Sequence record: MT862763.1
DNA length: 40,294 nucleotides
Source of the DNA: Escherichia phage vB_EcoP-U8
Direction: 5' to 3' (one strand)
In this document: in pieces, positions 1 through 40,294 of the stretch
Position numbering within the stretch: position 1 is the first letter of the stretch
Layout of the letters: the number at the start of each line of letters is the position of its first letter
The notes under the pieces: generated by a model
Database searches by the model: none
Told to the model about the DNA's origin: nothing
Seen by the model: only the letters and a program-made list of their open reading frames with translations
Program-made: the position numbers and the translations under genes

Positions 1-982
1 AGCCTTCGTATGGGTTATCGAAGCAAGGTTCGTTACCACCAATACCGTACGGCGCAAAGATGCCAACCGCAGCAAGCGTGTCATCCTTGACCTTAGCCGT
101 AAACTCGTCCTTCTGCTCCTCGGTCAGACCACAAGCATTAACCACCATGCCATCCTCAAGCAGCACCTCAAAGCCAATCACCTTACCTTCGTTAGCCTTG
201 CCCGGAGTCCCCCACACGAGGCCACATACAGTTCCGTCGATGGTCTCCTCTGGCTTCATTTTCCACATTCCCGACTTCTTGCCACGCTTATATTTACCCA
301 GTGGGTCCTTGACTACCAGACCCTCGTGTCCTTCCAGACGCTTCTGTTCGTACAGGGAGTTGAGCGACTCAAGGTCATAGACCGTGTGTGACTCAGACAG
401 AGCCCAGTCGATTTCCGGGAAGTATTTCTGGAGGAGAGGGACGATAGATTCGGCCTTCAGGCGTGTGACGCTATGGATAGGACCTTCGGCTTTCGGGTCA
501 GCAATGGTTGTCATGTCGATGACACCGTAGACCACAACCTGAAGTCGTGACCGGGATCCCCAGAACGGGAGCTTCTTTCCACCAGTCGCCGGCGAATAGT
601 ATTCAGCGAACTCCTCGTTGTTAGGCTTGAGCCACTTCGTTCGGATGAGACCTGAGGAGGTGTTGAAGTCTACACCTTTGACCATGACCTCGCCATCAAT
701 CATCATGCCCACACCTTCGTAGCCGGATTGACGCAGGAACCATCGCCAGTCAGCTTGGGTCCACGCATTACCTAACTCAGAGTTCATCCACTCCAAGGCT
801 GGTAGAGGTTTCGACTCGCGGCTAAGCCAGTAGGTCTCACCTTCACGCAGGACCAGGAGGTTCAGGCGCACACCATCGTACTTCACTTCAGCTTCCAGAG
901 ACCCGGCTGCTTCCAGTGCCTTCTTAATTCCAGACTCAGAGTAATCTACAGCGCGGTGCGGGTTAGTTTTGATAGTTGTCAT
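1..982 (-). CDS. ATP-dependent DNA ligase (T7 gene 1.3-like), 5' part; runs off window start, C-terminal codons at 40207..40294
   Basis: Own RC translation from ATG at 980-982: MTTIKTNPHRAVDYSESGIKKALEAAGSLEAEVKYDGVRLN... with KYDG adenylation motif and collinear match to T7 ligase as recalled. Absent from the six-frame track because it has no in-window stop. Confidence 0.85.
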   Translation of the reverse strand, partial: MTTIKTNPHRAVDYSESGIKKALEAAGSLEAEVKYDGVRLNLLVLREGETYWLSRESKPLPALEWMNSELGNAWTQADWRWFLRQSGYEGVGMMIDGEVMVKGVDFNTSSGLIRTKWLKPNNEEFAEYYSPATGGKKLPFWGSRSRLQVVVYGVIDMTTIADPKAEGPIHSVTRLKAESIVPLLQKYFPEIDWALSESHTVYDLESLNSLYEQKRLEGHEGLVVKDPLGKYKRGKKSGMWKMKPEETIDGTVCGLVWGTPGKANEGKVIGFEVLLEDGMVVNACGLTEEQKDEFTAKVKDDTLAAVGIFAPYGIGGNEPCFDNPYEG

Positions 983-999
983 CGTTAGTGTCTCCAGAA

Positions 1000-1287
1000 T
1001 TAAAGGAATCGACCAGTGTAGTCGTTGAACTGTTTGTTAAACCAAGTGGCAACCGCTACTGTCTGCACATCTTCGTCGTGGATATTCGGGTACTCCGTGA
1101 AGTCCTTCTCGATGAGGACCTCTCGTGTATGAATGTGGACTATAACCGCCCGGACGCAGTGCCTGTTCATCACCGGGTCAAACCAAGTGCTGACCACTGC
1201 GTTATAGTCGGTCTCGGACTGCCAGTTGTGGATGGCTTTACGCAGGGTGTTCAGGTTTCCACTATGTGCTCTTGAGAACATGCCCAT
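1000..1287 (-). CDS. gp1.2-like protein (dGTPase inhibitor family in T7)
   Basis: 95 aa ORF; SD AGGAG 8 nt upstream of ATG; position and weak similarity (SGNL...HDEDV) to T7 gp1.2. Confidence 0.5.
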   Translation of the reverse strand: MGMFSRAHSGNLNTLRKAIHNWQSETDYNAVVSTWFDPVMNRHCVRAVIVHIHTREVLIEKDFTEYPNIHDEDVQTVAVATWFNKQFNDYTGRFL

Positions 1288-1290
1288 GTC

Positions 1291-1470
1291 TTACGCTCCT
1301 ACGAAATACTTCTCTTGGTTAACCATAGAGTCTTTACCTTCAGCGTTTCTGAAAGCGCCTTTGATACCACCGCCACGCTTGGTCTTGTTCAGCTTGCGGC
1401 CCTTCGGGATGTAACCTTCAGTCTGCTGACGTTCACGGATGCGCTCGAAGTTGATAGTGTTCTGATACAT
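1291..1470 (-). CDS. gp1.1-like small basic protein
   Basis: Own translation MYQNTINFERIRERQQTEGYIPKGRKLNKTKRGGG...; KGRKLNKTKR matches T7 gp1.1 as recalled; below the 60 aa ORF-track cutoff. Confidence 0.45.
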   Translation of the reverse strand: MYQNTINFERIRERQQTEGYIPKGRKLNKTKRGGGIKGAFRNAEGKDSMVNQEKYFVGA

Positions 1471-1503
1471 ACGGTTAAATCTCCAGTAGTGTTTATTTAG
1501 GGT

Positions 1504-1546
1504 TAATCATGAAGGCCACGACTTTGAGTCATGACCTTGAGTCTAA
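1504..1546 (-). promoter_or_regulatory. Conserved leader stem-loop element, copy A (candidate RNase III processing site, R1.1 position)
   Basis: Plus-strand TAATCATGAAGGCCAC...ATGACCTTGAGTCTA; RNA can pair AAGGUCAU with GUGGCCUU; same element at 10689..10726 and 34865..34905. Confidence 0.4.
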
Positions 1547-1566
1547 TCCTATAGTGATAGTTTAGG
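1544..1566 (-). promoter_or_regulatory. Phage RNA polymerase promoter (phi1.1 position)
   Basis: RC reads CTAAACTATCACTATAGGATTA; CACTATAGG core as in T7 promoters; upstream of gene 1.1. Confidence 0.75.
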
Positions 1567-1641
1567 GTTAACCTCTTCTGCGTTGGATTAAAGTGAATAC
1601 TGCGAGTGCTCCCAGCCACAGGGCCAGTAACTGTATGTCTG

Positions 1642-1857
1642 TCATTTGGCCTGCTCCAGCTTGGACACTGCGTCCTTCAGGTACTTCTCGTGGCTGGACT
1701 CGACCAGATATACAAGAGTCTTGAACGGGATGTTAAGCTGCTTGGACATCTCGGTAGGGATGACCGTGGTCTTCACCAGACCCTTGCCGTTGTGTTCTGT
1801 TACGGTCACGATTTGAGTCCCACCATTAACGCCAGTATGCTTGTGTGCAAATTTCAT
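1642..1857 (-). CDS. hypothetical protein (between gene 1 and 1.1)
   Basis: 71 aa ORF with SD AAGGAGAG upstream of ATG. Confidence 0.5.
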   Translation of the reverse strand: MKFAHKHTGVNGGTQIVTVTEHNGKGLVKTTVIPTEMSKQLNIPFKTLVYLVESSHEKYLKDAVSKLEQAK

Positions 1858-1867
1858 AACTCTCTCC

Positions 1868-2098
1868 TTATCTAATTAGAGGGAATGACGGATACTGAAT
1901 GCGCTCGTCTTCCATCCACGCGTTAAGAACTTCATCAATCGAAGCTATAAGGTTGTACTCGTTAGGTTGAATCCACCCAGTCACACCCGACTGTAATCTG
2001 TCTCGGAGAATGATTAAATCCTTATAAGTCAGCTCTACATGGCAACGTCCCGACCCATCGTTGAATACCCTGTTGTGTGCTACAAGTTTCATTGACAT
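1868..2098 (-). CDS. hypothetical protein (between gene 1 and 1.1)
   Basis: 76 aa ORF; SD AGGAG 6 nt upstream of ATG, immediately after RNAP stop. Confidence 0.5.
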   Translation of the reverse strand: MSMKLVAHNRVFNDGSGRCHVELTYKDLIILRDRLQSGVTGWIQPNEYNLIASIDEVLNAWMEDERIQYPSFPLIR

Positions 2099-2113
2099 AT
2101 ACTTCTCCTGTTG

Positions 2114-4795
2114 TTAAGCGAATGCAAAGTCTGAAGACAAGATGTCTTCGATATTCAGTTTACCTTTCTTCGGAAGCTCAGGCAACTTGTCTCTCTGGCT
2201 CTCGTGAAGCTGGTATTCAAACTGCTCGTAGAAGTCAAGCAGCACATCGTTGTCGCGGTAGGTCTCGACCATCGTCTCACGGACTCCACGGAACAGATAC
2301 TCAGCGTCAGCCGGGATGGTCCCGAAGCTATCGTGAATCACTGCGAATGACATCACGCCATATTTGCGGTGCGTGTGTACTACAGTCTTGCGGAGGTGGC
2401 TACCATCTTGTGAGTGGACGAAGTTCGGGCTAATGCCTGACTCCTGCTTGTGCTTGTCCAGCTCTTTCTTCGTGCCTTTGTTGACGGTAGGCTGAAGGTT
2501 GAATGACCCTAAGAACATCAGGTTCAGACGAGTGGTGTCCTTCTTGCGGTATTCCTGCCAGACAGGGAAACCATCAGGTGTGACCCAGTGTACCGGAAGA
2601 CAAGGCTTCAGGATTTCTCCAGTCTTCTTGTCCTTCACTTCAGCAGCAAGCAGCTTGGCAGCACCCTGAAGCCATTTCATCGCGTCAACCGCAGCAACTA
2701 CGGTCACACTCACAGCTTCCCAAATCATCTTAGCCATGAAGCGAGATGCTTGGCTTGGTTCAGTGAACATAGCGCCAGACCCTGAGTCAATCGCTGGCAT
2801 CACGATGTCCTCGTAAACTTGGTCTGCGAAGCCGTACTCTTTCGACCCGTAGGCCAGAGTCATGACCGAACGCTTAGTGACCTTTCGTGACATACCGTAG
2901 GTCAGCCACTGACGGGCAAGCTCTCGTGTCCCCAGCTTGAGACGCTCGGTAATCTCACCAGTTTTCTTGTCCTCGTGAGTTACCATCTCGTTGTCCGTAC
3001 CGTTAACCAGTAGGACTTTAAGCTCCTCCTCAATGCGGTCAGACACGATGCGGTAGATGTCTTGGACCTTACCGGATGGCGTCAGGTTTACTGCATGTCC
3101 ACCGATGTGGTCGCGAAGCATAGCGCTGAAGTGCTGAATCCCAGAGCAGGACCCATCGAACGCTATCGGCAGCGAGCAGGAGTAAGACAAGCCGTGGTGC
3201 ATTACGCCAGCATACTCGAAGCAGAACGCTAGGAAGCAGAACGGAGAGTCTAACTTGCCCCACCACTCAATGCTATCCATCGGTGCCTTGGCAGCAGCCA
3301 TGATGTTGTCGTGGTTATCTTCCACCCACTTGATACGCTCCTCGAAGGTGACTTTATCGACACCCGCGCAGTTTGCACCGTGGACCTTCAGCCATTTGAA
3401 ACCATCAGCACCAATAGGCTTACCGACTGCCAGAGTCAGAAGACCCTTTTGCATGTCGTTACCCTGAGGGTTGAACATCGGCACAGCGTAGACGCGACCG
3501 CGCCAGTCCATGTTATACGGGAACCAGATGGCCTTGAACTGAGAGAACTTGTTCGCTTGGTTGACGATAAAGCTCAGTGACAATCTTCGTGACTGTCTGG
3601 CCTTCTCGCGGCGATAGATACCAGCAGCAGCCTTCTTCCATGCCTTGAGTTCTTCTTCAGTCTCACCCGCATAGTCCTCAGGCTTCAGCGGTTCCATCTG
3701 AGGGATGTCATCAATAGGCGTGTTGTTCAGCTTCTCGACCATGTTCACCACTTCCAGAACCTTCTTGTTCACTTTCCAAGGTGTATTCTGAATGATGTTC
3801 ACAGCGTCATAGACTTCAGGCATATACACGTCTTCGTAGCGTGCTACCGCAGACTTAGACCCTAAGCGAATCAGTGGTAATGGTCTGCGTCCTTTGGCCC
3901 AGTACCCACCGCCTACGACACCAGTCCACGGCTTAGGTGGAACGACGCAAGGCTGGTAGACTGGAGCTATACCCGCAAGGCTGAATCCTCGTTGTGCCAT
4001 CTTCTTGACCCAGAAGTCTGACAGGTGGACCATCTCAACGTCAGCCGCTGCATTGCCAGCACCGTAACGCTTAAGCTCGACCAGTTGTGTGGACTGGATG
4101 ACAATCTCCAGCATCTTGATTCCAACGTGGACAGCCTCGGTCGGACTCCAAGTCCCCCACGCATCTTCCAGTTGGCCTTGCTCCAGCATGGATGCCTCGA
4201 CCGCTTGCATGTAGGCTTTCTTGTAGGACGCCCCGGCCCGCTTATTCAGGTTATCAGCTATCGCCTTCTTGAAGTGCTCTTTCTCCTTGTCACGGATGCG
4301 ACCGAAGCGGATTTCGTCCTCAAGTGTGCGACCTATCGCTGAGGCCATCGGTGTAATCGGTATCCCTTCAGGCTTGACCAGCTTGGAGAGTATGACCTTC
4401 AGTATGATAACCGCAGCAGACTCGCAGGAGATGCGCAAAGAGCGGACCTTTACGGCCTTCTCTTCAGTGCTCAACATGGTGAACGCTACGCTCGGACGAG
4501 AGGTTGACAGCTTCCCGTCTGGACCTTCATGCCACTCCTTGACGGCTTGCGCAATCTTAGGGACCAGAGTCTGCATCAAAGGCTTGGCGACCTGATTGTC
4601 TGCCAGTTCCCCTCGCTCAGTCTGTCTCTCAAGGTTCTTGATGAAACGTCGCTCGCCTTCAGTGTATGCCTCGTGCTCAAGCTGAAGCTGTTTGACTGCA
4701 AGGTCTTGCCCGTAGTGGTCAGCCAGTAGGTTAAACGGCTCAATGGCGTTCGACACATCAGAGAAGTCGTGCTTGTCAATAGAGATGACGCTCAT
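2114..4795 (-). CDS. Single-subunit DNA-directed RNA polymerase (T7 gene 1-like)
   Basis: 893 aa; collinear with T7 RNAP as recalled (MSVISIDKHDFSD..., ...ILSSDFAFA C-terminus, NMDWRGRVYAV, HDSFGT motifs). Confidence 0.97.
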   Translation of the reverse strand: MSVISIDKHDFSDVSNAIEPFNLLADHYGQDLAVKQLQLEHEAYTEGERRFIKNLERQTERGELADNQVAKPLMQTLVPKIAQAVKEWHEGPDGKLSTSRPSVAFTMLSTEEKAVKVRSLRISCESAAVIILKVILSKLVKPEGIPITPMASAIGRTLEDEIRFGRIRDKEKEHFKKAIADNLNKRAGASYKKAYMQAVEASMLEQGQLEDAWGTWSPTEAVHVGIKMLEIVIQSTQLVELKRYGAGNAAADVEMVHLSDFWVKKMAQRGFSLAGIAPVYQPCVVPPKPWTGVVGGGYWAKGRRPLPLIRLGSKSAVARYEDVYMPEVYDAVNIIQNTPWKVNKKVLEVVNMVEKLNNTPIDDIPQMEPLKPEDYAGETEEELKAWKKAAAGIYRREKARQSRRLSLSFIVNQANKFSQFKAIWFPYNMDWRGRVYAVPMFNPQGNDMQKGLLTLAVGKPIGADGFKWLKVHGANCAGVDKVTFEERIKWVEDNHDNIMAAAKAPMDSIEWWGKLDSPFCFLAFCFEYAGVMHHGLSYSCSLPIAFDGSCSGIQHFSAMLRDHIGGHAVNLTPSGKVQDIYRIVSDRIEEELKVLLVNGTDNEMVTHEDKKTGEITERLKLGTRELARQWLTYGMSRKVTKRSVMTLAYGSKEYGFADQVYEDIVMPAIDSGSGAMFTEPSQASRFMAKMIWEAVSVTVVAAVDAMKWLQGAAKLLAAEVKDKKTGEILKPCLPVHWVTPDGFPVWQEYRKKDTTRLNLMFLGSFNLQPTVNKGTKKELDKHKQESGISPNFVHSQDGSHLRKTVVHTHRKYGVMSFAVIHDSFGTIPADAEYLFRGVRETMVETYRDNDVLLDFYEQFEYQLHESQRDKLPELPKKGKLNIEDILSSDFAFA

Positions 4796-4864
4796 ACTTA
4801 AAGTCCTTGTTATTAGTCTTTCACTTAAAGTCTCTTTGGTCTTTCACTTGGAGTCTTAGACCTT

Positions 4865-4887
4865 GAGTCCTATAGTGATAGTTAAGT
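4865..4887 (-). promoter_or_regulatory. Phage RNA polymerase promoter directly upstream of the RNAP gene
   Basis: Plus strand CCTATAGTGATAGTTAAG at 4869..4886; +1 about 75 nt upstream of the RNAP start codon. Confidence 0.65.
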
Positions 4888-4892
4888 CAGAA

Positions 4893-5219
4893 TTACTTGC
4901 ATATCAGCGGGTTAGCGTGGAGATGACTGAAGTCACCATGAGTCGTGTGCTTGATGGTTGACCGTTGGTCTATCGCCTTCCAGCCTGAGACTAAAAGTTT
5001 ACCATCGTCAGTGATTGGTCGTCCACCATACACCAGACACATTAGTTCGGACTTATGGCCCTCAGCCCGGAGTCTTGCTTGCAGTACCCGGTCCCGCTCC
5101 TGCTGTTGACGTGCGGAGTGACTTGACGTTCCGTGACGATACCCGGTAGCCAGTAGGCTTAACATTTGCATGTCTGCGTCCATAGAGTGTACCAGATTAA
5201 TCCCGTATGACTTGTTCAT
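4893..5219 (-). CDS. hypothetical early protein
   Basis: 108 aa ORF in early region; His-rich segments; no recognised family. Confidence 0.45.
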   Translation of the reverse strand: MNKSYGINLVHSMDADMQMLSLLATGYRHGTSSHSARQQQERDRVLQARLRAEGHKSELMCLVYGGRPITDDGKLLVSGWKAIDQRSTIKHTTHGDFSHLHANPLICK

Positions 5220-5593
5220 TACAGTTTGCTCCCAAGTGTTGCTATATCCCAGACGTTCGCTAAGTTACGCATGAATCGTCCGTTAGGTTGACGTACAGTC
5301 CAGCTACCCAGACGTACATATTTGAATTTGTAGACTTTACGCGCTTTGTTGATGTCTCTCACCAGCACGTAGGCGATAAGTCCATAGCCTATGGCTATCA
5401 ATAGTGCGATACTCATAGTCATAAGCCCCATAACAGTTGAGTAAGGACCGGTAGTTTGCAGACTAGAGTAAACATTCCCCACGCTACGAAGCCTGAGATA
5501 GTCCAGATGATTGCAGTGCTCATAGTTAACTCCTATTAATTCAAGTGGTAATCTTTGAGGCCACCTATCAGTCGATGACCTCTCGTCTATCAC
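5219..5593 (-). CDS. hypothetical early protein with predicted transmembrane helix (start uncertain)
   Basis: 124 aa ORF; hydrophobic stretch MSIALLIAIGYGLIAYVLV; a 33-aa alternative-frame ORF with strong SD overlaps near 5430..5531. Confidence 0.3.
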   Translation of the reverse strand: MIDERSSTDRWPQRLPLELIGVNYEHCNHLDYLRLRSVGNVYSSLQTTGPYSTVMGLMTMSIALLIAIGYGLIAYVLVRDINKARKVYKFKYVRLGSWTVRQPNGRFMRNLANVWDIATLGSKL

Positions 5594-5636
5594 TCAGTAC
5601 CCGCCTGTCAGCGTTATGGTCAGGCTGTGATACACG

Positions 5637-5792
5637 TTACTTATCCTCAGCGTGCAAACTGTCGTGTATGCGCTTGCGGCCCTCATAGACCGCTTTCAGG
5701 TGACGCATAGTCGCATCGTGGTTTAATTGCCCGGTCTTGACCATAAGCCGGGCGTTAGTGACGTGGTGCTGGCAGAGACCATAAGTTACCAT
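5637..5792 (-). CDS. hypothetical early protein
   Basis: ATG at 5790-5792 overlaps kinase stop (AGATGGTAA), suggesting translational coupling; 51 aa. Confidence 0.3.
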   Translation of the reverse strand: MVTYGLCQHHVTNARLMVKTGQLNHDATMRHLKAVYEGRKRIHDSLHAEDK

Positions 5793-6310
5793 CTTGATGA
5801 CCTCACCTCTTGCAGCTTGGACACAAGGAAGAAACAATCAACCAGTATCAACTTGCCATCCACAACCCGTACATTACGTGGGCTTATCTCAAACTGAATG
5901 TCTGACCCGAAGTTAGCGCAAGCGTCCAGCGCCATCATAACATCCATCAGGCCCTCCCGCACAGTCTCAGACTCAGACCTGTCGTGTGCATCTTGGAATA
6001 TCTCGTACCACTTGTGATACAGTTCGGCAGGTCGAGAGAATACCGGAGACCGTGAGAAGCAGTCTCGCAACACCTGATAGAGTTGCCATTGGTCATCGTC
6101 TAAATGCGCCTTGAGACCTCGTGTTGGTGGCATGTATTCCATCTCATATGTGCCTACCTCAATCATTTTGACTTCAGGGAACAGTGGAGACTCAGGGAAC
6201 CATCCCCACGCCATACACTCCTTGATTGGGTCTGAAGATACCAGAATCACACGCTTCCCGCAGTCCTTCAGGTAACACTTAGTGAATGCGCCTTTTCCGA
6301 TCAGTTTCAT
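5786..6310 (-). CDS. putative protein kinase, gp0.7-like but short (kinase domain only)
   Basis: 174 aa; N-terminal IGKGAFTKCY glycine-rich loop and VDGKLILVDCFF resemble T7 gp0.7 kinase region; SD AAAGGA 8 nt upstream. Confidence 0.45.
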   Translation of the reverse strand: MKLIGKGAFTKCYLKDCGKRVILVSSDPIKECMAWGWFPESPLFPEVKMIEVGTYEMEYMPPTRGLKAHLDDDQWQLYQVLRDCFSRSPVFSRPAELYHKWYEIFQDAHDRSESETVREGLMDVMMALDACANFGSDIQFEISPRNVRVVDGKLILVDCFFLVSKLQEVRSSRW

Positions 6311-6380
6311 CTTGTTTATCCTTTAGTTAGTGACTATCAGTCAGGCCGCTATCAGTCTAACGACCTGTAGTTAATCACTC

Positions 6381-6635
6381 TCAGTTAGCGAAATAAGGAG
6401 CTGAGACGCCCACTGTAGGACTCACGGTTATCTGCGAGTCTATCAGGTATGTCTCGTTGTCTATACGCACAGTATCGACGCTGTAGTTGCTGAACTGCTT
6501 GCTTGATACCTTGCGCACTACCACACGGTGACGCGCTCCTGTCATCTCTTTAAGCTGAATCCACGCATAACCTTTAGTGTTCACGAATACTTCATTGCGA
6601 TTAGTGATTGTGCTTAAGTGTTTCATAGTGTCCAT
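6381..6635 (-). CDS. hypothetical first early protein (gene 0.3 position; not Ocr-like)
   Basis: 84 aa ORF; start may be the Met at codon 4 (better SD spacing). Confidence 0.45.
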   Translation of the reverse strand: MDTMKHLSTITNRNEVFVNTKGYAWIQLKEMTGARHRVVVRKVSSKQFSNYSVDTVRIDNETYLIDSQITVSPTVGVSAPYFAN

Positions 6636-6804
6636 CCTTTAAGTTAGTGACTATCAGTCAGGGCCTTCAGATGTAGACTCAAAGGCCCTGTAGTTAGTCG
6701 CTATCGGCGCACATTAAGAGTTTATCCAGATTGTTAAAGAGCATTCCCTTCAGTCAGAGGACTTCAGGTAGACCGTTTCAGTGTCGGTCGTCACCGTTGT
6801 TTCG

Positions 6805-6843
6805 ATGTGGTACAGCTTACATCTTATCGTTACTGCTTGTCAA
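6805..6843 (-). promoter_or_regulatory. Candidate host sigma70 early promoter (T7 A2/A3-like architecture)
   Basis: RC reads TTGACA-N18-TAAGCT-GTACCACATCGAAAC, resembling T7 A3 (TTGACA...TACGAT GTACCACATGAAAC) as recalled. Confidence 0.4.
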
Positions 6844-7104
6844 CTACTTTCTGTCATCTGCCTGTTGTTCGTATGACTTATCAGGCTGTCTACTTAACCG
6901 GGATGACCAGGCGTCTTCACTATCCGGTTGTTGCCGTGTCGTGTTGACGGAAGCTATTAGGCCATAGTCTGGACCTATAGTCAATAGGTAATTTTAAATA
7001 ATATTGATTAAGCTATCGTCGGCCCCATGGTGTAAGAGGATGTAGTCTTTGACTAACATGTCTTAGACCTTAAGTCTATATCCTTGTGTCTATTAACGTA
7101 GGTC

Positions 7105-7185
7105 TCTGACTGTAGGTAGCGGCATTACCGATGGTCGATGACTGTAGGTAGTTAGACTGTAAGTAGTTAGACTGTAGGTAGTGAC
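7105..7185. repeat. Short tandem/direct repeats (GACTGTAGGTAG x4, last three at 15-bp period) in genome-end region
   Basis: Copies at 7108, 7140, 7155 (one mismatch), 7170; lies between gene 19 and the early promoters, where T7 carries terminal-repeat and CCTAAAG-type repeats. Confidence 0.6.
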
Positions 7186-7618
7186 TCAAGGTCTGATACA
7201 GATAGAGACTCAAAGAAGACCAATAGTCCCTACCTATCGTCTTTCCCTAAGCCATAGCCACAACCTATCGTTGACCTGAAGTCTTGACCATCGGTCTAAC
7301 CTTATGATAGACTGGGGTAGGGCCTTTGGTCTGGACTAAAAGAGGGCCTATGGGGAGACTTGAGGTTCTTGAACTGTGAGATGTGGTCTCAAACTTTTGG
7401 TCCAAAACTCATCGTCACTACTGTAGACCACAGCCACTGTAGGTCAATGACCGTAGGTCAGGCGACACTAGGATAGACCAATAAGTAGGATGACCCTAAG
7501 TGAGCTTCTCTTAAGGTGTTACCTAAAGTCCTTGACTACAGTAGCTAAGGTCAGTAGAGTAGCGTCAGCTATGAACTGACCTTAGGTCTTGCTTTCGTTG
7601 ATTGTTACCATTACGGCG

Positions 7619-7777
7619 TTAACGACACTCAGACACCAGAGAACATACGAGAGTCTCGACCCACCCGACCCACTGACTTCCAGCAGTAACGCCAGCAGCA
7701 AGTAGAACAGCAGCAAGAAACCTGTATGTAGCTCGATTGGTCGCCAGAGCTTTAAGTACAGCTTTGGTCTTTGCCAT
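7619..7777 (-). CDS. small hydrophobic ORF (gene 19.5 position)
   Basis: About 52 aa, MAKTKAVLKALATNRATYRFLAAVLLAAGVTAG...; SD AGGAGG 10 nt upstream; downstream of phiOR-like promoter. Confidence 0.3.
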   Translation of the reverse strand: MAKTKAVLKALATNRATYRFLAAVLLAAGVTAGSQWVGWVETLVCSLVSECR

Positions 7778-7957
7778 ATGCTACATACCTCCTGTATCTA
7801 TGGTCGGTGACTATCTGTATTGGAGGGATTATGATTAATATCACCCTCCTTCCATCGGTGCAAGCCTTAGGTAAGAACTCGGAGTCTGCCTCCTAAGGTC
7901 TTGCATAAAGTCTGCATATGTATATTCACTACAGTAATACTATAAGTAACCGGGGGT

Positions 7958-7980
7958 CTTCCCTATAGTGATAGTTAAGT
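7958..7980 (-). promoter_or_regulatory. Phage RNA polymerase promoter (phiOR position, after gene 19)
   Basis: Plus strand CCTATAGTGATAGTTAAG at 7962..7979. Confidence 0.7.
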
Positions 7981-8074
7981 CCAAACTCCTTGTAAAACAG
8001 TAGGTTAGACTGGTAGTAACTATAGGTTACTAACTGCGTATTCATGCAGCTTTCACCTATAGTTATTCATTCAG

Positions 8075-9838
8075 CTAGTGGAACGTAACGTAGTGCCCTA
8101 GTCCAAGCTCGTCGTCCGTATCGTGAGTTACCCGGACCCCATTGTCCCAGAACTCAGTGTGGATGGACTCGAAGCCTTTCCGTGGGTTCTCCATCTGTTC
8201 CTCCAGCCACTCCTCAGTGACTTCACGTTCTCCTTTGTTGGCATCCTTAGCCATAGACTCAACGAAGAACTGTACACCGATAGCCAGCGCATCAAGTCGG
8301 TCATCGTGTGCCAAGGCCCCACGTTCACGAGAGATACGGGTCATCTGATAGAAGAGAGAGTAGATAGGGTTACGAACACCATCCTTGTCAGAGGCTGTCT
8401 GGTAGTCTTGGACGATAGCAGCAGCGTTGACGATAAGTCGGTGAGACCCCATGATAGGCTCCAGAACGTCACAGATGCGGAGTTCTTTCTGACCCTTACT
8501 CTTCACTTCAGTTACAGCCGCAGGATGGATACGGGCCGCTACAGGCTTGAATAACTCAAGGTACATACCATCACCGAAGTTACCCTCAATGACGTATTCG
8601 TTGACCTTCCACTTACGACCAATCTTAGCCAAGGCTTCCAGAGTAGAGTCTTCATAACCACCACGCATACCGCCTACTTCCATAGCGAAGATGTAGCCGT
8701 TGAGCTGATACAGTACCGCATAGCCAGTTTCATCCTTACCACGACCACTAGGGTCAATGACCAGAATCTTCTGGGTGTACGAGCTGAAGGCAGAACCTAC
8801 AGTCTGATACGTGTGGTATGAGTCACCCATGAGTCCAACGTTAGGGACGTCCTCACGCTTGTTCTGAGGGTTAGGCAACCATTGGTAGACCATTGGACTA
8901 GACGCTGGGTCCAAGTCCGCTACGATAAGGTCACGGAGCTTCAGAGGGTACTTCTCAGCATCACTCAGGTTCGGGTTAAGCATGAACTGTAGAGCGAAGC
9001 CAGCTTTACCATAGGACAGCTCACGTTCCTTCAGGTCCGTATCATCGAATCGTACCTCATCGGTCGGACGCCAGTAGAAGGACTCAGGGTCCTCTTCCAG
9101 TTCTGCCTGAAGCATAGGAGCCAGACGGTCGCCGTAAGACTGCCAGTCCTTCCTGTCGCGTGGGTAACGAGCAGGCCAGATAGTAGTGGTGTACCCACGA
9201 CCTTCCAACTCACGGTACAGGGTCATCTCGTTCTGAGGAGTACCCAGATAAATGATTGTGCCTCCCGGCTTCAGGATAGCGTCGAACTCTTTCACAAGCT
9301 CTGACAGACGGTCTCGTGCAGCCTGAGTCGCAGAGTTATTAGGAACCTCCACGTCATCTGCAATCAGGATGTCAGCACGACTACCAGTCAACTGACCAGT
9401 GATACCAACAGACTTAACCGAAGGTGAGTGGTCTGGCTTGGCTGGCCCAACGTCGAAGCTAATAACAGCATCTCGCTGTCCCTGCTTAGGTTTGAGTTCC
9501 TGAAGCTGAGGCATGAGGTCGATGATTCGCTTGATGAATATGGAGTTAGCATCGGCTCGTTCCTTTGAGGCCGACACAATCATGAACTTCAAGTCTGGGT
9601 TGTTCCATAGTTTCCAGACCACGAATGCACACGTAATGAATGACTTCCCGATACCACGGAACGCCTGAAGGATGAAACGCCTGTTGTCCCCAGCCGATAG
9701 TTTCTTCGCCATGTCAATCTGACAGCGAGTCGGGACTGGGAGCGACAGAGCTTTCCACAGGACGAACAGGAAGAACACGAAGTCGGCCTTCATACGTGCC
9801 GTCATAAGCGCCTGACGCGCCGCTAAGTCTTGACTCAA
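8075..9838 (-). CDS. Terminase large subunit (T7 gp19-like DNA maturase B)
   Basis: 587 aa; collinear with T7 gp19 as recalled ([18 protein letters not shown] Walker A region, [19 protein letters not shown]). Confidence 0.95.
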
Positions 9839-10284
9839 GGTTTCACCTCCTTCTCTTGCTGCATGGCTCTCACGGTCTTCTGGAGGGCCTTAATCCATTC
9901 GTCACCTTTCAGTCCGATGGCGATAAGACGCTTAGCATCTCGTTCGTCAAGTTCGGCGTAACCATCAATGACGCATCGACCGTCAGTCTGGACTGTTCCA
10001 CTGGTGGGTTCGACGCGGATGCGCATCCGCTTGTTATCGCGGTTAAGGTCAGCAATAATCCTATCAGTAGAGCCTTCCAGCGCGGACATCTTGTCTTGCC
10101 ACTCGGCTGACACTTTGTCGATTTCACCTTGGACAGCAGCCCGTTGATTCTCTCGTGCCTCAAGTTTCGTGATGTACTCATCGTTTACTTTCGCCTCCCA
10201 CTTATTGTCTGCCACCCAGTAGCCTGAACAGAACAGGAGTCCTGCCACCAGCCAAGGGACGGCCTGTCGTAAAAGTTTGAGCAT
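9835..10284 (-). CDS. Rz-like i-spanin (T7 gp18.5-like)
   Basis: Matches T7 gp18.5 ([22 protein letters not shown]); start set at the Met preceded by GAGGAGGG rather than the ORF-track start at 10299. Confidence 0.8.
9909..10181 (-). CDS. Rz1-like o-spanin lipoprotein embedded in Rz (+1 frame)
   Basis: Lipobox ITSGC; matches T7 gp18.7 as recalled ([10 protein letters not shown]..., [13 protein letters not shown]). Confidence 0.75.
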   Translation of the reverse strand: MSTSRNLRHERINGLLSKVKSTKCQPSGKTRCPRWKALLIGLLLTLTAITSGCASASNPPVEQSRLTVDASLMVTPNLTNEMLSVLSPSD

Positions 10285-10302
10285 AGTTGCCCTCCTCATT
10301 TC

Positions 10303-10674
10303 TCAGAATCGACGTACAAGCGTCTTCTCTAGGTATGAAACAGCCCGCTGGACACTAGATGTAGTATCTCCCAGTGCGCCAATTGCTGCATTGCACTTGC
10401 GGCATAAAACCCCTCTAATCACCCCAGTGGAATGACAGTGGTCAATACACGCAGAGTCTGTATCTCCTTTCTTCCCACCTACTTTAAGCGGAGTCTTGCA
10501 AATCTCGCATGAGCTTCCCACCGAGTGCATCAGGTCCTCGAACTGTTCAAGCGTGAGACCATATAGGCTCTTTATCTGCGAAATGCGCTTAGTCCTCTTT
10601 CTTCGTTCCTCCCGTTCCTCTCGTAATTTACGAGCAGCTTGAACGTTAGCCTTTATAACATCTTCCGATACCAT
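10303..10674 (-). CDS. Endonuclease VII-family protein (putative homing endonuclease) between gene 18 and 18.5
   Basis: CEICK...IDHCHSTGVIRGVLCRKCN, the Cys/His pattern of T4 endo VII-type proteins; SD AGGAGGTGGT before ATG. Confidence 0.75.
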   Translation of the reverse strand: MVSEDVIKANVQAARKLREEREERRKRTKRISQIKSLYGLTLEQFEDLMHSVGSSCEICKTPLKVGGKKGDTDSACIDHCHSTGVIRGVLCRKCNAAIGALGDTTSSVQRAVSYLEKTLVRRF

Positions 10675-10688
10675 ACCACCTCCTAGTG

Positions 10689-10726
10689 TTAATCATAAAG
10701 GCCACCAATAGATGACCTTGAGTCTA
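10689..10726 (-). promoter_or_regulatory. Conserved leader stem-loop element, copy B (candidate RNase III site, R18.5 position)
   Basis: TAATCATAAAGGCCAC-N-ATGACCTTGAGTCTA immediately upstream of the endo VII-like gene RBS. Confidence 0.4.
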
Positions 10727-10730
10727 ACAC

Positions 10731-10994
10731 TTACTGGACACCATACCCAGTGTCATTATCCTCGGTCGCTGATAGCACCTTGTCGTACTCTCTGTTCAGC
10801 GCCTCCATGTCTGCCAACTGCTTCTCGTCCACCGACACCTTGCTTAACACAAAGTTGTGACGGGCCAGCAGCTTCTCGATGGCGTTGTAGAGCTGGGGCG
10901 AACGCTTAGAGTCATCCCGCAGGTCTTGCAGCATTAGTCGAGCACGTTCGGTGTCCAGCATTAACAGGAACTTCTCTAAGTCCATCTGCGTCAT
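10731..10994 (-). CDS. Terminase small subunit (T7 gp18-like)
   Basis: 87 aa; FLLMLDTERARLML...RSPQLYNAIEKLL matches T7 gp18 as recalled. Confidence 0.85.
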   Translation of the reverse strand: MTQMDLEKFLLMLDTERARLMLQDLRDDSKRSPQLYNAIEKLLARHNFVLSKVSVDEKQLADMEALNREYDKVLSATEDNDTGYGVQ

Positions 10995-11185
10995 GTCTTA
11001 CCTCCGCTCTTAATCGTCTTGTAAATTAGGACGCCAATCTGCACCACGGTGTACGCGATAGCAGCGACGTAGAACCATTCGTTGAGCGTTAGCCCAAAGA
11101 AGAACCGACTGGCACCATCAGCCGCAGCGGTCCCGACGATAGGCGAGGCTTTGAGGACCTCATTCTTGAAGTCAAACTCAATCAT
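10991..11185 (-). CDS. Holin (T7 gp17.5-like)
   Basis: 64 aa; GLTLNEWFYVAAIAYTVVQIG nearly identical to T7 gp17.5 as recalled. Confidence 0.85.
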   Translation of the reverse strand: MIEFDFKNEVLKASPIVGTAAADGASRFFFGLTLNEWFYVAAIAYTVVQIGVLIYKTIKSGGKT

Positions 11186-11252
11186 AATACCTCCATTGTT
11201 AAACGGGCCGTCCTTGACCCAAAGTTGTTACCATACGTTGGTCAGCGTGTAG

Positions 11253-14108
11253 TTAGCCCCTACCTCCACAACCTTCAAGTTTATCCAGTCGTGTTTCAAT
11301 CCTGTCGCAGCGACGTCGCTGATAAGCGGCCTCCAACCAGAAACACTGATCTGGACGAATGCCCCAGCGATTACCGGCAGCTCTAGTAAGTAGGGTATTA
11401 CCGGTTTCCACTTGACGGGTAACTTCGGTATCGACACCATCAATATTAACAGTGATAACCTCATCAACGAACTCAGGTTCATACTCATCTTCCCACTCGT
11501 CATAGCAAAGCAGACCGAAGGTAGTACCATCCAAACCATGCTTTATGAAGGTATCACGAACTTGCTGGGCAATTACCCCGAAATGCCAACGAGCAGAATC
11601 TTCACCTTTAGCCGCAATAGAAGATAACCACTTGTACGTGATTATCTGCACGTCGCCCCAGGCATCAAGGATATCATCCGAGATTTCAAACGGGTAAGTT
11701 TTTTCACGGGAGTCGGACGTATTAATAGTACCAATCGCTGCGAAGACTTGAGCCACACGTAATGCTGGGTTGCCTAAATTGTAAGCGTTATCTGTGTATG
11801 GACGTAGAGATGTATTATCTATACGCCATCGAATAGTGCCACCTACGGTTTCGGGCGACGGATTAGTAGCAAAACTAATAGACGTAGCACTCTTAAATAC
11901 CGACGATCCACCACCTAAGATAAGAGAATGTGCAGATGCGGAACTTTGTTGATCGAGGACAAGAATCTGTTCTGATTCGGTTAAAGTTTTATTACCGAAA
12001 GCCCTAGCTGCAATTCGACCTTGGGTTAATGCACCAGAGTCAGTATTATTCAGGGTTAAGCGATAAGTCTCTAAACCGATAGCCCCAGTAATTACGGTAT
12101 AACCGGAAGTGTCATAAGTTACACGCACAGTCTTACGGGTAGTTGGCCCAGTCTGATCTATAGAGAAGCTCTGATTATTCAGGTTGCTGATATGAAGCTC
12201 TATCCCAATTGGGTAGGCAACTCCATCCAGATCTGTAAGACCGGTGCTTGACGTATAGATAGTAACTGCCTTCTGCCCAGACAGCCGCATAAAGTCCAAT
12301 ACTGCTGACATTGAAGTCATGGCACTACCGGTCAGAGGGTTATAGAGTACGTCGCCTGCGAGGATTCGTGGATAAACCCCAGAAGCCATCCGAATGGTAT
12401 CGTAACCTGGAGATACCGTTGTCACCGCAGAAAAATCCAAGTCTGGGGAGTTGGAATACTCTTTGGTAATTAGGATCCCATGCGTATACGCATTCGAGGC
12501 GGTTCGGTTGTTATAGATCCATAAGGTGAACACCTCACCATTTGAATAGCAGATGCCCTCATTCTCTATACGAGAAGTCGTTAAGCCTTTAGCGTCCAGA
12601 ACACTAATAAAACCAGTAGGGGGCATTACTGCCTCCACCATTTTGTGCCCGTCAGTGCTGAATGCTTTTACTCCCTGATAATTAGTAGGTGCTTCCACAG
12701 TTGTTCCTGTAATGTAAACACCACCGAATGCCATAATCAGAACACCCGGAGCTAAACAGATTGCTTGTCGCTTAGTTTGAAGCGGCCCGTAATCAGTAGT
12801 AGTTGTCGTGATGTATCCAGCATCATACGGAGAAAATTCCGTGAAACCAGTTAATGCAAATGCGGAGTTGAAGTACGCAATAACATTACGTTGACGGTTA
12901 ATGCCCAACGCTGGGATGGCCTGTTCAACTGCCCACATTCCATTATGGAAGGAGAACTGGTTATACAGACCCACTTGGTGTAACGCTGTATAGCTAATCG
13001 TGGTGCCATAGGTCACTGCTGAGATATCAAACTCAGCTAAGTTACCATCGTAGGATCCAAGGAATAACTTAAGTGAACCATAGTAATTGGTTACGATAAT
13101 CCCCTCGGATACCGCAGAACCATTTACCCCTGTGCCTCCATTATTAGTCTGGAGATACCCTAAGTATTCACCTTCACCTGAGTAAACTACAACGAAACGT
13201 TCCGTAGCTGCGTTGTTACTTGGGCCATATGCAATGTAGATATTGCCATCATCCCCGATACAGAATGACCCCGGATAAATAAACGTCCAGTCAGGGTGCG
13301 CCGCCAGAATAGCATCGTAATCTGGGAATAGTAATGGCAGGTCAAAACTAATTTCTTTTTTATCTGCGCCAGAATTAGCCCAACGGCTGCTCAGGACTGT
13401 AGACAGTGTTTCCCCGTTTTTTGTGCCGATTAAATTTGTTCCGGTTGGTTTTGCAATATCGGCGCGCAATGACGCATCACCAACACTAACCCACGCACCC
13501 AAACCAACGCCGCCAGACGTTTCAGGAGTTGAACCAACAGGCACTGTTTTTGGCAGTCCACCATCCCAGCGGTAATACTCACCATCAGCTTCCCATAGCA
13601 GGACCTCGTTCCATGTTGTAATGTTGATGCCTTTCTCGAAGGAGCGACGGGTAATATAGCCGATTCGACCAGATGCCTGGATATTATCAGCGATTCGTCG
13701 TGCTTCGTCCTCGCTATCCTTAGCGTTGCCAGCAGAGCTACCAGCAGCATCTGCATATTCCTTCACTAAGTCAACCGTTTGGTCTCGACCTTCTTCTGCA
13801 ATATGGATAGCCTGAAGCTCTGAATTTGTCAGGTCACTAGCTGTCAACACTGAGCCATTCCTGAAATCTACCACTAAGTCAGTTCCAGTCTGACGGTGAA
13901 TACGAACTATGTCGAAACCTGATTGGTCAACCAACATCTCAATCATCGTTGGATTAAGGAATCGGTAATCTCGACCAACTTCCAGTACACGGTTCAGGGT
14001 AGGGTTAGAGCTATTCACCAGCGTAACAACAACAAACGTTCTGGATAGGTAGTCGAACTCAATCCTGTACTGAGTGTTTCCTGAAGGGAATTGTGTAATC
14101 GTGGACAT
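11253..14108 (-). CDS. Tail fiber/tailspike (gp17-like N-terminal adapter, divergent distal domain, C-terminal chaperone-like domain)
   Basis: 951 aa vs 553 in T7; first ~150 aa match T7 gp17 N-terminus (FVVVTL, LVVDFRNGSVL); C-terminus contains NTSDSREK...WHFGVIAQQV resembling intramolecular chaperone (peptidase S74-like) domains. Confidence 0.9.
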   Translation of the reverse strand: MSTITQFPSGNTQYRIEFDYLSRTFVVVTLVNSSNPTLNRVLEVGRDYRFLNPTMIEMLVDQSGFDIVRIHRQTGTDLVVDFRNGSVLTASDLTNSELQAIHIAEEGRDQTVDLVKEYADAAGSSAGNAKDSEDEARRIADNIQASGRIGYITRRSFEKGINITTWNEVLLWEADGEYYRWDGGLPKTVPVGSTPETSGGVGLGAWVSVGDASLRADIAKPTGTNLIGTKNGETLSTVLSSRWANSGADKKEISFDLPLLFPDYDAILAAHPDWTFIYPGSFCIGDDGNIYIAYGPSNNAATERFVVVYSGEGEYLGYLQTNNGGTGVNGSAVSEGIIVTNYYGSLKLFLGSYDGNLAEFDISAVTYGTTISYTALHQVGLYNQFSFHNGMWAVEQAIPALGINRQRNVIAYFNSAFALTGFTEFSPYDAGYITTTTTDYGPLQTKRQAICLAPGVLIMAFGGVYITGTTVEAPTNYQGVKAFSTDGHKMVEAVMPPTGFISVLDAKGLTTSRIENEGICYSNGEVFTLWIYNNRTASNAYTHGILITKEYSNSPDLDFSAVTTVSPGYDTIRMASGVYPRILAGDVLYNPLTGSAMTSMSAVLDFMRLSGQKAVTIYTSSTGLTDLDGVAYPIGIELHISNLNNQSFSIDQTGPTTRKTVRVTYDTSGYTVITGAIGLETYRLTLNNTDSGALTQGRIAARAFGNKTLTESEQILVLDQQSSASAHSLILGGGSSVFKSATSISFATNPSPETVGGTIRWRIDNTSLRPYTDNAYNLGNPALRVAQVFAAIGTINTSDSREKTYPFEISDDILDAWGDVQIITYKWLSSIAAKGEDSARWHFGVIAQQVRDTFIKHGLDGTTFGLLCYDEWEDEYEPEFVDEVITVNIDGVDTEVTRQVETGNTLLTRAAGNRWGIRPDQCFWLEAAYQRRRCDRIETRLDKLEGCGGRG

Positions 14109-14154
14109 TATGCCTCCTTTGTGATTTAAATGGAGACCTATGGTAGCGCCTCCA

Positions 14155-14177
14155 GTTTCCTATAGTGATAGTTTAGT
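14155..14177 (-). promoter_or_regulatory. Phage RNA polymerase promoter (phi17 position)
   Basis: CCTATAGTGATAGTTTAG at 14159..14176; overlaps gene 16 stop codon; 50 nt upstream of gene 17 ATG. Confidence 0.75.
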
Positions 14178-17100
14178 CCTTGATGTGGATGCCTTGCTCC
14201 TCAAACGTTCCAAGCAGCAGCTTCTGGGTAATGGGGTCGTTCGGAACCAGTTCACGGAACGTATTATACATCCCGGTCATGTAGTCACGCTCGTTGACAC
14301 GAGTATCAGCCTTGAGGTAGCCAGCCAAGTTGTAAGCCGAAGCGCCAACGTTAGCAGCATATCCGAAAGCTGGAACCTGCTCCAAGAAGTTACCAACAAC
14401 ATTCATCACAGGGTCACTTGTAGCTGCACCATACGCGATGGCACGCTCAGGCTTCTCTGTAGGAGAACGAGGTAGGATAGAAGAACGGAGCATCTTAGTG
14501 TCCTCATATCCAGCGATGCCTCCCAGAATGTTAGCTACCCCAAGTGGGCCACCAAGATGTGAACTACGGGACAGGGCCGCATAGCCAATCATCGTTGGGT
14601 CCAGAGCTTGCTTAAGGTAGTCACGGTCTCGACCATCCTGCATAGCATAAGCCTTGACATGCGCCTGAGCCATGTAGTAGATACCAGCCAGACCCATAGA
14701 CATCACGGTCGACAGTGCAGCGTCAATCGCTCTGTTGTTCTTCGTGGCGTTATAGAAGGTTCGCATGGTTCTCCCATTGATAGACTTGATGACGAAGTTC
14801 TTAAACTGAAGGACAGTCTTAGCGAGAGGACCATAAGCCTTGGCGTCCATGTTTGACAGCTTATGAGGCCGGAGTAACGTCTCGTCAGCGATGGTGTCAC
14901 CCATACGCCACAGGTCCATAGCCCTTGGGTCCTGACTAAACGCCTTCTTATCCTTGATGGTGTACTTCCCGTCTGGACCACGAGTCACTGACTCACGGAT
15001 TAGGGACTTAATACCCTTCCACTGCTCGTCAGAGATACCAGCGGTCTTCAGCCAGCGGTCATCAAACTTACGCTTACTACCAGTCAGACTATGCTCCACG
15101 ATGTCAGACAGGAAGCCTTGACGTCCAGCATCTAACAGGTAGTTTGTCGTACCGTTGAGGACTTTAGTGAACGGAGAGCGTACTGCAAGTTCACCAGTGT
15201 AATACTTGGCAGTCCCCAGAGCTGTGGCTGTACCACTACCTAGGTCACTGTAAGATCTCAGACGGTCAATGACATCCTGTTTAGACGGACGGATTGAGTC
15301 ATCCAGTTCCTTACCGAAGATAACATTGTGCAGGTCCTTAATCTCTGAGGCCCCTACCTTCTTGTTACGGAAGGCTAGGTCACGGAACATAGGGACTCCA
15401 TGTAGCAATGCACGAACGTTACCACGAGCTAGCATACCACCAATCTCCGTTAAGTTCTGAACACCCATGTAGGCATTCTTAGCGAAGAACGATAGGTCTG
15501 TCATTGTGCGCATCACGGTAGCGAAGGCAGCATCGTCAGCACCATCACGTCGGGCACGACCAGTGAGAATCTTCAAGGTGTCACGTAAGGTCGAGACCTC
15601 ACCTTTCAACTTGCCGTCATCACCAGCCTTGTTCATCATGGTCTCAACCAAGTCCTTCATATCCTTCGTGGTTTTGCCTGTACCAGCCATGATAGCAATA
15701 TCGCCATTAACTCGACGGTTGTAGGCCGGGACAATCTTGTCCATGTCCCACTCACGCAGGTTGTTGACACTGAAGGTCTGACCGTTAGGCAGGACGATTG
15801 ACATATCACTATCGAACAGGTTACGAGCCTCAAGGAAGCTGTTGTTCTCCAGACCAACCAGGCCGTTGATGTTCTCTTCCATTACGGATGAACGTTCGAA
15901 CTGCTCGGTGTGAGAGATACCATAAGCCTTATCGTTTGCGTACTTATCTACCGCAGCCGCAAGTCCTTCTGGAGTCAACGTAGGGTCAGCCTCTAAGAGT
16001 GCCTCGTCCACACGTTTCTTGACCTCAGGTCGAGACGCATAGCTGGTCAACCATGACTTCTTGATGGCCTCCTGTAGTGCCTCTGGACTTCCAAGCTCCT
16101 TGATGTACAGCTCCTTCATCTGTTTGCTATACACATGCGGGACGTAGGTTCCCTTGAAGCGGCTACCCGGAAAGATAGACTGAGCGTCTGGACGACCAAA
16201 CATCGCTGGGTTCTCCATCATCTCACGCTTGGCGTCGAACTGGTTCTTCAGTAGGTCATAGACTTTCAGTTCTCCAGGAGTCAGTTCAGCCTTCAGGTTT
16301 CCGCTACCGTCTTCGATAGCCATAGACACACGCTGGTAGATGTCCTGACGGAATGCGCCAGAGTCTCGCCAGAATGCAGTCTGGAAGTACGGGTCCTTTA
16401 GTGCCTCAGTAACCGCATCGTCGATGTCGTTGTAGAACCGATGGTCCACAGAACGAAGTCTCTCGAACACGTCTGACGCAGTTGTCCCGATTTTACCTGA
16501 GGCCCCAGACTGCATACCAGTAGGTGAACGCACTAAGTCAGCAGCTACTCCACGAATCTCAGGGTTCTCAGACCGAAGCAGCTTCAGGCCAATCTCGGTA
16601 AGTCCACCAAGGTTCACACCAGCAGCGGCACGTTCCGGCTCAATCACTTCGTCAAAGACTTGACGTGTCTTAGGGTTCAGAGGGTTCTCACCAATCAGGA
16701 TTGAACCGTCTTCCAGTCGTACACTTCCCGGCTCATTCGGAACGTCAGCGAACTTAACGCCTTGATGACTAAAGGTCTGCTCACCTTCCTGAATAGGTAG
16801 ACGAGATAGGTCCTGACCATCAACGTTACGAGCAGTCTCACGAGCTTCCAGACGTGTAGCTGGACCAGCGAACTCATTAGTGTTTCGACCTAAGGCTCTG
16901 CCTAATCCATCAGCGATAGCAGTCATACCTCCACCGAAGAGAGCACCACCAAGGATAGCCTCAGCCACATGAGCATCCCCACCAGCCACTGATGTACGGG
17001 CCATCTCTGACACACCAGCAAGTGCTCCAGATTGAGCAGCCACGGTGAACATCTTATTGACCAGCTTAGCACCTTTACCAACCTGTCCAGCAATAGGAAC

Positions 17101-18060
17101 GTATGTCAGAGGGTCCACGCCAGCACCAATAACACCAGCAGCTAACTGAGCGCCAGTCCCAGCCTTGGCCTTCTCTTGGTCCAACTTCTGGTTCTCAATC
17201 GCCAAGTTAATAAGCTCAGTCAGGTTCTGAGGGGAGCCACCAGTAATGACTCCGTAATACTGAGGCAGAACCCCAGCGTTACGAATCTGGTCCAGCTCCT
17301 CACGAGACCACTTATGGTTGTTCCATCGCGTCGGGTTGAACACATCGCCAATGACATCCAGTGAGTCCTCAGTCTGACCAGCTCTGATAGCCACGCCGAC
17401 CATAGAGTTCTTCACTTCAGCTTCTGTAGCCGCACCGAAACCGAACCACGTAGAGCGATCCTCTCGTTCCTGCATGGTCTCGCCAGTAGCCTTATAGAAC
17501 ATCTCACCGAACGATTCGTTGGGAGCTTCAGGTGCTTGACCCTCAATGTTCATACCAGCAGCGGTCGGAAGGTTCTCACCCAGAGCTACTTTAGGTTTAT
17601 CCTTGAGTCCTTCCGTGAGTGCGTCAAATACGTTAGCGCTTACTGGTGGAGTCTTTGGGCTAATGCCATTGAGTGCTCGTGCGACTCCCTTCTGATAGAC
17701 TTCAGGGTCGTACCGGGAGCCTGTCTCATGGAAGCTGATAGCTTGAGCCAGAGAAGACAGGGTGTCAGGGTCCGATAGGTCGAGACTCTGGGTCGCCGGG
17801 ATGCCCGTAGCCGAAGCCACTGACTGAATGTACGCCTGAGTGTCGTTCTCGTTCGGAGGTGCCCAACGGTTGATAATCTTCTCGATAGAGTCATAACCTT
17901 GGCGACCGTAGCTTTGAAGGTTTTTAGCTAAGGCTCGGACCCCAGATTCAGGACTATCGAAGATAACGAACGCACCATCATCACCTATAGCACCTTCCCA
18001 TTGGTCTTTGGACTTACGGAGGTTCCCGGGGTTTGAATTCCTTACTCCACGTGTCGCCAT
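14173..18060 (-). CDS. Internal virion protein D (gp16-like) with non-canonical N-terminal domain
   Basis: 1295 aa; long collinear match to T7 gp16 from about residue 250 onward (ENPAMFG, GTYVPHVY, AYNRRVNGDIAIMG); N-terminal ~120 aa does not match the T7 transglycosylase motif. Confidence 0.9.
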   Translation of the reverse strand: MATRGVRNSNPGNLRKSKDQWEGAIGDDGAFVIFDSPESGVRALAKNLQSYGRQGYDSIEKIINRWAPPNENDTQAYIQSVASATGIPATQSLDLSDPDTLSSLAQAISFHETGSRYDPEVYQKGVARALNGISPKTPPVSANVFDALTEGLKDKPKVALGENLPTAAGMNIEGQAPEAPNESFGEMFYKATGETMQEREDRSTWFGFGAATEAEVKNSMVGVAIRAGQTEDSLDVIGDVFNPTRWNNHKWSREELDQIRNAGVLPQYYGVITGGSPQNLTELINLAIENQKLDQEKAKAGTGAQLAAGVIGAGVDPLTYVPIAGQVGKGAKLVNKMFTVAAQSGALAGVSEMARTSVAGGDAHVAEAILGGALFGGGMTAIADGLGRALGRNTNEFAGPATRLEARETARNVDGQDLSRLPIQEGEQTFSHQGVKFADVPNEPGSVRLEDGSILIGENPLNPKTRQVFDEVIEPERAAAGVNLGGLTEIGLKLLRSENPEIRGVAADLVRSPTGMQSGASGKIGTTASDVFERLRSVDHRFYNDIDDAVTEALKDPYFQTAFWRDSGAFRQDIYQRVSMAIEDGSGNLKAELTPGELKVYDLLKNQFDAKREMMENPAMFGRPDAQSIFPGSRFKGTYVPHVYSKQMKELYIKELGSPEALQEAIKKSWLTSYASRPEVKKRVDEALLEADPTLTPEGLAAAVDKYANDKAYGISHTEQFERSSVMEENINGLVGLENNSFLEARNLFDSDMSIVLPNGQTFSVNNLREWDMDKIVPAYNRRVNGDIAIMAGTGKTTKDMKDLVETMMNKAGDDGKLKGEVSTLRDTLKILTGRARRDGADDAAFATVMRTMTDLSFFAKNAYMGVQNLTEIGGMLARGNVRALLHGVPMFRDLAFRNKKVGASEIKDLHNVIFGKELDDSIRPSKQDVIDRLRSYSDLGSGTATALGTAKYYTGELAVRSPFTKVLNGTTNYLLDAGRQGFLSDIVEHSLTGSKRKFDDRWLKTAGISDEQWKGIKSLIRESVTRGPDGKYTIKDKKAFSQDPRAMDLWRMGDTIADETLLRPHKLSNMDAKAYGPLAKTVLQFKNFVIKSINGRTMRTFYNATKNNRAIDAALSTVMSMGLAGIYYMAQAHVKAYAMQDGRDRDYLKQALDPTMIGYAALSRSSHLGGPLGVANILGGIAGYEDTKMLRSSILPRSPTEKPERAIAYGAATSDPVMNVVGNFLEQVPAFGYAANVGASAYNLAGYLKADTRVNERDYMTGMYNTFRELVPNDPITQKLLLGTFEEQGIHIKD

Positions 18061-18491
18061 GTCTTTCTCCTCAAGATATTTCTAATAGAAACCGTACTCA
18101 CTCCATAGCGTTCAGCCAAGAGTGAAACCTTTAGGTCGCTGGACCTTATATCACGCACACTTTCCTCAGTGAGCTTAGACGAGCCTACGAAGCATCCTAA
18201 CGCTTGGCGACCTCTAGTCACCTTATCCTTTATGTTATCAGCTTGGGTGCCAACTTCAAGGTGGCTTGGGTCTATACAGGACGGGTTGTCGCACTTATGG
18301 CGAACAACGTACCCATCCGGTATAGGACCGTTAGCAAGCTCGTAAGCAAGTCTATGCGCTCTGTATTTGACCCTGTTGACCATTATCCTTCCATATCCTT
18401 CTCCGTCTAAGTGGCCTGTAAATCGGATACAGCCAGACTCTTCAGCTACTGACAGTTCTGCCAGTCTCTCACTGGCTGTCCCGTTCTTCAT
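18042..18491 (-). CDS. HNH homing endonuclease-like protein between gene 15 and 16
   Basis: GYVVRHKCDNPSCIDPSHLEVGTQADN HNH motif; 149 aa; not present at this position in T7. Confidence 0.8.
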   Translation of the reverse strand: MKNGTASERLAELSVAEESGCIRFTGHLDGEGYGRIMVNRVKYRAHRLAYELANGPIPDGYVVRHKCDNPSCIDPSHLEVGTQADNIKDKVTRGRQALGCFVGSSKLTEESVRDIRSSDLKVSLLAERYGVSTVSIRNILRRKTWRHVE

Positions 18492-18493
18492 GT

Positions 18494-20776
18494 TTACTCC
18501 TTACCAATTAGTACGTTTGCGATACCCTCCAGTGAGACGTCATTGTACATCCCACCGCGCTTCTCGATGTTGGCCTCTCGGTCAGCTCGACGTTTGTCAC
18601 CAGCAGCTTTAGTCCCGACGATACGCGCTCGCTTGTTAGCGTCACGTTCTGCCTGAGCATATGCGGCATCTTGTGCCTTCTGCTGTTGTTCGCGGTAGAG
18701 TTTACCTACAAGTTCTTTATCGTAGCGAATACGAATAGTACCTGTAGCGTCTTGGAGGAAGATAGAGCCGTTCTGTTCAACAACGGACAACTGAGAGTTC
18801 ACTACCCAAGGGTTGGCCTTAATGAGCTGCTTACGAGCGGTGTCGATAATGTCTCGACCAACCTGCCACGACTCTGGGTTATCCCCGACCATAAGCTGGT
18901 GCTTCGACACCATGCCGATGGACTTACCGTCAGAACCTTCAGACTGGAACGTTACGGTGTTCTCATTCAGCCAGCGTTGAGTCTGCTGCGTTGCAGCGTC
19001 AGCGTTACCTGTACGATAGTACCATGAGTCCCAGACCTTACGAGCACTTGAGTCTAGAGACGTAGGAAGACGCGAAAGGTCCTTATTCCGAGAGTCGTTC
19101 TTCAACTCCTGCCACGCCTTGTCTGACTCCATGCGCATCTCACGGCTTTGACTTGCAGCTTGCTTATCAGCTTCAATCATCGTCTGAGGGTCCAGACCCA
19201 TCTTATCCATCTGGTCGAACGTAGAGAACAACTGAGCTTGGTCAGGATACAGAGCAGCGAAACTTGAAGGGTCCTGAGTGTAGGCACGACGAAGAGATTC
19301 GAAGCGTTGCATCTTGTCTGGGTCGTACTGCCCACGGATGACCGCAGCTTGCCACTCACCAGCAGCGTCCTGAGTAAGCGTTTGGAAGGCATTACGGAAC
19401 GGACCGTTGTTAGTGTCAGCTCTTAATAATGCAACCTTCTGTGCGTCCTTAGCAGCCTCAGGGATGTCCATCTGGTCAATCTGCTGTAGCTTAGAAGACG
19501 CATAGTTGTTCATGTCTGAACGCTTGAACTCTCCTGTGGCTTCAGAGACCGGAAGGTCCTCATAGTTGGTGGACACGTTGTCTCCAGCCAGACGTCGCTG
19601 ATAAACTTGGTCAATGACCAGTTGCTTGTTCTGGGTCTGGATTAACTTCGTGTTCTCCTTCGCCTGTTCAGCAGACTTACGCTTGACCGCTTCCAGTAAG
19701 CTGGCTTCGGCATTAATAAGCATCTGACGCTGAGGCGTGAGTTCTTCCCCCGGCTGAAGCAGGTTGTTCTGCTCCTTGAGTTTCTGAATCTGGGCCAGAC
19801 CGATGGTTGGGTCGTCCTGAAGAATCGCAGACTGAACGCCTAACGATAAGTCTTCCTGATACTTAGCCACCAACTTGTACTCGGTACCTTGAGCCTCAAC
19901 CACAGCAGCATTGAAGACGTCAGGGCCTACAATCTCTTCGATGGTAGCATCAATACCGTTAAGGGTGATACGCTCGCCACGGACTTGCTGTAGGAAGTTT
20001 GAGCCTCCTGACTTCTGGATTGCGTCACGGACCGTCTGGGTAATGACCTCTCGTGCTCGCTGGTCCGAAGGGATAGCAGCAGTCGTTAGTCCATCCCGAA
20101 GGTAGGCCATGAAGGTATTTCCAGACTCAGGCGAACGCATCAGGTCCCCATCGTTAAGGAACGAGTTCATCTCAATACGAGTGTTCAACATTGCTGTCTC
20201 TTCAGACTGCTTGCTGAAATACTTATTGAAAGACCCATAGATAGCGATGTTTCGGTCTGTGATGTTATCGTTGAACCCGCGCTGGAAGAACTCGTCGGTA
20301 GGGTTAATACCCGCCTCTTCAGCATAGGACTTAGCGGCGTCCTGAAGTCTCTGGTGGCGATACTCTTCCATGTCCTGACGTGTACGGAACTCACCGTTCT
20401 GAATCTTAACGTTAATCTCGTCATCAACCGCAAAGGCAGCGTTACGGCCCGTCTTGACTCGAAGTGCTTCCATAGCGTAAGGGTCATCCTGATACAGCAA
20501 TGTACCGTTCTGGATAGCCTCACGTCTTTGCTGAGGTGTCAGCTTACGGATAATCTCGTTAGACCGCTCGTCGGCCCGTGTCTTCTCCTCGTCTTTGAAC
20601 TGCTTGTATAATCCAGTACCAGACTCAACGAAGTTGGTTAACGCCCGAGCAAGACCTGAGTCACCAGTTGGAGCCTGAACGCTGGCTGCTTGATAGTTGA
20701 CGGCGATAGTTTTACCCGGAGCCCTGCCACGACCCATAGTCCGATTAGCCAGAGCTGATTCAATATTACTAGCCAT
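18494..20776 (-). CDS. Internal virion protein C (gp15-like)
   Basis: 760 aa; matches T7 gp15 as recalled (ADERSNEIIRKLTPQQRREAIQNGTLLYQDDPYAMEALRVKTGRNAA). Confidence 0.92.
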   Translation of the reverse strand: MASNIESALANRTMGRGRAPGKTIAVNYQAASVQAPTGDSGLARALTNFVESGTGLYKQFKDEEKTRADERSNEIIRKLTPQQRREAIQNGTLLYQDDPYAMEALRVKTGRNAAFAVDDEINVKIQNGEFRTRQDMEEYRHQRLQDAAKSYAEEAGINPTDEFFQRGFNDNITDRNIAIYGSFNKYFSKQSEETAMLNTRIEMNSFLNDGDLMRSPESGNTFMAYLRDGLTTAAIPSDQRAREVITQTVRDAIQKSGGSNFLQQVRGERITLNGIDATIEEIVGPDVFNAAVVEAQGTEYKLVAKYQEDLSLGVQSAILQDDPTIGLAQIQKLKEQNNLLQPGEELTPQRQMLINAEASLLEAVKRKSAEQAKENTKLIQTQNKQLVIDQVYQRRLAGDNVSTNYEDLPVSEATGEFKRSDMNNYASSKLQQIDQMDIPEAAKDAQKVALLRADTNNGPFRNAFQTLTQDAAGEWQAAVIRGQYDPDKMQRFESLRRAYTQDPSSFAALYPDQAQLFSTFDQMDKMGLDPQTMIEADKQAASQSREMRMESDKAWQELKNDSRNKDLSRLPTSLDSSARKVWDSWYYRTGNADAATQQTQRWLNENTVTFQSEGSDGKSIGMVSKHQLMVGDNPESWQVGRDIIDTARKQLIKANPWVVNSQLSVVEQNGSIFLQDATGTIRIRYDKELVGKLYREQQQKAQDAAYAQAERDANKRARIVGTKAAGDKRRADREANIEKRGGMYNDVSLEGIANVLIGKE

Positions 20777-20787
20777 TAGTCCTCCTC

Positions 20788-21342
20788 TTAGCTATGACCT
20801 GTAGGTGTGCCTTTAGCAGCACTAATCGGTGCGGCACCACCGGAGCTTGATGCCCCAGATATTGACTTGCCAGCAGCGTACCCTTGCATCCCGGCGTTAG
20901 CAACATTAAGTGCATGAGCTAGTGGGCTGGTCTTGATGATTTTACCTTGACCACGGATAGCAGACTTGGTGTTCTCAATGTTGGCGATACGGTTCCCGAA
21001 GATAGCCGCATAGTCACGGTTGTAGCTTTCGGTAATCCCGGCTCTCTCCTTGACTGTGTCTCCCGCGACTTGACGTTCAATCCTGTCCATAGAGTTACCT
21101 TCCAGACCGGACTCAGCTACCGCAGCTCGGACCATACCCTGATTGCGGATACCGTTTAACGTGGTCTCTGTCAGTTCAGCCATCTGCTGCTCCTTCAGGT
21201 CTCGCTCCTGCATCTTCAGGTTGGCGTCAGAGTAGTTCATCTGCTTAATCATCTCCTGAGCCTGACGGTTCTGAGCGTCGATAGCAGCACCCTCAGCCTT
21301 GGCCTGTTGGGATGCGGACATAGTGGCACCAGCTACAGACAT
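20788..21342 (-). CDS. Internal virion protein B (gp14-like)
   Basis: 184 aa; EGNSMDRIERQVAG and C-terminal AAKGTPTG match T7 gp14 as recalled. Confidence 0.85.
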   Translation of the reverse strand: MSVAGATMSASQQAKAEGAAIDAQNRQAQEMIKQMNYSDANLKMQERDLKEQQMAELTETTLNGIRNQGMVRAAVAESGLEGNSMDRIERQVAGDTVKERAGITESYNRDYAAIFGNRIANIENTKSAIRGQGKIIKTSPLAHALNVANAGMQGYAAGKSISGASSSGGAAPISAAKGTPTGHS

Positions 21343-21378
21343 AATACCTAAACCGATTGAAATTGGTTCGCAAATTTC

Positions 21379-21765
21379 CTAATCCCCCTTCCGGCTTGTA
21401 GCCAGATAGTCAGCAGCCTTACCATCGAAATCTTCGCATTTAGAGTGGTAGTTTCTACGGGTCAGCTTTAGGTTGCAGGTATGACATAGGATTCCTCGGA
21501 CTTTCCCGGAGGTGTGACAGTGGTCAACGCATACTCCTCGGCTAGTTCCTAATGTCTTGCAGATTGCGCAGACCCCGCCCTGCTCTTTTAGGATGGAATC
21601 ATATTCTATCTGCGTAATGTGATACGTCTCGTATCCCTTGTTCTTGTGGCTCCGTCCATTATGACACAGCTTACAGGCAGAGCGTACACCACACTTAGAG
21701 TCTTTCCGTGTAGAGAACGCTTCTAGTGGCTTTTCAATTTTACAGACGGTACAGACCTTAGTCAC
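21379..21765 (-). CDS. Endonuclease VII-family protein (putative homing endonuclease) between gene 13 and 14
   Basis: GGVCAICK...[19 protein letters not shown]; GTG start with SD AAGGAGG; start overlaps gp13 stop. Confidence 0.78.
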
Positions 21766-22220
21766 GTGTCCTCCTTAGAGATAGTGAATAATTGAAAACG
21801 CTCACCAGTTACAGGGCTGATAGTCCAATCATCATGGAACTTAGCCCCAAGCAACTTCAAGAATTTAATGTGAGACTTATTGCCTGACCACACGTAGTTC
21901 CAGATGGTCCCGTATTGGTCTAACATTAAGTCCCTGTACTCAGAGATACACTTTATGAACTCTCGCTTCTCTTTAGGCCCCAGCTTGTAGACCAGACCAG
22001 AAGTCAAGAACCATACGTTATCCCCTTGGTTTCCACCATAGGCAAACACTTCACCTACACCGTTCGTTAAAACCACAGATGATGGAGATAGGTGCTTAAG
22101 CAGTCTCTCTGAGAGACCCACGGTTGACCCGTAGTTTGCTTTGCATTCATTAACATCATCTGCTGAAAGATGCCACAGAAAGTAGTGGACATCTGGTTCC
22201 GTAGCCTTGCGAATATACAT
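21762..22220 (-). CDS. gp13-like protein (internal virion protein A position)
   Basis: 152 aa ORF with SD AAGGAG between gene 12 and 14; assignment by position, sequence not confidently recognised. Confidence 0.5.
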
Positions 22221-22239
22221 AAAGTCTCCTTATAACCTT

Positions 22240-22289
22240 AAGGGCCTATAGTCCCTATAGTGATAGTTAAGGTAAATCTATAGGCCCTT
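22240..22289. repeat. Perfect 12-bp inverted repeat (AAGGGCCTATAG / CTATAGGCCCTT) enclosing the phi13 promoter
   Basis: Arms at 22240..22251 and 22278..22289, 26-nt spacer containing promoter core. Confidence 0.8.
22250..22272 (-). promoter_or_regulatory. Phage RNA polymerase promoter (phi13 position)
   Basis: CCTATAGTGATAGTTAAG at 22254..22271. Confidence 0.75.
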
Positions 22290-22296
22290 CAATAAG

Positions 22297-24654
22297 TTAG
22301 ACGGAACGAGCTTTCTTAGCGTATGACGCCTCCCAGCCACAGCCAACGATGGACACTGGGGTAGGATAATCTGACTCTAAGGTTAGACTCGTGGTTAATG
22401 CGTTACCATTCATAGCGAAGCGATACTGACCGTCACCAATGTTGGTAGTCCCAATGGTCTGCTGACCAAGGGTGTACCCATTAAAGGTGTTCACGAACTC
22501 CCGCTCACCGTTTCTGACAATGAGTCTAAGAGCGCCAGTGTCCTTGTAGTTGACCCAAGCCCGACGAAGTTGTAGGCGTCCAGTGTCTTCAGACTGAGTG
22601 CCGCTATCGTCTTCAATCTTAATCAGGAACCGTGAGAACTTGTAGGACATCAGATAAGACCGTCCTATGAACACTGTACGTCCTGACCAATCGCCATTTA
22701 GTATAGCCACAGTTGAGATGTCTGTCAATTCACCAAGGTCCACGTAGGCACCCTGACTGTCAATAAGATAGTACCGACCGGGAGACGGAGCGTTTCCACC
22801 ATAAGCAGAACCAATGTCAACCGTAGTCTTATAGGTGTCAACGTTGTATGAGCCAATTGGTATTACCATAGACACCTTGGAGTCAACGTGGAGTCTATAT
22901 GGCTCTAACGGAAAGTCGGTTGCCTCCTTGATAAACTTAAGGTGCTCAAGGTCCACACCGCCTTGGTGCTGACGAACAATGAACATGGTAGAGCCAATCG
23001 AAGCAGACGCCAGAATCTTATCAGCTTTAGGGAACTCCCAGTGCGACCAAGAGGCTTGAAGCTGTACGCCGTCCTTAAACAAGAACTTATAGATGTAGAT
23101 TCGGTTGTATGCACCTGTAGAGTTGACGCAGATGTAGTTCTCAGTCCCTGTACCTTGAATGTCAAACACCCCGTTAGGGATATAGGACAGTACGTGACCA
23201 GTGGTATCATCGGCATCCTTCACGTCAGACACATCTGCTACAGCGAAGTATCGCTTAATGCTGGTGAATGACCCACGAGGCGCTGAGAAGAAGACTGAGC
23301 GTCCTACAGCGAACGGTCTGGCGTTATCACCTAAGGCAAACTCTGAGCCTACATCAAGCTGGATAGACTTCGAGGTAAGGACCCCAGAGCTTGTCATCAC
23401 GAACTGCACCTCATCCGACCAAAGTAGTAGCTGCTCGCTAAACGGAACGGCATACTTAAGGATTGAGATTCTAGGATGACTTACAGCTACGTCAATAGGA
23501 TCATCATCACTCAGTGTAGCCACACTCTTAGGGAAGAACGCAAAGTAGCTGGCTGAACGGCTCATGATTACGTTCTCGCCTGACAAGAACCCCAGCCTAT
23601 TCCTGTAGAAGAACACATCGTTAATCGTAGCATCCACGAAGCTAGGCATAGGGTTTGTGTCATCATTACCAGCACCACGATTAGACCAGTCCAGAGTCTT
23701 GAACTCAAAGGAGCCGTCAGATTGTCTCACCAGAGCATGAGGCATTGTGGTGTTATCGAACCCAGTGACCACTCCCGGCTCTACTGTCTCCTTCCACGTC
23801 TTAGTGTTGGAGTCATACATCACGTAATATTCATCGGCGCTACTGTTGGTCTCACCTTGAATCTTAATGATGTACCCATTTGGAGCTGCAAGAGGCAACT
23901 TAGAGATTGTTTGCACCGTGTCGAGTACTGGGCTGATTAGCTGGTTAGCATAGCCATCCTCCGTCTCCACTGAGTTAATGTCAGTCCCTGAAGGGGCAGT
24001 GATTAACAGGAATCCAGACCCAAGGTCGAACGTGAAGGTAGGGTAAGCAGCAACAAGAAGGTCTCTCAGAGCTGCACCGATGGCTTGAGCGTCCACCTTA
24101 GGTGGGTCATTCTCGGCATCATTACCTGCTGGTAGCTTATGCGAGACCTTAACGCCACCGTTGATTCCCACCTTAAGGGTTCGACCATACTGTCCGCCAC
24201 GCAGGTTAATTAAAGCTCGTGCTTTGCGGTTATAACCAGAGTGTGACTTCTCGCTTCCACCTTTAACGACAACCTTACGGTTCACGATGAACGTATAGTC
24301 TGCAACAGTAACGACACGGATGTCATCTCGCGGGTTGGACGACTTAACGTAATCTACCGCACCGGAAACTGAGTATTGATTACCACTCAAGTCAACTACC
24401 TGAATGTTTGACCCGTTGAACACGATGTAATACTGCTCATGCTCGTCACGGTTAATCAGGTGGAACTTAGGGTTGCTCCCAACGTCGATGTTAAGACGTC
24501 TCTTGAAGACTGTAGGTGGACGCTTCTGTAGGCCATCACTCTCTGATGACCAGCAGTTTACCTGTTCCTCGCCTTGGTCCGAGAACCTCAGGATGTCTGG
24601 CTGCTGGCTAATGCCACCTTTAAGGTTCTTGATTGATTGAGTAATTAGTGGCAT
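22297..24654 (-). CDS. Tail tubular protein B (gp12-like)
   Basis: 785 aa; MPLITQSIKNLKGGISQQPDILRF and GRLQLRRAWVNY match T7 gp12 as recalled. Confidence 0.95.
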   Translation of the reverse strand: MPLITQSIKNLKGGISQQPDILRFSDQGEEQVNCWSSESDGLQKRPPTVFKRRLNIDVGSNPKFHLINRDEHEQYYIVFNGSNIQVVDLSGNQYSVSGAVDYVKSSNPRDDIRVVTVADYTFIVNRKVVVKGGSEKSHSGYNRKARALINLRGGQYGRTLKVGINGGVKVSHKLPAGNDAENDPPKVDAQAIGAALRDLLVAAYPTFTFDLGSGFLLITAPSGTDINSVETEDGYANQLISPVLDTVQTISKLPLAAPNGYIIKIQGETNSSADEYYVMYDSNTKTWKETVEPGVVTGFDNTTMPHALVRQSDGSFEFKTLDWSNRGAGNDDTNPMPSFVDATINDVFFYRNRLGFLSGENVIMSRSASYFAFFPKSVATLSDDDPIDVAVSHPRISILKYAVPFSEQLLLWSDEVQFVMTSSGVLTSKSIQLDVGSEFALGDNARPFAVGRSVFFSAPRGSFTSIKRYFAVADVSDVKDADDTTGHVLSYIPNGVFDIQGTGTENYICVNSTGAYNRIYIYKFLFKDGVQLQASWSHWEFPKADKILASASIGSTMFIVRQHQGGVDLEHLKFIKEATDFPLEPYRLHVDSKVSMVIPIGSYNVDTYKTTVDIGSAYGGNAPSPGRYYLIDSQGAYVDLGELTDISTVAILNGDWSGRTVFIGRSYLMSYKFSRFLIKIEDDSGTQSEDTGRLQLRRAWVNYKDTGALRLIVRNGEREFVNTFNGYTLGQQTIGTTNIGDGQYRFAMNGNALTTSLTLESDYPTPVSIVGCGWEASYAKKARSV

Positions 24655-24663
24655 AGGCCCTCC

Positions 24664-24891
24664 TTAAATCATACTCATTAGGACGTATCCCTCAGCGATG
24701 TCACCAACGTCAGCAATGTGGACAACCTTACGTGCTACCTGTTGTCCAGTATACCCGTTGTCCCACTCATTCAGGATAAGCCAGTCGCCAACCTTAAAGT
24801 CCCGGTCGTTAAGTCTCAGCTCTGCTGTCTTTAGACCCAGTTGTACCGGACCAAAGTGCTGGCGGTGAATCTTCAGGTTGTGACTAGCCAT
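24664..24891 (-). CDS. DUF3850/ASCH-like small protein inserted between gene 11 and 12
   Basis: 75 aa; HNLKIHRQHFGPVQLGLKTAELRLNDRDFKVGDWLIL...GYVLMSM fits the DUF3850 (PUA-like) pattern as recalled; no gene at this position in T7. Confidence 0.6.
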   Translation of the reverse strand: MASHNLKIHRQHFGPVQLGLKTAELRLNDRDFKVGDWLILNEWDNGYTGQQVARKVVHIADVGDIAEGYVLMSMI

Positions 24892-25457
24892 TAGTCCCTC
24901 CCGATGTCGGACATCATGTTGTAGCGACCAGTGTCCATCTCGTACTCCATCACCTGCTGGTAGAGTTCTGCTTCCTGCTCACGAAGGTACAGTTCAGACT
25001 CTGGGCTACCGAAGAACTTAGCGTTGAACTCACGGCTAGCCTTGGTAACGATGTAGTCACGGAATACTACAGGCATCTCAGCGAACGGTTTCATCTCCAC
25101 CAGTTCGACTGTAATTGGTCCAGTGAAGGTCGTGGACTGAGTGGACAGGTCATAGAGATAGCCCCCCATGTTGCTGTAGTAACTGGTAGCACCAGCAGTC
25201 ATGACCCGAAGGTAAGACGGCAGGAATCGAATCCTATTGTCTTGGACATCAGGTGTCAGGACAGCAGCTTCGTTGATGTTAAAGTTCCAGCCTTTAGCTT
25301 GGACCTGACGATTGACACGATGCAGGATACGTTGAGCGTTCGAGACGTCAGCGTTACCTTCGTCAAGCTGTAGGACTGCTGGTTCACCGATAGCTGCTAA
25401 CATATCGTTGATGGCATCTAAGTCATCGTTAGCATTCAGTGGAATGTATTGAGCCAT
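24891..25457 (-). CDS. Tail tubular protein A (gp11-like)
   Basis: 188 aa; matches T7 gp11 as recalled (IVTKASREFNAKFFG, MEYEMD). Confidence 0.9.
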   Translation of the reverse strand: MAQYIPLNANDDLDAINDMLAAIGEPAVLQLDEGNADVSNAQRILHRVNRQVQAKGWNFNINEAAVLTPDVQDNRIRFLPSYLRVMTAGATSYYSNMGGYLYDLSTQSTTFTGPITVELVEMKPFAEMPVVFRDYIVTKASREFNAKFFGSPESELYLREQEAELYQQVMEYEMDTGRYNMMSDIGRD

Positions 25458-25571
25458 AGGTTTACTCCTTAACGGTCATAGGCGCTAGACGGTGAGCTGG
25501 ACAGCAGGTACGCCCAGAATAAGACGAATAGTGCTAACCCTGTGTAAATAAGGACCATAGTCCCTCCTTAA

Positions 25572-25610
25572 GCAAAAAAACCCCTCAAGCACCCGAAGGC
25601 ACCCAAGGGG
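25572..25610 (-). terminator. Rho-independent terminator, T-phi equivalent after capsid gene
   Basis: RC: CCCCTTGGGTGCCTTCGGGTGCTTGAGGGG followed by TTTTTTTG; close to T7 T-phi as recalled. Confidence 0.85.
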
Positions 25611-25616
25611 TTTCAA

Positions 25617-26929
25617 TTAGTTTGTGAAAGATACGTTGAAGGAACGCACAGGCGTACCGTCATACCCAACAATCACCAGACCTTCCACGCCAGAGGTGGC
25701 CTTGAAGTAGAGACTGTTGGTTCTACGGGAGTAGCTAACACCATCAGGCGTAGCCACCTCAAGCAGCGACCAATCGGTCACATCTGAAAGCTCAGGGAAG
25801 TCAACCTTCAGGCTGGTTCCCACCGTAGAACTATACGTCTCTAAGGTAGGACCCTCTGTAGAGAGGGCCTTAAAGGTCGTTAACCCGCTGACGCCGCTGT
25901 GAAAACCAGTGCGCCTGCTGCTTCTGGACGCAGACCACCGTGACCCATAGCGTACTTACCAACAATCAGGTCGCCCTGAGCATCGACGTCACGGTCACGT
26001 TCCAGCGCCAAGTCACGCAGCTTAACAGTACCTACAGCAGAACGGTGAGAGAACAGGCCCACAACGTTGTCCAGAGCAACTTTAACATCACCAGTAGCAG
26101 TAGCTGGGAAGGCGTGCTTCTGACCAGTCGCAATAGTGATACCATCGGCACCACGAGTTTCCCCAGCACCACCCTGAGTCAAGTGTGGAACTTCAACAAC
26201 CACGAAGCCCATTACGTTACGGATGTTACCAGTCTCTGGGTCAATCAGCGCAGCATAGTTAGCAGCGTTCGGCATCAGAGCCGCGAGGATTGCAGAGTAG
26301 TTGTCCGGCGTGGTGTAGAAGTAACGGTCGCCAGCAGGAACGTAGTTGGATGTCAGCTTCGCACGAGCAATGGTCAGTTGACCGATGATTGCTTCACCCA
26401 GCTTAGCCGGAGTGTTCAGGTCTGCTTTAGTACCAACTTCCAGCACAGACGCTTTGCCAAGACCAGCGATGTTTTCATCAGATGCAGCCGGTAGGTTACA
26501 CAGAATAGCCATCTCAGCCAGTACCGCACCATCGGCAGCGATAGCCAGAGCTTCGCCCAACTGGTTGGAGTACTCGCCAGCCACGTCATAGTGGTTCATC
26601 GCGTCTTCAATGTCGAAAATCATCACATCGGCAGTCAGCAGACCATCAATGGTAATCACTTTCTCGGTATGTTTGATACCTTTACGCTTATCGGACAGTC
26701 GCTCACCCGGAGCCAGATACACACCAGAGGTGCGACCCATGACCGGGAACTGAGCAGACTTACCGTTCTGAATGGTACGGACAATATGCTTGTCAGCAGT
26801 TACAGAGCGGCGAGTGAATGCTGTCAGGACTTCGCCAGCAAAGACCTTCAGGAACAACGCCAGAGCGTCGGAACCAGATTTGCCTTTACCTTGGTCTGTA
26901 CCAACTTTCTGACCCGGAACGTTTGCCAT
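25617..26929 (-). CDS. Minor capsid protein 10B (10A plus C-terminal extension via -1 frameshift)
   Basis: -1 frame is open from the slippery site at 25901..25907 to a stop at 25617, about 95 extra codons; T7 makes 10B this way. Confidence 0.6.
25880..26929 (-). CDS. Major capsid protein 10A
   Basis: 349 aa; extensive match to T7 gp10A as recalled (KHTEKVITIDGLLTADV, ALMPNAANYAALIDPE, AMGHGGLRPEAAGA). Confidence 0.96.
   Translation of the reverse strand: MANVPGQKVGTDQGKGKSGSDALALFLKVFAGEVLTAFTRRSVTADKHIVRTIQNGKSAQFPVMGRTSGVYLAPGERLSDKRKGIKHTEKVITIDGLLTADVMIFDIEDAMNHYDVAGEYSNQLGEALAIAADGAVLAEMAILCNLPAASDENIAGLGKASVLEVGTKADLNTPAKLGEAIIGQLTIARAKLTSNYVPAGDRYFYTTPDNYSAILAALMPNAANYAALIDPETGNIRNVMGFVVVEVPHLTQGGAGETRGADGITIATGQKHAFPATATGDVKVALDNVVGLFSHRSAVGTVKLRDLALERDRDVDAQGDLIVGKYAMGHGGLRPEAAGALVFTAASAG
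25901..25907 (-). other. Putative -1 ribosomal frameshift site G GTT TTC near end of 10A
   Basis: Heptamer GGTTTTC in 10A frame (CTG GTT TTC) 7 codons before the stop; same heptamer I recall for T7 gene 10. Confidence 0.55.
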
Positions 26930-27031
26930 ATGATAATTCTCCTATTCAATTGAAAGATAAAGTTTATTACTTACTGTATGCCCAATCCGTATGGACTGAA
27001 GTAATAGGGAAACCTTGAGTCTTTCTCTTGG

Positions 27032-27054
27032 TCTCCCTATAGTGATAGTTTAGT
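27032..27054 (-). promoter_or_regulatory. Phage RNA polymerase promoter (phi10), full consensus with GGGAGA start
   Basis: RC: CTAAACTATCACTATAGGGAGACC; transcript 5' end can form GGGAGACC...GGUUUCCC stem as in T7 phi10 leader. Confidence 0.85.
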
Positions 27055-27055
27055 C

Positions 27056-27976
27056 CTACAGGCTTGAGGCAGCTACCTTAGCGCGAACTTCCATCGTGTA
27101 TTTAGCGTCACGCAGGTATCGCGGGTCACTCATAGCCTTAATCATGTCAGCCTTGGAGCTGAATGCTTCGGTCTGAGGAGCCTTAGGTGCGACCACAGGT
27201 TTAGCCTGAGTGGTGATGGTACGCTGAGGTTTAACACCCACAGCTTTACCCAGAGTCTTGCCAGCCAGATTCAGCAGAGCTTTGGTAGTCGCAATGTCCT
27301 TACGAACGATGGCAGCTTCCAATGCTTCACGAGTTGACGGGTCGTTGGACTCAAGGTGTGACAGGATGCGATTAAACTGTTCAGCACCACCAGCGTAGCG
27401 AACCACACCAGCGGCATACTGTTCAGCCAGAGCTTCCTGACCACGGACAAACGAATCTACGAAGCGCTTGGTGTAACCTGCTTCCTGCAACTTAGCGTAG
27501 GATGCGTCAGACAGCTTACCGTCCTTGGCGTATTCAGCCTTGATAGCGGTAATTTCATCAGCAGTGACCTTGCCAGCTTCTACAGCAGAAGACACCATGT
27601 CGTCAAATGCAGCTTCGTTTTCATCCAGAGCGGTGACACTTTCGGTCAGCTCTTTCGGTGCATCACCTAGTTCGACGAACTCAGGTTGTTCACCATCGGT
27701 ATCAGACTCTTCATCGTCATCGGACCCATGGTCTTCATCACCCTCAGTCTCTTCGACGTTCTCGTCTTCTTCGGTCGCCTCTTCCTGCTCGGCTTCCAGT
27801 TGCTTGAAGGTAATGGCGTCATCGCCATCACGGACAGCTACGTCCTTCTCCAGCATAGACTGTTGGTGTTCGTTAAGGTCCTCAACGGAGCCAGTGATTG
27901 CATTAGGGCTAACGCCGAACTCGGCATAAACTGATTGGGACATTAAGTCTCTCCTTTGGTAGTTAATAGGTAACAC
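27056..27976 (-). CDS. Capsid assembly scaffolding protein (gp9-like)
   Basis: 306 aa, highly acidic (D/E-rich) with coiled-coil character, between portal and capsid. Confidence 0.85.
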   Translation of the reverse strand: MLPINYQRRDLMSQSVYAEFGVSPNAITGSVEDLNEHQQSMLEKDVAVRDGDDAITFKQLEAEQEEATEEDENVEETEGDEDHGSDDDEESDTDGEQPEFVELGDAPKELTESVTALDENEAAFDDMVSSAVEAGKVTADEITAIKAEYAKDGKLSDASYAKLQEAGYTKRFVDSFVRGQEALAEQYAAGVVRYAGGAEQFNRILSHLESNDPSTREALEAAIVRKDIATTKALLNLAGKTLGKAVGVKPQRTITTQAKPVVAPKAPQTEAFSSKADMIKAMSDPRYLRDAKYTMEVRAKVAASSL

Positions 27977-28019
27977 CTGCCTCGTCTAGTTGACTCACCT
28001 AGAGTTGGACTTACGGTGT

Positions 28020-28042
28020 TGTTCCTATAGTGATAGTTTAGG
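28020..28042 (-). promoter_or_regulatory. Phage RNA polymerase promoter (phi9 position)
   Basis: CCTATAGTGATAGTTTAGG at 28024..28042; overlaps portal stop codon. Confidence 0.75.
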
Positions 28043-29606
28043 CTTGAGCCATGTCCTCACCAGCTCCCTGACCTACAGCAGCACCCATGTTAGCACCAGC
28101 AGCACTAGCACCTTGGACAACTGCCTGTTGTGACGACTGCTCAGCCATGCGCTGAATCTTCTCGTCTTGCGTCAGGAGTAGGCCAGCGGTGTCGATACCC
28201 AGAGCGTTCAGGAGTCGCAGCTTAAGGGTCGGCAAATTGATGTCCGGGTCCTGAGATAGCGGCTGAAGACCAGTCATCATGTTAACCGCCTGAGTCAGCT
28301 TCTCCAAGTCCTGACCACGGCCCAGAGCTTCCAGACCAGTTGAGACAGTAGGCTCTACCGCTTCTTTCGGAAGGTCAGGAATCATGCCAGCAGACTGAAG
28401 TTGGTTCATCAGCACACGGACGATAGGTAACTGAAGCTCTTGTGACTGTACTGAGTACACGCCACCTAAGGTCGCCTCCAGTTCGCCAGCAACATAACGA
28501 ATCTCTTCAGCAGTGACACGCTCTGCATTACGCTGAACAGCACTATTAAGAAGGAAGGCCCAGCCTAAACGTTGCTCGATAGCGTCAGCCACCGACTTGG
28601 CAATCGTAAAGTCCTGACCTTTCGTCAGTTGCAGGAAGTTGATGTCCTCAACGCGACCAGCCACGAACTCACCTGTAGCCGCCTTGTTCAGACGACGAGG
28701 TTGCGTGATACCGTTCGGGTTAACGAGGCCCACCACCTTGGAGGCTACCTTAGCCATTTTGGTGATAGCTTCTGTAATCGTCTCCAGCGAGTTAAGGTCT
28801 CCCAGATACTCCTCGCAGTAAGAACGACCGTAGTCTTCACCGTCCAGTCGAACCATTCGTACCGGGATGTATGGACATGCGGTCAGAGGATATGAACCAT
28901 CGGTCCCTGTTACCTCAATTCCTTCCACTTCCTCGTAGCGCAGATACTCGTCGTCCTGACGGTAGATGTGCGTATACACTTCCAGCTCGGTGTCAGGCTC
29001 ATAGTCGTCTGCATTGAGTTGAGACTTCACGTCTTCCGGTAGAGCACTGAAAGCTACCTTGTCGAGAGTCACAATCTGCAAGATGTTACCGAACGCATCA
29101 CGTTGAACAACGTAAGACACTAAGCGGTACATCCGCATCGGACTGTAAGTACCCTGTTCAGGCTCTGGAATGTAAAGCAGACAGTTACCGGAGACGATAA
29201 GCTGCTTCAGAGCTTCGAACAATGGCACACGGAAACTGTTAGTCTCCATGTAGGCCATCAACACACGCTCGACCATAGCAAGCCCTTCGTCAACACGAGC
29301 AGCAGCCTCTGAGTCCTGACTCAAGGTCTTGGCCTCATATTCGGAGACTGTCAGTCGCATCCACGGTGACTGAGGGAATAACGCCAACATCAGCTTTGCA
29401 GCCAAGTTGTTCAAGCAGCGAGCACCTACAGCTTGCCACGGAGTGGTATATTCAGTAGACGAGTTGTCTGATTCCTTAGGAAACAGTGACGGGATAGTGA
29501 CAGCAGCACAGTTCTGTGCGCGGGTCTCGTAAGGCTGTCGTCCGTTCTTCAATCTATCATAAACTGACTTAGCGCCTTCAGCAGCGAACCCTTCACGTTC
29601 AGCCAT
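28038..29606 (-). CDS. Portal (head-tail connector) protein gp8-like
   Basis: 522 aa; matches T7 gp8 as recalled (YETRAQNCA, ACPYIPVRMVRLDGEDYGRSY, GLVNPNGITQPRRL). Confidence 0.96.
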   Translation of the reverse strand: MAEREGFAAEGAKSVYDRLKNGRQPYETRAQNCAAVTIPSLFPKESDNSSTEYTTPWQAVGARCLNNLAAKLMLALFPQSPWMRLTVSEYEAKTLSQDSEAAARVDEGLAMVERVLMAYMETNSFRVPLFEALKQLIVSGNCLLYIPEPEQGTYSPMRMYRLVSYVVQRDAFGNILQIVTLDKVAFSALPEDVKSQLNADDYEPDTELEVYTHIYRQDDEYLRYEEVEGIEVTGTDGSYPLTACPYIPVRMVRLDGEDYGRSYCEEYLGDLNSLETITEAITKMAKVASKVVGLVNPNGITQPRRLNKAATGEFVAGRVEDINFLQLTKGQDFTIAKSVADAIEQRLGWAFLLNSAVQRNAERVTAEEIRYVAGELEATLGGVYSVQSQELQLPIVRVLMNQLQSAGMIPDLPKEAVEPTVSTGLEALGRGQDLEKLTQAVNMMTGLQPLSQDPDINLPTLKLRLLNALGIDTAGLLLTQDEKIQRMAEQSSQQAVVQGASAAGANMGAAVGQGAGEDMAQA

Positions 29607-29617
29607 TCGTCACCTCC

Positions 29618-29866
29618 TTATATAGAAATACCGCCACCAGATGTACGAGAGACCTGAAGGCTACGCTTACCGGAGCGCTTCACTTTCTTCTCGTCAGATG
29701 CGGTTGTTTCAGTATCCACATCCTCCACTTTGTCGTTCGGTACTTCCACTGGTGCTGCTGGGGTCTGAGCCTCAACAACCTTAGGTGCATCGTTAGAACC
29801 AAGACCAACGGTCCCTAAAGCACCTTTTACTACTTTACTGAAGGCCTTACTGATTGATTTACCCAC
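29618..29866 (-). CDS. gp7.3-like virion protein
   Basis: 82 aa; C-terminal SGGGISI as T7 gp7.3 (SGGGINI) as recalled. Confidence 0.7.
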   Translation of the reverse strand: MGKSISKAFSKVVKGALGTVGLGSNDAPKVVEAQTPAAPVEVPNDKVEDVDTETTASDEKKVKRSGKRSLQVSRTSGGGISI

Positions 29867-30281
29867 GGTTAATCTCCTTGTTCGTGCTAACGCACTTGGT
29901 TGTTACGATGTCTACCGACCCGGAAACATGCTTGACACGAGAATACCAGCCAAGACCCCAACGCTTGCACTCTTCGTCTATGATGTACCTGACAGTCTCA
30001 AGAACCTTGCGGGAGGACTGCGAGTCACGACGAATAGCGACGATTGAAAGGTCAAGACCGGGAGTCGGTCGGTGCCAAGATGTGGTAGCCAGCATGTAGA
30101 GATACGCTACTGGTTGACCTGAGACATCGTAGATTGTGTACTCTTCACCGTCGAACTCGTCAGCAATACGGTAAGTATGAGCCTTGAAGTCCTCGAATGA
30201 CTTGAAGTTAGACTGCCCGTCTTCCCAGAGGCGGCAGGCGCACATGTGGCGACCTTCGCGTGAGTTGAGATATGGTAGCAT
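29859..30281 (-). CDS. gp7-like protein (host-range protein position)
   Basis: 140 aa ORF between gp6.7 and gp7.3; positional assignment. Confidence 0.5.
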   Translation of the reverse strand: MLPYLNSREGRHMCACRLWEDGQSNFKSFEDFKAHTYRIADEFDGEEYTIYDVSGQPVAYLYMLATTSWHRPTPGLDLSIVAIRRDSQSSRKVLETVRYIIDEECKRWGLGWYSRVKHVSGSVDIVTTKCVSTNKEINRG

Positions 30282-30285
30282 TGTC

Positions 30286-30510
30286 TTACCCCATGTTTAC
30301 GCCAGAGGCTCGCATAGCGCGACTCACTGACGATTTATCTTTAGGTGCAGACTCCTTCTTAACCTTAAGGTCTTTGATACCTTTGGTCTCGTTGGTGTCC
30401 ACATCCGATTCGGCCCCGATGTCAACTGACGCAACTTCCTCACTCAGGGGTGCTGGTTCAGGTGCTTGGACCGAAGGCTTCGGAGTGCTAATCTTTGGAC
30501 TGAAACACAT
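30286..30510 (-). CDS. gp6.7-like virion protein
   Basis: 74 aa; N-terminus MCFSPKI matches T7 gp6.7 as recalled. Confidence 0.75.
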   Translation of the reverse strand: MCFSPKISTPKPSVQAPEPAPLSEEVASVDIGAESDVDTNETKGIKDLKVKKESAPKDKSSVSRAMRASGVNMG

Positions 30511-30524
30511 AGTCCCTCCTACAG

Positions 30525-30797
30525 TTAATCGAACTGAACGGTATCTTTCAGCTCACGACGCATAGCAATCGCAGAGTCGAGAGTGTCAGAACAATACTGG
30601 AGACCCTTGATGAACCCGGCAATGAACGCATCGCTGTAGCCTTGCTGCTTGAGGAGACTGATAGCTCCCATCTTCTCAGCGTAGCTTGCGTTGAACAGTA
30701 CGTGCAGGAACTGGATGGCAGACTGGGAGATGTTCGGGACATCAAGTCTTTCTTCCTGTAATTGCTTAACAACGTTTTCAATAGCATTAAGCGCCAT
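30525..30797 (-). CDS. gp6.5-like protein
   Basis: 90 aa ORF downstream of phi6.5-position promoter. Confidence 0.5.
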   Translation of the reverse strand: MALNAIENVVKQLQEERLDVPNISQSAIQFLHVLFNASYAEKMGAISLLKQQGYSDAFIAGFIKGLQYCSDTLDSAIAMRRELKDTVQFD

Positions 30798-30858
30798 CTT
30801 GAATCTCCTCTTTAAGTTAAGACTAAAGTCTATCTTATAGTCATATCTTAGGTCCTAA

Positions 30859-30881
30859 AGTCCCTATAGTGATAGTTTAGT
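30859..30881 (-). promoter_or_regulatory. Phage RNA polymerase promoter (phi6.5 position)
   Basis: CCTATAGTGATAGTTTAG at 30863..30880. Confidence 0.75.
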
Positions 30882-30933
30882 GTTTCACCTATGGATGACT
30901 GTTGGATTGATAGGATATGACTATCGGCTAGAC

Positions 30934-31026
30934 TCAGTGTTTAGGACGGTTGTTCGACCCGAACCACTTGTACATGCAGTAAAGGGCCAGAAGTCCGACC
31001 CAGTAAATTACATGGATGGTGTCCAT
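30934..31026 (-). CDS. small hydrophobic protein (gp6.3 position)
   Basis: 30 aa MDTIHVIYWVGLLALYCMYKWFGSNNRPKH; SD AGGAGG 7 nt upstream; overlaps gene 6 3' end. Confidence 0.4.
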   Translation of the reverse strand: MDTIHVIYWVGLLALYCMYKWFGSNNRPKH

Positions 31027-31880
31027 AGGATGACCTCCTTGGACTTAGGGTCGTAGTCGTAGGCTCGGCAAATACGAGCGACCTGAGCTTGGACCAGAAG
31101 TTCCTCCTCGGTCATCCCAGCTTTAGCAGCCAGAGTCACCATGCAGTCCCACAGCGTCATGTCGTCACGCTTTGGATACTTCTTCCACTCAGTCTTAATC
31201 TGGCCTTTGTTCTTACCAGTCTTAAGCTCACGGCTCTCCTGTACGAAGTAGTACGGCTCGTCAAGGAACGCGCGTGTGGTATCCTCACCCATCCCCGGAA
31301 TGCCACCGTAGCCATCTGTGGTGTCACCCTTGATGGTTTGCTCCATGTGCCAGTAGTCTGCCTCAGCAGTCGTATGACTCAGGATTTCACCAGTGGTTAA
31401 CCAGAAGAACTCACAGTTCGGGATGGTCTTGAAGTCCTTATCACAGGACACCAGAACAGCATGGTCACAGCCTACAATCTGAGGTCTGGTCCCGATGATA
31501 CCCATACAATCATCGCCTTCAAGCGTAGGACGCAGGAAGCTGTTGAACCGTGTGTCAGCCATCACTTCGGCTACGAACTTCTTGTAACCTACAGGCTTGC
31601 GAGAACCTTTACGGTTGGCCTTATAGGTAGGCAGGACGTCCTTACGCCAGTTGTAATCGTCAGTGAAGCACATCACAATCTTAGCGTCTTTCCACGCCTT
31701 GCGCTTCTTAACGATTTCAGCGATGGTGTTCTCAAGGATACGACGAGCCTTTGCATGGTCGCAGATAAGGGTATAAATATCATCGCCCCAATCTGTCTCG
31801 TCCTCAGCAGCAGCCATAGATGAAAACACTAAGTAGTCACCATCTAACACAAGAGCTATTTTCTTTTCGCTCACAGGCAT
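31008..31880 (-). CDS. 5'-3' exonuclease (gp6-like); start uncertain (ORF-track start 31928, alternatives 31880 or GTG 31874)
   Basis: Matches T7 gp6 as recalled (CDKDFKTIPNCEFFW, KGDTTDGY, TLWDCMVTLAAKAGMTEE). Confidence 0.9.
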   Translation of the reverse strand: MPVSEKKIALVLDGDYLVFSSMAAAEDETDWGDDIYTLICDHAKARRILENTIAEIVKKRKAWKDAKIVMCFTDDYNWRKDVLPTYKANRKGSRKPVGYKKFVAEVMADTRFNSFLRPTLEGDDCMGIIGTRPQIVGCDHAVLVSCDKDFKTIPNCEFFWLTTGEILSHTTAEADYWHMEQTIKGDTTDGYGGIPGMGEDTTRAFLDEPYYFVQESRELKTGKNKGQIKTEWKKYPKRDDMTLWDCMVTLAAKAGMTEEELLVQAQVARICRAYDYDPKSKEVILWTPSM

Positions 31881-32080
31881 CCTCCATGTTGGTTCAGGAA
31901 CTTGGTGCCAGCAGCGGTAATCTCCCACGCACCGTTGTTACGCCCGTCCATAGACAGACAGCTCAGATGTCCACGACTCGCAGCCTCAGCCACCAGTGCC
32001 GCATTGTTGCGCACGTAGTTGGACTGGAAGGTCTTCGGGCAGGACTTAAGGGCCGCTAGGACCCGTAAGTATTCACTCAT
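31871..32080 (-). CDS. gp5.7-like protein
   Basis: 69 aa; MSEYLRVLAALKSCPKTFQSNYVRNNAALVAEAASRGH nearly identical to T7 gp5.7 as recalled. Confidence 0.85.
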   Translation of the reverse strand: MSEYLRVLAALKSCPKTFQSNYVRNNAALVAEAASRGHLSCLSMDGRNNGAWEITAAGTKFLNQHGGCL

Positions 32081-32370
32081 TGCTTGACCTCGAATCGCAG
32101 GTTAGATACTCCGAACTGGTCATAACCAAAGTCGTCTACCAGCTCCTCCTTGATGGTCTTCTTGAGGGCAATTTCAAGGGCAGACTCAGGGCCTGACTCG
32201 ATTGCGGTTTTGACCAGAGCCAACTGAAGACCATCCAGCTTCTCACCCTCAGCGTAGGCTTTAGTCATCTCAGCCAGTTGGCGACACATGGTATCTTCTT
32301 CCTTTGAGTTAACAACCATCTTCAGATCAAAACTCACACGAATACGTTTAGTAATAGCCATTAGTGACAC
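32077..32370 (-). CDS. gp5.5-like protein (H-NS-binding protein family in T7)
   Basis: ATG at 32368-32370 with SD AAGAAGGAG; MAITKRIRVSFDL...EVKQ resembles T7 gp5.5 as recalled. Confidence 0.8.
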   Translation of the reverse strand: MSLMAITKRIRVSFDLKMVVNSKEEDTMCRQLAEMTKAYAEGEKLDGLQLALVKTAIESGPESALEIALKKTIKEELVDDFGYDQFGVSNLRFEVKQ

Positions 32371-32786
32371 TCCTTCTTAACAAGTTTGCGCTCACGGTTC
32401 GTCTTAATGACGTGTTCGCGTTTTGGAATACACTGTAGATGCTCTATGTTGCAGCACCCACGGTTCAAGCACAAATGGTCTATTTCGTAGCCATTTGGTA
32501 TAGGTCCGCGCCTCTGCTCCCACACCCATCGGTGGAACATGAAGGCGAACTTGTTGCCCTTCCTGTAGCTTCCCATGGAGTACCGGAAGTACCCATCTTG
32601 GTTCCTCTTGTGGGACACGCAGACGATACATCCGGTAGGCATGGTGTGGAAGCGTAGGGTCTGGGTTCGAGGGTCAATGACACTCTTTCCACGTTGGTCC
32701 AATCTTACCCTCCGTATCAAGTTCACACTTGAAGTTATAGAAGCGTCCGACCTCGCGCATCGCCTCTTGAGCAATACGGACGACAT
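32361..32786 (-). CDS. HNH homing endonuclease-like protein overlapping the 3' end of the DNA polymerase gene
   Basis: HRWVWEQRRGPIPNGYEIDHLCLNRGCCNIEHLQ HNH motif; ATG at 32786 has SD GGAG, overlapping pol by 113 nt in another frame; an internal Met at 32642 has no SD. Confidence 0.75.
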   Translation of the reverse strand: MSSVLLKRRCARSDASITSSVNLIRRVRLDQRGKSVIDPRTQTLRFHTMPTGCIVCVSHKRNQDGYFRYSMGSYRKGNKFAFMFHRWVWEQRRGPIPNGYEIDHLCLNRGCCNIEHLQCIPKREHVIKTNRERKLVKKECH

Positions 32787-34845
32787 CTTCTGCTATCTCC
32801 TGAGTACGGCACGCTATCTGCAATTCATCGTGAATCCAAGCCATTAGCGCAAAGTCGCCGTCCCATCCGTTACCGTAACCAGCCTCTTCAAGTTTCTTCT
32901 CAGTCAGTACCATCCAGTGCTTACAGACAACCGCACCGTCCCCCTGAAGTAGGGCGTTAAGTGCTGAGTGTGGAGACCGGATGTGAATACGACGACCATC
33001 CAGACCTTTCAGCCAGCGACGTTTCCACTTGACGATATTCTCACCGTCCACCCACTTAGAGTCTGAGATTAACGTATTACTCACAGCTTCCCTGAGGTCC
33101 TTGATGGCTGGTGTACCCTCAATGAATTTCTTCATCAGAGCTGAACCTTCCTTCTTACCACCGCCTACTATCAGTCCAATCTTAGCGGCCCCTGCACCAT
33201 ACAGGAACGCGTAGATGAACGTCTTAGCGTTGTTACGGAAAGCCTCATGGTCGTGGTTAGACTTATCGCGTTGGACGTTAGGTGCTAACCCAGCGTTTAC
33301 TGCGTTGGCCCAGTGGATGTCACCTTCTACCACAGTCTTCGCATATGCACCACCATCAAACGGAGCCGCTCTGTTCCCAAGACAACGAAGCTCAAGACCT
33401 GAGGCATCCACACCAACTTGAATCCAAGGGTCTGGCTTACCGTCCTTCTTGTTCCACGCTGCACCGAAAGCACCACGGCAAGTCTCACCATATGGAGCAC
33501 CGTTAGCCGGGACCTGAGCCATGTTTGGTGAACTATGGGTCGCACGTCCGGTTACTGCCCCGCATGGGTTTATTGAGCCGTGCATACGTCCGTCTGGACC
33601 TACAAGTTTCAACCATGCGTTCTTACCTTCAGCAGCCTGACCGATGCGCTTCTGGACGACCAGATATTCACGGACCAGCTCTACGCAAGCCTGAGCCTCT
33701 GCGTCTGGTAACTTAACGTGTTCTAACGTCTCGTCATCGACTACAGGTTTCCCGGTGTCAGTGAAGTCTACAGGCTCCCAGCCACGCTCCATCAGGACTT
33801 TCGCTAAGTGGTCTCCGCTTCCCGGATTAAACTCAACGTAAGTGATTGGCGTGAAAGGCGCTCCTTCCATCGTGTCTCGCGTATCACGCTCACAAGGTTC
33901 AAGACCTAAGCGTTGAGCTTTGTTCTTCGGCTTCTTAAAGATGCCACCGACCTTAGGATACACGACTCGCGGATACTTCGGAAGGTCCTTGCCAGTCCGT
34001 GGGTGCTTGAAGAACTCCTTGCCTCCCTTTGGTGCGTACCAGCTACCGAAAGTCGAACGCAGCTTGTCCAGCAGCTCTGCACGTTTGACGGTTAGTTCAC
34101 GATATAAGCCTTCGACCATCTCGGTGTTCATCGGATAGCCGTTACGTTCCATCTTCGCACAGGTCCACGCAGCATCATGTTCCAGACGCAACGCATAAAT
34201 CTGGTCGAAAGCGAACTGTTCAGACTGGAAGTAATACTTGTCAGTCAGGAACTTCTTGAACAACGCCAGTGTGACCACAACGTCCTGAACGTTATAGTCC
34301 AGCATCTCCTGAGACGGGAACAACCATTCGTCCCCAGCCTTATATTCGATACCTTCTGCCTTGCACTTGGCAACGTAATCGTGTTTGTACTCACCCTTCA
34401 TCTCACCGAGACGATAACCCCAAGCCTCAAGAGACTGGCGTCCCATCATCTTAGGAGGCAGACGACCAGCTTTCACCGCGCCCATGTCTGAGAACTTAAT
34501 GTTGGGATACATCAAGCGACCCAGCACCAAGGTATCAATCATCTTGTGTTTCGGGAAGTTAAAGCGTTTCCCGAAGTACAGACGCTTCAGCTTGTCAATA
34601 GCCGGGACGTCATAGTTGATACCGTTGTGGAATACCAGCATACCATCAGGTGATGCGGCAATCTCTTCCACCTTCTGCACATACTCTTTGAAGCCACCGA
34701 CGATACCGACCATCGGAGCTACCCCATACTTAAGGGTCTCATTCGACTCGGCGTTAATCAGGACCCCACAGTGAAACTGGGAGACTGTATCAAGGAGACC
34801 GTTGGTCTCGATGTCAGAACCCCAGATACTCTTAAGGTCAAACAT
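32674..34845 (-). CDS. DNA polymerase (T7 gp5-like, family A with 3'-5' exonuclease)
   Basis: Collinear with T7 gp5 as recalled; start set at MFDLKS (GGAGG SD) rather than ORF-track start 34881; ends ...KECH. Confidence 0.97.
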   Translation of the reverse strand: MFDLKSIWGSDIETNGLLDTVSQFHCGVLINAESNETLKYGVAPMVGIVGGFKEYVQKVEEIAASPDGMLVFHNGINYDVPAIDKLKRLYFGKRFNFPKHKMIDTLVLGRLMYPNIKFSDMGAVKAGRLPPKMMGRQSLEAWGYRLGEMKGEYKHDYVAKCKAEGIEYKAGDEWLFPSQEMLDYNVQDVVVTLALFKKFLTDKYYFQSEQFAFDQIYALRLEHDAAWTCAKMERNGYPMNTEMVEGLYRELTVKRAELLDKLRSTFGSWYAPKGGKEFFKHPRTGKDLPKYPRVVYPKVGGIFKKPKNKAQRLGLEPCERDTRDTMEGAPFTPITYVEFNPGSGDHLAKVLMERGWEPVDFTDTGKPVVDDETLEHVKLPDAEAQACVELVREYLVVQKRIGQAAEGKNAWLKLVGPDGRMHGSINPCGAVTGRATHSSPNMAQVPANGAPYGETCRGAFGAAWNKKDGKPDPWIQVGVDASGLELRCLGNRAAPFDGGAYAKTVVEGDIHWANAVNAGLAPNVQRDKSNHDHEAFRNNAKTFIYAFLYGAGAAKIGLIVGGGKKEGSALMKKFIEGTPAIKDLREAVSNTLISDSKWVDGENIVKWKRRWLKGLDGRRIHIRSPHSALNALLQGDGAVVCKHWMVLTEKKLEEAGYGNGWDGDFALMAWIHDELQIACRTQEIAEDVVRIAQEAMREVGRFYNFKCELDTEGKIGPTWKECH

Positions 34846-34864
34846 GGTTAATCCTCCGTTTAGT

Positions 34865-34905
34865 CTAATCATAAAGGCCACTCTATGTGAATGACCTTTA
34901 GTCTA
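34865..34905 (-). promoter_or_regulatory. Conserved leader stem-loop element, copy C (candidate RNase III site upstream of gene 5)
   Basis: CTAATCATAAAGGCCAC-N-ATGACCTTTAGTCTA immediately upstream of pol RBS. Confidence 0.4.
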
Positions 34906-34908
34906 GAC

Positions 34909-35072
34909 CTAGAAGTCTGTACGCAAGAAGTGGTACATAAACTTCCGGTTAGCTTTCTTCCATGCCTTAGAGTCGAACCTCTGGTCTCCCAGAATGTTGG
35001 ACAGGAAGGTTGCTTCATCGCTCCACCATTTGTACATGAACCGATGGTAGCGAGCTTTAAGTTTCTTGAACA

Positions 35073-35073
<1 letters not shown>
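34909..35073 (-). CDS. hypothetical small basic protein (gene 4.3/4.5 position)
   Basis: 54 aa MFKKLKARYHRFMYKWW...; ATG preceded by GAGGAGGAGGAGGAGG. Confidence 0.45.
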
Positions 35074-36831
<1,758 letters not shown>

Positions 36832-36842
36832 TCACTCCTTAG

Positions 36843-36921
36843 TGGCGTCTCCACGGGGATTCGAACCCTAATCGCAATAGGCCATCACGACCCGCCGCTC
36901 TACCGTTTGAGCTATGGAGAC
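36843..36921 (-). tRNA. tRNA-like gene (anticodon arm atypical; possible anticodon CGU)
   Basis: RC: GTCTCCA TA GCTC AAACGGTA GAGC ... TAGGG TTCGAAT CCCCG TGGAGAC G CCA; perfect 7-bp acceptor stem, U8, canonical D-arm, T-loop and CCA; anticodon stem imperfect and region 3 nt longer than standard. Confidence 0.6.
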
Positions 36922-36966
36922 ATTTCTTAATCTCAAATGCGAACAAAGGGACAAGACTCGTGGTCT

Positions 36967-36989
36967 CATCCCTAAGGTGATAGTTTAGC
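36967..36989 (-). promoter_or_regulatory. Variant phage promoter upstream of tRNA-like gene and gene 4
   Basis: CCTAAGGTGATAGTTTAG at 36971..36988 (RC CTAAACTATCACCTTAGG, two changes at -4/-3). Confidence 0.55.
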
Positions 36990-37197
36990 TGAAGAAGCCT
37001 TTCAGTTGCTCGGCTTTCTTGTCAAGACCTTTGGCACGTAGGCCAGCGTCCAGAGACTTGATGCGCAGACTATCCGCTTCCGCAGCAGCCGCTTCCGCAC
37101 CTTTAGCCGCAGCAGATGCGACTTTTCGTTCCACACTCGCAGCACGAGAATAGCCACGCACAACCAGACGACCCAGAAATTCAATAAGTTTAATCAT
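36985..37197 (-). CDS. hypothetical Ala/Lys-rich small protein
   Basis: 70 aa ORF between amidase and gene 4. Confidence 0.5.
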   Translation of the reverse strand: MIKLIEFLGRLVVRGYSRAASVERKVASAAAKGAEAAAAEADSLRIKSLDAGLRAKGLDKKAEQLKGFFS

Positions 37198-37211
37198 GTT
37201 AATTCTCCTTA

Positions 37212-37670
37212 TTAGCCTCGGTCGGAAGTGACCAGTTCGTTAGTGTTAAGCCAGCGCTGCAAGTCGAAACTTGGGCAAGCCTTTGGTGCTACATCGTGGT
37301 GAGCCTTGATTTCTGCCTGAGGATACAAGTCCTTCAGGTCAGCCAGCTTGTTGCGCAGGGAGTTCATCTGGGCTGGAGTGAAGTTAGCTTCAAACTTGCC
37401 CTTAGCGTCAATTCCACCTACAAGGCAGACGCCTACAGACCGTGAGTTCCAGTCCTTAACGTGTGACCCTACGACATTGACAGGGCGTCCCTCTTCCACA
37501 GTACCATCGCGCTTGATGATAAAGTGGTAGCCTACGTCCAGCCAGCCTTGCTGCTTGTGCCACATACGGATGGTCTCTACCCCGATGTCCATCTCTGGCT
37601 TGGTTGCGCTACAGTGAACGAAGATAGCGTCAGTCCGGGACCGTGGGTTGAACTGAACCTTACTCACCAT
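37212..37670 (-). CDS. N-acetylmuramoyl-L-alanine amidase / T7 lysozyme (gp3.5-like)
   Basis: 152 aa; AIFVHCSATKP, WLDVGYHFIIKRDGTVEEGR, PKACPSFDL match T7 lysozyme as recalled. Confidence 0.95.
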   Translation of the reverse strand: MVSKVQFNPRSRTDAIFVHCSATKPEMDIGVETIRMWHKQQGWLDVGYHFIIKRDGTVEEGRPVNVVGSHVKDWNSRSVGVCLVGGIDAKGKFEANFTPAQMNSLRNKLADLKDLYPQAEIKAHHDVAPKACPSFDLQRWLNTNELVTSDRG

Positions 37671-37887
37671 CGTACACCACCAGCTCTACAGCTACGAGGT
37701 TCAGATGACGTTGGAAGCGGTTAGCATCCGTGGTGTGCATCTGGAGCAACTTATGGTTGAAGACGTGAGAGTTACTAATCTTCACGTACACTTCACCCGG
37801 CTTACCGTGAACGATAAACGCATAGCCTACCGGGATTTTATCAATGGTCAGACGCTTACGAACGACCTTAACTTCTTGAGTCATCAC
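37660..37887 (-). CDS. hypothetical protein between gene 3 and 3.5
   Basis: 75 aa ORF tightly packed between endonuclease I and amidase. Confidence 0.45.
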   Translation of the reverse strand: MMTQEVKVVRKRLTIDKIPVGYAFIVHGKPGEVYVKISNSHVFNHKLLQMHTTDANRFQRHLNLVAVELVVYDGE

Positions 37888-38336
37888 TTAACTCCTTTCT
37901 TCTTGGGGATGAGTATACCTGAAGGCAGACGTACAGTCGCCTCTCGCAGCCACTCAACCGGGATGAACTTATCGGCATACTTATAGCCGTTCTTTTCGCA
38001 CCATGCGCCATACGTGGTCGGAGACCCTTTGTATAGCTTGGAGCGTGAACTTGAGAACACGAACCGGATGTCTAACTCTGGGTGCTGTTCTCGTACCAGA
38101 AGGTGCTTCTTACGGTCATCACTATCGAAGATACCTTTGGTCTCCACGATGATACCGTTGGGAAGGATAAAATCTGGTGTGTACTTGTGGTCGGAAGCCG
38201 GAATCACATAGTTGATATAATGGCTTTCGTACTCCGCTTTGACGCCGTTCTGTTCCAGCCACTGCTGGTTCTTGGCTTCAAGTCCAGAGCGGTAGGCACC
38301 CACAGAGTGCCCCCGTTTTGCAGACCATTGGGCCAT
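37884..38336 (-). CDS. Endonuclease I (gp3-like Holliday junction resolvase)
   Basis: 150 aa; YTPDFILPNGIIVETKG, DDRKKHLLVREQHPELDIRFVFSSS match T7 gp3 as recalled. Confidence 0.95.
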   Translation of the reverse strand: MAQWSAKRGHSVGAYRSGLEAKNQQWLEQNGVKAEYESHYINYVIPASDHKYTPDFILPNGIIVETKGIFDSDDRKKHLLVREQHPELDIRFVFSSSRSKLYKGSPTTYGAWCEKNGYKYADKFIPVEWLREATVRLPSGILIPKKKGVK

Positions 38337-39034
38337 TAGAAGTCGTAATCGCCACCAGGGTTGGAGTCGTCACCACCTTCGGAACCATCGTCACCGAAGT
38401 CATCACCACCGAAGTCACCAACGGTTGACGCTTTGTAGCCAGTACCAAGGTCTTCATCATCACCCCAGCCACCATCGCCACCAGCACCATCGCCTTTCCA
38501 CTCCTTCAGTTCTACCAGAAGGCAGGACTCAAGCTGGAGCTTAACGCTTGCACCAGTCGCAGCGTTCCACTTGAACGGCAGGACTTTAAACTTGACCTTC
38601 AGCTTAGACCCAGCGCAGATATTCGGGACGTCACGGATGAGTTTAGCATCGGTGTCGTAGAACCGTAATACGATAGGCTCGGACTTGCCGTCTTTCAGGT
38701 AAGACGCAAAGCATTTAAACTTAAGGGTAACAGTACCGTCACCATTCTCAATCCACGGCATGTCGCCTTCTCGTGGTTCAATAGGCTTCTTGCCACGCTG
38801 AACCTGAGGTGGGTTCTTCTCGTGGTCTGCGAGTGCTTTTGCATACGCATCGTCGTGAATCTTCTGTAAGACATCAATCATCTTACGGACCTTATGGTTG
38901 CTCAGGTCGAATGTCAGGTTAACCTTATGCTCACCACGCTCGTTAAACTTGGTGTCTGCTTTGTTCAGCCATGCGTAAGGCTCAACGATACCAGCTACCG
39001 GAGTGGTGAAAGTCTTCAGTTGCTCTTTAGCCAT
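38336..39034 (-). CDS. Single-stranded DNA-binding protein (gp2.5-like)
   Basis: 232 aa; matches T7 gp2.5 as recalled incl. acidic C-terminus ending DF. Confidence 0.95.
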   Translation of the reverse strand: MAKEQLKTFTTPVAGIVEPYAWLNKADTKFNERGEHKVNLTFDLSNHKVRKMIDVLQKIHDDAYAKALADHEKNPPQVQRGKKPIEPREGDMPWIENGDGTVTLKFKCFASYLKDGKSEPIVLRFYDTDAKLIRDVPNICAGSKLKVKFKVLPFKWNAATGASVKLQLESCLLVELKEWKGDGAGGDGGWGDDEDLGTGYKASTVGDFGGDDFGDDGSEGGDDSNPGGDYDF

Positions 39035-39074
39035 CGGTGTAAATCTCCTAATTTAAAAGTTACTAACTGGACGT

Positions 39075-39097
39075 CTGTCCTACAGTGATAGTTTAGG
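39075..39097 (-). promoter_or_regulatory. Phage promoter (phi2.5 position), one-base variant
   Basis: CCTACAGTGATAGTTTAG at 39079..39096; overlaps gp2 stop. Confidence 0.65.
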
Positions 39098-39251
39098 TCT
39101 CAGGGCGAATCCGTCCGACCACAAACCCAGCGTCCTCATACTCTTGGGACTTCAGGGTAGCCTCTTCAAGAGACTTTGCGTACAACGGAACCTCGAAGGA
39201 CTGAACGTGACCCTCAAGCTCCACGATGTATTTCTTTTCTTCAAGGCTCAT
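39093..39251 (-). CDS. gp2-like host RNA polymerase inhibitor
   Basis: [14 protein letters not shown]...[10 protein letters not shown] resembles T7 gp2; start set at Met with AGGAG SD (ORF track extends to 39314). Confidence 0.7.
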
Positions 39252-39329
39252 AGCCCTTTCTCCTTCCACATATGGTACATGGACAGGTAGTCCACATTCC
39301 CGGTTGAGACCCACTGTCTAAAACACCAA

Positions 39330-39668
39330 CTACTTGGAGTCATAGCACTTACCTTTGTGCAGGTCGAATAGCTCCTGATAGAAGGCTGCTTTGTTCAAGT
39401 CCTTCTCCATAGTAGCCATCTCGGACTTCTTACCAGCCCGGAGTCTATACTTCAGGACGTTACCCATGCAGAACCCACGGAACTCACTCACAGTCATTGA
39501 CCGTGCGATAATCTCAATGGATTCCACGCCATCAAAGACCTTATAGTGGGACGGCTTGCGGACGCCATCAATTTCTTGTAGTTTGTTACCTACAAGTTTA
39601 CCAACGTGCGGGAAGCGGTCGTCACCATTACATGCTTCACAGTATGTGGTGCTATCACAGTATGTCAT
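39330..39668 (-). CDS. gp1.7-like nucleotide kinase (short form)
   Basis: KPSHYKVFDGVESIEIIARSMTVSEFRGFCMGNVLKYRLRAGKKSE matches C-terminal part of T7 gp1.7 as recalled; 112 aa vs 196 in T7. Confidence 0.75.
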   Translation of the reverse strand: MTYCDSTTYCEACNGDDRFPHVGKLVGNKLQEIDGVRKPSHYKVFDGVESIEIIARSMTVSEFRGFCMGNVLKYRLRAGKKSEMATMEKDLNKAAFYQELFDLHKGKCYDSK

Positions 39669-39922
39669 CAGAGCGCCTCCTTAATTACCAGAAGTGCCAG
39701 CTTAATGCGAGGCCATTTTGTAATGACCACAGGCACATCAACTTGTTCTTTATCCATAGCCTTCAGCATAGACTTGCGGGTGACTAGCGCATGAACTGCT
39801 GGAGACAGAGCCACTGTCTTACCAAAGCGTGGTAATGGTTGATTAGCTTTATGGAAGCTGAATGGGCTATGCGACAGGTGGAAGCTTCGAGTAAATCGGT
39901 TGAACATTAAGTTTTTAGACAT
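39668..39922 (-). CDS. gp1.6-like protein
   Basis: 84 aa; weak resemblance to T7 gp1.6 and position. Confidence 0.45.
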   Translation of the reverse strand: MSKNLMFNRFTRSFHLSHSPFSFHKANQPLPRFGKTVALSPAVHALVTRKSMLKAMDKEQVDVPVVITKWPRIKLALLVIKEAL

Positions 39923-39947
39923 AAGGTTTCTCCTTTGGTCGGTTAGG

Positions 39948-39970
39948 GTTGTCCTATAGTGATAGCTTAG
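39948..39970 (-). promoter_or_regulatory. Phage promoter (phi1.5/1.6 position), one-base variant
   Basis: CCTATAGTGATAGCTTAGG at 39952..39970. Confidence 0.65.
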
Positions 39971-39986
39971 GGTCTAGCTGGTGGCC

Positions 39987-40023
39987 CAGAAGCAAAGAAA
40001 CCCAGCAGTCCTAAGACCACTGG
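39987..40023 (-). terminator. Candidate rho-independent terminator (early terminator TE equivalent)
   Basis: RC: CCCAGTGGTC-TTAG-GACTGCTGGG (10-bp stem incl. two G-U) followed by TTTCTTTGCTTCT. Confidence 0.5.
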
Positions 40024-40030
40024 GTTGACG

Positions 40031-40210
40031 TTAACGCATCTTAAAGTTGTTCACCTTAGCAGCCTTACGGTAGCGATGACTCATGGTTGATATTGTCTCT
40101 TCATCGTAGTAGGACTTGGCCCACTTCTTGAGTTTACGATACCACAGCTCGCCATTTACCACAGCGTAGAGTTGACCACTTGCTATGTTGATATAAAGTT
40201 GTGTACTCAT
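40031..40210 (-). CDS. hypothetical small basic protein (gene 1.4/1.5 position)
   Basis: ATG at 40208-40210 overlaps ligase stop (TCATGA); MSTQLYINIASGQLYAVVNGELWYRKLKKW... Confidence 0.45.
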   Translation of the reverse strand: MSTQLYINIASGQLYAVVNGELWYRKLKKWAKSYYDEETISTMSHRYRKAAKVNNFKMR

Positions 40211-40294
40211 GACTTCACCGTGGGGTTGTCTTCGGTTCCACGCCAGCACTTGAAGCTGGGGTGACGAAGGGAGCCATCAGGGAACCGCTCCATT
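40207..40294 (-). CDS. DNA ligase C-terminal fragment (continuation of the gene at 1..982)
   Basis: RC translation MERFPDGSLRHPSFKCWRGTEDNPTVKS* matches T7 ligase C-terminus (MEETPDGSLRHPSFVMFRGTEDNP) as recalled. Confidence 0.8.
   Translation of the reverse strand, partial: MERFPDGSLRHPSFKCWRGTEDNPTVKS

Follow-up and report, generated by a model that had tools for sequence, protein, structure and literature searches.

Which surface structure does the tail spike of Escherichia phage vB_EcoP-U8 recognise, and what fold does it use? We analysed the whole of record MT862763.1, a window of 40,294 nucleotides. The spike is the product of gene 17 of a complete, permuted Kayfunavirus genome, and it is the sole host-recognition tailspike of this K1F-like (T7-family) coliphage. 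Considering all the evidence, the protein is likely to be a modular trimeric receptor binding protein (RBP) with a swappable propeller head and a self-cleaving chaperone. A preliminary description had proposed a mosaic of a T7-like adapter, a non-T7 centre and a chaperone-like C-terminus; this division is confirmed, and six modules can now be distinguished, see Table 1.

Table 1. Coordinates of the gene 17 features in the window.
Feature	Residues	Positions	Strand	Basis
Promoter-like site for phage RNA polymerase, AACTATCACTATAGGAA, just 5' of gene 17, at the T7 phi17 position		14157..14173	-	read from sequence
Shine-Dalgarno AGGAGG, ATG 4 nt further on		14113..14118	-	read from sequence
Gene 17 tailspike ORF, 951 aa + stop	1-951	11253..14108	-	ORF list, translation; 96% identical relatives
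T7 gp17-type N-terminal tail-attachment domain and helical linker	1-145	13674..14108	-	PF03906, 7boz_a, 9vvr_A
Tail_spike_N (TSP1/Gp66-type) domain, module junction	147-243	13380..13670	-	PF18668, CBA120 TSP chains
Overlap of two homology tracts, gene nt 517-645	173-215	13464..13592	-	nucleotide match limits of relatives
Predicted five-bladed beta-propeller "platform", receptor-binding head	~248-556	12441..13367	-	
Alpha/beta "tower" domain, C-terminal to the propeller	~586-673	12090..12353	-	AF2 secondary structure, family conservation, Foldseek
Stalk before the cleavage site, probably trimeric	674-797	11718..12089	-	low-confidence monomer model
Peptidase_S74 C-terminal intramolecular chaperone domain	798-951	11256..11717	-	PF13884, 3gw6, 3gud
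Codon of Ser798, predicted nucleophile and cleavage site	798	11715..11717	-	aligned with the S911A position of 3gw6
Codon of Lys803, predicted general base of the Ser-Lys dyad	803	11700..11702	-	aligned with Lys916 of 3gw6

According to the ORF list and the translation, the reading frame fills positions 11253-14108 of the minus strand exactly, from ATG to stop. PHROG assignments place a gp16 homologue upstream (14173-18060) and the genes for the holin, the small terminase, Rz and the large terminase downstream, so the spike gene, with gp16 on one side and the holin and terminase genes on the other, stands where gene 17 belongs in the Autographiviridae. The window contains 11 phage promoter-like sites, all of them on the minus strand (chance expectation 0.09). 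A scan for sigma-70 promoters and terminators around gene 17 gave none above chance. A 103-aa ORF overlapping the gene (11228-11539) has no PHROG match and is regarded as spurious.

The similarity to T7 gp17 is confined to the N-terminus, as had been proposed. The Pfam domain PF03906 matches residues 10-121 (E 3.6e-16, 59.7 bits, gathering cut-off 25.2), and residues 12-124 of the T7 gp17 chain 7boz_a align with residues 6-118 (E 9.8e-16). The tail-bound gp17 N-termini of the solved virions 8dsp and 8e4g were also matched. Past residue ~121, neither Pfam nor the comparison with PDB sequences shows any resemblance to gp17. The following domain is matched by PF18668 at residues 152-211 (E 3e-18, 66.1 bits, gathering cut-off 25), and the CBA120 TSP chains 5w6h, 4oj5 and 6nw9 align with residues 147-243. 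The preliminary description left the strand unstated and missed this domain.

The junction is also visible in the relatives of the gene. The spike genes of the deposited Kayfunaviruses vB_Eco_ZCEC02, LI10P1, ST1749 and ST0223 are 96% identical to it, both in nucleotides and in amino acids. Residues 150-950 are found at 91% identity in ~47.7 kb siphoviruses, which we tentatively assign to Kagunavirus, and in Gamaleyaviruses; the head is present in at least three phage morphotype groups. A search of 5,426 complete E. coli genomes for prophage copies of the head, as a pointer to serotype, found none. In Kayfunaviruses with other heads the match covers the gene from nucleotide 1 to about 645, whereas in the siphoviruses and Gamaleyaviruses that share the head of U8 it starts at nucleotide 517-523 and ends at 2814. 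The two tracts overlap inside the PF18668 domain, and, judging from these match limits, residues 173-215 are likely the recombination junction. The head family is a good case for the transfer of a receptor-binding module among very different phages and hosts.

At the extreme C-terminus, PF13884 matches residues 798-859 (E 1.8e-12, 47.8 bits, gathering cut-off 22). The chaperone of the K1F endosialidase (endoNF), 3gw6, aligns with residues 760-945 (E 7e-38), and the phi29-family appendage chaperone 3gud is similar to the C-terminus as well (E 5e-20). The S74-type similarity suggested beforehand is thus borne out by PF13884 and 3gw6, at a level well above chance, and the two motifs that had been pointed out are located in this part, NTSDSREK from residue 796 and WHFGVIAQQV from residue 841; the domain is, however, about 154 residues long (798-951) and not ~120. 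Lys803 follows Ser798 by five residues, as Lys916 follows Ser911 in endoNF, and the family alignment of homologues shows 90% or higher conservation for both residues. The preceding stalk has a pLDDT of about 30 in the monomer model. Here the PDB sequence matches upstream of the S74 domains start at residues 729-760 (7y5s, 4uw8, 6eu4, 3gw6), and PF12219 matches residues 762-797 weakly (E 0.12).

Propeller-type heads are a minority among phage receptor binders. In the AF2 model of the head there are 20 short strands, which we interpret as five antiparallel four-stranded blades. The best structural neighbours found by Foldseek are the RBPs of phi11, 80alpha, NF5 and P68, and all the top ones are propellers. 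The head is consequently predicted to be a five-bladed propeller and, on the model, related at the fold level to staphylococcal phage receptor binders. The tower (pLDDT 63-86) is conserved jointly with the propeller in a family of 255 clusters, whose matches cover about residues 22-445 of the domain, and when Foldseek aligns the model with the RBPs of phi11 and 80alpha, 465-566 columns are covered. The predicted order, a five-bladed propeller platform and then a tower, is the plan of phi11 Gp45. The family is uncharacterised and has no Pfam model, and its homologues include proteins of staphylococcal phages. Its profile matched PDB sequences in the S74 and stalk regions only, with no match to the propeller.

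Two glutamates are invariant, and an arginine, a lysine and a glutamine conserved, across 98 highly diverged members of the head family that carry many different anchors. Probably E335, R407, K446, Q448, E515 and E517 form a conserved polar pocket, which we infer to lie on the top face of the propeller. That the propeller is a glycan-recognition module we regard as very likely. Whether it would in addition cleave or modify the glycan, as a true depolymerase, is a closer call, for which we see slightly less than an even chance.

The strongest competing reading is that the head is a purely lectin-like, non-enzymatic binder, like the staphylococcal RBP platforms, and that the glycan layer is crossed undegraded. 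The identity of the best structural matches speaks for it, as does the fact that the sequence homologues occupy RBP positions in staphylococcal phages, and no glycoside hydrolase, lyase or esterase family was detected in the spike with Pfam or NCBIfam. However, an invariant glutamate pair with Arg, Lys and Gln kept over 98 members points more often to catalysis, or to one chemical moiety that is shared, than to variable lectin sites. Further, phage ZCEC08, with the same head, gives halos, and the usual description of Kayfunavirus spikes is that of enzymes (PMC11990801). We consider such a binder a serious but somewhat less favoured possibility.

Far less plausible is that the protein is a T7-like fibre, its tip directed at a protein receptor or the core of rough LPS and not at a polysaccharide. 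The N-terminal homology to T7 gp17 would fit such a fibre, but it ends at residue ~121, and the combination of a TSP-N domain, a globular head and an S74 chaperone is the architecture of a glycan-targeting tailspike. In addition, relatives with this head occur in Gamaleyavirus and the tentatively assigned Kagunavirus, both listed in the BASEL paper (PMC11990801) among the groups known for dependence on surface glycans. The preliminary description had asked for its proposal to be checked against a T7-like fibre tip and a lack of S74 similarity; S74 similarity was found, and the head is predicted to be a propeller. The same description had guessed a beta-helical receptor-binding or depolymerase domain for the centre. 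The right-handed beta-helix is the commonest fold of phage depolymerases (86% against 12% propellers in the DepoScope survey, PMC11326577), but as a reading of this head it is refuted by the AF2 model, with its short strands and apparent antiparallel blades, as well as by top structural matches that are all propellers and by Pfam, where no pectate-lyase or beta-helix family was matched, and we give it hardly any weight.

Equally little credence is due to the reading in the GenBank labels of near-identical genes and in the ZCEC08 paper, where the protein would be an endosialidase (endo-N-acetylneuraminidase) acting on the K1 polysialic acid capsule. The homologues of ZCEC02, ZCEC08, PBM-2, PBM-3 and ST1UNAM are annotated in this way, and both the K1F-like nature of the phage and the match of the spike's C-terminus to the endoNF chaperone would fit. 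At the homology level the reading is effectively refuted: neither the GH58 endosialidase propeller PF12217 nor the barrel PF12195 gives a Pfam match in the spike at E<=1, the only PDB sequence match to endoNF is the chaperone construct 3gw6, and a six-bladed sialidase-fold propeller was not found. The label, which is widespread in the databases and has been repeated by a published phage-therapy paper, is wrong; it is drawn only from the shared chaperone domain.

For a spike with a swappable propeller head, we propose the following working. The T7 gp17-type N-terminus (residues 1-145) would dock the spikes on the tail, possibly as six trimers per tail by analogy with T7. Tail_spike_N (147-243) may serve as a conserved joint for the exchange of heads between phage families. 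The propeller and tower (~248-673) would recognise a host surface glycan and thereby set the host range. The S74 domain (798-951) would drive trimerisation and the folding of the stalk (674-797), and would then cut itself off at Ser798 by means of the Ser798/Lys803 dyad; from the aligned dyad, the mature spike is predicted to comprise residues 1-797.

The nature of the glycan can be approached from the hosts of related phages. The host of LI10_P1, whose spike is 96% identical, belongs to ST131 O25:H4, and its capsule is predicted to be K2. The host of phage 6947, UCS2, is labelled "UCS" like UCS1, an O25b:K100 isolate of ST131. As the target, we give an even chance to a polysaccharide on the surface of ExPEC/ST131-type E. 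coli, either the O25b O-antigen or a K2/K100-type capsule. In the literature, nothing was found on the spike target of HC6 or LI10_P1 beyond the naming of HC6 and 6947 in the ZCEC08 paper; the papers on ZCEC08 and ST1749 report halos and the names of hosts but no more, and the group 2 capsule paper contains nothing about this spike. Dpo52 (PMC12873362) was discarded as a clue, being an unrelated P22-like spike. Knowing the glycan would aid the choice and engineering of therapeutic phages against pandemic ExPEC.

Descriptions of K2 and K100 speak of polymers that are teichoic-acid-like and made of ribosyl-ribitol-phosphate (references cited in PMC13171606). Together with the hosts of LI10_P1 and 6947, this is a clue to a bolder reading, which we consider unlikely: the coliphage head, from a family shared with phages of staphylococci, whose relative phi11 has wall teichoic acid as its ligand, would be specialised for teichoic-acid-like polyol-phosphate capsules, perhaps acting as a novel phosphodiesterase or glycosidase of propeller fold through the invariant E515/E517/K446/Q448 pocket. 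The capsules concerned would be those of pandemic ExPEC, e.g. ST131: K2, a galactosyl-glycerol-phosphate, and K100/K18/K22, which are ribosyl-ribitol-phosphates. If true, a receptor-binding module would have crossed the Gram divide, tracking one conserved chemical motif.

The comparison with staphylococcal phages has two levels. The phi11 RBP Gp45 (5efv; PF21311, Phage_RBD_prop) shares with the predicted head the succession of a five-bladed platform and a tower at the level of the fold. PF21311 has no match in the spike at E<=1 (hmmscan), while Gp45 itself scores 395.6 bits, and hhalign gave a probability of 4% for the 98-member head family against Gp45 and of 9% against a 121-sequence alignment of the Gp45 family. 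Because all these searches were negative, we claim only a fold-level relationship to PF21311. Gp45 also differs in having a BppU-like stem as its anchor and no S74 chaperone, in its Gram-positive host and in its ligand, wall teichoic acid.

True sequence homologues of the propeller and tower are found at RBP positions in other phages of Staphylococcus and Mammaliicoccus, among them a 670-aa protein of HHU-22, proteins of Twort-like phages such as phiSA_BS1 gp020, and PHROG 22693. They are 24-31% identical over 93-98% of the 428-aa query (E 1e-16 to 2e-42) and retain the KRQ and IExEG motifs, but their N-terminal anchors are different, and a scan of three of them gave no S74 domain. The name "glycerophosphoryl diester phosphodiesterase", given to PHROG 22693 and the staphylococcal homologues, lacks Pfam support: no GDPD domain was found in the spike, nor, at E<=0.01, in the homologue of HHU-22 or in gp020 of phiSA_BS1.

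Closer to home, K1F gp17 (endoNF) has the same genus-level backbone and, like the U8 spike, a T7 gp17-like anchor, a propeller-containing head, a stalk and an S74 domain with a Ser-Lys dyad; the alignable part is the chaperone with the end of the stalk. The heads are unrelated in sequence, and K1F has a sialidase propeller of six blades and a nested barrel where U8 is predicted to have five blades and a tower; the PF18668 junction domain of U8 is a further difference. The catalytic part of endoNF we take to be PDB 1v0e/3gvj.

The same exchange of heads has been described for O-antigen-specific spikes (PMC10408124, 2023), the phenomenon we see for residues 150-950 in other phage groups; the spikes studied there, in contrast, have an assigned serogroup. 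The modular plan of a T7-type anchor, a swappable head and a self-cleaving chaperone is standard for K1F-like phages. The solved Kayfunavirus-type spike 9vvr_A (843 aa) is about 95% identical over residues 1-226 of the U8 spike (anchor and TSP-N) and has a related S74 C-terminus (E 3.3e-28), while its central receptor-binding part cannot be aligned, i.e. it carries another head on the same chassis.

The tailspike gene (gene 17) is an open reading frame of 951 codons, from ATG to stop, at exactly 11253-14108 on the minus strand according to the ORF list and translation. The preliminary description had placed it exactly but gave no strand. An AGGAGG ribosome-binding site lies 4 nt ahead of the ATG, and the 17-nt motif AACTATCACTATAGGAA is found upstream of the gene. 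The motif AACTATCACTATAGG(A/G)A occurs in 11 copies in the window, all on the minus strand, compared with 0.09 expected by chance. These copies would form the promoter set for the phage RNA polymerase, and the upstream one would directly serve the spike gene.

Besides gp16, the neighbours of the gene are a holin, the small terminase, the Rz spanin and the large terminase. From these and the location of the RNA polymerase gene, we conclude that the window is a complete, circularly permuted Kayfunavirus genome of ~40.3 kb. All genes run on the minus strand, and the early region continues across the window ends. Along ~25 kb the identity to Kayfunaviruses such as LM33_P1, HC12 and T147P5 is 94-95%. 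No second receptor-binding protein was recognised among the other ORFs of the window, and the product of gene 17 is therefore taken as the only tailspike. A 123-aa endonuclease VII/HNH-like ORF (10303-10674, minus strand; PHROG 2914, E 6.8e-31) separates the small terminase from the Rz spanin; the close relative vB_Eco_ZCEC02 has only ~110 nt there. A homing-endonuclease insertion is the probable explanation. A 103-aa reading frame (11228-11539, minus strand), out of frame with the spike gene and overlapping its 3' end, matches no PHROG and was taken as a chance ORF.

Features of the genome (nucleotide positions) and domains of the spike (aa) with the evidence for each
Feature	Position	Strand	Evidence
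Candidate promoter, upstream of spike gene	14157-14173	minus	17-nt motif
Candidate promoter	28022-28038	minus	17-nt motif
Candidate promoter	22252-22268	minus	17-nt motif
Candidate promoter	7960-7976	minus	17-nt motif
gp16, internal virion protein with lytic domain	14173-18060
T7-type RNA polymerase	2114-4795	minus
T7 gp17-type anchor and linker	aa 1-145		PF03906 aa 10-121, E 3.6e-16; T7 gp17 residues 12-124 align with aa 6-118
Tail_spike_N junction domain	aa 147-243		PF18668 aa 152-211, E 3e-18
Predicted five-bladed beta-propeller	aa ~248-556		AlphaFold2 model and fold searches
Predicted alpha/beta "tower"	aa ~586-673		AlphaFold2 model, pLDDT 63-86
Stalk	aa 674-797		PDB sequence matches start at aa 729-760; unmodelled as monomer
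Peptidase_S74 chaperone	aa 798-951		PF13884 aa 798-859, E 1.8e-12; 3gw6 E 7e-38

All three Pfam matches score well above the curated cut-offs, and by sequence the spike carries a T7-type anchor, as had been proposed, a Tail_spike_N domain and an S74 domain with its dyad. In a PDB sequence search, aa 1-226 share ~95% identity with the solved spike 9vvr_A, and aa 760-945 match 3gw6, the K1F endosialidase chaperone construct. In the latter alignment the S911A position corresponds to Ser798 and Lys916 to Lys803, the predicted Ser-Lys dyad; each is at least 90% conserved among homologues. The mature spike is predicted to comprise residues 1-797. The motifs noticed earlier, NTSDSREK and WHFGVIAQQV, start at residues 796 and 841; the chaperone is of the suggested S74 type, at ~154 rather than ~120 residues.

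Pfam and NCBIfam gave no match to residues ~245-760, and PHROGs place the central part in tail-spike families and PHROG 22693. An AlphaFold2 model of aa 227-797 was built on a 10-sequence alignment. In fragment numbering, residues 24-330 are for the most part modelled with confidence (block pLDDT 70-95 in most places, apart from short loops of low confidence) and contain twenty beta-strands, residues 360-447 form a small alpha/beta domain, and the last 124 residues are unmodelled as a monomer. We assign the strands to five four-stranded blades, the N-terminal strand closing the last one. Foldseek against the PDB matches the receptor-binding proteins of phi11, 80alpha, NF5 and P68 (E ~1e-11 to 1e-9, 465-566 columns), with generic propellers scoring five orders of magnitude worse. 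Against BFVD, the top match is the fibre of Staphylococcus phage vB_SscM-1 (E 7.8e-34), and the first endosialidase propeller appears only at rank 45 (E 0.022), which argues strongly against a sialidase head. Since every structural comparison leads to five-bladed propellers, the head, i.e. the central receptor-binding part, is predicted to be a propeller "platform" with a "tower"; the model's strands and the Foldseek matches all but exclude the beta-helical receptor-binding or depolymerase domain expected from the preliminary description.

A tblastn search with residues 248-675 matched only 49 of 50,697 phage records: 13 near-identical coliphage spikes, a few distant Kayfunavirus variants (37-46% identity), 28 Staphylococcus or Mammaliicoccus phages, and for the rest Weissella phiYS61 and Erwinia UCB24. 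The staphylococcal proteins, distinct from the Gp45 set, are true sequence homologues of the head. The protein of siphovirus HHU-22 shares 31% identity over 425 residues (E 3e-49); its gene directly follows those for a tail endopeptidase and an SGNH hydrolase, and is itself followed at once by a baseplate gene of the BppU family. An exhaustive HMMER search collected 255 clusters, with T7-type, BppU, collagen, tail-collar and other anchors, and an S74 domain in 18 of 56 members scanned. This family of propeller receptor binders, which crosses phyla, is uncharacterised. PF21311 gave no hmmscan match in the spike at E<=1, and hhalign of the head family with phi11 Gp45 and the Gp45 family gave probabilities of 4% and 9%; in the absence of this sequence signal the spike is not filed under PF21311. 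Several staphylococcal homologues are named glycerophosphoryl diester phosphodiesterase (GDPD) without Pfam support. The same module, also named GDPD, is seen in Twort-like phiSA_BS1 gp020 (4675-7581 of that phage's own locus), which has no Pfam match at all, and in PHROG 22693; for the Twort-like proteins the name may be propagated annotation.

Across 98 family members, each only 21-37% identical to the spike, Q448 and E515 are invariant, K446 and E517 are kept in 99%, E335 in 94% and R407 in 91%. Judged by strand order in our blade assignment, all six would sit at, or immediately ahead of, strand one or three of a blade, on the propeller face that usually holds ligand or active sites.

Very probably, the anchor would dock spike trimers on the tail, the S74 domain would chaperone stalk trimerisation and then remove itself at Ser798, and the propeller would recognise a surface polysaccharide and set host range. 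That the propeller also degrades this glycan has close to, or slightly below, an even chance. The invariant carboxylates favour it; however, no catalytic family was detected by Pfam or NCBIfam, the conserved residues might bind an ion with a structural role, and the solved structural relatives are, to our knowledge, binders. Degradation would also agree with the halos around plaques of ZCEC08, a phage with this head (PMC12001532), and with the enzymatic nature generally described for Kayfunavirus spikes (PMC11990801).

LI10_P1 was isolated on an ST131 strain of phylogroup B2 and serotype O25:H4, for which capsule type K2 is predicted in silico (Supplementary Tables 1 and 2, 10.1101/2023.11.22.567924). 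Phage 6947 was grown on "UCS2", and the similarly labelled UCS1 is ST131 O25b:K100 (PMC8541385). K2 is a teichoic-acid-like polymer and K100 a ribosyl-ribitol phosphate, according to references cited in PMC13171606. A teichoic-acid-like capsule as target is attractive because the head is homologous to staphylococcal receptor-binding proteins, but we consider it improbable, and the O25b O-antigen is no less plausible.

Over its whole length the gene is 96% identical in the Kayfunaviruses vB_Eco_ZCEC02, LI10P1, ST1749 and ST0223. Residues 150-950 are found at 91% identity in the ~47.7 kb siphoviruses HC6, 6947, HC8A, ZCEC08 and ST1UNAM and in Gamaleyavirus PBM-2, and at 84% in EK8; PBM-3, a relative of PBM-2, has the same head (97% over aa 248-675). 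Many other Kayfunaviruses match only nucleotides 1 to ~645 of the gene, and both tracts of homology have nucleotides 517-645 in common, within the PF18668 domain. No copy was found in 5,426 complete E. coli genomes. The homologues in MN218775.2 (ECG4) and MN518893.2 (LS3), annotated "peptidoglycan lytic exotransglycosylase", have apparent frameshifts, and the encoded protein aligns only in patches with scrambled stretches between.

Two records give Salmonella as host. For ST1749 and ST0223 (PQ390404.1, PV695553.1) the stated hosts are Vibrio parahaemolyticus and Salmonella; the ST1749 paper reports that Vibrio and Salmonella are lysed, and classes ST1749 as a Bruynoghevirus. Both genomes carry a Kayfunavirus-type block of spike, gp16, holin and small terminase. 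These host claims are doubtful; they and the classification fit poorly with the 96% identical spike on E. coli phages.

Near-identical spikes are annotated "endo-N-acetylneuraminidase" (PV833354, PP213477, PV029541, PV053165, OQ469755), and the ZCEC08 paper discusses colominic-acid activity (PMC12001532). This annotation looks wrong, because the likeness to the K1F enzyme is confined to the C-terminal chaperone. Membership in the endosialidases, beta-helix depolymerases, PF21311 and GDPD was tested, and each failed. The gene itself is already public at 96% identity, though misannotated; its head belongs to the propeller receptor-binder family. K1F gp17 has the same plan and chassis, but the head of the spike differs.

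Follow-up and report, generated by a model that had tools for sequence, protein, structure and literature searches.

We conclude that the open reading frame located precisely at the junction of the gene 15 stop with the gene 16 start in Escherichia phage vB_EcoP-U8 is most probably a free-standing HNH homing endonuclease gene of the T7 gp7.7 / I-HmuI-like type. The window analysed here, the whole 40,294-nucleotide stretch of record MT862763.1, is a complete Kayfunavirus genome in circularly permuted, reverse-complemented form, because the long ORFs all share the minus strand and follow the gene order of T7 (RNA polymerase at 2114..4795, replication genes, portal, capsid, tail, genes 13-17, terminase) and because a 3-kb piece spanning the HNH locus matches 221 phage records, nearly all of them Kayfunavirus (K1F-like Studiervirinae), at 90-96% identity. 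The gene and its boundaries can be read directly from the window and its relatives, and from the comparison of these sequences we infer cleavage, the position of the target and biased inheritance. The features that define the locus are these:

18494..20776, minus strand: gene 15 (760 aa).
18042..18491, minus strand: HNH endonuclease ORF (ORF list; Pfam HNH_3; PHROG 59), of the T7 gp7.7 family and equivalent to gene 7.7C of phage CR44b.
14173..18060, minus strand: gene 16 (1295 aa).
18042..18060, minus strand: 19-nt overlap between the 3' end of the HNH ORF and the start of gene 16, in which recoded gene 16 codons 3-7 supply the HNH stop codon.
18061..18491, minus strand: 431-nt segment missing from HNH-less relatives in alignments, running from the HNH ATG to the base preceding the gene 16 ATG.

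The initial annotation had described a 149-aa ORF wedged between gp15 and gp16, overlapping gene 16 by 19 nt, at a place where T7 has no gene, and the coordinates confirm this picture: the ORF list gives a 149-aa frame with an ATG start at 18042..18491 on the minus strand, which the initial annotation had left unnamed, and T7 genes 15 and 16 are separated by a 26-nt gap that holds no gene. The gene 15 stop codon, TAA, occupies 18496..18494 and the HNH ATG (18489..18491) follows two bases further on, while the HNH stop at 18044..18042 falls 19 nt within gene 16, whose own ATG is at 18060..18058. The insertion boundary is exact in alignments, running from ATG to ATG, as can be seen by comparing HC12, which reads TAA-TAATA-ATGAAG..., with the HNH-less HC13, which reads TAA-TAATA-ATGGCA.... 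The start of gene 16 itself differs between the two kinds of genome, being ATGGCGACTCGTGGTATTCGC in those that are HNH-less and ATGGCGACACGTGGAGTAAGG in those that carry the gene. With its own ATG and its own stop between genes 15 and 16, the ORF is free-standing. An Rfam scan of the window returned no intron family, its sole match being a tRNA-like element elsewhere, and we therefore rejected a reading in which the gene is borne by a group I intron or sits in another RNA context.

Presence of the gene is polymorphic at this one fixed site among close relatives. An HNH gene occupies the 15/16 slot in about 23 of the 221 phage records (mostly Kayfunavirus) and in 3 of 24 IMG/VR loci, the latter recovered with the gp15 C-terminus as query. 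In the remaining relatives a spacer of 4-5 nt, with no ORF, is all that separates genes 15 and 16, and the junction reads GGTAAGGAGTAA-(CATA, TAACA or TAATA)-ATGGCGACTCGTGGTATTCGC. A slot gene present in only about 10% of relatives is not a conserved structural gene, so synteny bears out the earlier view of the ORF as an insertion. We likewise rejected a structural role for its product, since the ORF is absent from about 90% of relatives and since the CR44b annotation carries a mass-spectrometry note on proteins 14, 15 and 16 and none on the HNH protein. Among the carriers, at least two divergent alleles occupy the slot with the same gene 16 overlap. Group A includes the window, CR44b, HC12, EPr2 and LNA5, and also forms like those of ZH4 and SD6, which are further removed (79% nucleotide identity), while group B includes Ro45lw, GA2A and TM1, at about 56% amino acid identity to group A; allele B is not confined to one backbone, occurring in group 1 as well as in group 2. 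Two Przondovirus genomes, 066031 and NK20, also have an HNH gene in the same slot, 37-38% identical and overlapping gene 16 by 17 nt, and the metagenomic protein set includes shorter relatives of 90-139 aa (P0043-P0049).

The closest named counterpart is gene 7.7C of CR44b, recorded as a 'predicted homing endonuclease' (CDM21574.1), which is likewise 149 aa long, sits in the same slot with the same 19-nt overlap and shares 98.7% amino acid identity with the window protein, from which it differs by two amino acids; its record annotates a helix-turn-helix on the residues where one is predicted here. The CR44b gene 16 tract, however, is only 90% identical to that of the window. Unnamed equivalents of 7.7C stand at the same position in HC12, EPr2, PH1061, EFA-1 and others. 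The authors of the CR44b record named the gene 7.7C because of its likeness to T7 gp7.7, and the window protein is 51.6% identical to T7 gp7.7 over aa 21-148, with the same layout of an HNH_3 domain followed by a C-terminal domain. Unlike the window gene, T7 gene 7.7 sits before gene 8. T7 gp7.7 is itself annotated as an HNH endonuclease, and its function is not known to have been tested.

Turning to the protein, an HMM search upholds the HNH assignment made from the letters of the sequence: Pfam HNH_3 (PF13392) matches aa 43-86 with 62.5 bits against a cutoff of 24.8 (E=2.9e-17), and PHROG 59, 'HNH endonuclease', matches with E=7.6e-37. The HNH_3 match is not due to chance, and the motif pointed out in the initial annotation, RHKCDNPSCIDPSHLEVGTQADN, is located at aa 64-86. 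Two domains can be placed on the window:

18234..18365, minus strand: HNH_3 / His-Me finger catalytic core, aa 43-86 (Pfam match, conservation and alignment to I-HmuI).
18069..18167, minus strand: predicted C-terminal three-helix / helix-turn-helix DNA-binding domain, aa 109-141 (AlphaFold, profile and CR44b annotation).

In an alignment of 47 homologues, H46, R47, H65, C67, D68, C72, H77 and N86 never vary and C21 reaches at least 90% conservation, a pattern in which H65 and N86 would be the putative general base and metal ligand and C21, C67, C72 and H77 a putative zinc site. A single-sequence search against PDB sequences gave no match, and I-HmuI (PDB 1U3E) was reached only with the profile built from the 47 sequences (E=1.2e-4, aa 25-143), which aligns H65 with H75 and N86 with the catalytic N96, and which also aligns the region of aa 109-141 to the I-HmuI C-terminal domain and to helix-turn-helix proteins. 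An AlphaFold model (pLDDT 91.4) has N-terminal strands, a beta-beta-alpha core (strands 61-65 and 78-82, then helix 83-92) and, at the C-terminus, a unit of three helices (109-117, 122-129 and 133-140; pLDDT 85-96), giving a modular layout that passes from an N-terminal beta region through the HNH core to a C-terminal helix-turn-helix. In a Foldseek search of the PDB, I-HmuI was again the best match (E=9.7e-4, probability 1.00, 144 columns), followed by I-PpoI and SMAD MH1 domains; TM-scores to I-HmuI are low (0.39-0.45), probably because the domains of an extended protein are arranged differently.

I-HmuI is thus the best solved relative of the window protein both by profile and by fold, with the same domain order, yet the likeness has clear bounds. 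I-HmuI is an intron-encoded HNH nicking homing endonuclease of Bacillus phage SPO1, whereas the window gene is free-standing; it is only 17% identical, it is without the Cys/His cluster of the gp7.7-like family (C21, C67, C72, H77), and its metal ligand D74, the Asp directly before the catalytic His, is aligned with R64 here. This arginine belongs to the consensus of the 47 homologues, VVRHKCDN, and is no private mutation. Because R64 replaces D74, the metal site is predicted to be closer to that of I-PpoI than to that of I-HmuI. The protein therefore resembles I-HmuI in architecture, yet is no close member of the I-HmuI-like group; by family and predicted fold it is an intact His-Me finger nuclease that combines an I-HmuI-like architecture with an I-PpoI-like Cys/His cluster, its activity being assumed.

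The signals around the gene suggest how it could be accommodated in the late structural genes:

18497..18502, minus strand: Shine-Dalgarno AAGGAG within the last codons of gene 15 (sequence and junction alignment of 29 genomes).
18067..18072, minus strand: GAGGAG near the end of the HNH ORF and 6 nt upstream of the gene 16 ATG, a substitute Shine-Dalgarno for gene 16.
~22251..22272, minus strand: nearest upstream phage-RNA-polymerase promoter copy, phi13-like, CTTAACTATCACTATAGGGA, before gene 13 (repeat family and sequence).

In HNH-less phages the AAGGAG at the end of gene 15 lies 7-8 nt before the gene 16 ATG, and in the window it would serve the HNH gene instead. Every allele of the HNH gene brings such a replacement Shine-Dalgarno (GAGGAG or AAGGAG in allele A, AGAGGAG in allele B), and therefore the essential neighbours should remain expressed. 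The phage promoter consensus is CTAAACTATCACTATAGGGA, and the copy that follows the one at 22251..22272 is found at 14158..14184, before gene 17, with no phage-type copies between 14185 and 22250. Because no promoter copy lies between these two, the HNH gene appears to be part of the late 13-to-16 transcript (the phi13-to-phi17 unit), lacking a promoter of its own. A scan of 17000-19500 for sigma-70 promoters and intrinsic terminators found no more sites than in shuffled sequence, and a bacterial-type promoter for the HNH gene was accordingly rejected.

We propose that the HNH enzyme would be made late and would act in a cell co-infected by an HNH-less relative, where it would bind an extended, asymmetric sequence in the HNH-less genome, either right at the 15/16 junction or slightly downstream of it. 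The best candidate for this target is the invariant stretch GGTAAGGAGTAA-N4-5-ATGGCGACTCGTGGTATTCGCAA, at which the enzyme would nick or cut. The break would then be resected and repaired from the HNH-carrying genome, so that the HNH gene would be copied in along with the neighbouring beginning of gene 16, and the carrier would itself be immune since the insertion splits the site, since the start of gene 16 is recoded, or both. The mobile insertion in the late structural operon that the initial annotation had put forward is supported by the comparative data, which argue for mobility, and its suggestion that a target site might be sought at the junction of HNH-less relatives proves apt, in that the junction and the gene 16 start are very conserved there and recoded in HNH carriers. 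A literature search found no cleavage, target-site or homing experiment on this protein or on other gp7.7-like proteins of Kayfunavirus.

The comparative evidence that bears most directly on this mechanism is a tract of gene 16 that is linked to the HNH gene:

17791..18060, minus strand: the divergent first part of gene 16, a candidate tract of co-conversion or immunity.

Against L016, the window has 63 mismatches in the first 270 nt of gene 16 and 193 in the other 4913 nt of genes 15 and 16, that is 23% divergence against a background of about 4% (odds ratio 7.4, Fisher p=1.7e-27), and the tract contains 33 synonymous and 14 non-synonymous codon changes. Emlis, which has no HNH gene and whose gp15 is 99% identical to that of the window at the protein level, differs at 10 positions in the last 700 nt of gene 15 and at 62 in the first 270 nt of gene 16. 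The 976-aa gp15 of Emlis was considered as an intein or insertion and rejected, since aa 508-725 are duplicated there in tandem and in frame, with no Pfam domain. On the gene 15 side, the flank is 98-99% identical to HNH-less near-isogenic relatives right up to the insertion. Over the last 600 nt of gene 15, comparison with 11 group-1 HNH-less genomes gives mostly 0-2 mismatches per 30 nt, including in the last 300 nt, the exceptions being four genomes that diverge in one or more bins 420-600 nt from the stop and L007, with 5 mismatches in the last 30 nt. From the start of gene 16 the same comparison gives 10, 11, 9, 5, 7, 2, 2, 5 and 10 mismatches per 30 nt and then 0-2. Allele B genomes have an analogous tract of about 330 nt. 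A co-inherited flank is thus found by comparison on the gene 16 side only, and such a one-sided tract is what would be expected for co-conversion or for target-site immunity, although ordinary mosaic recombination with one end at the HNH gene could also account for it.

Within the tract, 21 of the first 54 nt of gene 16 differ from the HNH-less form. We rejected those changes in the first 21 nt that are common to every HNH-carrying allele as independent evidence of target immunity, because the overlapping HNH C-terminus and stop codon also demand them: T18A and C19A create the HNH stop, C21R is then forced if gp16 is to keep its Arg, and T9A alters an HNH codon. Gene and tract also have partly separate histories. 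The window HNH gene is 98% identical to those of CR44b and HC12, where the adjoining gene 16 tract is 90% identical, while the tract is 96.7% identical to that of LNA5, whose HNH gene is 89% identical (values of about 30-34% in this mosaic comparison were disregarded as indels in ungapped comparisons). The region is mosaic, and these patterns suggest that the HNH gene spreads horizontally. Two HNH-less genomes, HC13 and Esher7, carry the full HNH-type tract including the former HNH stop codon (ATGGCAACACGTGGTGTAAGG), with HC13 having the same TAATA spacer as HC12, and two others, Monomax and pO91, carry partial tracts. These HNH-less tract carriers look like precise losses, or like repairs that copied the flank without the gene.

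The tract also invites a wider and more tentative reading, rather unlikely as things stand, in which a single co-adapted cassette unites the HNH gene with the 270 recoded nt that open gene 16, and the 14 amino acid changes at the N-terminal end of the gp16 lytic transglycosylase domain matter in their own right instead of hitch-hiking. If so, the nuclease would cause one allele of an ejectosome protein domain to replace another throughout Kayfunavirus and, given the same-slot homologue, Przondovirus; it would maintain the 15/16 junction as a recombination hotspot and thereby shape how the DNA-ejection machinery evolves; and the HNH-less genomes with a whole or partial tract would be those that survived attack, the break having been repaired without gain of the gene.

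The HNH protein is maintained and under purifying selection, because pairwise dN/dS is 0.04-0.28 among eight alleles from the 15/16 slot, even where dS is about 2; each of the eight is exactly 149 aa long. Selection of this kind would also suit a domesticated nuclease or weapon of competition, one that cuts gene 16 or another site of HNH-less co-infecting relatives, lowering their yield or excluding their markers, and that is kept for the benefit of the carrier, not for copying itself. Late co-expression with the structural genes and the position beside an essential ejectosome gene point the same way, and there is a precedent, in that an intron-borne endonuclease is reported to mediate interference competition among co-infecting phages (PMC11620839). 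Such a role is compatible with homing, however, since one cut yields both outcomes, and a frequency of about 10% together with HNH-less genomes that keep the tract fits a selfish cycle of gain and loss better than a strongly beneficial gene, so that we regard the weapon as improbable in place of homing. It is still harder to see the gene as the dead remnant of a homing endonuclease gene, one whose product has lost the ability to cut and which survives only because precise deletion is rare. The metagenomic relatives of 90-139 aa could be decaying copies, and R64 stands where I-HmuI has its metal ligand, but the dN/dS values, the full length of all eight slot alleles, the invariance of H65, N86 and the Cys/His cluster, and the place of R64 in the family consensus make this account highly improbable. 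That the gene is ancestral to Kayfunavirus and was deleted from most lineages, with no mobile insertion, is scarcely credible: HC13 and Esher7 do resemble precise losses, the gene being gone and the recoded gene 16 start with the HNH stop being kept, but losses are expected within a homing cycle and are compatible with mobility, T7 and most relatives are without the gene, its presence does not track backbone groups (allele B occurs on two of them), and the HNH gene is 98% similar between genomes whose flanking backbone is 90-95% similar and whose flanks are mosaic.

The homing endonuclease reading accords with better-studied phages. T4-like free-standing homing endonuclease genes (MobE, Seg proteins) are intergenic, adjoin an essential gene, are sporadic and have a diverged linked flank (PMC2988022, PMC2790892), and nuclease genes, among them the homing endonuclease genes of ICP1, lie at genetic-exchange boundaries beside essential phage genes (PMC10055350). 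The pattern at the window locus matches these, though they belong to another phage family and the window case is known from sequence comparison. Nearer to hand, Hafnia phage Ca, itself a Kayfunavirus, has a 397-bp fragment containing a homing endonuclease gene, which extends into the genes on either side and varies between presence and absence in a single stock (PMC8861465); the genus is the same as that of the window, but the protein is another and it occupies a different slot, the one flanked by the lysis and large terminase genes.

Public records (CR44b and others) already annotate this gene, where it lies and what it probably does, so that the observation holds up without being out of the ordinary. 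In T7-like phages, HNH endonuclease genes of the free-standing kind are common. What is added is modest: the exact boundary, the replacement ribosome-binding site, the one-sided tract, the HNH-less tract carriers and a candidate target site. Near-isogenic genomes with and without the HNH gene, and with a one-sided 270-nt tract in an essential gene, amount to a natural experiment, which together with the whole and partial tracts yields a concrete candidate target site for an enzyme of the gp7.7 family. For phage engineering, the 15/16 junction takes an insert of about 430 bp if a gene 16 ribosome-binding site is supplied.

The gene at the 15/16 junction had been called the second HNH gene of this DNA, and there is indeed another HNH_3 ORF in the window, at 32361..32786, whose product is only 30% identical to the 18042..18491 protein over 76 aa.

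The slot between genes 15 and 16 is occupied by an HNH gene in two Klebsiella phages of a different genus, Przondovirus:

L034 (locus of Klebsiella Przondovirus phage 066031), 3471..3878: HNH gene in the gene 15/gene 16 slot
L035 (locus of Klebsiella Przondovirus phage NK20), 3489..3890: HNH gene in the gene 15/gene 16 slot

The products of these genes share 37-38% identity with the 15/16 HNH of the window, and in both phages the slot HNH overlaps the start of gene 16 by 17 nt. Judged from these sequences, the 15/16 HNH family seems to have landed repeatedly at the gene 15/gene 16 junction across Studiervirinae.

Three other ORFs of the window encode predicted small nucleases:

32361..32786 (-): HNH ORF, 141 aa (Pfam HNH_3, E=2.5e-18)
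21379..21765 (-): Endonuclease VII-family ORF, 128 aa (Pfam E=1.7e-16)
10303..10674 (-): another ORF of the Endonuclease VII family, 123 aa (Pfam E=3.1e-20)

The first HNH of the window comes directly after the DNA polymerase gene (32674..34872), whose end it overlaps. Because it shares only 30% identity with the 15/16 HNH (76 aa aligned), the two are, by sequence comparison, separate lineages. Its position is gene 5.3-like.

The 128-aa ORF occupies the 'gene 13.5' slot, between genes 13 and 14. LM33_P1 and CR44b are without this ORF, their genes 13 and 14 abut, and their gp14 is 195 aa long; in HC13, a hypothetical-protein CDS is annotated in the slot and gp14 is 184 aa, matching the length of gp14 in the window. 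The ORF looks like another free-standing nuclease gene tied to a change at the start of the gene downstream of it, for which F-CphI (PMC6083498) offers a comparison case. The 123-aa ORF is flanked by the small terminase gene and an Rz-like lysis gene, and its presence brings the predicted small His-Me finger nuclease genes of this genome to four.

Gene 15 itself has an unusual form in one relative:

L004 (locus of Kayfunavirus sp. EcoIv1_Emlis, OX460933), 2566..5496 (-): gene 15, 976 aa

This product is 976 aa long rather than 760 because aa 508-725 are duplicated in tandem and in-frame; either this internal core protein really carries the duplication, or the assembly is at fault.

Two further features of the window lie outside the nuclease genes:

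36843..36921 (-): tRNA-like element (Rfam tRNA score 36.7 bits, gathering score 29; ARAGORN tRNA-Thr CGT)
1..982 (-): DNA ligase-like ORF, 327 aa, without a stop codon

The tRNA-like element lies in the gap that precedes the primase/helicase gene and is 99-100% conserved across many Kayfunavirus records, in which it is variously labelled tRNA-Thr, tRNA-OTHER or pseudo-tRNA, or left unannotated. Since the ligase-like ORF continues past the window start and the 40,294 nt correspond to whole-genome length, the window is apparently a circularly permuted assembly whose opening lies at, or inside, the ligase gene's 3' end.

Follow-up and report, generated by a model that had tools for sequence, protein, structure and literature searches.

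An Enc34-type muralytic domain as the predicted replacement of the T7 transglycosylase at the N terminus of gp16 in a K1F-like phage

Introduction

What sits at the N terminus of the ejection protein gp16 of a T7 relative if it is not the lytic transglycosylase of T7? In T7, residues 1-156 of gp16 form the transglycosylase domain, with E37 as the catalytic residue, and residues 157-228 form a "molecular tape" that binds gp15 (PMC8954989). The transglycosylase is required only under certain conditions (highly cross-linked peptidoglycan), and although its catalysis is dispensable under standard conditions, the N-terminal domain is still part of the periplasmic tunnel (PMC8954989). A first-pass annotation of the genome of Escherichia phage vB_EcoP-U8 (MT862763.1) had stated that gp16 of this phage aligns with T7 gp16 over most of its length, that its first ~120 residues do not match the T7 transglycosylase, and that an alternative domain acting on the cell wall may have been swapped onto the ejection protein. 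Here, we followed up these statements by sequence comparison and structure prediction. The window, i.e., the whole stretch of 40,294 bp analyzed, has the appearance of a complete Kayfunavirus genome that is circularly permuted and runs in reverse orientation, with the genes on the minus strand.

Results

Gene model and genomic context

The region from 17700 to 18060 (minus strand) comprises codons 1-120, the 5′ end, of gene 16, and the residues quoted in the first-pass annotation (MATRGVRNSNPGNLRKSKDQWEGAIGDD...INRWAPPNENDTQAYIQ) are the true translation of the start of this gene. Gene 16 (14173..18060, minus strand) is an uninterrupted open reading frame (ORF) of 3888 nt that encodes 1295 amino acids. 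The phage is a K1F-like (Kayfunavirus) relative of T7, and PHROG 342, "internal virion protein with endolysin domain," matches gp16 at E = 0. The order of genes around gene 16 is 13, an Endonuclease VII ORF, 14, 15, an HNH ORF, 16, and 17 (tail spike), with Pfam matches to Phage_T7_Gp13 and T7_gp14 upstream and a spike with a T7 tail-type N terminus downstream. Both this position and the homology of the body and C terminus (BLASTP, phrog_342, and PDB chains) identify the product as a T7-type internal virion protein D. Gene 16 of the Kayfunavirus members CR44b, EcoDS1, and PE3-1 has 94 to 95% nucleotide identity to the gene of vB_EcoP-U8, and 246 phage records match. Furthermore, a phmmer search revealed a near-identical protein in the PDB, chain 9vvp_L ("Gp29," 1295 aa), which covers residues 1-1295; the near-identical chain is present in four copies in entry 9vvp, and a literature search found no publication on this entry. 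Presence of gp16 in the virion is supported indirectly by these four copies, by the record of the CR44b protein (94% nucleotide identity), which like those of its other structural proteins is annotated with "matches in mass spectrometry analysis," and by phage B1, whose "internal virion protein D" was identified by MS/MS.

Since the claim concerns the very start of the protein, a trivial explanation has to be considered, namely, that the mismatch to T7 is an artifact of a misplaced start codon, of a frameshift, or of fusion with an upstream ORF. Indeed, the first 19 nt of gene 16 lie within the HNH ORF upstream of it. However, the ORF of gene 16 is uninterrupted, 9vvp_L matches from the first to the last residue, and gp16 is annotated with the identical start and length (1295 aa) in CR44b, EcoDS1, PE3-1, and K1F, three of which do not have the upstream HNH gene. 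With identical gene models in the presence and absence of the HNH gene, an annotation artifact is excluded for practical purposes.

Several other genes of the window were assigned on the side. ORFs of the size of an RNA polymerase (2114-4795), a large terminase (8075-9838), and a DNA polymerase (32674-34881), all on the minus strand, are putatively assigned by size and order in the T7 layout only. The tail spike (11253-14108, minus strand, 951 aa) combines, according to Pfam, a T7 tail-fiber N-terminal domain, a TSP1/Gp66 N-terminal domain, and a C-terminal Peptidase_S74, an intramolecular chaperone of the type found on endosialidases; its central receptor-binding or enzymatic part had no Pfam match.

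Comparison with T7 gp16

In a BLASTP comparison with T7 gp16 (NC_001604; L001:3596-7552), residues 125-1295 aligned with T7 residues 152-1315 at 53% identity, in line with the first-pass annotation. Residues 1-124, on the other hand, gave no significant match to T7 gp16, its first 151 residues included. The alignments with the T7 gp16 chains 7eyb, 7k5c, and 6yt5 in the PDB (phmmer, E = 0) likewise begin at residue 125. The segment directly following this point, residues ~125-200 (17461..17688, minus strand), is homologous to T7 gp16 residues ~152-228, the gp15-binding "molecular tape," as judged from the start of the BLASTP alignment and the published T7 map (PMC8954989); identity to T7 is 38% in residues 125-250. 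Hence, the break in homology coincides with a structural domain boundary, the end of the N-terminal domain of T7 gp16, which argues for a clean replacement of one domain.

The loss of the T7 domain is also seen with profile methods. Residues 15-127 of T7 gp16 match the Pfam family SLT (PF01464) at E = 1.7e-31, but neither the whole query protein nor its residues 1-160 matched SLT or any other Pfam family at E ≤ 1, and an NCBIfam scan of both gave no match; the Enc34-type domain family described below has no model in these two libraries. A profile built from 34 sequences of the query domain and aligned with residues 1-160 of T7 gp16 by hhalign resulted in a probability of 0.08%. With neither a PF01464 match nor similarity in profile or fold to T7 residues 1-151, the N terminus does not belong to the SLT/GH23 type of T7 gp16.

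Two ways in which a T7-like enzyme could still be encoded were considered and rejected. The SPESG motif with E38-S39 might mimic E37-S38 of T7, but position 38 is variable in the 34-sequence family alignment. A relocation of the transglycosylase to gp15 or another gene, as described for the lysozyme in K1E/K1-5, was dismissed because no SLT or lysozyme domain was found in gp13, gp14, or gp15 and a six-frame tblastn search of the whole window revealed no SLT-like sequence elsewhere. A second candidate for a virion-borne murein hydrolase was not found in the window, and a six-frame search gave only one PHA02564-type domain.

Predicted family and fold of the N-terminal domain

What, then, is the N-terminal domain? 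Residues 1-124 (17689..18060, minus strand) are predicted to form a muralytic domain of the Enc34 type (PHA02564/PM2 P5-like), as indicated by phmmer, phrog_873, AlphaFold2 (AF2), and Foldseek. A phmmer search of residues 1-160 against the PDB sequences hit 7q47_A, the endolysin catalytic domain of Hafnia phage Enc34, with E = 2.5e-14 over query residues 3-123. The N-terminal segment also matches phrog_873 ("endolysin") with E = 2e-53, as well as PHROGs annotated as head protein, tape measure protein, and tail injection transglycosylase, and tblastn matches to endolysins point in the same direction.

For structure prediction, 33 database homologs plus query residues 1-150 (34 sequences) served as AF2 input and as the family alignment; the homolog search was done with residues 1-135 and returned only short stand-alone relatives, with gp16 orthologs absent. 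The first-pass annotation had proposed a structure prediction of this region as a check. The resulting model has a mean pLDDT of 91 and a pTM of 0.82 and is mostly helical, as expected for the all-helical fold of 7Q47, with a short beta hairpin at residues 24-34, in a region where Enc34 has a long loop. A Foldseek search of the PDB with the model retrieved 7q47_B and 7q47_A (E = 6.5e-10 and 1.1e-9, respectively; TM score, 0.78 to 0.79; root mean square deviation, 2.2 for chain B) and nothing else below E = 0.6; a lytic transglycosylase was not among the hits. In BFVD, a database of predicted viral structures, the fold was matched by entries named "virion protein," by a Providencia phage "internal virion protein D," and by a "tail-fiber/lysozyme" protein. 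Residues 1-124 are thus homologous to the Enc34 domain in both sequence and predicted fold.

These data also bear on the possibility that the N terminus is a highly diverged SLT/GH23 lytic transglycosylase of the T7 gp16 family and that the GenBank labels are right. Many records of close relatives are labeled "peptidoglycan lytic exotransglycosylase" or "peptidoglycan transglycosylase," and the Enc34 authors argue that the family shares a very distant ancestor with GH23/GH73 enzymes and that the Glu is in an equivalent position (PMC8943055). Nevertheless, the Pfam SLT match that is so clear in T7 is lacking in the query, the hhalign probability is close to zero, and the only fold neighbor in the PDB is 7q47, so that we regard a diverged transglycosylase as very improbable. 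The canonical lytic transglycosylase fold that, according to the first-pass annotation, would have spoken against a different domain did not turn up in either the Pfam or the Foldseek results.

Candidate active-site residues and selection

For Enc34, Glu131, Trp79, and Tyr95 are proposed to be catalytically important in a beta-N-acetylglucosaminidase mechanism; in the available text, the catalytic Glu is derived from superposition and not from mutagenesis (PMC8943055). For residue mapping, the numbering of the 7q47 chain was taken as that of the paper plus one. In the alignments, Trp79, Tyr95, and Glu131 of Enc34 correspond to W66 in RWAPP (codon 17863..17865, minus strand; cca on the plus strand, TGG on the minus strand), Y77 in QAYIQ (17830..17832, minus strand; gta, i.e., TAC), and E112 in FHETG (17725..17727, minus strand; ctc, i.e., GAG), which would make E112 the counterpart of the proposed catalytic residue. 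Across the 34 aligned sequences, Y77 does not vary, E112 is kept in at least 90%, and position 66 is W, Y, or F; it is W or Y in the gp16 relatives compared and in Enc34. N10, P11, and N13 of the RNxNPGN motif are invariant as well. The complete set W66/Y77/E112 is kept in K1F, CR44b, EcoDS1, PE3-1, and SH4, and Morganella phage phiA020 keeps the signature, including E112, with W66 replaced by Y.

A side observation concerns the ENDT motif, in which E71 (codon 17848-17850, minus strand), N72, and T74 are invariant in 34 of 34 family members and, hence, conserved more strictly than the proposed catalytic E112. The equivalent of E71 is not singled out as a catalytic residue in the available part of the Enc34 paper (PMC8943055). 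Judged from this conservation pattern, E71 might act in catalysis as a second acidic residue or might contribute to substrate binding.

Pairwise dN/dS values of codons 1-124 were 0.06 to 0.13 against three Kayfunavirus relatives, which indicates that the N-terminal domain is under purifying selection. Such selection would also be expected from a purely structural role, and it is imaginable that the domain has been kept as a part of the ejectosome with a structural or peptidoglycan-binding function, a "wing" on the gp15 tunnel, that does not cut. Activity in the family has been demonstrated for the stand-alone proteins Enc34 and M4Lys and for no gp16-borne copy, and T7 itself illustrates that the domain can have a place in the periplasmic tunnel while its catalysis is dispensable under standard conditions (PMC8954989). 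But E112, Y77, the aromatic residue at position 66, and the RNxNPGN motif are kept both in stand-alone endolysins and across gp16 relatives whose domains share only 47% identity. A domain with a purely structural role would have no need to keep the residues proposed for catalysis, and in addition, no other virion-borne candidate for a murein hydrolase was found in the window; a noncutting domain is therefore unlikely, albeit somewhat less so than a diverged transglycosylase. We favor a murein-cutting Enc34-type module. In this form, the swap of a cell-wall-degrading domain suggested by the first-pass annotation is supported by homology to 7Q47, the AF2 fold, and the kept signature.

Distribution and age of the replacement

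A tblastn search with residues 1-124 matched 803 phage records, 222 of them with at least 60% identity; among the matches listed, this band consists of gp16 genes of the Kayfunavirus clade. The other matches are diverse and include endolysins of Chi-like phages, Enc34, 9g, and JenP1, the "structural protein P5" of Mu-like Pseudomonas phages, an epsilon15-like structural protein, proteins of NO16-like and other small Vibrio phages and of Microviridae, and tape measure proteins. For comparison, the SLT-type N terminus of T7 was found in 1223 records. K1F carries the Enc34-type domain, with 87% identity in residues 1-124, and the domain is a feature of gp16 in the whole genus Kayfunavirus.

Beyond this genus, gp16 of Morganella phage phiA020 (Minipunavirus; L006 4498-8436) has an Enc34-type N terminus and is 49% identical to the query from end to end and 47% identical within the domain. 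Its distance from the query is about that of T7 in the body. Another match to the Enc34-type fold is the 1292-aa "internal virion protein D" of a Providencia phage. The matches in these two phages suggest that the two types of N terminus split the subfamily (Studiervirinae) into old lineages. The end-to-end homology of the phiA020 protein argues that the replacement is old and was inherited with the body of the protein rather than being a recent event in this genome.

Mobile nuclease genes

The ORF between genes 15 and 16 (18042..18491, minus strand) encodes a putative HNH_3 homing endonuclease of 149 aa; among 187 related records, just 16 cover it. The six genomes with the HNH gene that were examined all have one common allele of the first ~150 nt of gene 16 (…RKSKDQWEGAIG…), and five of six HNH-less genomes have another common allele (…RVSKDQWEGMTG…); the exception, HC13, is an HNH-less phage with the HNH-type allele. 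Compared to the query, the HNH-less allele is 65 to 70% identical in the first 60 nt and 89 to 100% identical at nt 301-900 in the four genomes that stay in register (SH4 has indels there). Synonymous divergence (dS) of codons 1-124 is 2 to 4.5 times that of the rest of gene 16. The pattern of alleles and dS looks like that of a homing endonuclease targeting the conserved start of the domain, with coconversion of the flanks; the presumed homing target or coconversion tract comprises the first ~300 nt of gene 16 (17761-18060, minus strand). Together with two ORFs of the Endonuclease VII family (Pfam PF02945), one at 10303-10674 (minus strand, E = 3.1e-20) and one between genes 13 and 14 at 21379-21765 (minus strand, E = 1.7e-16), where EcoDS1 has an annotated gene "13.5 endonuclease VII," three putative mobile nuclease genes are present in the genome.

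Discussion

In sum, our data point toward gp16 of vB_EcoP-U8 being a T7-type ejection protein whose N terminus is an Enc34-type, all-helical peptidoglycan glycosidase module and not an SLT/GH23 transglycosylase. From sequence homology and the predicted structure, we give this reading a probability of roughly 85%.

The activity of the family is documented for truncated forms of two endolysins, Enc34 ORF39deltaC and M4LysdeltaTMD, which degrade peptidoglycan. The Enc34 domain (CDD PHA02564) lyses outer-membrane-permeabilized Escherichia coli, Pseudomonas aeruginosa, and Hafnia alvei (PMC8943055). M4Lys of Salmonella phage BSPM4 degrades purified peptidoglycan, and the products suggest an N-acetylglucosaminidase and possibly an endopeptidase; the text of the M4Lys paper reads glucosaminidase plus endopeptidase, and one figure legend says muramidase. 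Bond specificity and catalytic mechanism of the family are thus unsettled. By analogy to these enzymes, the chemistry of the gp16 module is probably that of a hydrolytic glycosidase and not that of a lytic transglycosylase.

In our model, which follows T7 gp16 in its outline, gp16 would be packaged in the internal core and, upon infection, ejected via the tail into the periplasm, where its N-terminal module may cleave glycan strands locally, most likely by hydrolysis as an N-acetylglucosaminidase if the activities of Enc34 and M4Lys are a guide. Local opening of the murein would let the gp14-gp15-gp16 ejectosome tunnel assemble across the murein layer, with the linker after residue 125 presumably binding gp15 as in T7. 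A gp3.5-type amidase as in T7 (37212..37670) is encoded as a separate lysis enzyme. Since the transglycosylase of T7 is needed only conditionally, the contribution of the module may be small here, too; E37 mutants of T7 gp16 show a delay at 20°C and on stationary-phase cells. More speculatively, a hydrolytic swap might change the periplasmic products (reducing muropeptides versus 1,6-anhydro-muropeptides), so that Kayfunavirus and Minipunavirus members would breach the wall in a way biochemically unlike that of T7; the growth states that can be penetrated might change as well, and the HNH endonuclease might drive the exchange of domain alleles between coinfecting phages. We consider this wider scenario doubtful.

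Publications on the domain family already cover its structure and its activity, and the architecture occurs in K1F, in a PDB entry, and in hundreds of deposited genomes; that murein hydrolase modules are exchanged among podovirus ejection proteins is a recognized theme. The finding is therefore an ordinary one that will not surprise specialists, and it is correct and useful for annotation. In the searchable literature, we found no paper linking the Enc34/PHA02564 domain to gp16 or internal virion proteins, and Kayfunavirus genome papers and GenBank records continue to name the protein a "transglycosylase" or, in the papers, also "internal virion protein D." The gene is found in more than 200 deposited genomes of the Kayfunavirus type, and many of them label it "peptidoglycan lytic exotransglycosylase" or "transglycosylase" by transfer from T7. 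With a wall-cutting module of the Enc34-type family that is probably a hydrolase, the label "lytic exotransglycosylase" is probably wrong. Furthermore, the two types of gp16 illustrate cleanly, in nature, how a murein-cutting module can be exchanged, with the same body and gp15-binding linker and two alternative N-terminal enzymes, and easily grown coliphages such as K1F offer a genetic system for the mechanism and bond specificity of the Enc34 type.

Exchangeable murein-cutting modules on podovirus ejection proteins are also described for SP6 gp36, K1-5 gp38, and K1E/K1-5 gp35, and such modules can even shift between gp15-like and gp16-like podovirus proteins. SP6, K1-5, and K1E, which are likened here by description rather than by sequence comparison, differ from our case in their reported lysozyme activity. 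Structural protein P5 of PM2, GP11 of NO16 (Vinavirales), and "structural protein P5" of Mu-like Pseudomonas phages share the domain family with gp16 and resemble it in being virion associated, and PM2 P5 and NO16 GP11 share its fold. Unlike the gp16 domain, they occur either as small proteins in tailless phages that contain a membrane or as separate head or tail proteins, without fusion to a T7-type ejection protein.

The closest characterized counterpart of the domain by sequence and predicted fold is the endolysin ORF39 of Enc34 (7Q47), with E = 2.5e-14 in the sequence search, 32% identity over the Foldseek structural alignment, and a TM score of 0.78. The query shares with Enc34 and M4Lys the RNxNPGN motif, the WAPP-ENxT-AY segment, and the HExG glutamate, but its domain is shorter than that of Enc34 and lacks two of its loop insertions. 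Enc34 and M4Lys are stand-alone lysis enzymes with a transmembrane domain at the C terminus, and they attack the wall from within as infection ends. The domain described here, in contrast, forms the N-terminal end of a virion protein of 1295 aa and would work from the periplasmic side when infection begins. The other close counterpart, T7 gp16 (7EYB, 7K5C, and 6YT5), agrees with the query in gene position, length class, and sequence from residue 125 to the C terminus (53% identity), the gp15-binding linker included, and presumably in its role in the ejectosome. The difference lies in what precedes this shared body: residues 1-151 of the T7 protein are an SLT/GH23 domain with E37, and the query has in their place a 124-residue domain, predicted to be of the Enc34 type, that is unrelated by sequence.

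Follow-up and report, generated by a model that had tools for sequence, protein, structure and literature searches.

[quoted passage not shown] Among the His-Me finger nucleases, it belongs to the branch with the Endo VII motif (DHHRN). The window, by which we mean the whole 40,294-nt stretch of DNA in sequence record MT862763.1, supplies the numbering for all positions given here. Within it, the gene is the counterpart of 'gene 13.5' in related phages and reads on the minus strand, which the first-pass annotation of this DNA had left unstated.

All long ORFs of the window lie on the minus strand. T7-type genes were recognized by Pfam, namely gp13, gp14, the small terminase, endonuclease I (gp3) and a 5'-3' exonuclease, and a 24-kb BLAST query returned Kayfunavirus (K1F-like Studiervirinae) genomes with ~94% identity over 95% of the query, none being closer. 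Judged by the strand of its ORFs, these T7-type genes and its BLAST relatives, the window is a complete Kayfunavirus genome that has been permuted and reverse-complemented. The genes that frame the locus are as follows.
20788..21375, minus strand: gp14 (internal virion protein B), read from ATT, 195 codons; PF24072, E=1.9e-41
21379..21765, minus strand: Endo VII-family (DHHRN / His-Me finger) endonuclease gene, 128 aa, GTG start, TAG stop
21762..22220, minus strand: gp13; PF11090, E=1.5e-41

The first-pass annotation had proposed that the ORF at 21379-21765 carries an endo VII-type Cys/His signature, and this was borne out by the CAICK motif in the translation, which it had quoted, by a Pfam match and by the retention of the ligands. 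The match to Endonuclease_7 (PF02945) reached 60.3 bits, well above the cut-off of 23.6, at E=1.7e-16, and covered profile positions 6-80 of 82, which as a profile comparison is far beyond chance. The ORF also matched PHROG 2633, 'endonuclease VII', with E=4.8e-26, and PHROGs gives this name to both Endo VII copies present in the genome. A search of 5.8 billion proteins yielded 143 relatives, all with PF02945, from which 49 full-length relatives were aligned. Ten residues are invariant in these 49 homologues (C66, C69, D81, H82, H84, R90, L93, C94, C97 and N98), and K3, C5, C8, C31 and C34 are at least 90% conserved, so that the Cys/His ligands, whose conservation on alignment had been suggested as a check, are all kept at one of these two levels. 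The conservation of C5/C8/C31/C34 and of C66/C69/C94/C97 shows that the protein has two Cys4 sites.

The gene was also said to start with GTG behind a strong Shine-Dalgarno sequence and to overlap the gp13 stop, and both features were found on the minus strand, where the endonuclease and gp13 have GTGA in common because the gp13 TGA falls inside it.
21770..21776, minus strand (read 21776-21770): Shine-Dalgarno AAGGAGG, followed by ACAC and then by GTG (21765-21763)
21762..21765, minus strand: GTGA overlap of the endonuclease start and the gp13 stop, with the gp13 TGA at 21764-21762
The GTG start is sound, since the first residue is shared by homologues (M-x-K-x-C-x-x-C) and sister alleles carry an ATG in place of the GTG.

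Comparison with relatives confirmed an insertion between gp13 and gp14, as the first-pass annotation had described it, with the correction that the gene is not simply intergenic. The closest relative by its flanks, phage 22664UKE3-2, is without the insert and lacks exactly 390 bp, its empty junction reading ...CTCTAAGGAGGACGTATGTGCGAGCCAGTAAG..., and these 390 bp amount to 130 codons that separate codon 1 of gp14 from codon 2 without a shift of frame. The sequence at empty sites is AAGGAGGACGT-ATG-TGY-GAR-CC, with gp13 extending 16 nt into gp14, and in carriers it is AAGGAGGAC(GT ATG or AC GTG)-ACN-AAG-...-GAT-TAG-RAA-ATT-TGC-GAR-CC. Junction alignments show that the last four codons of gp13 in empty-site phages are displaced by the insert and that AAGGAGG at 21770..21776 is the Shine-Dalgarno of gp14 in phages without it. 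The endonuclease gene uses this ancestral gp14 Shine-Dalgarno, and some alleles use the ancestral gp14 ATG as well.

At its other end, the gene runs into gp14 through a short element.
21373..21390, minus strand: 3' junction element AAGGGGGA-TTAGGAA-ATT, comprising a Shine-Dalgarno in the last endonuclease codons, TAG, one codon and ATT
The ATT occupies the ancestral start-codon position of gp14, the Shine-Dalgarno AAGGGGGA lies seven nt before it, and the endonuclease TAG is in frame with gp14. ATT was present in all 13 distinct carriers or remnants examined from lineages A, A' and B, and every insert-free phage has ATG at this position, or in one case GTG. Pattern scans of IMG/VR and JGI metagenomes for carriers with a restored ATG gave only ATT, in a small sample of five loci, apart from one unrelated chance match with ATA (L045). 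The most conserved 20 nt (93%) across eight alleles differing by 20-45% elsewhere are GGGGATTAGGAAATTTGCGA, and in contig L035 the 3' element is unchanged even though the endonuclease frame there ends four codons short of it and leaves it non-coding. The gp14 frame is open from ATT, reading ICEPISIGLGIM, i.e. ICEPISIG(L/M)GIM, with the residues conserved relative to MCEPVSIGMGIM in empty-site phages, and from there gp14 has the same length, 195 codons, as in phages without the insert. We infer that gp14 starts at AUU in carriers of lineages A, A' and B. Other occupants of the slot provide for gp14 differently, with a GTG start in lineage C and an overlapping TAATG in Yersinia phage Rambo, both with a Shine-Dalgarno inside the endonuclease 3' end.

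The ORF finder and other annotators start the window gp14 at ATG 21342 (184 aa), from which T7_gp14 matches only from profile position 11, and the annotated gp14 proteins of carriers begin at various downstream ATGs and count 177, 184 or 187 aa. Since ATT is not among the start codons that gene callers accept, the annotated gp14 of carriers in lineages A, A' and B probably lacks 8-18 residues, and the locus would thus expose a systematic annotation error. As independent proof of translation, purifying selection across the 11 codons that separate ATT from the first ATG was considered and dropped, as the same polymorphisms occur in insert-free phages (e.g. L014) and may for this reason have been imported by recombination. 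The fold of 21320-21440 (minus strand), which spans the 3' junction, was no different from shuffles (z = -0.98). Just upstream of the gp14 Shine-Dalgarno, at 21391-21405 on the minus strand, there is a hairpin, CUGGCU-ACA-AGCCGG, the stem of which persists through G-U/A-U changes across lineages A, A' and B, and its conservation may simply reflect coding.

The flanks of the gene are mosaic. Identity between the window and 22664UKE3-2 is 98.3% for gp12, 98.2% for gp13, 98.6% for gp15 and 99.8% for the remainder of gp14, and falls to only ~82% over the 100 nt that directly follow the insert. Local differences between the two are confined to about 60-90 nt on each side of the gene and cluster in two stretches.
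21788..21846, minus strand: upstream clustered differences from 22664UKE3-2, 6 differences
21297..21367, minus strand: downstream clustered differences from 22664UKE3-2, ~14 differences, with the window equal to carrier PSK1 here
The upstream stretch can be read as a co-conversion tract. In PSK1, HC13 and KM02, the endonuclease gene is 96-99% identical to that of the window and gp13 is 67% identical, with the change in identity coinciding exactly with the 5' end of the endonuclease gene. As a separate observation, gp13 occurs as two alleles of ~67% identity within genomes that are otherwise 93-97% identical (window compared with PSK1, KM02 and L034).

The locus therefore bears genomic features by which homing genes are recognized, as the gene is present or absent at one precise site among close relatives, its flanks appear co-converted and the similarity of the gene is decoupled from the similarity of the flanks. 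Break-induced gene conversion with short co-conversion tracts would be expected to leave such a mosaic; read from aligned genomes, the mosaic shows recombination at the slot and by itself is no proof that the endonuclease makes the break. Between the two roles that the first-pass annotation had named for the family, homing and association with packaging, the evidence favors homing. The mosaic flanks accord with the general finding that exchange between phages is delimited by nuclease genes (Barth et al. 2023, PMC10448857), and the locus would be a clean natural example of a selfish element creating recombination boundaries in the structural operon of therapeutic-type coliphages.

If the gene homes, the endonuclease would be made late in the structural operon from the captured gp14 ribosome-binding site. 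In a mixed infection, it is predicted to cut or nick the genome of a phage that has no copy of the gene, at its uninterrupted gp13/gp14 junction (about AAGGAGGACGTATG|TGCGARCC), a target that we place from the insertion point only. By analogy with Hpy99I and T4 Endo VII, cutting would proceed by the one-metal His-Me mechanism, in which H82 would activate water and D81 and N98 would hold the metal ion, and by analogy with Hpy99I the first zinc module would read the major groove. Recombinational repair from the carrier would then copy the gene together with roughly 100 nt on each side. The carrier would be immune since the insert splits the predicted site, and its gp14 would be translated from ATT behind the Shine-Dalgarno in the endonuclease 3' end, possibly coupled to the adjacent TAG. 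The change from ATG to ATT may additionally protect carriers from their own enzyme, and with ATT as an immunity determinant the recognition site would lie at the gp14 start region. The predicted target, which is the 20-bp conserved gp13/gp14 junction, would give the first biochemically defined DHHRN enzyme from a T7-like phage.

Selection on the gene was assessed from its alleles. dN/dS between the window allele and those of pO91, CY1, ST21 and Penshu1 is 0.07-0.16, which indicates that the endonuclease protein has been maintained. Compared with PSK1, the window allele shows five non-synonymous and no synonymous differences (S19, T47, V78, K109 and D119), of which outgroups place at least four (S19, T47, V78 and D119) on the branch of the window, K109 being also found in CY1. 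The window copy may thus be under relaxed constraint.

Copies in several relatives have decayed further. In ST21, a Salmonella phage, the zinc ligand Cys94 is replaced by arginine (C94R), whereas the near-identical Penshu1 allele keeps the cysteine, and the ST21 copy is probably inactive. ZG49 retains only the 3' half of the gene, fused by a 5' deletion to a truncated gp13. Internal deletions have reduced the gene to mini-ORFs of 60 codons in KM02 (204 nt lost), 49 codons in a metagenome contig (SKEL01000564.1; 237 nt lost) and 24 codons in Esher7 (312 nt lost). These three independent deletions are all multiples of three, for which the chance is ~1 in 27, and the start codon and the SD-TAG-ATT end are kept in each. 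That all three are in frame with both ends kept hints at coupling of gp14 initiation to translation of the upstream ORF. We propose tentatively, as a possibility some way short of probable, that the gene has captured the ribosome-binding site and start codon of gp14, that the AUU start of gp14 is coupled to termination of the upstream ORF at the UAG three bases before it, and that the element is consequently hard to lose. The mini-ORFs with both ends would be explained in this way since, under coupling, the element shrinks only by in-frame deletions. If the AUU start and the coupling are true, a selfish gene would have become entrenched by taking over the translation signals of a neighboring essential gene.

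The same observations bear on an alternative that we consider unlikely, namely that a homing gene invaded the locus in the past and is now inactive in this phage, being kept since its translation and its 3' end are needed for gp14 expression. The five non-synonymous and no synonymous changes from PSK1, set against a long-term dN/dS of ~0.1, would agree with such an inactive copy, as would the dead copies of relatives (the C94R allele and the mini-ORFs) and the preservation of frame, start and SD-TAG-ATT end through three internal deletions. However, all invariant zinc and catalytic residues are intact in the window allele, and the five changes are conservative or at variable positions, affect no invariant residue and are not numerous enough for proof of relaxed constraint. 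We prefer the reading of a homing endonuclease gene that is still intact.

The distribution of the gene was surveyed with a 1.7-kb query across the locus, which matched 221 phage records. Full-length copies of the window lineage were found in 10 of the 221, and the identity to the window gene is 98-99% in PSK1, Esher2, ZCEC02 and HC13, 92% in pO91, 89% in CY1 and 78% in ST21, ST3, ST1 and Penshu1. An allele of 68% identity occupies the same slot in a metagenome contig. Counting any occupant, the gp13/gp14 slot is filled in ~25 of the 221 related records, and about nine in ten are without a gene there; among the IMG/VR loci fetched with gp14, the slot was empty in 22 of 24. Synteny, another check suggested at the outset, agrees in that the slot is empty in most relatives and holds the 390-bp insert in the window. 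The other occupants are Ro45lw in lineage B, with 38% protein identity; EcoDS1 (where the gene is named gp13.5), Hafnia phage yong1/Ca and five others in lineage C; and an Endo VII gene in Yersinia phage Rambo, a Teseptimavirus. The diverged Endo VII lineages that occupy the slot number at least four. Endo VII-family genes also hold structural-operon slots in other Studiervirinae genera, as seen in Rambo and in Klebsiella phage KN4-1, where such a gene is flanked by two genes, presumably gp11 and gp12, whose annotation goes no further than 'tail protein'. Two distant homologues (P0005 and P0016) lie in unrelated contexts and were uninformative.

The genome contains a second gene of the family, and the HMM search proposed as a check returned Endonuclease_7 for both ORFs.
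10303..10674, minus strand: second Endo VII-family gene, 123 aa; PF02945, E=3.1e-20, 72.3 bits
This gene has its own Shine-Dalgarno and sits between gp18 and gp18.5 as a simple intergenic insertion, and its protein is without the N-terminal zinc module and the N-terminal cysteines. It is present in one of 233 related records (Ro103C3lw) and is thus rarer than the 21379..21765 gene. The first-pass annotation had called the two genes paralogous, which holds only loosely, in the sense that they belong to the same family. Pairwise alignment, which it had recommended, gave 36% identity over a 58-aa core only, with differing N-terminal halves, and a recent duplication was ruled out on this basis. 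To judge from these alignments, the two copies are family members acquired separately.

Two further nuclease genes, both HNH_3, bring the His-Me nuclease genes of this 40-kb genome to four. One encodes 149 aa at 18042-18491 on the minus strand (Pfam E=2.9e-17), between gp15 and gp16, and overlaps the gp16 start; it is another sporadic insert, since the related contig L035 has gp16 directly after gp15. The other encodes 141 aa at 32361-32786 on the minus strand (Pfam E=2.5e-18) and overlaps the 3' end of a 735-aa ORF at 32674-34881, which from its size and position is taken to be the DNA polymerase gene. A DUF3850/ASCH-domain ORF of 75 aa was also noted at 24664-24891 on the minus strand, between a 188-aa ORF (24891-25457) and gp12.

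The number of nuclease genes and the distribution of the gp13/gp14 occupant bear on a second, quite improbable alternative, in which the nuclease benefits the phage by degrading host or competitor DNA or through marker exclusion, and the cassette spreads by ordinary homologous recombination. The authors describing Hafnia phage Ca speculate that endonuclease VII and HNH genes are weapons against the host (PMC8861465), and both the four His-Me nuclease genes and the purifying selection among alleles would be compatible with a useful enzyme. Nevertheless, about nine in ten close relatives do without the gene, and its decay has recurred in a manner that speaks against a strong benefit. Tightly local donor tracts around a fixed insertion point are, moreover, the signature of site-directed gene conversion, and competitor exclusion and homing are not mutually exclusive.

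With homing retained as the preferred function, the enzyme can be placed within its family. The protein divides into two modules.
21631..21765, minus strand: N-terminal zinc module, codons 1-45, with C5, C8, C31 and C34; aligns to the first b4a2 zinc repeat of Hpy99I
21403..21630, minus strand: Endo VII catalytic core (beta-beta-alpha-Me), codons 46-121, corresponding to Pfam match residues 46-121
By analogy with Hpy99I, we infer that the first of these is the sequence-reading domain. Sequence alignment assigns the zinc ligands of the catalytic core to C66, C69, C94 and C97 and the predicted active-site residues to D81, H82, H84, R90 and N98. The core aligns to C23/C26/D40/H41/H43/R54/C58/C61/N62 of T4 Endo VII, and D81/H82/N98 correspond to D148/H149/N165 of Hpy99I with an offset of 67 residues. 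A sequence search of the PDB ranked Hpy99I first (query 3-107 to Hpy99I 76-184) and T4 Endo VII second (query 58-122 to T4 15-86). The AF2 model of the 128-aa protein has a mean pLDDT of 85, and its N-terminal module forms four strands and a helix, with pLDDT >90 in residues 1-30. A Foldseek search with this model again returned Hpy99I first (probability 1.0) and T4 Endo VII next, with TM-scores of 0.31-0.34; such low scores are expected for two small, flexibly linked modules, and the fold evidence rests mainly on sequence.

The DHHRN family of Endo VII-motif homing enzymes was named by Fang et al. 2018 (PMC6083498), with the hallmark residues D, H, H, R and N and a zinc site made up of CX2-4C on their N-terminal side and CX2C on their C-terminal side. 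The window protein has all of these, as D81/H82/H84/R90/N98 with C66/C69 and C94/C97. The same authors separate a 'resolvase clade', in which the motif is N-terminal and similarity to gp49 extends over the whole length, from an 'endonuclease clade', in which the motif is C-terminal and which includes F-CphI, Hpy99I, intron-encoded enzymes and podovirus proteins from phages that also encode endonuclease I (PMC6083498). By the same definitions, the window protein has its motif at residues 66-98 of 128, and the genome encodes endonuclease I.
37884..38336, minus strand like all long ORFs: endonuclease I, the T7-type resolvase; PF05367, E=2.8e-81
8075..9838: large terminase gene, ~11.5 kb from the endonuclease gene in the gp13/gp14 slot
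In all its sequence features, the ORF fits the endonuclease clade and not a T4-type resolvase. Although the Pfam family is named after the T4 recombination endonuclease VII, and although HNH proteins next to terminase genes help cos cleavage in HK97-like phages (PMC8861465), it is extremely improbable that the protein debranches DNA before packaging like T4 gp49 or acts as a terminase-associated HNH factor like HK97 gp74, given that the T4 match covers only residues 15-86 of 157 with no full-length gp49 similarity, that the query ends six residues later so that the T4 C-terminal domain is absent, that the motif is C-terminal, that the canonical T7 resolvase is present, and that this sporadic gene lies between gp13 and gp14, far from the terminase gene, and is missing in most relatives.

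Among characterized enzymes, T4 endonuclease VII (gp49; PDB 1e7d, 1en7, 2qnc) has the same Pfam family, zinc site and active-site residues as the window protein. However, the T4 motif is N-terminal and is followed by ~70 more residues that are absent here, and the T4 enzyme is a structure-specific resolvase, a role that in the window phage belongs to endonuclease I. Hpy99I is the best solved relative both by sequence and by fold. It consists of a beta-barrel and two b4a2 zinc repeats (Sokolowska et al. 2009, PMC2699513; PDB 3fc3), the second of which holds the metal through D148 and N165 with H149 as general base, while the first contacts the major groove (PMC2699513). The query spans both zinc repeats (Hpy99I residues 76-184), but the window protein is without the N-terminal beta-barrel and has no residues upstream of the first repeat. 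Hpy99I-like Helicobacter genes adjoin a methylase gene (Fang et al., PMC6083498), whereas the window gene has no adjacent methyltransferase, its neighbors being gp13 and gp14, which together with the missing barrel does not fit a restriction enzyme of the Hpy99I kind. F-CphI and other DHHRN enzymes resemble the window protein in the CX2C ... DHxH ... R ... CX2C-N motif in the C-terminal half of a small phage protein, in a phage that has another resolvase, and in a predicted homing role. Unlike F-CphI, with which it was compared by published criteria, the window gene is free-standing, lies in a T7-like podovirus and encodes an N-terminal Cys4 zinc module.

The T4 seg and mob enzymes usually cut away from their own insertion point. 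In the window, by comparison, the in-frame insert splits the conserved start region, and immunity would most simply arise by disruption of the site. The free-standing homing genes of T4-like phages and ICP1 (seg and mob; PMC10448857) are otherwise alike in being small nuclease genes that sit beside essential genes, occur sporadically and lie at an exchange boundary, although they belong to other nuclease families (GIY-YIG, HNH and T5orf172).

The nearest counterparts are the Kayfunavirus genes annotated 'endonuclease VII' (PSK1, Penshu1, Ro45lw and Hafnia yong1/Ca) and gene 13.5 of EcoDS1, which occupy the same slot and belong to the same family. A literature search for functional studies of gp13.5 or of Kayfunavirus endonuclease VII brought up only mentions at the level of annotation, and the searched literature contained no cleavage or homing experiment on the window gene or its near relatives. 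The gene alone matters little, as one more uncharacterized member of a described homing endonuclease family, and the capture of a start codon together with the ATT start is a modest new observation. The alleles of EcoDS1 and yong1 (lineage C) and of Ro45lw (lineage B) are strongly diverged from that of the window, and gp14 in lineage C begins with GTG, not ATT. In contrast, the PSK1 gene, with 98.7% identity in DNA, already bears the annotation 'endonuclease VII'. By these comparisons the window gene is a further member of the described DHHRN/Endo VII-motif family, near-identical genes of which have been deposited as 'endonuclease VII' or gp13.5.

Follow-up and report, generated by a model that had tools for sequence, protein, structure and literature searches.

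A promoter-enclosing hairpin at the gene 12/13 junction of Kayfunavirus phages, a probable counterpart of the R13 RNase III site

Introduction

In bacteriophage T7, R13 lies between genes 12 and 13 and is an RNase III site (PMC6938266; 10.1101/106799), which was described as a weak one (10.1101/106799). The curated record of T3 annotates a stem-loop at 25443-25480 as 'RNase III recognition site R13', which overlaps 'T3 promoter phi13' (25457-25479), and in the curated record of phiYeO3-12 an equivalent stem-loop, the 'putative RNase III site R13', overlaps phi13 as well. A related arrangement is found at R6.5. In T3, the annotated R6.5 stem-loop (17135-17206) encloses the promoter phi6.5 (17160-17182). 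In both T7 and T3, R6.5 folds into two helices, an outer one of 9 bp and an inner one of 10 bp, which are separated by an internal loop, and the apical loop holds the promoter. For T7, whose RefSeq and V01146 records are without RNase III features, we took the cleavage coordinates to be 27281 (R13) and 18563 (R6.5). The canonical bipartite sites of these phages (R0.3, R0.5, R1, R1.1, R1.3, R4.7 and R18.5) are intergenic, lie on the sense strand and have about 18-20 bp of helix in total, broken by an internal loop. All of these properties are shared by the element described here.

The window, that is the whole stretch of 40,294 nucleotides analysed (Escherichia phage vB_EcoP-U8, MT862763.1), is the genome of a Kayfunavirus (K1F-like, T7 supergroup) in reverse orientation, so the genes of interest are on the minus strand. 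A 1.2-kb query around the element matched 218 phage records, mostly Escherichia, Salmonella or Kayfunavirus entries, whose annotation of the region gave tail tubular protein B and then internal virion protein. The gene 12/13 junction of K1F was identical in sequence to that of the window.

Results

Layout of the gene 12/13 junction

The initial annotation had pointed out a perfect 12-bp inverted repeat flanking phi13. A repeat search confirmed it exactly, with arms at 22240-22251 (AAGGGCCTATAG) and 22278-22289 (CTATAGGCCCTT), each of 12 nt, 100% complementary and spaced by 26 nt. On the transcript strand, the gene 12 stop codon was followed by the 5' arm, the loop, the 3' arm, the Shine-Dalgarno sequence and the ATG of gene 13. 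The features of the junction, in transcript order, were as follows.

22297..24654, minus strand: gene 12 (tail tubular protein B, 785 aa), from the open reading frame list and the annotation of relatives
22299-22297, minus strand: gene 12 stop codon TAA (UAA), from the sequence
22294..22299, minus strand: 5' strand of the outer helix, UAACUU, which contains the gene 12 stop codon and has its partner at 22233-22238, from MFE and centroid folds
Between the gene 12 stop codon and the 5' arm, minus strand: spacer CUUAUUG, from the sequence
22278..22289, minus strand: 5' arm of the main stem, AAGGGCCUAUAG, about -34 to -23 from the +1 of phi13, present in read-through transcripts only
22252..22277, minus strand: loop AUUUACCUUAACUAUCACUAUAGGGA, 26 nt, carrying phi13 from about -22 to +4, from a motif match
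22250..22272, minus strand: phi13 promoter, -17 to +6 by T7 convention, from a motif match
22240..22251, minus strand: CUAUAGGCCCUU, the 3' arm of the main stem, corresponding to +5 to +16 in transcripts from phi13, from the repeat search and the sequence
22233..22238, minus strand: 3' strand of the outer helix, AGGUUA, from the folds and RNAalifold
Between the 3' arm and the Shine-Dalgarno sequence, minus strand: AAGGUUAU, from the sequence
22231-22226 and 22220-22218, minus strand: Shine-Dalgarno sequence AAGGAG and gene 13 start codon ATG, both just outside the structure
21762..22220, minus strand: gene 13 (internal virion protein A homologue, 152 aa), from the open reading frame list and the annotation of tblastn matches

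The promoter in the loop, ACTATCACTATAGGGA, was a perfect match to the phage promoter motif of the window, with the G at 22255 as +1. Positions -17 to +4 therefore fall within the loop and +5 to +16 make up the 3' arm. Since the other promoters of the window diverge past +4, the 3' arm is outside the promoter consensus. The motif occurred in the window in four perfect and 11 near copies (three mismatches or fewer), all on the minus strand, against a chance expectation of 0.38.

Folding of the read-through RNA and transcription context

It had further been claimed that gene 12 read-through RNA would form a hairpin containing the promoter sequence, and the folding analysis bore this out. The predicted fold of 76 nt had an energy of -23.2 kcal/mol (z = -3.1), and none of 200 shuffles was as good. 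Among the window's 11 promoters, phi13 had the lowest folding energy (-27.2 kcal/mol from -50 to +30) and alone had a strong helix connecting the sequence upstream of it with that downstream. The 5' leader initiated at phi13 folded no better than its shuffles (z = +1.0). Transcripts that start at 22255 are without the 5' arm, so they cannot form the hairpin and would not be processed. A 5-bp helix was also predicted inside the loop (CCUUA/UAGGG); it was rejected as not conserved, since relatives with other promoters are unable to form it. An Rfam scan of 21900-22700 gave no family at the element and just two chance-level matches elsewhere in that range. A sliding 70-nt MFE scan of the whole transcribed strand was swamped by G+C-rich coding sequence and was uninformative for phi13; all that it located was a Tphi-like terminator and a leader hairpin that follows the 27049 promoter.

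This Tphi-like terminator, GAAACCCCUUGGGUGCCUUCGGGUGCUUGAGGGGUUUUUUUG, is located at 25614-25545 on the minus strand, upstream of genes 11-12. Phage promoters upstream of phi13 were found only at 27049 and beyond, and there was no phage promoter between the terminator and phi13, indicating that genes 11-12 are transcribed by read-through only and that all of these transcripts enter the hairpin, as in T7. The transcript from the 27049 promoter begins with a 5' stem-loop (GGGAGACC...GGUUUCCC, 27049-26990, minus strand), which we take to be the same device as the T7 phi10 leader.

A stable hairpin in nascent read-through RNA might suggest an attenuator, as had been proposed, or a pause site for phage RNA polymerase arriving from gene 12. 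However, a class I intrinsic terminator has a G+C-rich, short-loop stem followed by a U-run. The phi13 stem encloses a loop of 26 nt and is followed by AAGGUUAUAAGGAG, which is not a U-run, and a scan for terminators and sigma-70 promoters found nothing at the site. By contrast, the genuine Tphi-like terminator of the window has a G+C-rich stem and then UUUUUUU. Furthermore, the expression of genes 13-16 is required. As the stem is without a U-run and no terminator was called, this proposal was rejected, and we give it hardly any credence.

Comparison with canonical RNase III sites

A covariance model (R1) was built from seven canonical T3 RNase III sites, the consensus consisting of a lower stem, an ACUC/UAUGA internal loop and an AAGGUC...GGCCUU upper stem. 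The model recovered eight T7 sites outside the training set with 33-62 bits, and eight T7 cleavage coordinates, among them that of R6.5 but not that of R13, were located inside its matches. In the window, it found six sites with 30-51 bits, all on the minus strand.

10681-10735, minus strand: covariance model match
1495-1554, minus strand: covariance model match
34858-34914, minus strand: covariance model match
6325-6383, minus strand: covariance model match
6642-6706, minus strand: covariance model match
5540-5598, minus strand: covariance model match

Judging from the model, they are presumably the counterparts of the early-region sites, R1.1/R1.3 and R18.5. The presence of six canonical T7-type sites indicates that the phage relies on host RNase III. 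The phi13 hairpin reached only 5.9 bits with the filters off (E about 1.2 in a 321-nt search). The same model misses R13 and R3.8 in both T7 and T3. In contrast to the canonical bipartite sites, the phi13 element is without their sequence and structure consensus, and its failure in the model assigns it to the non-canonical R13 class and sets it apart from the canonical bipartite family. A helix of 12 bp is near the lower limit for E. coli RNase III substrates.

Two more bipartite hairpins were observed on the minus strand, at 8065-8017 and 7585-7545 (z = -4.1 and -3.9, respectively). In both, a perfect lower stem of 11 bp leads through a 3x4 internal loop to an upper stem of 4-6 bp. The former follows a 587-aa open reading frame (8075-9838), lies just upstream of the promoter at 7975 and contains the promoter-like AACUAUAGG in its arms. 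The latter follows a small open reading frame (7619-7777). The canonical RNase III model matched neither of them.

Conservation within Kayfunavirus

Junctions were gathered by gp13 homology from IMG/VR, metagenomes and GenBank phages, which gave 26 distinct Kayfunavirus-type variants, plus L126, as the within-genus set. The conserved part of the stem was a 9-bp core (GGCCUAUAG/CUAUAGGCC), invariant or nearly so in the 26 variants; the exceptions were one G.U change (L034) and two uncompensated single changes (L124 and L126). Over the genus as a whole, uncompensated single changes were seen in L124, L126 and L132. The three pairs at the base of the stem that complete the 12 bp were not conserved, the third from the base (G-C) being kept in 8 of 26 variants, and the perfect 12 bp is specific to the K1F sublineage. 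The arm core stayed the same against a background of variation in the coding end of gene 12, in the specificity region of the promoter and in the spacer that precedes the ribosome binding site. RNAalifold on the 26 variants kept the 9-bp core and also an outer helix of 5 bp (UAACU/AGUUA), of which the gene 12 stop codon is a part. Three of seven tested pairs of the outer helix were invariant, and 88.5% of the cells were paired.

The initial annotation had called for a comparison with relatives in search of compensatory changes in the arms. Within Kayfunavirus the arms were strongly conserved, but no pair was changed on both sides in the 26-27 variants, and the covariation score was no better than the shuffle expectation; co-variation was found between genera only (see below). 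Without a compensatory change, the within-genus data do not distinguish structural from sequence conservation.

Three different promoter specificity regions were found inside the same arms. For example, at about 60 nt before gene 13, the phi13 loops of Kayfunavirus-type contigs from IMG/VR (L017/L048, L022/L052 and L054) had ATTACACCCTCACTATAGGGA and TTTAACACTCACTATAGGGA as specificity regions, with unchanged arms. These differences indicate RNA polymerase/promoter specificity variants within the phage group.

Hairpins at phi13 in other genera

Searching with tblastn located roughly 1,200 gene 12/13 junctions in Studiervirinae. Of the sampled genera in which this junction exists, nearly all had a hairpin overlapping phi13, and one was a possible exception. 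It was present in Teseptimavirus, Teetrevirus, Berlinvirus, Ghunavirus, Unyawovirus and Caroctavirus (CR8), and also in Klebsiella phage P2328 and its relatives (a record without genus) and in phages like Dickeya phage Ninurta. Examples of these hairpins are given here.

T7: arms UUCUCCCUGUGGUGG / UCACUAUAGGGAGAA
T3-like phages: arms GUCUCCCUG.GGUG / CUCACUAAAGGGAGAC
Klebsiella phage P2328 and similar IMG/VR loci: 19 bp, arms GUCUCCCUGUGGUGUUGCU / GGUAGCACUAUAGGGAGAC
Dickeya phage Ninurta-like phages: 3' arm formed by +1 to +15

In these genera, the 5' arm was complementary to the promoter or the initial transcribed sequence of the same phage, and thus between genera the arm changes along with the promoter. 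In 23 sequences of the T7, T3 and P2328 types, 94% of cells paired in register and at most 61% when the register was slid by one to three columns, a test that was likewise made on related sequences. Many of the changes in this set were from G.U to A-U or G-C, and one was an exchange of G-C for U-A. On the antisense strand of T7 the central pairs were lost. Mean folding energies were -30.0 kcal/mol for the sense RNA and -22.1 kcal/mol for the antisense, and the sense strand gave the more stable fold in 45 of 49 unique relatives; as the sequences are related and non-independent, the p-value of this comparison is indicative only. Arms that differ and track the promoter, G.U wobbles and the better fold of the sense strand together point to a structure at the RNA level.

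These data bear on the proposal that the repeat works in DNA, as a cruciform or a protein-binding palindrome that modulates phi13, or as part of a secondary replication origin. The window repeat is perfectly Watson-Crick paired, so that both DNA strands can fold, and the arm core of Kayfunavirus is conserved in sequence and not in pairing alone. It is also known that T7 fragments containing promoters can serve as secondary replication origins. However, a spacer of 26 bp strongly disfavours cruciform extrusion. Between genera the arms are not conserved and shift in both sequence and register, which argues against a conserved protein site, and relatives need G.U wobbles for their pairing, which weakens markedly on the antisense strand. 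The idea of a DNA structure modulating the promoter was therefore not upheld, and we regard a DNA-level element as quite unlikely.

The repeat might also be a functionless by-product of a duplication around the promoter core, which occurs as three CTATAG copies. The 3' arm resembles a tandem copy of this core (CTATAGGGA followed by CTATAGGCC), of which the 5' arm is the inverse, and chance alone produces some repeats of this kind: dinucleotide-shuffled windows held on average 0.15 perfect 12-bp inverted repeats with a 3-60 nt loop, and 10% of the shuffles had at least one somewhere. In the whole window, the phi13 repeat was the sole one, and by our own arithmetic from the shuffles the expected count of such repeats enclosing one of the 11 promoters was about 5e-4. 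Moreover, the arm core was near-invariant in the 26 variants while neighbouring sequence, including coding sequence, diverged, and a hairpin was found at the same junction in nearly every genus sampled. A functionless origin of the repeat thus appears highly improbable.

Three contigs from IMG/VR (L056-L058) had a different arrangement at the gene 12/13 junction. A G+C-rich hairpin, GGCCCCUUCGGGGCC, was located upstream of the promoter and a second one (GGGGACC...GGUUCC) started from +1, with no single hairpin across the promoter.

Discussion

Relation to R13 and R6.5

The element of the window lies in the intergenic region that separates the tail tubular B gene (gene 12) from the gene for internal virion protein A (gene 13), and forms a stable sense-strand hairpin that overlaps phi13 and requires sequence upstream of +1. 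These properties are those of the R13 class. As with R13 of T7, T3 and phiYeO3-12, it occupies the same gene 12/13 junction, overlaps phi13 and exists in read-through RNA only. Like R13 of T7 and T3, it is a simple, non-canonical hairpin that the covariance model of canonical sites did not detect. However, the register is different. In T7 and T3, the 3' arm of R13 is the promoter core itself (about -8 to +7), whereas in the window the 3' arm is +5 to +16 and the whole promoter is in the 26-nt loop. The arm sequences are unrelated except for a common CUAUAG. In addition, cleavage is reported for T7 R13 and is predicted by analogy for the Kayfunavirus element.

In its layout, the element is similar to R6.5 of T7 and T3: both have an outer and an inner helix with an internal loop between them, and the inner helix, of 10-12 bp, closes an apical loop that contains an entire phage promoter. 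The similarity extends to the base of the inner helix (AAGG..CC / GG..CCUU). The promoter-in-loop arrangement of Kayfunavirus phi13 thus already has a precedent at R6.5/phi6.5. Unlike the phi13 element, R6.5 has the canonical consensus of lower stem and internal loop (AAGUGAUAA...ACUC / UAUGAUUAU), with 39-40 bits, and it is located at a different junction. By position, the sequence comparison identifies the element as the Kayfunavirus counterpart of R13 of T3 and phiYeO3-12, that is, a known kind of feature in a variant register. The phi13 hairpin is conserved but ordinary and is no new kind of element.

Proposed processing of the read-through transcript

We consider that the hairpin is probably the R13 of Kayfunavirus, an RNA stem-loop that would serve both for processing by host RNase III and as a 3'-stabilising hairpin. 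What is observed directly is the hairpin with its position and its conservation, as well as the homologous feature that the T3 and phiYeO3-12 records annotate. The initial annotation had mentioned an R13-like processing site among its possibilities, and this suggestion stands with regard to position, structure, the annotation of T3 and phiYeO3-12 and the recurrence across genera; it does not extend to the canonical RNase III model, with its score of 5.9 bits.

By analogy with the described sites, the following course of events may be proposed. Read-through transcripts from the upstream late promoters would pass the Tphi-like terminator into genes 11-12 and then reach the hairpin, where the 12-bp stem (9 bp of it conserved) would be stacked on an outer helix of 5-6 bp, with the phi13 sequence in the loop. 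Host RNase III would recognise this hairpin, probably weakly, as at R13 of T7 and T3. The cut would be made near the 3' base of the stem, at about 22238-22240, between the two helices, if T3 and T7 R6.5 are a guide. It would separate the gene 11-12 message, which would keep a protective 3' hairpin, from the message of gene 13 and downstream genes. Processing would leave the gene 13 message with a short 5' leader resembling that of transcripts initiated at phi13. For this phage we infer the cleavage by RNase III, the position of the cut and the stabilising effect from these analogies.

Alternatively, the hairpin could act uncleaved, as a barrier to 3'-exonucleases or by structurally insulating the cistron of gene 12 from that of gene 13 in the read-through mRNA; it might uncouple translation, or protect the upstream message after other endonucleolytic cuts. 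A stable hairpin (-23 to -28 kcal/mol) directly after the gene 12 stop codon would suit such a role, as would the unmatched canonical model and the just weak cutting of T7 R13 (10.1101/106799). However, the homologous stem-loops of T3 and phiYeO3-12 are annotated as RNase III sites, and the arrangement of outer and inner helices around an internal loop is reminiscent of R6.5. We think that a purely non-cleaving role, in either of these forms, is rather unlikely as the main explanation. It is compatible with processing at a Kayfunavirus R13 and not exclusive of it.

Possible origin of the layout and implications

In sequence, the 3' arm has the appearance of a promoter core that was copied in tandem and then diverged. 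Compared with the T7-type arm GTCCCTATAG (GTCCCCTATGG in the close relative CR8), the arm pair of the window has two changes, each matched on the other side. As a speculation, these would be compensated changes of U-A to G-C and of C-G to G-C relative to the T7-type arm. An adaptive register shift might be imagined on this basis, in which a 9-nt duplication of the promoter core (from CTATAGGGA to CTATAGGGA-CTATAGGCC) together with the two compensated changes moved the R13 helix off the promoter; we hold this scenario to be doubtful. If it were true, the promoter would have been freed from being half of a palindrome, which would explain the swaps of specificity inside unchanged arms. The promoter-in-loop hairpin might then also equalise the 5' leaders of processed and primary gene 13 mRNAs, or might mark a secondary replication origin.

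Identification with R13 explains the conspicuous palindrome of K1F-type phages, which are used in phage therapy and engineering and are the source of an orthogonal RNA polymerase/promoter pair. As a conserved and probably post-transcriptional signal, the element should be kept whole when the gene 12/13 junction is refactored or a phi13 fragment is reused; a fragment with both arms would put a 12-bp hairpin into any read-through transcript. More generally, a hairpin overlaps phi13 almost throughout the Studiervirinae, and the pairing partner tracks the promoter of each phage. The junction thus illustrates, on a small scale and in nature, how a regulatory RNA structure co-evolves with the specificity of the polymerase.

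Other observations at the junction

Two features were noticed in single phages or groups of phages. Pectobacterium phage vB_PcaP_P15_PC2B6 (L032, ON995367) has at positions 160-400 of the gathered locus an exact tandem duplication of about 110 nt, which extends from the end of gene 12 through the R13-type hairpin and the promoter to the ribosome binding site and an ATG. The duplication could be real or an assembly artefact. In T3-like phages, namely T3 itself (L134, NC_003298, positions 497-512) and L080, a poly-G run of about 10-15 G was found between R13/phi13 and the ribosome binding site of gene 13.

Follow-up and report, generated by a model that had tools for sequence, protein, structure and literature searches.

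The window, by which we mean the whole analysed stretch of 40,294 nucleotides (record MT862763.1, Escherichia phage vB_EcoP-U8), is the complete genome of a T7-like (K1F-type) coliphage, circularly permuted and given as the reverse strand. It belongs to Kayfunavirus (K1F-like, Studiervirinae). A small ORF lies between the terminator of the capsid genes and gene 11. The 601-nt region around this ORF is 99.7% identical to Escherichia phage LM33_P1, which has featured in phage-therapy studies, and matches 223 phage records altogether. The features of the locus and two distant landmark genes are the following.

27035..27061, minus strand: nearest upstream phage promoter, phi10 type, the reverse complement of CCTATAGTGATAGTTTAG
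25880..26929, minus strand: major capsid gene 10A, upstream of the small ORF
up to 25617, minus strand: 10B, the -1 frame extension of 10A, ending 3 nt before the terminator
25574..25614, minus strand: T-phi-type intrinsic terminator with a 17-bp G+C-rich stem, a 4-nt loop, and a U-run
25563..25569, minus strand: Shine-Dalgarno (SD) sequence AAGGAGG of the small ORF, separated from the ATG by the 4-nt spacer GACT
25558..25469, minus strand: small ORF of 29 codons plus TAA, between the capsid terminator and gene 11
25499..25555, minus strand: predicted transmembrane (TM) helix, codons 2-20, VLIYTGLALFVLFWAYLLS (Kyte-Doolittle and Hessa scales)
25472..25498, minus strand: polar tail, codons 21-29, SSPSSAYDR, the most conserved part of the peptide
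25458..25471, minus strand: junction with gene 11, at which the TAA of the small ORF overlaps the gene-11 SD TAAGGAG, followed by a 7-nt spacer
24891..25457, minus strand: gene 11 (tail tubular protein A or adaptor, 188 aa), directly downstream of the small ORF and co-transcribed with it
9838-8075, minus strand: terminase
4795-2114, minus strand: RNA polymerase

Reading along the minus strand, the terminator is followed by GCTTAAGGAGGGACT, the ATG at 25558, the 29 codons, the TAA, GGAGTAAACCT (11 nt after the stop), and the gene-11 ATG at 25457. The start codon occupies 25558-25556 and the stop codon 25471-25469, and the encoded peptide of 29 aa is MVLIYTGLALFVLFWAYLLSSSPSSAYDR. An earlier note on this DNA had described an ORF with an SD and an ATG just after a T-phi-like terminator; it is present on the minus strand with AAGGAGG 4 nt before the ATG, and the peptide quoted there matches exactly. 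However, the ORF consists of 29 codons plus a stop rather than the 32 codons given in that note, and the gap between its stop and the gene-11 start is 11 nt (25468-25458), not 2 nt. The TAA forms the first part of the gene-11 ribosome site TAAGGAG. A weak 6-bp hairpin, AGGGAC-UAUG-GUCCUU, can be drawn at 25551-25566 (minus), with the start codon of the small ORF in its loop and part of the SD paired.

The region between T-phi and gene 11 in T7 has the same layout, namely 10A/10B, the T-phi hairpin, and gene 11, and genes 11 and 12 depend on read-through there as well. The difference is that T-phi and gene 11 are only 17 nt apart in T7, with no ORF, whereas the window carries an additional 101 nt with an extra gene. 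The statement that T7 has no gene at this place was borne out, as nothing is annotated there between T-phi (24210) and gene 11 (24228).

Several neighboring genes deserve mention. The gene 11 product is labelled as a tail protein in the LM33_P1 and K1F annotations. A 68-codon ORF (25823-25617, minus, PHROG 7473), annotated in relatives as a 'hypothetical protein', is the -1 frame of 10A. This frame is open back across the 10A stop, and a T7-type slippery sequence, GGTTTTC, is present at 25907-25901 (minus). We read the ORF with near certainty as the C-terminal extension that the frameshift adds to minor capsid protein 10B, and not as a separate gene. Kayfunavirus relatives have two unrelated types of 10B extension, one ending in ...SFNVSFTN* and the other in ...AAKLAESNN*. 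Between tail genes 11 and 12 lies a DUF3850/ASCH-domain gene of 75 aa (24664-24891, minus), which is called 'RNA-binding protein' in RefSeq and in PHROG 986. K1F lacks it, and its gene 12 begins at the last base of gene 11. The DUF3850/ASCH gene is a second optional insert within the same read-through operon as the small ORF. Further away, between gene 18 and the Rz-like spanin gene, there is a homing-type nuclease gene of 123 aa with an Endonuclease VII domain (PF02945; 10303-10674, minus).

The phage promoter consensus, the reverse complement of CCTATAGTGATAGTTTAG given above, has copies at ~28023-28049 (before gene 9), ~27035-27061 (before gene 10), and ~22241-22271 (after gene 12). No copy was found in the stretch from the terminator to the end of gene 12, and no sigma-70-like site precedes the small ORF. 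With no such promoter in this stretch, the small ORF can be transcribed only via terminator read-through. In other words, the promoter positions point to late expression of the small ORF, gene 11, the DUF3850/ASCH gene, and gene 12 from read-through transcripts. T7 genes 11 and 12 are likewise expressed late via terminator read-through. The terminator is nearly unchanged across Kayfunavirus loci. Apart from it, the region folds no better than shuffled sequences (z = -1.06), and an Rfam search of the region returned only sub-threshold noise and no RNA element.

How would such a short ORF be translated? Its AAGGAGG comes directly after the terminator hairpin and U-run. The leader of the small ORF, TTAAGGAGGGACTATG, is nearly identical to TTAAGGAGGGCCTATG, which directly precedes the essential gene 11 in at least 10 sister phages that lack the ORF, with the same sequence and geometry. 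In the type-B relative L019 (type B is described below), the small ORF uses the exact gene-11 leader of K1F, GCTTAAAGTGAGAGGAGACTTATG. Judged from these leaders, the small ORF took over a ribosome site known to work in the group, and the cassette gives gene 11 a new site that overlaps the ORF's own stop. Since the small ORF uses the SD that serves gene 11 in sister phages, its translation is very likely. Its ribosome site looks at least as strong as the gene-11 site of the ORF-less sisters, so translation is probably efficient.

The same slot holds homologous ORFs of 29-37 codons in four lineages, namely types A and B of Kayfunavirus, part of the Klebsiella Przondovirus phages, and part of the Klebsiella/Proteus Molineuxvirinae. 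Type A, to which the window belongs, comprises 46 records. These 46 phage records were recovered with the window peptide in a tblastn search; 27 carry an identical peptide and the others one with 83-95% identity, and each is Kayfunavirus-like with the match at the same locus. The type-B allele, MFYLLTALGLFVSFWAIILLTGPCSPYDR, came to light via IMG/VR relatives and occurs in 15 GenBank records, ZG49 and vB_EcoP_F among them. In length and position it matches the window allele, but with only 54% nucleotide and 52% amino-acid identity. The other two groups were reached by searching with the type-B peptide, and their peptides are the following.

Klebsiella Przondovirus, 6 records, 29 aa: MFIVLSAVSLAVATMLYVVVTGPCSPYDK
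Klebsiella/Proteus Molineuxvirinae, 17 records, 37 aa: MYYLLCVTLLLFASFWCYVLATGPVSVAERRDNANSK

The ORF has 29 codons in every lineage except Molineuxvirinae, where it has 37. The layout is the same in every lineage and consists of the capsid gene, a terminator-like hairpin, a strong SD, an ATG, the hydrophobic ORF, and gene 11. Kayfunavirus type B and Przondovirus show the same overlap of stop and SD as the window (TAGGAGG, TAAGGAGG), and the Molineuxvirinae ORF overlaps the gene-11 start. The database E-value between type B and Molineuxvirinae is weak (E 2-8), and the matches fall precisely in a syntenic slot of ~100 nt. In a six-frame search of the whole genome, the small ORF was the best match of both the type-B (4e-7) and the Molineuxvirinae (3e-4) peptides. 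Conservation in relatives had been named in the earlier note as a way to check the ORF, and homologues at the same slot in four lineages are what this check found.

Two records with the ORF stand out. PV615262 (H55), deposited as Acinetobacter phage vB_Aba_01KA, has a peptide identical to that of the window at the same locus; its A. baumannii host label looks doubtful, or the isolate looks mixed. In MZ234011 (L042 401-496, vB_EcoP-22664UKE3-2), one nucleotide is missing close to the 3' end, so that the tail reads SSPMTAKE instead of SSPYDR and the stop falls within the gene-11 ribosome site. The deletion may represent either a tail-less variant that occurs naturally or an error in sequencing.

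Is the small ORF a gene? Its frame alone is open in all lineages, as the other two frames carry stops, and the amino-acid identity of this frame is about twice that of the others. Synonymous sites are saturated between lineages (pS 0.56-0.91), and pN ranges from 0.32 to 0.55. Within lineages, dN/dS is mostly 0.2-0.6. Between the window allele and the commonest other type-A allele (F2/P20/P26; the A1/A2 pair) it is ~1, a value that comes from just 4 differences. For so short a gene, codon-position bias does not reach significance in comparisons between lineages. Type A shows several non-synonymous substitutions, a last residue that can be R, H, or C, and one record with a frameshifted tail. Going by these comparisons, the constraint on the peptide is real but moderate, not strong, as expected for a TM helix with interchangeable hydrophobic residues.

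The constraint is distributed unevenly along the peptide. Hydrophobic character is kept in all four lineages with low residue identity, and the mean pairwise column identity is 0.57 in the tail versus 0.35 in the TM segment. The lineages share the tail motif x-x-P-x-S-P-Y-D-[RK], and the tail TGPCSPYD is identical in Kayfunavirus type B and Przondovirus despite 3-5 synonymous differences.

The competing view is that there is no gene here, either because the ORF arose by chance in a variable spacer or because the real product is read from another frame. Very short ORFs do arise easily: a closed ATG ORF of at least 29 codons appeared in 2.7% of 50,000 shuffles of the 119-nt spacer, and the RefSeq record of LM33_P1 leaves the stretch unannotated. 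However, an equally hydrophobic ORF of such size appeared in just 0.04% of the 50,000 shuffles of this spacer, and a frame of 29 codons (37 in Molineuxvirinae) is open with an SD and an ATG in all four lineages. A chance origin of the small ORF is unlikely. The other frame was chosen in one curated record, PV714130 (L041 370-474, Escherichia phage Pipis), in which an ORF of 34 aa starting inside the terminator hairpin is annotated with 'single TM by TMHMM'. In the window, this frame corresponds to 25616..25485, 43 aa from a TTG in the hairpin. Against it stand the start inside the terminator hairpin, the lack of a ribosome site, and the closure of the frame in type B and Przondovirus. Because the other frame is not conserved in the other lineages, the PV714130 annotation probably names the wrong ORF. 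Overall, the view that there is no gene at 25558..25469 is highly improbable, and we hold with good confidence that the small ORF is a real, translated membrane-peptide gene, as the comparison of lineages suggests.

The peptide had been described as looking like a single-pass membrane peptide, and the calculations agree with this description in every lineage. The best 19-residue Kyte-Doolittle mean of the window peptide is 2.22, and the usual TM threshold on this scale is ~1.6. The summed insertion energy on the Hessa biological scale is -2.12 kcal/mol. Across all lineages, the Kyte-Doolittle means are 2.15-2.51 and the Hessa sums -1.3 to -2.5 kcal/mol, beyond the TM thresholds throughout. The only charges of the window peptide are D28, R29, and the C-terminus. 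The Molineuxvirinae tail, ERRDNANSK, is rich in arginine and lysine and favours an N-out/C-in orientation. The tail of the window peptide is probably on the cytoplasmic side too, although D28 and R29, as the sole charged residues, fix the topology only weakly.

Two further candidates were rejected. A signal peptide or lipoprotein was ruled out on reading the sequence, which has no positively charged n-region, no lipobox, and no AXA cleavage motif. The Cys in the type-B and Przondovirus peptides follows G-P, which is not a lipobox, and the window peptide has no Cys. A conserved helix-packing face was ruled out as well: conservation has a helical moment of 0.04, a value exceeded by 95% of shuffles.

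Database searches identified the exact peptide as QZI79920.1 (UniRef A0A9E7M778), a 'hypothetical protein'. Four GenBank/UniRef entries (QZI79920.1, which is 100% identical, QZI84345.1, WQZ00629.1, and UVD41744.1) are the same gene or direct homologues in the same slot, and no function, family, or comparative analysis is attached to them. Most genomes, including RefSeq LM33_P1, leave the small ORF unannotated. Pfam, NCBIfam, and PHROG contain no family for it and gave only noise (E ~0.2-0.3) to TM anchors. A scan with back-translated TGPCSPYD found 3 real matches in viral contigs, in type-B Kayfunavirus only. The same scan found 2 real matches (type-B Kayfunavirus) and 5 chance matches in non-membrane contexts in metagenome contigs, and 2 chance matches only in bacterial and archaeal genomes. 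At the DNA level, 5,426 complete E. coli genomes gave no match, nor did PLSDB plasmids at the protein level, and a literature search found no paper on the small ORF. What is already known is that some annotators deposited a small hydrophobic accessory phage protein as a 'hypothetical protein'. The novelty is modest and consists of a family across two Autographiviridae subfamilies, a fixed insertion slot, a captured ribosome site, two deeply diverged alleles in near-identical Kayfunavirus backgrounds, and the tail motif.

The small ORF is optional. It is carried by ~61 of the 223 Kayfunavirus-type records (27%), and ~70% go directly from the terminator to gene 11, as do T7 and K1F, the type phage of the genus. 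Among loci whose gp11 is 96-99% identical, the slot can be empty, filled with type A or type B, or filled with a 143-aa homing HNH endonuclease. It was empty in all 51 distinct IMG/VR loci with 52-68% identical gp11, and just 6 Przondovirus records have the ORF. As far as genome comparison tells, the small ORF is dispensable. Host labels show the ORF in ~58 of 108 Escherichia/Kayfunavirus-labelled records versus 1-2 of 59 Salmonella records, a correlation confounded by phylogeny.

The cassette measures 101 nt and lies exactly between the capsid terminator and the gene-11 ATG. Alignment shows sharp boundaries: the terminator and gene 11 are near-identical, and everything from the U-run to the gene-11 ATG is swapped as a block, with 54% nucleotide identity between types A and B inside near-identical flanks. 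The Przondovirus cassette is flanked by an exact 15-nt direct repeat, AGGAGGCTTTATGTT, and the window cassette is bracketed by TTAAGGAG and CTATG. It appears that the cassette is exchanged by recombination in the conserved flanks and lost precisely between short repeats containing the ribosome site and ATG. No paralogue or source sequence was found elsewhere in the genome, and a duplication from within the phage was ruled out on that ground. The cassette has no promoter or terminator of its own and sits downstream of the capsid terminator.

Other observations concern the slot itself. In the Kayfunavirus locus L003 1518-2003 (IMGVR_UViG_3300045988_000061), a 143-aa gene of the HNH/Endonuclease-VII type is present in the slot instead of the small ORF, and because of this occupant the slot can be regarded as a hotspot for accessory insertions. 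Przondovirus phages with the ORF (L030/L032/L044) have a short-loop terminator, GGGGCCTCCGGGTCC, that resembles the Kayfunavirus one, and those without the ORF (L083-L125) have a different terminator with a larger loop, GGGGACCACTCACGGTCTC. These sequences hint that the terminator and the small ORF were transferred together between genera.

How might the peptide act? The explanation that we favor, with a probability of roughly 0.75, is that the small ORF is an optional coding gene for a single-pass membrane micropeptide; the mode of action put forward for it, a membrane-anchored ligand acting late, is more tentative. The peptide would be made late, together with gp11 and gp12, from phi9/phi10 transcripts that read through T-phi. 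Residues 2-20 would insert into the inner membrane, leaving the short tail as the part under the tightest constraint. The anchored peptide would then bind and modulate a specific membrane or membrane-proximal protein, of the host or the phage, late in infection. The outcome would be a conditional, host-dependent advantage and not a core function. A membrane-anchored ligand is favored because the tail is more conserved than the helix and because the gene is dispensable and patchily distributed. The specific-partner mechanism is a tentative proposal that we would not bet on at even odds, and any named target is more doubtful still. The absence of a conserved face on the TM helix speaks against it. 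Because no homologue of known function was found in Pfam, NCBIfam, or PHROG, the mechanism can only be inferred.

Other functions were weighed against the ligand. The earlier note had mentioned lysis timing and superinfection exclusion as common roles of small phage membrane peptides. As a lysis-timing modulator, the peptide would pair with the T7-family holin or perturb the inner membrane late, shifting holin triggering to an earlier or later time. Late expression and the predicted single-pass topology suit this role, and lysis timing is a trait in which an optional gene could bring a host-dependent benefit, which fits the sporadic distribution. However, the phage has a complete lysis cassette ~14 kb away on the minus strand, with a T7-family holin (PF10746, 11185-10991) and an Rz-like gene (10299-9835) with an embedded Rz1-like gene. 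A six-frame search found no similarity of the peptide to the holin or the rest of the genome, and it resembles no PHROG lysis family. There is no Pfam or PHROG match to the holin/antiholin class for this ORF outside the lysis cassette. Furthermore, conservation is concentrated in the polar tail and not in the TM helix, through which a holin would be contacted. A role in lysis timing is unlikely on balance.

Superinfection exclusion or anti-defence, in which the peptide would block DNA entry of a competitor or neutralise a membrane-bound abortive-infection effector fired by late proteins, is rather unlikely. Small phage membrane proteins do such work elsewhere, T4 Imm/Sp and HK97 gp15 being the precedents. 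Enrichment of the gene in E. coli-infecting Kayfunavirus suggests a host-specific benefit, but phylogeny confounds this correlation. The gene also comes right behind the capsid gene, which in T7 is known to trigger PifA exclusion by the F plasmid (annotation notes of the K1F and T7 records). Exclusion is weakened because expression is late only: read-through transcription is poorly timed against an incoming phage, and the early or prophage expression typical of the exclusion class is not seen here, with no promoter between T-phi and gene 13. Searches of PHROG, Pfam, and NCBIfam gave no homology to a known exclusion protein, and no PHROG family of any kind was matched.

A third view treats the ORF as a translational device that delivers ribosomes to gene 11 by coupling at the overlap of TAA and SD, so that the peptide sequence is irrelevant. 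Coupling would be in line with the arrangement seen throughout the lineages, where the stop codon touches or overlaps the ribosome site of gene 11 or the ORF itself runs into the gene-11 start. However, in sister phages the same ribosome site serves gene 11 directly, with no ORF upstream. Moreover, length, hydrophobicity, and tail motif are kept while synonymous sites are saturated, which is not expected if the act of translation alone mattered. Coupling as the sole function is quite improbable. Individually, lysis timing, exclusion or anti-defence, and coupling are each less likely than the membrane-anchored ligand.

Comparison with known systems helps to place the proposed ligand. E. coli YohP (27 aa) is in the same size class, and each of the two is essentially one TM helix. 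According to PMC7549839 and PMC12719787, YohP reaches the membrane via the signal recognition particle, and cells that over-produce it show membrane depolarisation. By analogy, it may serve as a reasonable model for how a 29-aa peptide arrives at the membrane and acts there. The differences are that YohP has no detectable sequence relation to the phage peptide, lacks the latter's conserved polar tail motif, and is a host stress protein rather than a product of a phage late gene. The T7-family class II holin (gp17.5, PF10746) is likewise small, phage-encoded, late, and located in the inner membrane. Here, however, the phage has its own holin, and the peptide is less than half its length, unrelated in sequence, and encoded outside the lysis cassette.

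Morons and other optional cassettes in structural regions, such as HK97 gp15, share with the small ORF a presence/absence pattern among near-identical relatives, a position between essential structural genes, and a membrane-targeted product. Classical morons come with a promoter and a terminator of their own, and it is prophages that express them. In contrast, the small-ORF cassette has neither, borrows the ribosome site of its neighbor, needs terminator read-through, and is found in strictly lytic phages.

Small phage genes are routinely missed, and this one is unannotated in RefSeq LM33_P1 and most relatives and apparently given in the wrong frame in one curated record. An optional gene with a predicted membrane-targeted product that moves between genera at a fixed slot provides a concrete family for annotators. 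The cassette is also very small and easily deleted or transplanted, which makes it suitable for asking what late micropeptides do in T7-like phages. Sister phages with the slot empty, filled with type A or type B, or filled with an HNH gene offer natural near-isogenic comparisons. If the peptide has no measurable effect, it would be an ordinary accessory ORF. If it has a bearing on host range, lysis timing, or the evasion of defences, it would be relevant to the choice and engineering of therapeutic Kayfunavirus and Przondovirus phages.

A wider and speculative proposal, which we consider doubtful, is that these ORFs form a family so far overlooked, made up of micropeptide genes that T7-like phages of enterobacteria exchange horizontally and that invariably sit between the capsid terminator and gene 11. 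Its conserved tail, P-x-S-P-Y-D-[RK], kept at the surface of the membrane, would dock on one host inner-membrane or membrane-proximal protein late in infection. For example, the peptide might disarm an abortive-infection effector which acts on the membrane and responds to capsid or tail proteins. If this docking takes place, the patchy, host-correlated distribution of the gene would reflect an arms race between these phages and their hosts.

Follow-up and report, generated by a model that had tools for sequence, protein, structure and literature searches.

The question raised by this locus is whether the major capsid gene of Escherichia phage vB_EcoP-U8 yields, in addition to the capsid protein that ends at the gene's own stop codon, a longer product with a C-terminal extension read in the −1 frame. 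In the window (the whole stretch of DNA that was analyzed, 40,294 nt), the region around gene 10 was 99% identical to LM33_P1-type Kayfunavirus phages (K1F-like, T7 family), matched 457 phage records, and carried all of its genes on the minus strand. The sequence makes it highly probable that the longer product, 10B, is made by the gene 10A/10B −1 ribosomal frameshift of a T7-family phage, here of a Kayfunavirus resembling LM33_P1; that the slippage takes place in this phage itself is what we infer. The elements of gene 10 and of the proposed shift site were as follows.

27032–27049, minus strand: sequence ACTATCACTATAGGGAGA, similar to a promoter of a phage RNA polymerase and equivalent to phi10, upstream of gene 10 (exact match)
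25880–26929, minus strand: gene 10A, zero-frame open reading frame encoding the 349-aa major capsid protein (36.3 kDa)
25882–25880, minus strand: stop codon TAA of gene 10A, zero frame
25901–25907, minus strand: slippery heptamer G_GTT_TTC at codons Val342-Phe343 of 10A, in register with 10A, the proposed −1 shift site

The product of gene 10A belonged to the Gp10A-like proteins of Pfam (E-value = 1e-104), and it matched two solved capsid structures in the PDB, the chain 9vvq_I (E-value = 4e-214) and the T7 10A protein 2xvr_A (E-value = 3e-145). Sites similar to ACTATCACTATAGGGAGA with no more than three mismatches were found seven times in the window, all on the minus strand, versus 0.04 expected; the sequence at 27032–27049 is listed as a putative phage promoter on the basis of its likeness to the promoters of the T7 family.

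The 3′ end of 10A reads ...GCA CTG GTT TTC ACA GCG GCG TCA GCG GGT TAA, with six sense codons between TTC and the TAA stop, TTC being the seventh codon before that stop. This is where the first-pass annotation had placed the motif G GTT TTC (25907–25901, minus strand), and its identification of the heptamer with the frameshift site of T7 gene 10 is also supported, since the same homologous codons are occupied in T7, K1F, and the window, within the common context ...GGLRPEAAGA[L/V]VF..., and Atkins et al. 2016 (PMC5009743) give G_GU as the form that X_XX takes in T7 gene 10. Across both strands of the 40-kb window, GGTTTTC was found a single time, versus about four expected.

The conservation of the site was assessed in reference phages (T7, K1F, T3, CR8, KP32, JA10, and others) together with 68 viral contigs, which yielded 65 distinct sequences with a slip site. 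The heptamer was GGTTTTC in 62 of them, CGTTTTC in two, and AGTTTTC in one, so that the first position is C or A in three relatives. G_GUU_UUC is an imperfect match to the X_XXY_YYZ pattern. The valine codon was GTT and the phenylalanine codon TTC in all 65 sequences, unlike the four-fold degenerate Ala and Gly codons flanking the heptamer, which were variable: the synonymous Ala codons two and four codons upstream were split three ways, 24/7/34 and 17/29/19, respectively. The invariance of GTT and TTC among variable synonymous neighbors shows that the site has been kept beyond the needs of the encoded protein.

Downstream of the heptamer, the −1 frame gave the following features.

25617–25901, minus strand: −1-frame extension specific to 10B, 94 codons and TAA (from translation, conservation, and openness of the frame)
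25570–25614, minus strand: T-phi-like intrinsic terminator right after the 10B stop, with CCCC at 25610–25607 (terminator scan)
across the shift site, minus strand: predicted 10A/10B junction peptide ...PEAAGALVFHSGVSGLTTFK
within the extension, minus strand: ALSTEGPTLETYSSTVGTSLK, an example of a peptide predicted from the −1 frame

Sense codons of the −1 frame run from 25901 to 25620 and are followed by TAA at 25619–25617, so that the frame of about 95 codons, described in the first-pass annotation as open to a stop at 25617 just before a T-phi-like terminator, consists of 94 codons and a stop codon, with three bases between the stop and the terminator. The predicted 10B protein comprises 343 + 94 = 437 aa (45.9 kDa). 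The number of extension codons after the shift was 56 in T7, 48 in K1F, and 94 in the window; the extension had been expected to be roughly twice as long as that of T7, and it is indeed longer, but by a factor of about 1.7 rather than 2. For a single sequence, a stop-free run of 94 codons would arise by chance with a probability of about 0.009 according to base composition and 0.019 according to shuffles, and the same −1 frame within the body of 10A contained 28 stops in 349 codons, with a longest open run of 44.

In 65 of 65 distinct sequences of relatives, the extension directly adjoins the heptamer in the −1 frame, with no stop codon between them, despite indels in the linker. The −1 frame was likewise open to the heptamer in two further loci, L055 and L067. 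The length of the extension among relatives ranged from 91 to 103 codons, and the open frame was found in Kayfunavirus, Przondovirus, Ningirsuvirus, Caroctavirus, and other lineages. A record with stops in the frame (L023, OP272493) was considered as a counter-example and discounted, as indels break up all of its genes, the capsid gene included. Relatives lacking an open −1 frame had been named beforehand as the observation that would speak against a frameshift; every usable relative keeps the frame open.

The substitution pattern corresponded to a protein-coding frame. For the extension overall, dN/dS was 0.14–0.24, and the first, second, and third codon positions accounted for 23, 18, and 57 variable sites, respectively. 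The first start codon of the −1 frame, which is also its sole internal start, is GTG at 25823, and between the 10A stop and this codon lies a bridge of 20 codons without a start codon. Within the bridge, dN/dS in the −1 frame was 0.07–0.24, with 11 variable sites at the third position versus 6 and 5 at the other two; beyond the bridge, it was 0.14–0.17. Thus, the −1 frame is protein-coding from the slip site on, being open in every usable relative and under purifying selection that includes the start-less bridge, and coding selection on such a bridge can be explained only by ribosomes arriving from gene 10.

The same data bear on the alternative of a small gene in its own right, "10.1", in which the ORF downstream of 10A would be translated from GTG 25823 into a free decoration or minor capsid protein of 68 aa. 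Most records of relatives do list the ORF by itself, under the name "hypothetical protein" or "minor capsid protein"; it has a PHROG of its own (phrog_7473), it is described in PMC7693777 as encoded downstream of the capsid gene, and some lineages have an ATG that overlaps the stop of 10A or lies close to it (TAATG in L015 and L022). However, no Shine-Dalgarno sequence precedes GTG 25823, where the duplex with the anti-Shine-Dalgarno sequence had an energy of −2.9 kcal/mol, versus −7.3 for gene 10, −8.7 for gene 11, and −12.6 kcal/mol for a nearby small ORF, and the products proposed by gene callers for a separate ORF ranged from 54 to 87 aa with an inconsistent choice of start. An independent gene would also account neither for purifying selection in the −1 frame on 20 start-less codons upstream of its GTG, nor for the ORF being always in the −1 frame and stop-free to the heptamer, nor for the synonymous invariance of GTT_TTC, and we consider it very unlikely. 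The window has ACG at the place of the ATG of TAATG in the L015 and L022 lineages. Free expression of the domain in the TAATG lineages is possible.

Still less probable is slippage of the phage RNA polymerase on the run of four T's, by which some transcripts would lose one U and the ribosome itself would not shift. The site does contain a short homopolymer, TTTT, and the protein outcome would be indistinguishable by sequence alone; however, the G at position 1, retained in 62 of the 65 sequences, matters for the re-pairing of tRNA and not for a polymerase. Polymerase slippage, moreover, usually needs runs far longer than four T's. The event in T7 gene 10 is treated in the literature as ribosomal (PMC5009743). 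The least credible explanation is that no 10B is made and that the open −1 frame merely persists, unexpressed, between the capsid gene and the terminator with which it is inherited, for although T7 10B is dispensable (PMC11482910) and half of the domain has been lost in one relative (L016), dN/dS of 0.14–0.24 and an identity of about 44–50% across genera indicate continuing selection, whereas an unexpressed frame would gather stops; the same frame within the body of 10A has 28 in 349 codons.

Returning to a 10B extension made by ribosomal frameshifting, two parts were distinguished in it.

25842–25901, minus strand: linker, extension residues 1–20 (HSGVSGLTTFKALSTEGPTL), predicted to be disordered (pLDDT 48–52)
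25620–25841, minus strand: predicted seven-strand Ig-like beta-sandwich, extension residues 21–94 (matches phrog_7473; no Pfam family)

Of the 20 linker codons, six overlap the end of 10A, and the other 14 are the first ones of the 20-codon bridge. The suggestion of the first-pass annotation that the extension could be a decoration domain is consistent with the confident all-beta Ig-like model, which is a predicted structure; the predicted fold has the seven strands in two sheets and the size of about 70–90 residues by which phage Ig-like domains are defined. The extension matched phrog_7473, a PHROG with no assigned function, with an E-value of 3e-36 over profile positions 2–82 of 82, and no credible Pfam domain was found in the extension or in nine members of its family. 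A tblastn search with the extension retrieved 454 phage records, of which about 135, with an identity of at least 60%, were from Kayfunavirus and its allies; the other 319 (below 60%) were mostly from Przondovirus-type Klebsiella phages (about 41–45% among the matches listed), with Dickeya and Pectobacterium phages in addition. Across genera, the amino acid identity of the extension was kept at about 44–50%.

Membership in known Ig-like families was examined separately. Assignment to Big_2 (PF02368) was rejected: the extension had no Pfam match, and the extension of T3, itself matching Pfam Big_2 with an E-value of 4e-10, had no BLAST match with it and an hhalign probability of about 5%. Assignment to BACON (PF13004 or PF19190) was also rejected, these families being unlisted for the nine family members even at E-values up to 10. 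Alignment of the extension family with one BACON repeat in hhalign gave a probability of 80% (E-value = 1.4e-5), and a remote kinship with BACON, as suggested by this profile comparison, is a lead that stays below the level of membership. An exhaustive profile search with the extension family returned only 38 representatives. Ten of these were short (25–84 aa), and the two inspected (P0028 and P0030) were homologues of the extension; one was a tandem-BACON protein, aligned by hmmsearch across nearly the whole profile. The remaining 27 were long multi-repeat proteins, which were rejected as homologues because they match just a 25-residue motif (profile positions about 42–67); in P0031, the sole multi-repeat match whose sequence was inspected, the repeat was NALYF...G.ELWKYDGTT, of the ELWxxDG type. 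Such matches were judged to represent a resemblance in a short beta-hairpin motif and not domain homology.

The borders of the extension coincided with breaks in similarity to K1F. The terminator hairpin (25614–25577) has 17 pairs followed by a T-run, is near-identical to that of K1F and clearly homologous to T-phi of T7, and its motif AAACCCCTTGGG...CTTGAGGGGTTTTTT is kept in the window, K1F, T7, KP32, and CR8. The terminator with its CCCC directly follows the 10B stop in all five. Identity to K1F ends one base past the heptamer and sets in again nine bases ahead of the terminator motif (AACTAATTG|AAACCCC), and the segment between these conserved ends is 277 nt in the window (25899–25623) and 139 nt in K1F. 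As identity to K1F is confined to the two flanks of the segment, the extension behaves like a module that can be exchanged between two conserved signals, the heptamer and the terminator. This behavior fits the published idea of mobile Ig-like domains, according to which they move by illegitimate recombination and are expressed through whatever recoding is available (PMC5009743). In one relative (L016/L036), the C-terminal half of the domain has been deleted, and residue 53 of the extension is fused to the T-run of the terminator and to the next small ORF.

The proposed course of expression is as follows. The gene 10 mRNA would begin at the promoter (about 27049) and end at the terminator (about 25577). 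On it, most ribosomes would read ...CUG GUU UUC ACA... and stop at 25882–25880, giving 10A (349 aa), whereas a minority would slip back by one base on G_GUU_UUC, with the P-site tRNA-Val moving from GUU to GGU and the A-site tRNA-Phe from UUC to UUU. The slipped ribosomes would then read CAC AGC GGC... for 94 codons to the stop three bases short of the terminator, giving 10B. In T7, the efficiency of frameshifting is about 10%. Because 10B carries the whole capsid fold, it would be able to co-assemble with 10A, and the floppy linker of about 20 residues would tether the Ig-like domain outside the head. T7-family capsid proteins have their C-terminus on the outer face of the head, and this is the basis of T7 display; the GFP fusion of K1F is consistent with such an exposure, and we infer a similar exterior display for the Ig-like domain. 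By analogy with other phage Ig-like domains (PMC5009743, PMC13320782), its most likely role is an accessory one, namely, weak multivalent binding to the carbohydrates of bacterial or mucosal surfaces. The extension is probably dispensable in the laboratory; 10B of T7 has been reported to be so (PMC11482910), and a natural deletion in IMGVR_UViG_2974604219 suggests that a phage lacking the domain would be viable.

RNA signals that could stimulate the shift were sought around the heptamer and further downstream. No known frameshift element was found with Rfam at a permissive threshold within 25400–26100, where there were two sub-threshold chance matches, and no supported structure occupied the canonical position of a stimulator, 5–9 nt past the end of the heptamer. 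For 14 Kayfunavirus sequences, RNAalifold proposed a stem that begins 6 nt past the heptamer (columns 13–24 with 110–119), but the stem is not supported, since it contained no compensatory change and was broken in divergent members. One local structure was retained as a feature.

25849–25869, minus strand: local RNA hairpin GGCCCUCUCUACAGAGGGUCC, 31 nt past the heptamer and 10 nt past the 10A stop (MFE fold)

The MFE fold containing this hairpin had z = −3.06 for 136 nt, and the hairpin is kept in Kayfunavirus relatives, with unconvincing covariation. In the Przondovirus relatives (n = 38), a hairpin of 18 bp was found at +20 to +62 after the heptamer, a spacing too long for a classical stimulator. 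In this hairpin, 99.1% of cells were paired, versus 35–52% with the partners slid; two pairs change on both sides via wobble (AU 22, GC 14, GU 2 and CG 23, UA 10, UG 3, CA 2), and the covariation score was reached by none of 500 shuffles. For T7, the terminator CCCC, situated more than 200 nt beyond the site, is reported to contribute to gene 10 shifting through an unexplained long-range effect (PMC5009743). By our count, the distance from the slip site to the terminator CCCC was about 290 nt in the window and about 180 nt in T7. Inspection by eye of the surroundings of the slip site for a G-rich stretch that could pair with CCCC revealed no conserved pairing: T7 has GGGGG and the window CGGGT, with nothing comparable in Przondovirus or CR8.

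A broader interpretation can be put forward, to which we give little probability: the extension may represent an undescribed Ig-like family (without a Pfam entry and possibly remote kin of BACON) that has spread as an exchangeable cassette between the conserved heptamer and terminator to 450 or more phage genomes from several genera, and the Przondovirus hairpin together with the terminator CCCC might form part of a non-canonical long-range stimulator. If this were true, comparative data such as those on the hairpin and CCCC could open the distal effect in T7, long without an explanation, to testing.

The frameshifted feature itself is already known, as a joined 10B is annotated in Peacock (98% identical here) and CR8, and T3 is the textbook Ig-like case. 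Meanwhile, most relatives mis-annotate the extension as a separate protein, under the labels hypothetical, minor capsid, or structural protein with Ig domain. The correct model for therapy phages of the LM33_P1-type Kayfunavirus and Przondovirus is one joined 10B, and the practical value of this lies in curation and engineering: the C-terminus of 10B is a natural display point, and the Ig-like domain that this clade is predicted to carry on a linker shows engineers where a payload can go. The possible accessory adhesion bears on the behavior of gut and urinary E. coli phages at mucosal surfaces.

Among the closest known systems is the 10A/10B −1 frameshift of T7 (Condron, Atkins & Gesteland 1991, as cited in PMC5009743 and PMC11482910), for which the T7 reference record carries a joined 10B CDS. 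T7 and the window share G_GUU_UUC at homologous codons and an extension that ends just before a homologous T-phi with CCCC; however, the T7 extension has 56 codons and is not Ig-like (PMC5009743), whereas the 94 codons of the window are predicted to be Ig-like, and no sequence similarity was found between the two extensions. K1F, the type species of the genus, has the same heptamer, the same 30 nt upstream of it, and a near-identical terminator, but its 48-codon extension is T7-like, the cassette of 277 nt in the window replacing the 139 nt of K1F. Use of the −1 frame has functional support in K1F, where g10b::gfp, with GFP placed at the end of that frame, gave a stable fluorescent phage (PMC6277420), and in Kvp1, mass spectrometry showed 10B arising from a −1 shift at TTTTCA (PMC2579914).

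Two phages resemble the window in the extension itself. In Peacock (MK903279), a joined minor capsid protein is annotated, and its extension covers the same span with an identity of 97%. The Citrobacter phage CR8 (NC_023548) has a joined 10B with the same heptamer and an extension that is 50% identical (E-value = 5e-27), although it belongs to another genus, Caroctavirus, and its extension has 91 codons. The CR8 record contains a "tttt" feature with the note "matches in mass spectrometry analysis" and a predicted −1 internal frameshift, with no specification of extension or junction peptides, and the CR8 genome paper gives no mass-spectrometry details.

Other Ig-like domains displayed by phages are known from the C-terminal domain of lambda gpV, the T4 Hoc-like and N4 capsid decoration proteins, and BACON domains; the extension showed no significant sequence relationship to any Ig-like family of Pfam. 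It differs from lambda gpV, where the Ig-like domain is in-frame, and from T4 Hoc, which is a separate protein. Phage Ig-like domains appended by frameshifting have precedents (PMC5009743, PMC13320782), and gp10B of T3 is alike in carrying an Ig-like domain on the capsid protein in this way (PMC5009743); however, the slip region of T3 reads ...CTC CCA AAG... and has no GTTTTC, and its domain belongs to the Big_2 family. The extension in the window would be a second, unrelated Ig-like module joined to T7-family capsids by frameshifting, in agreement with the view of such domains as mobile (PMC5009743).

Variation in the -1-frame tail of the long capsid protein 10B (the extension; 94 codons in the window) included, in the locus of IMGVR_UViG_2974604219_000001 (L016/L036), a natural deletion at approximately positions 1660–1790 of L016, which joined extension residue 53 to the T-run of the terminator and the downstream small ORF, with loss of the C-terminal half of the predicted Ig-like domain and of the terminator stem. 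Provided that the deletion does not stem from faulty assembly, this phage can do without both the Ig-like domain and the terminator.

In the Przondovirus/Ningirsuvirus relatives (L018–L020 and L042–L080), the stop codon of the major capsid protein 10A was closely followed by an RNA hairpin:

Columns 27–46 with 52–69 of the alignment of these relatives (A3), +20 to +62 nt downstream of the heptamer: 18-bp RNA hairpin.

Pairing was retained in 99.1% of cells in A3, compared with 35–52% for slid controls; two base pairs showed compensatory changes via wobble intermediates, and the covariation score was matched by none of 500 shuffles. The linker residues encoded under the hairpin (T/V/A/M and S/P) changed together with the pairing. 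It should be noted that the distance between the hairpin and the proposed shift heptamer is too long, exceeding the range of classical -1 frameshift stimulators.

In a divergent Kayfunavirus lineage (loci L015 and L022 and proteins P0001–P0003), the 10A stop codon overlapped an ATG of the -1 frame within the motif TAATG (equivalent to approximately 25883..25879 of the window); termination–reinitiation could therefore be a further route, in these phages, to the domain as a free protein of 87 aa. In the window, in contrast, ACG stood in place of this ATG.

In the search with the extension profile, positions ~42–67 were matched by large bacterial multi-repeat proteins (P0031, P0033, P0035 and ~25 others), which probably reflects a common beta-hairpin motif and not homology; the repeat of P0031, NALYF..DG..G.ELWKYDGTT, was similar to NSLYFKATSGVEGLVIVGYDGT of the window's extension. 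The alignment with one tandem-BACON protein, P0032, spanned almost the whole extension domain. In Enterobacter phage EcpYZU01 (NC_048135, L021), the RefSeq feature at 1518..1751 of the locus, annotated as an "XRE family transcriptional regulator", covers the 10B extension on the opposite strand and is almost certainly a mis-called antisense strand of this conserved sequence.

Two further kinds of element were identified in the window:

1544, 7958, 14155, 22250, 27032, 28020 and 30859, minus strand: copies of ACTATCACTATAGG.
25468..25557, minus strand: 29-codon ORF MVLIYTGLALFVLFWAYLLSSSPSSAYDR, flanked by the T-phi-like terminator and gene 11.

The seven copies, counted at up to three mismatches from the phi10 copy, were all on one strand, versus 0.04 expected in the whole window, and presumably represent promoters for the RNA polymerase of vB_EcoP-U8. 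The 29-codon ORF, hypothetical in the annotations of close relatives, was preceded by the strongest Shine–Dalgarno sequence of the region (AAGGAGG, -12.6 kcal/mol), and its product looks like a small membrane peptide. This ORF was absent from phage K1F (L005), where gene 11 directly followed the terminator. Relative to K1F, the 10B extension (25623..25899) was a replaced cassette of 277 nt, versus 139 nt in K1F, and the cassette edges lay one base past the heptamer and nine bases short of the terminator motif; thus, two members of the same genus have unrelated 10B tails.

Follow-up and report, generated by a model that had tools for sequence, protein, structure and literature searches.

The closest described counterpart of the gene analysed here is gene 5.3 of phages T3 and phiYeO3-12, and the T3 gene is reportedly a functional free-standing homing endonuclease gene that spreads into empty sites, the work being attributed to Bonocora and Shub (Curr Biol 2009, 19:223; cited in PMC10448857 and PMC3984707). 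In the same work T3 gp5.3 is said to cut intronless polymerase genes at the place where the homologous intron-encoded enzyme I-TslI cuts. Intron-encoded HNH proteins of the group I intron in T7-like polymerase genes are I-TslI of phiI/W31 and gp19B of K1F. Free-standing endonucleases of phage T4, namely SegF, SegG and MobE, perform intronless homing with co-conversion from a distant cut (for the concept, see PMC10448857 and PMC3984707), and in the Kayfunavirus Hafnia phage Ca an HNH homing endonuclease gene forms an indel of 397 bp between the lysis and terminase genes (PMC8861465).

The locus described here lies in a window of 40,294 bases—the whole stretch of DNA that was analysed—which is the genome of a Kayfunavirus (T7-like, Studiervirinae) with its genes read on the minus strand. 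With the T3/phiYeO3-12 gene it shares 84% protein identity, the 5/5.5 locus, the HNH_3 domain, a patchy presence among close relatives and a linkage to the 3' end of the polymerase gene; it differs in that T3-type genes have in the spacer their own GGAGG, ATG (MGGVATLRFH…) and stop (…KLVKK*), whereas the window copy has lost its own start and stop, a difference of arrangement only that leaves family membership unaffected. The polymerase-intron HNH protein of K1F is homologous and belongs to the same polymerase site (WVH|DE), but it is encoded inside an intron whose carriers read WVH, while the window polymerase gene is uninterrupted and reads WIH. As in T4 intronless homing, a free-standing endonuclease gene stands beside an essential replication gene at a boundary of mosaic exchange, with flanking sequence co-inherited over a few hundred nucleotides (here we infer this from haplotypes), although the T4 Seg proteins are GIY-YIG enzymes and thus of another enzyme family and phage lineage. 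The cassette of Hafnia phage Ca is like ours in genus, in its small size (397 bp compared with 313 nt), in overlapping the stop and start of its neighbours and in being present or absent among otherwise near-identical genomes, but it occupies another locus, encodes another HNH protein, and comes with no report of a duplicated host-gene terminus (PMC8861465). The element in the window belongs to a characterised family and sits at that family's known locus, and the relic terminus, putative captured start, linked polymerase block and Ile/Val difference described below are refinements; in the literature searched, we found no description of a polymerase-terminus duplication in Kayfunavirus, nor of the captured start, the linked block or the Ile/Val prediction.

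An HNH endonuclease gene between genes 5 and 5.5

The gene order at the locus is gene 5 (polymerase), the HNH gene, gene 5.5, gene 5.7 and gene 6. Kayfunavirus genomes are 98.7% identical to the window in this region, and 244 phage records match it. The genes on either side are:

32674..34845, minus strand: DNA polymerase (gene 5) coding sequence, 723 aa, intronless, ending …GPTWKECH*
32077..32361, minus strand: gene 5.5, homolog of the H-NS-binding protein, 94 aa, annotated in relatives

The polymerase ORF belongs to family A (Pfam DNA_pol_A, E=5.8e-38) and starts at an ATG at 34845 with GGAGG upstream, and relatives are annotated with the same 2172-nt coding sequence. It is continuous, with the HNH gene lying 3' of the polymerase stop and not inside a self-splicing intron. 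No group I intron was detected in the window by an Rfam search run at gathering thresholds, which likewise missed the annotated K1F intron, probably because the embedded ORF disrupts the model.

An earlier note, made from the letters alone, had called the ORF behind the polymerase gene an HNH endonuclease gene and had proposed a profile search as one check. That search identifies the 141-aa ORF as HNH_3 (PF13392; E=2.5e-18, 65.9 bits against a cutoff of 24.8, residues 83-126), and the segment DHLCLNRGCCNIEHLQCIPKREH with the D-H…N…H catalytic core is intact. T3 gp5.3 and the window protein are identical at 82/98 residues (84%, E=5e-66), compared with 59% for the polymerases and 30% for the gp5.5 proteins of the same two phages, and at this locus Teseptima-, Teetre-, Przondo- and Helsettvirus phages have copies that are 82-87% identical. 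The gene bears two marks of mobility, being sporadic among close relatives and more similar across genera than the genes that flank it. The HNH protein encoded in the K1F intron is 47% identical (E=7e-34), and together with the identity to T3 gp5.3 this makes the link that the earlier note drew to intron homing in the polymerase gene an apt one. T7 gp5.3, for which homology was expected, shows none to the window protein (E=3.4). A PDB sequence search gave chance-level matches only, the best being a T-cell receptor chain at E=0.004, and a single-sequence AlphaFold2 model of the 113-aa form was unusable for the ββα-metal fold (mean pLDDT 36.7). Judged by sequence, the ORF is the ortholog of gene 5.3 of T3/phiYeO3-12, a free-standing gene for an HNH homing endonuclease that lies between genes 5 and 5.5; homing activity of the window copy is presumed through T3 gp5.3.

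Two copies of the polymerase terminus from different alleles

In the window, the polymerase gene ends …TGG AAA GAG TGT CAT TGA (last five codons 32688..32674) and the HNH ORF ends …AAG AAG GAG TGT CAC TAA (stop 32363..32361), so that, as the earlier note had remarked, both proteins end KECH*. The two copies of the motif agree at 12/15 positions, and the differences of the 5' copy are synonymous (AAA/AAG, CAT/CAC, TGA/TAA):

32674..32688, minus strand: 5' motif copy AAAGAGTGTCATTGA, the functional polymerase end, on the allele travelling with the HNH gene
32361..32375, minus strand: 3' motif copy AAGGAGTGTCACTAA, a relic polymerase end from an HNH-less (pol/5.5-overlap) genome

Over both strands of the 40,294 bases, the degenerate pattern AARGARTGYCAYTRA has exactly 2 matches, which are these two ends, while 100 dinucleotide-preserving shuffles yielded none (mean 0.00, maximum 0). 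The 3' copy supplies the last residues of the HNH protein (…ECH*) together with the ribosome-binding site and TAATG start of gene 5.5, a double role the earlier note had also seen: the gene 5.5 ATG (32361..32359) shares TAATG with the HNH TAA, and AAGGAG stands 8 nt upstream of it.

We aligned this junction with HNH-less relatives, a check likewise proposed beforehand. The HNH-less set, consisting of phage vB_EcoP-101120B1-2 (MZ234022), which is near-identical to the window, and more than a dozen IMG/VR contigs, has one motif copy each and lacks the following segment:

32374..32686, minus strand: segment missing from HNH-less relatives, 313 nt, boundaries ±~3 nt (shared GAA)

In these genomes, the polymerase gene ends …TGG AAG GAG TGT CAC TAATGG (…TGGAAGGAGTGTCACTAATGG), with its stop overlapping the gene 5.5 start and its Lys-Glu codons (AAGGAG) also serving gene 5.5 as ribosome-binding site. 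The type phage K1F shows this polymerase/5.5 overlap too. The 3' copy in the window matches this terminus over GAAGGAGTGTCACTAATGGCT (21 nt identical). What follows the insertion thus repeats the polymerase end of HNH-less genomes, and we read the 3' copy as a relic of such an end. T3 gp5.3 has the C-terminus …KLVKK, the ECH tail being extra in the window protein. In MopsHU1 and Pipis the His of the relic has become Arg, which is never the case at the true polymerase C-terminus in the set, showing that the polymerase-type constraint on the relic has been lost.

With a single motif copy and a 313-nt indel in the HNH-less relatives, the repeat is a genuine footprint of acquisition, and this part of the earlier note's reading stands; the part that derived both copies from one duplication event does not. 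At the 5' junction, relatives are either window-type (c) or have the native start of the HNH gene (b), and at the 3' junction they have either the relic KECH* (K) or GGAGAAGACTAATGG (b). All four combinations were found—c/K in the window, c/b in R1 and the IMG/VR contig L039, b/K in the contig L041, and b/b in pO91—and this independent assortment of the two junctions means that the copies do not stem from a single insertion. The earlier note had held that relatives with the same arrangement and no duplication would refute its reading, and in part this is so: we do find the same HNH gene at the same locus without the duplication in pO91, IME177, ZG49 and R1 and in T3-like, Przondovirus and Helsettvirus phages. 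The window-type 5' junction occurs in about 20 records, all Kayfunavirus. Downstream of TAATG come unrelated alleles or additional small ORFs, five or six at the least, in phages with and without the HNH gene alike, which marks the pol/5.5 junction as a recombination hot spot.

A polymerase haplotype linked to the HNH gene

Mismatch profiles and alignment resolve three haplotypes in the final ~240 nt of the polymerase gene, and which of them a genome has goes with its junction type:

32674..32911, minus strand: haplotype block at the polymerase 3' end, inherited along with the HNH junction type and a candidate co-conversion tract

Compared with MZ234022, the window has 1 mismatch in the 461 nt upstream, 27 in the next 228 nt and 66 (~28%) in the final 238 nt, where the polymerase gene ends; after GAAGGAG it returns to 11 mismatches in ~477 nt (about 98% identity). 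Taken by itself, this difference between the window and MZ234022 fits gain or loss alike. The replacement is localised to the polymerase 3' end and the HNH gene, a signature that would fit co-conversion from a cut within the polymerase gene. The 3/15 differences of the 5' motif copy are part of this ~28%-diverged allele and so are no special recoding.

The block also contains the position at which related polymerase genes carry the intron:

32824..32838, minus strand: W-I-H-D-E (TGG ATT CAC GAT GAA), intron insertion position in relatives and putative endonuclease target

In K1F, polymerase exon 1 ends …MAWVH with the intron directly after it, and ten IMG/VR contigs are arranged alike. WVH is present in all 10 HNH-less Kayfunaviruses examined, in T7 and in 11 intron-bearing polymerase genes, while WIHDE (Ile codon at 32835..32833 in the window) is found in 11 window-type Kayfunaviruses and in T3 and eight other phages from four genera, all with a T3-type gene 5.3; this Ile/Val association is confounded by the shared ancestry of the linked block and is not phylogenetically independent. 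Kayfunaviruses of the native-start type read AFVHDE, that is, with a change of Trp to Phe rather than Val to Ile; WIH and FVH between them cover every polymerase gene examined that is accompanied by a T3-type gene 5.3. Lying beside the intron site, the Ile/Val change (WIHDE versus WVHDE) is a candidate for a self-immunity change.

Start and expression of the HNH gene

The earlier note drew the HNH ORF with a 113-nt overlap of the polymerase gene. A 141-aa ORF at 32361..32786 does exist, but the overlap comes only from picking the longest ORF: the frame is closed in two relatives, R1 and the IMG/VR contig L039, whose HNH ORFs are intact, and ATG 32786 is therefore not a conserved start. GenBank records disagree as well, giving the HNH coding sequence as 93, 71 or 113 aa or leaving it unannotated. 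The signals that bear on the start are:

32361..32702, minus strand: HNH gene (T3 gene 5.3 ortholog), preferred coding sequence of 113 aa from TTG 32702, with a 29-nt polymerase overlap
32709..32713, minus strand: candidate HNH Shine-Dalgarno GGAGG, within polymerase codons ACG GAG GGT, 6 nt before the TTG
32643..32673, minus strand: 31-nt linker from the polymerase stop to an internal ATG, open in the HNH frame (…IDPRTQTLRFHT)
ATG 32642 (93 aa) and ATG 32786 (141 aa, not conserved), minus strand: alternative HNH starts from the ORF and start analysis

Elsewhere the gene has native signals, its own GGAGG and an ATG opening MGGVATLRFH[KT]MPTGC…, which are present in other genera and in the Kayfunaviruses pO91, IME177, ZG49 and the IMG/VR contig L041. 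In the window type, 13 unrelated nt (CCCTCGAACCCAG) stand in place of the native GGAGG and ATGGGAGG; a search for their source gave no informative match among 68 loci. The residues TLRFHT are still in frame upstream of ATG 32642, no ribosome-binding site precedes that ATG, and the alignment to the K1F homolog begins about 10 residues before the TGC motif.

The pair of GGAGG and TTG 32702 is kept in 11/11 window-type sequences and is the sole start with a ribosome-binding site conserved in all eleven, and HNH-less alleles have ACC/ACT GAA GGT instead of ACG GAG GGT at these codons. Coding sequence can contain GGAGG ahead of a start codon by chance, and on the coding strand of the window GGAGG is not depleted (53 observed, 53.5 expected from composition), so that by itself this ribosome-binding site argues only weakly for the TTG start. 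In the linker, among the eleven window-type sequences, 9/12 codon variants are synonymous in the HNH frame compared with 2/13 and 1/12 in the other frames; the 12 variants of the HNH frame add 3 amino-acid variants, whereas the 13 and 12 of the other two frames add 11 each, indicating translation through the 31 nt. The synonymous variation in TLRFHT could also be a recombination import from native-start alleles. On this evidence we lean toward an HNH product of 113 aa that starts at TTG 32702, 29 nt inside the polymerase gene. Programmed frameshifting from the polymerase frame into the HNH frame was rejected on inspection only, as CAT TGA C offers no slippery or prfB-like site.

Window-type HNH copies show dN/dS values of 0.03-0.09 at dS reaching ~1, and the window ORF retains its full reading frame and its catalytic motif. 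These values weigh against the reading that the window copy is an unexpressed remnant whose ORF merely happens to be still open. Such a remnant might be suspected from the exchange of the native GGAGG and ATG for 13 unrelated nt, from an ATG at 32642 that lacks a ribosome-binding site and from the inconsistent GenBank calls (93, 71, 113 aa, none), but the selection on the protein, the almost only synonymous variation of the linker upstream of ATG 32642 in the HNH frame and the availability of a conserved GGAGG-N6-TTG make it quite improbable.

Proposed origin and alternative explanations

We consider it very probable that the locus arose by homing of a T3-type gene 5.3, with a co-converted polymerase end, a relic of the old end on the 3' side and, most likely, a TTG start. 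In a mixed infection, by analogy with T3 gp5.3, the enzyme would cut HNH-less polymerase genes at the WVH|DE site, ~150 nt before the stop, and repair from an HNH-bearing genome would copy the polymerase 3' end along with the endonuclease gene, while the variant site (WIHDE here) would protect the carrier's own polymerase gene. The upstream KECH* would then belong to the polymerase allele that moves together with the endonuclease gene. The downstream KECH* would be the old polymerase end of the invaded genome, in which this stop overlapped gene 5.5; it would have survived because the exchange on the right-hand side took place within or directly behind the 7-nt GAAGGAG common to donor and recipient, which is the gene 5.5 ribosome-binding site. 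The HNH gene, with its own ribosome-binding site and ATG lost, would most likely start at TTG 32702 inside the polymerase gene, and since it ends on the relic polymerase stop, translation of gene 5.5 would be coupled to the HNH gene and not to the polymerase gene.

Against this account of homing and co-conversion, other origins of the repeat were weighed. That both ORFs happen to share four terminal residues might be thought of for a motif of just 15 nt with 3 mismatches, but with zero matches expected, a 3' copy equal to the HNH-less polymerase terminus over 21 nt and a T3 gp5.3 that stops short of the ECH tail, it has next to no probability; chance resemblance of the two ends is refuted by the relatives. 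A one-step insertion upstream of the last four polymerase codons, by a cassette bringing its own recoded terminus, would leave a footprint like a target-site duplication and at the same time destroy the recognition site of the enzyme, and it has in its favour that the two copies flank the 313-nt insert and that the 5' copy differs at synonymous positions only. We give this version little credence, as the four junction combinations (c/K, c/b, b/K, b/b) imply independent assortment, the divergence of the 5' copy (3/15) is in line with the ~28% of the whole linked block, and homology to T3 gp5.3 and to the K1F intron would place the target ~150 nt upstream and not at the polymerase terminus. Insertion of a transposable element with a target-site duplication, which likewise leaves short direct repeats around the inserted segment, was rejected: the repeats here are non-identical (12/15) and come from two different polymerase alleles whose junctions assort independently in all four combinations, and no transposase or terminal inverted repeats are involved.

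The remaining alternative reverses the direction, with the duplicated form older and HNH-less genomes such as MZ234022 derived from it by deletion between the 15-nt repeats or by replacement from an HNH-less donor. A crossover in the shared GAA would recreate exactly …TGGAAGGAGTGTCACTAATGG, and decay is seen in relatives, such as SP7 with a frameshift, KM02 with a stop, and Penshu1, which has no HNH gene yet retains the window-type polymerase block, WIHDE and a decayed relic, CAGGAGTAACACTAATGG. Penshu1 looks like a loss product; its 105-nt spacer does not resemble the HNH gene. However, a simple repeat deletion would keep the window-type polymerase block, whereas the HNH-less block is ~28% diverged, and the 3' relic can only derive from a pre-existing genome with the pol/5.5 overlap, an arrangement also present in K1F. 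We therefore regard loss as an unlikely, though far from negligible, origin for the HNH-less form; it may hold for individual HNH-less lineages, which would not replace homing and co-conversion as the main account of the repeat.

Implications

The locus offers a clear case, at the level of sequence, of a homing endonuclease gene reshaping the boundary of two essential or early phage genes: a gene terminus is duplicated, ~240 nt of the polymerase gene are dragged along, and a hot spot of downstream cassette exchange is marked, which helps in reading the mosaic genomes of T7-like therapeutic phages. For a characterised endonuclease family, it also predicts a one-codon immunity determinant (Val/Ile before HDE), which, if confirmed, would help explain how naive, intron-protected and variant-protected polymerase alleles coexist in one phage genus.

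More tentatively, and with considerable doubt on our part, these features may be read jointly as an HNH gene that is wired into its host genes at both ends, carries a portable homology arm and gains immunity by one change. If so, synonymous choices (ACG GAG GGT) among the last ten polymerase codons would create the ribosome-binding site and TTG in the +1 frame, and the last three HNH residues and stop would be the relic polymerase terminus still driving gene 5.5 translation. The ~20-nt relic GAAGGAGTGTCACTAATGG would serve as a portable right-hand homology arm that could permit homing into any pol/5.5-overlap Kayfunavirus, whichever unrelated downstream allele it carries, and self-immunity would hinge on one G-to-A change that turns the Val before HDE into Ile.

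Finally, we also observed dead HNH copies in the window-type relatives SP7 (frameshift) and KM02 (stop), which fit the usual cycle of gain, decay and loss.

Genome layout and the HNH gene start

At ~40.3 kb, the window looks like an entire Kayfunavirus genome. By the T7 convention it runs in reverse complement and with a circular permutation, and only ~5.4 kb separates the polymerase gene from the right end of the window; across the studied region, the top match in the phage collection searched was 98.7%. In the window-type junction, where the gene 5.3-type HNH gene follows the polymerase gene, CCCTCGAACCCAG stands where gene 5.3 natively has its ribosome-binding site and ATG, and a search for the source of these 13 nt among the 68 compared loci identified none.

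32643-32655 (window, minus strand): 13-nt replacement CCCTCGAACCCAG, window-type junction

Inactivation and absence of the HNH gene in relatives

In two window-type relatives, SP7 and KM02, the HNH gene is inactivated. We also identified a relative, Escherichia phage Penshu1, in which the HNH gene is absent, yet the window-type polymerase 3' block and the WIHDE motif at the intron insertion site are both present. A 105-nt spacer stands in place of the gene, and its 3' end is a decayed relic of the polymerase terminus, CAGGAGTAACACTAATGG; comparison of this spacer with the HNH gene and with all collected loci found no similarity.

SP7, L004 ~nt 990: 1-nt deletion in the HNH gene
KM02, L034 nt 1028-1030: GGA to TGA in the HNH gene
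Penshu1 (MK903281), L005 928-1032: 105-nt spacer in place of the HNH gene

The polymerase gene of phage K1F contains an annotated intron with an embedded HNH ORF, and no Rfam family matched this intron at the gathering threshold. It may be of the IA2 type, as reported for phiI/W31, with the model broken by the inserted ORF.

K1F (NC_007456), L068 2437-2997: annotated polymerase intron with embedded HNH ORF

Alleles following the relic terminus

The TAATG junction 3' of the relic terminus (the second copy of the polymerase-end motif, KECH*) is a hot spot of cassette exchange: across different Kayfunaviruses it is followed by at least five unrelated alleles of the gene 5.5 region. In SP7 and UFJF_EcSW4 an extra inserted small ORF separates gene 5.5 from the HNH gene; the SP7 product is Cys-rich.

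32359-32361 (window): TAATG junction after the relic terminus
SP7, L004 1240-1426: extra ORF, 62 aa
UFJF_EcSW4, L037 1240-1398: extra ORF, 52 aa

A tRNA-like gene next to the primase/helicase gene

tRNA genes are uncommon in T7-like phages. ARAGORN and Rfam both detected a tRNA-like gene in the 156-nt intergenic gap that separates the primase/helicase gene from a small ORF resembling gene 3.7, with ARAGORN calling tRNA-Thr(CGU) and Rfam scoring 36.7 bits against a gathering score of 29 bits.

36843-36921 (window, minus strand): tRNA-like gene

The tRNA-bearing spacer is at least 95% conserved in 33 of the 35 matching Kayfunavirus records, and the gene is variously annotated among Kayfunavirus records as tRNA-Thr, tRNA-Pseudo, tRNA-OTHER or not at all.
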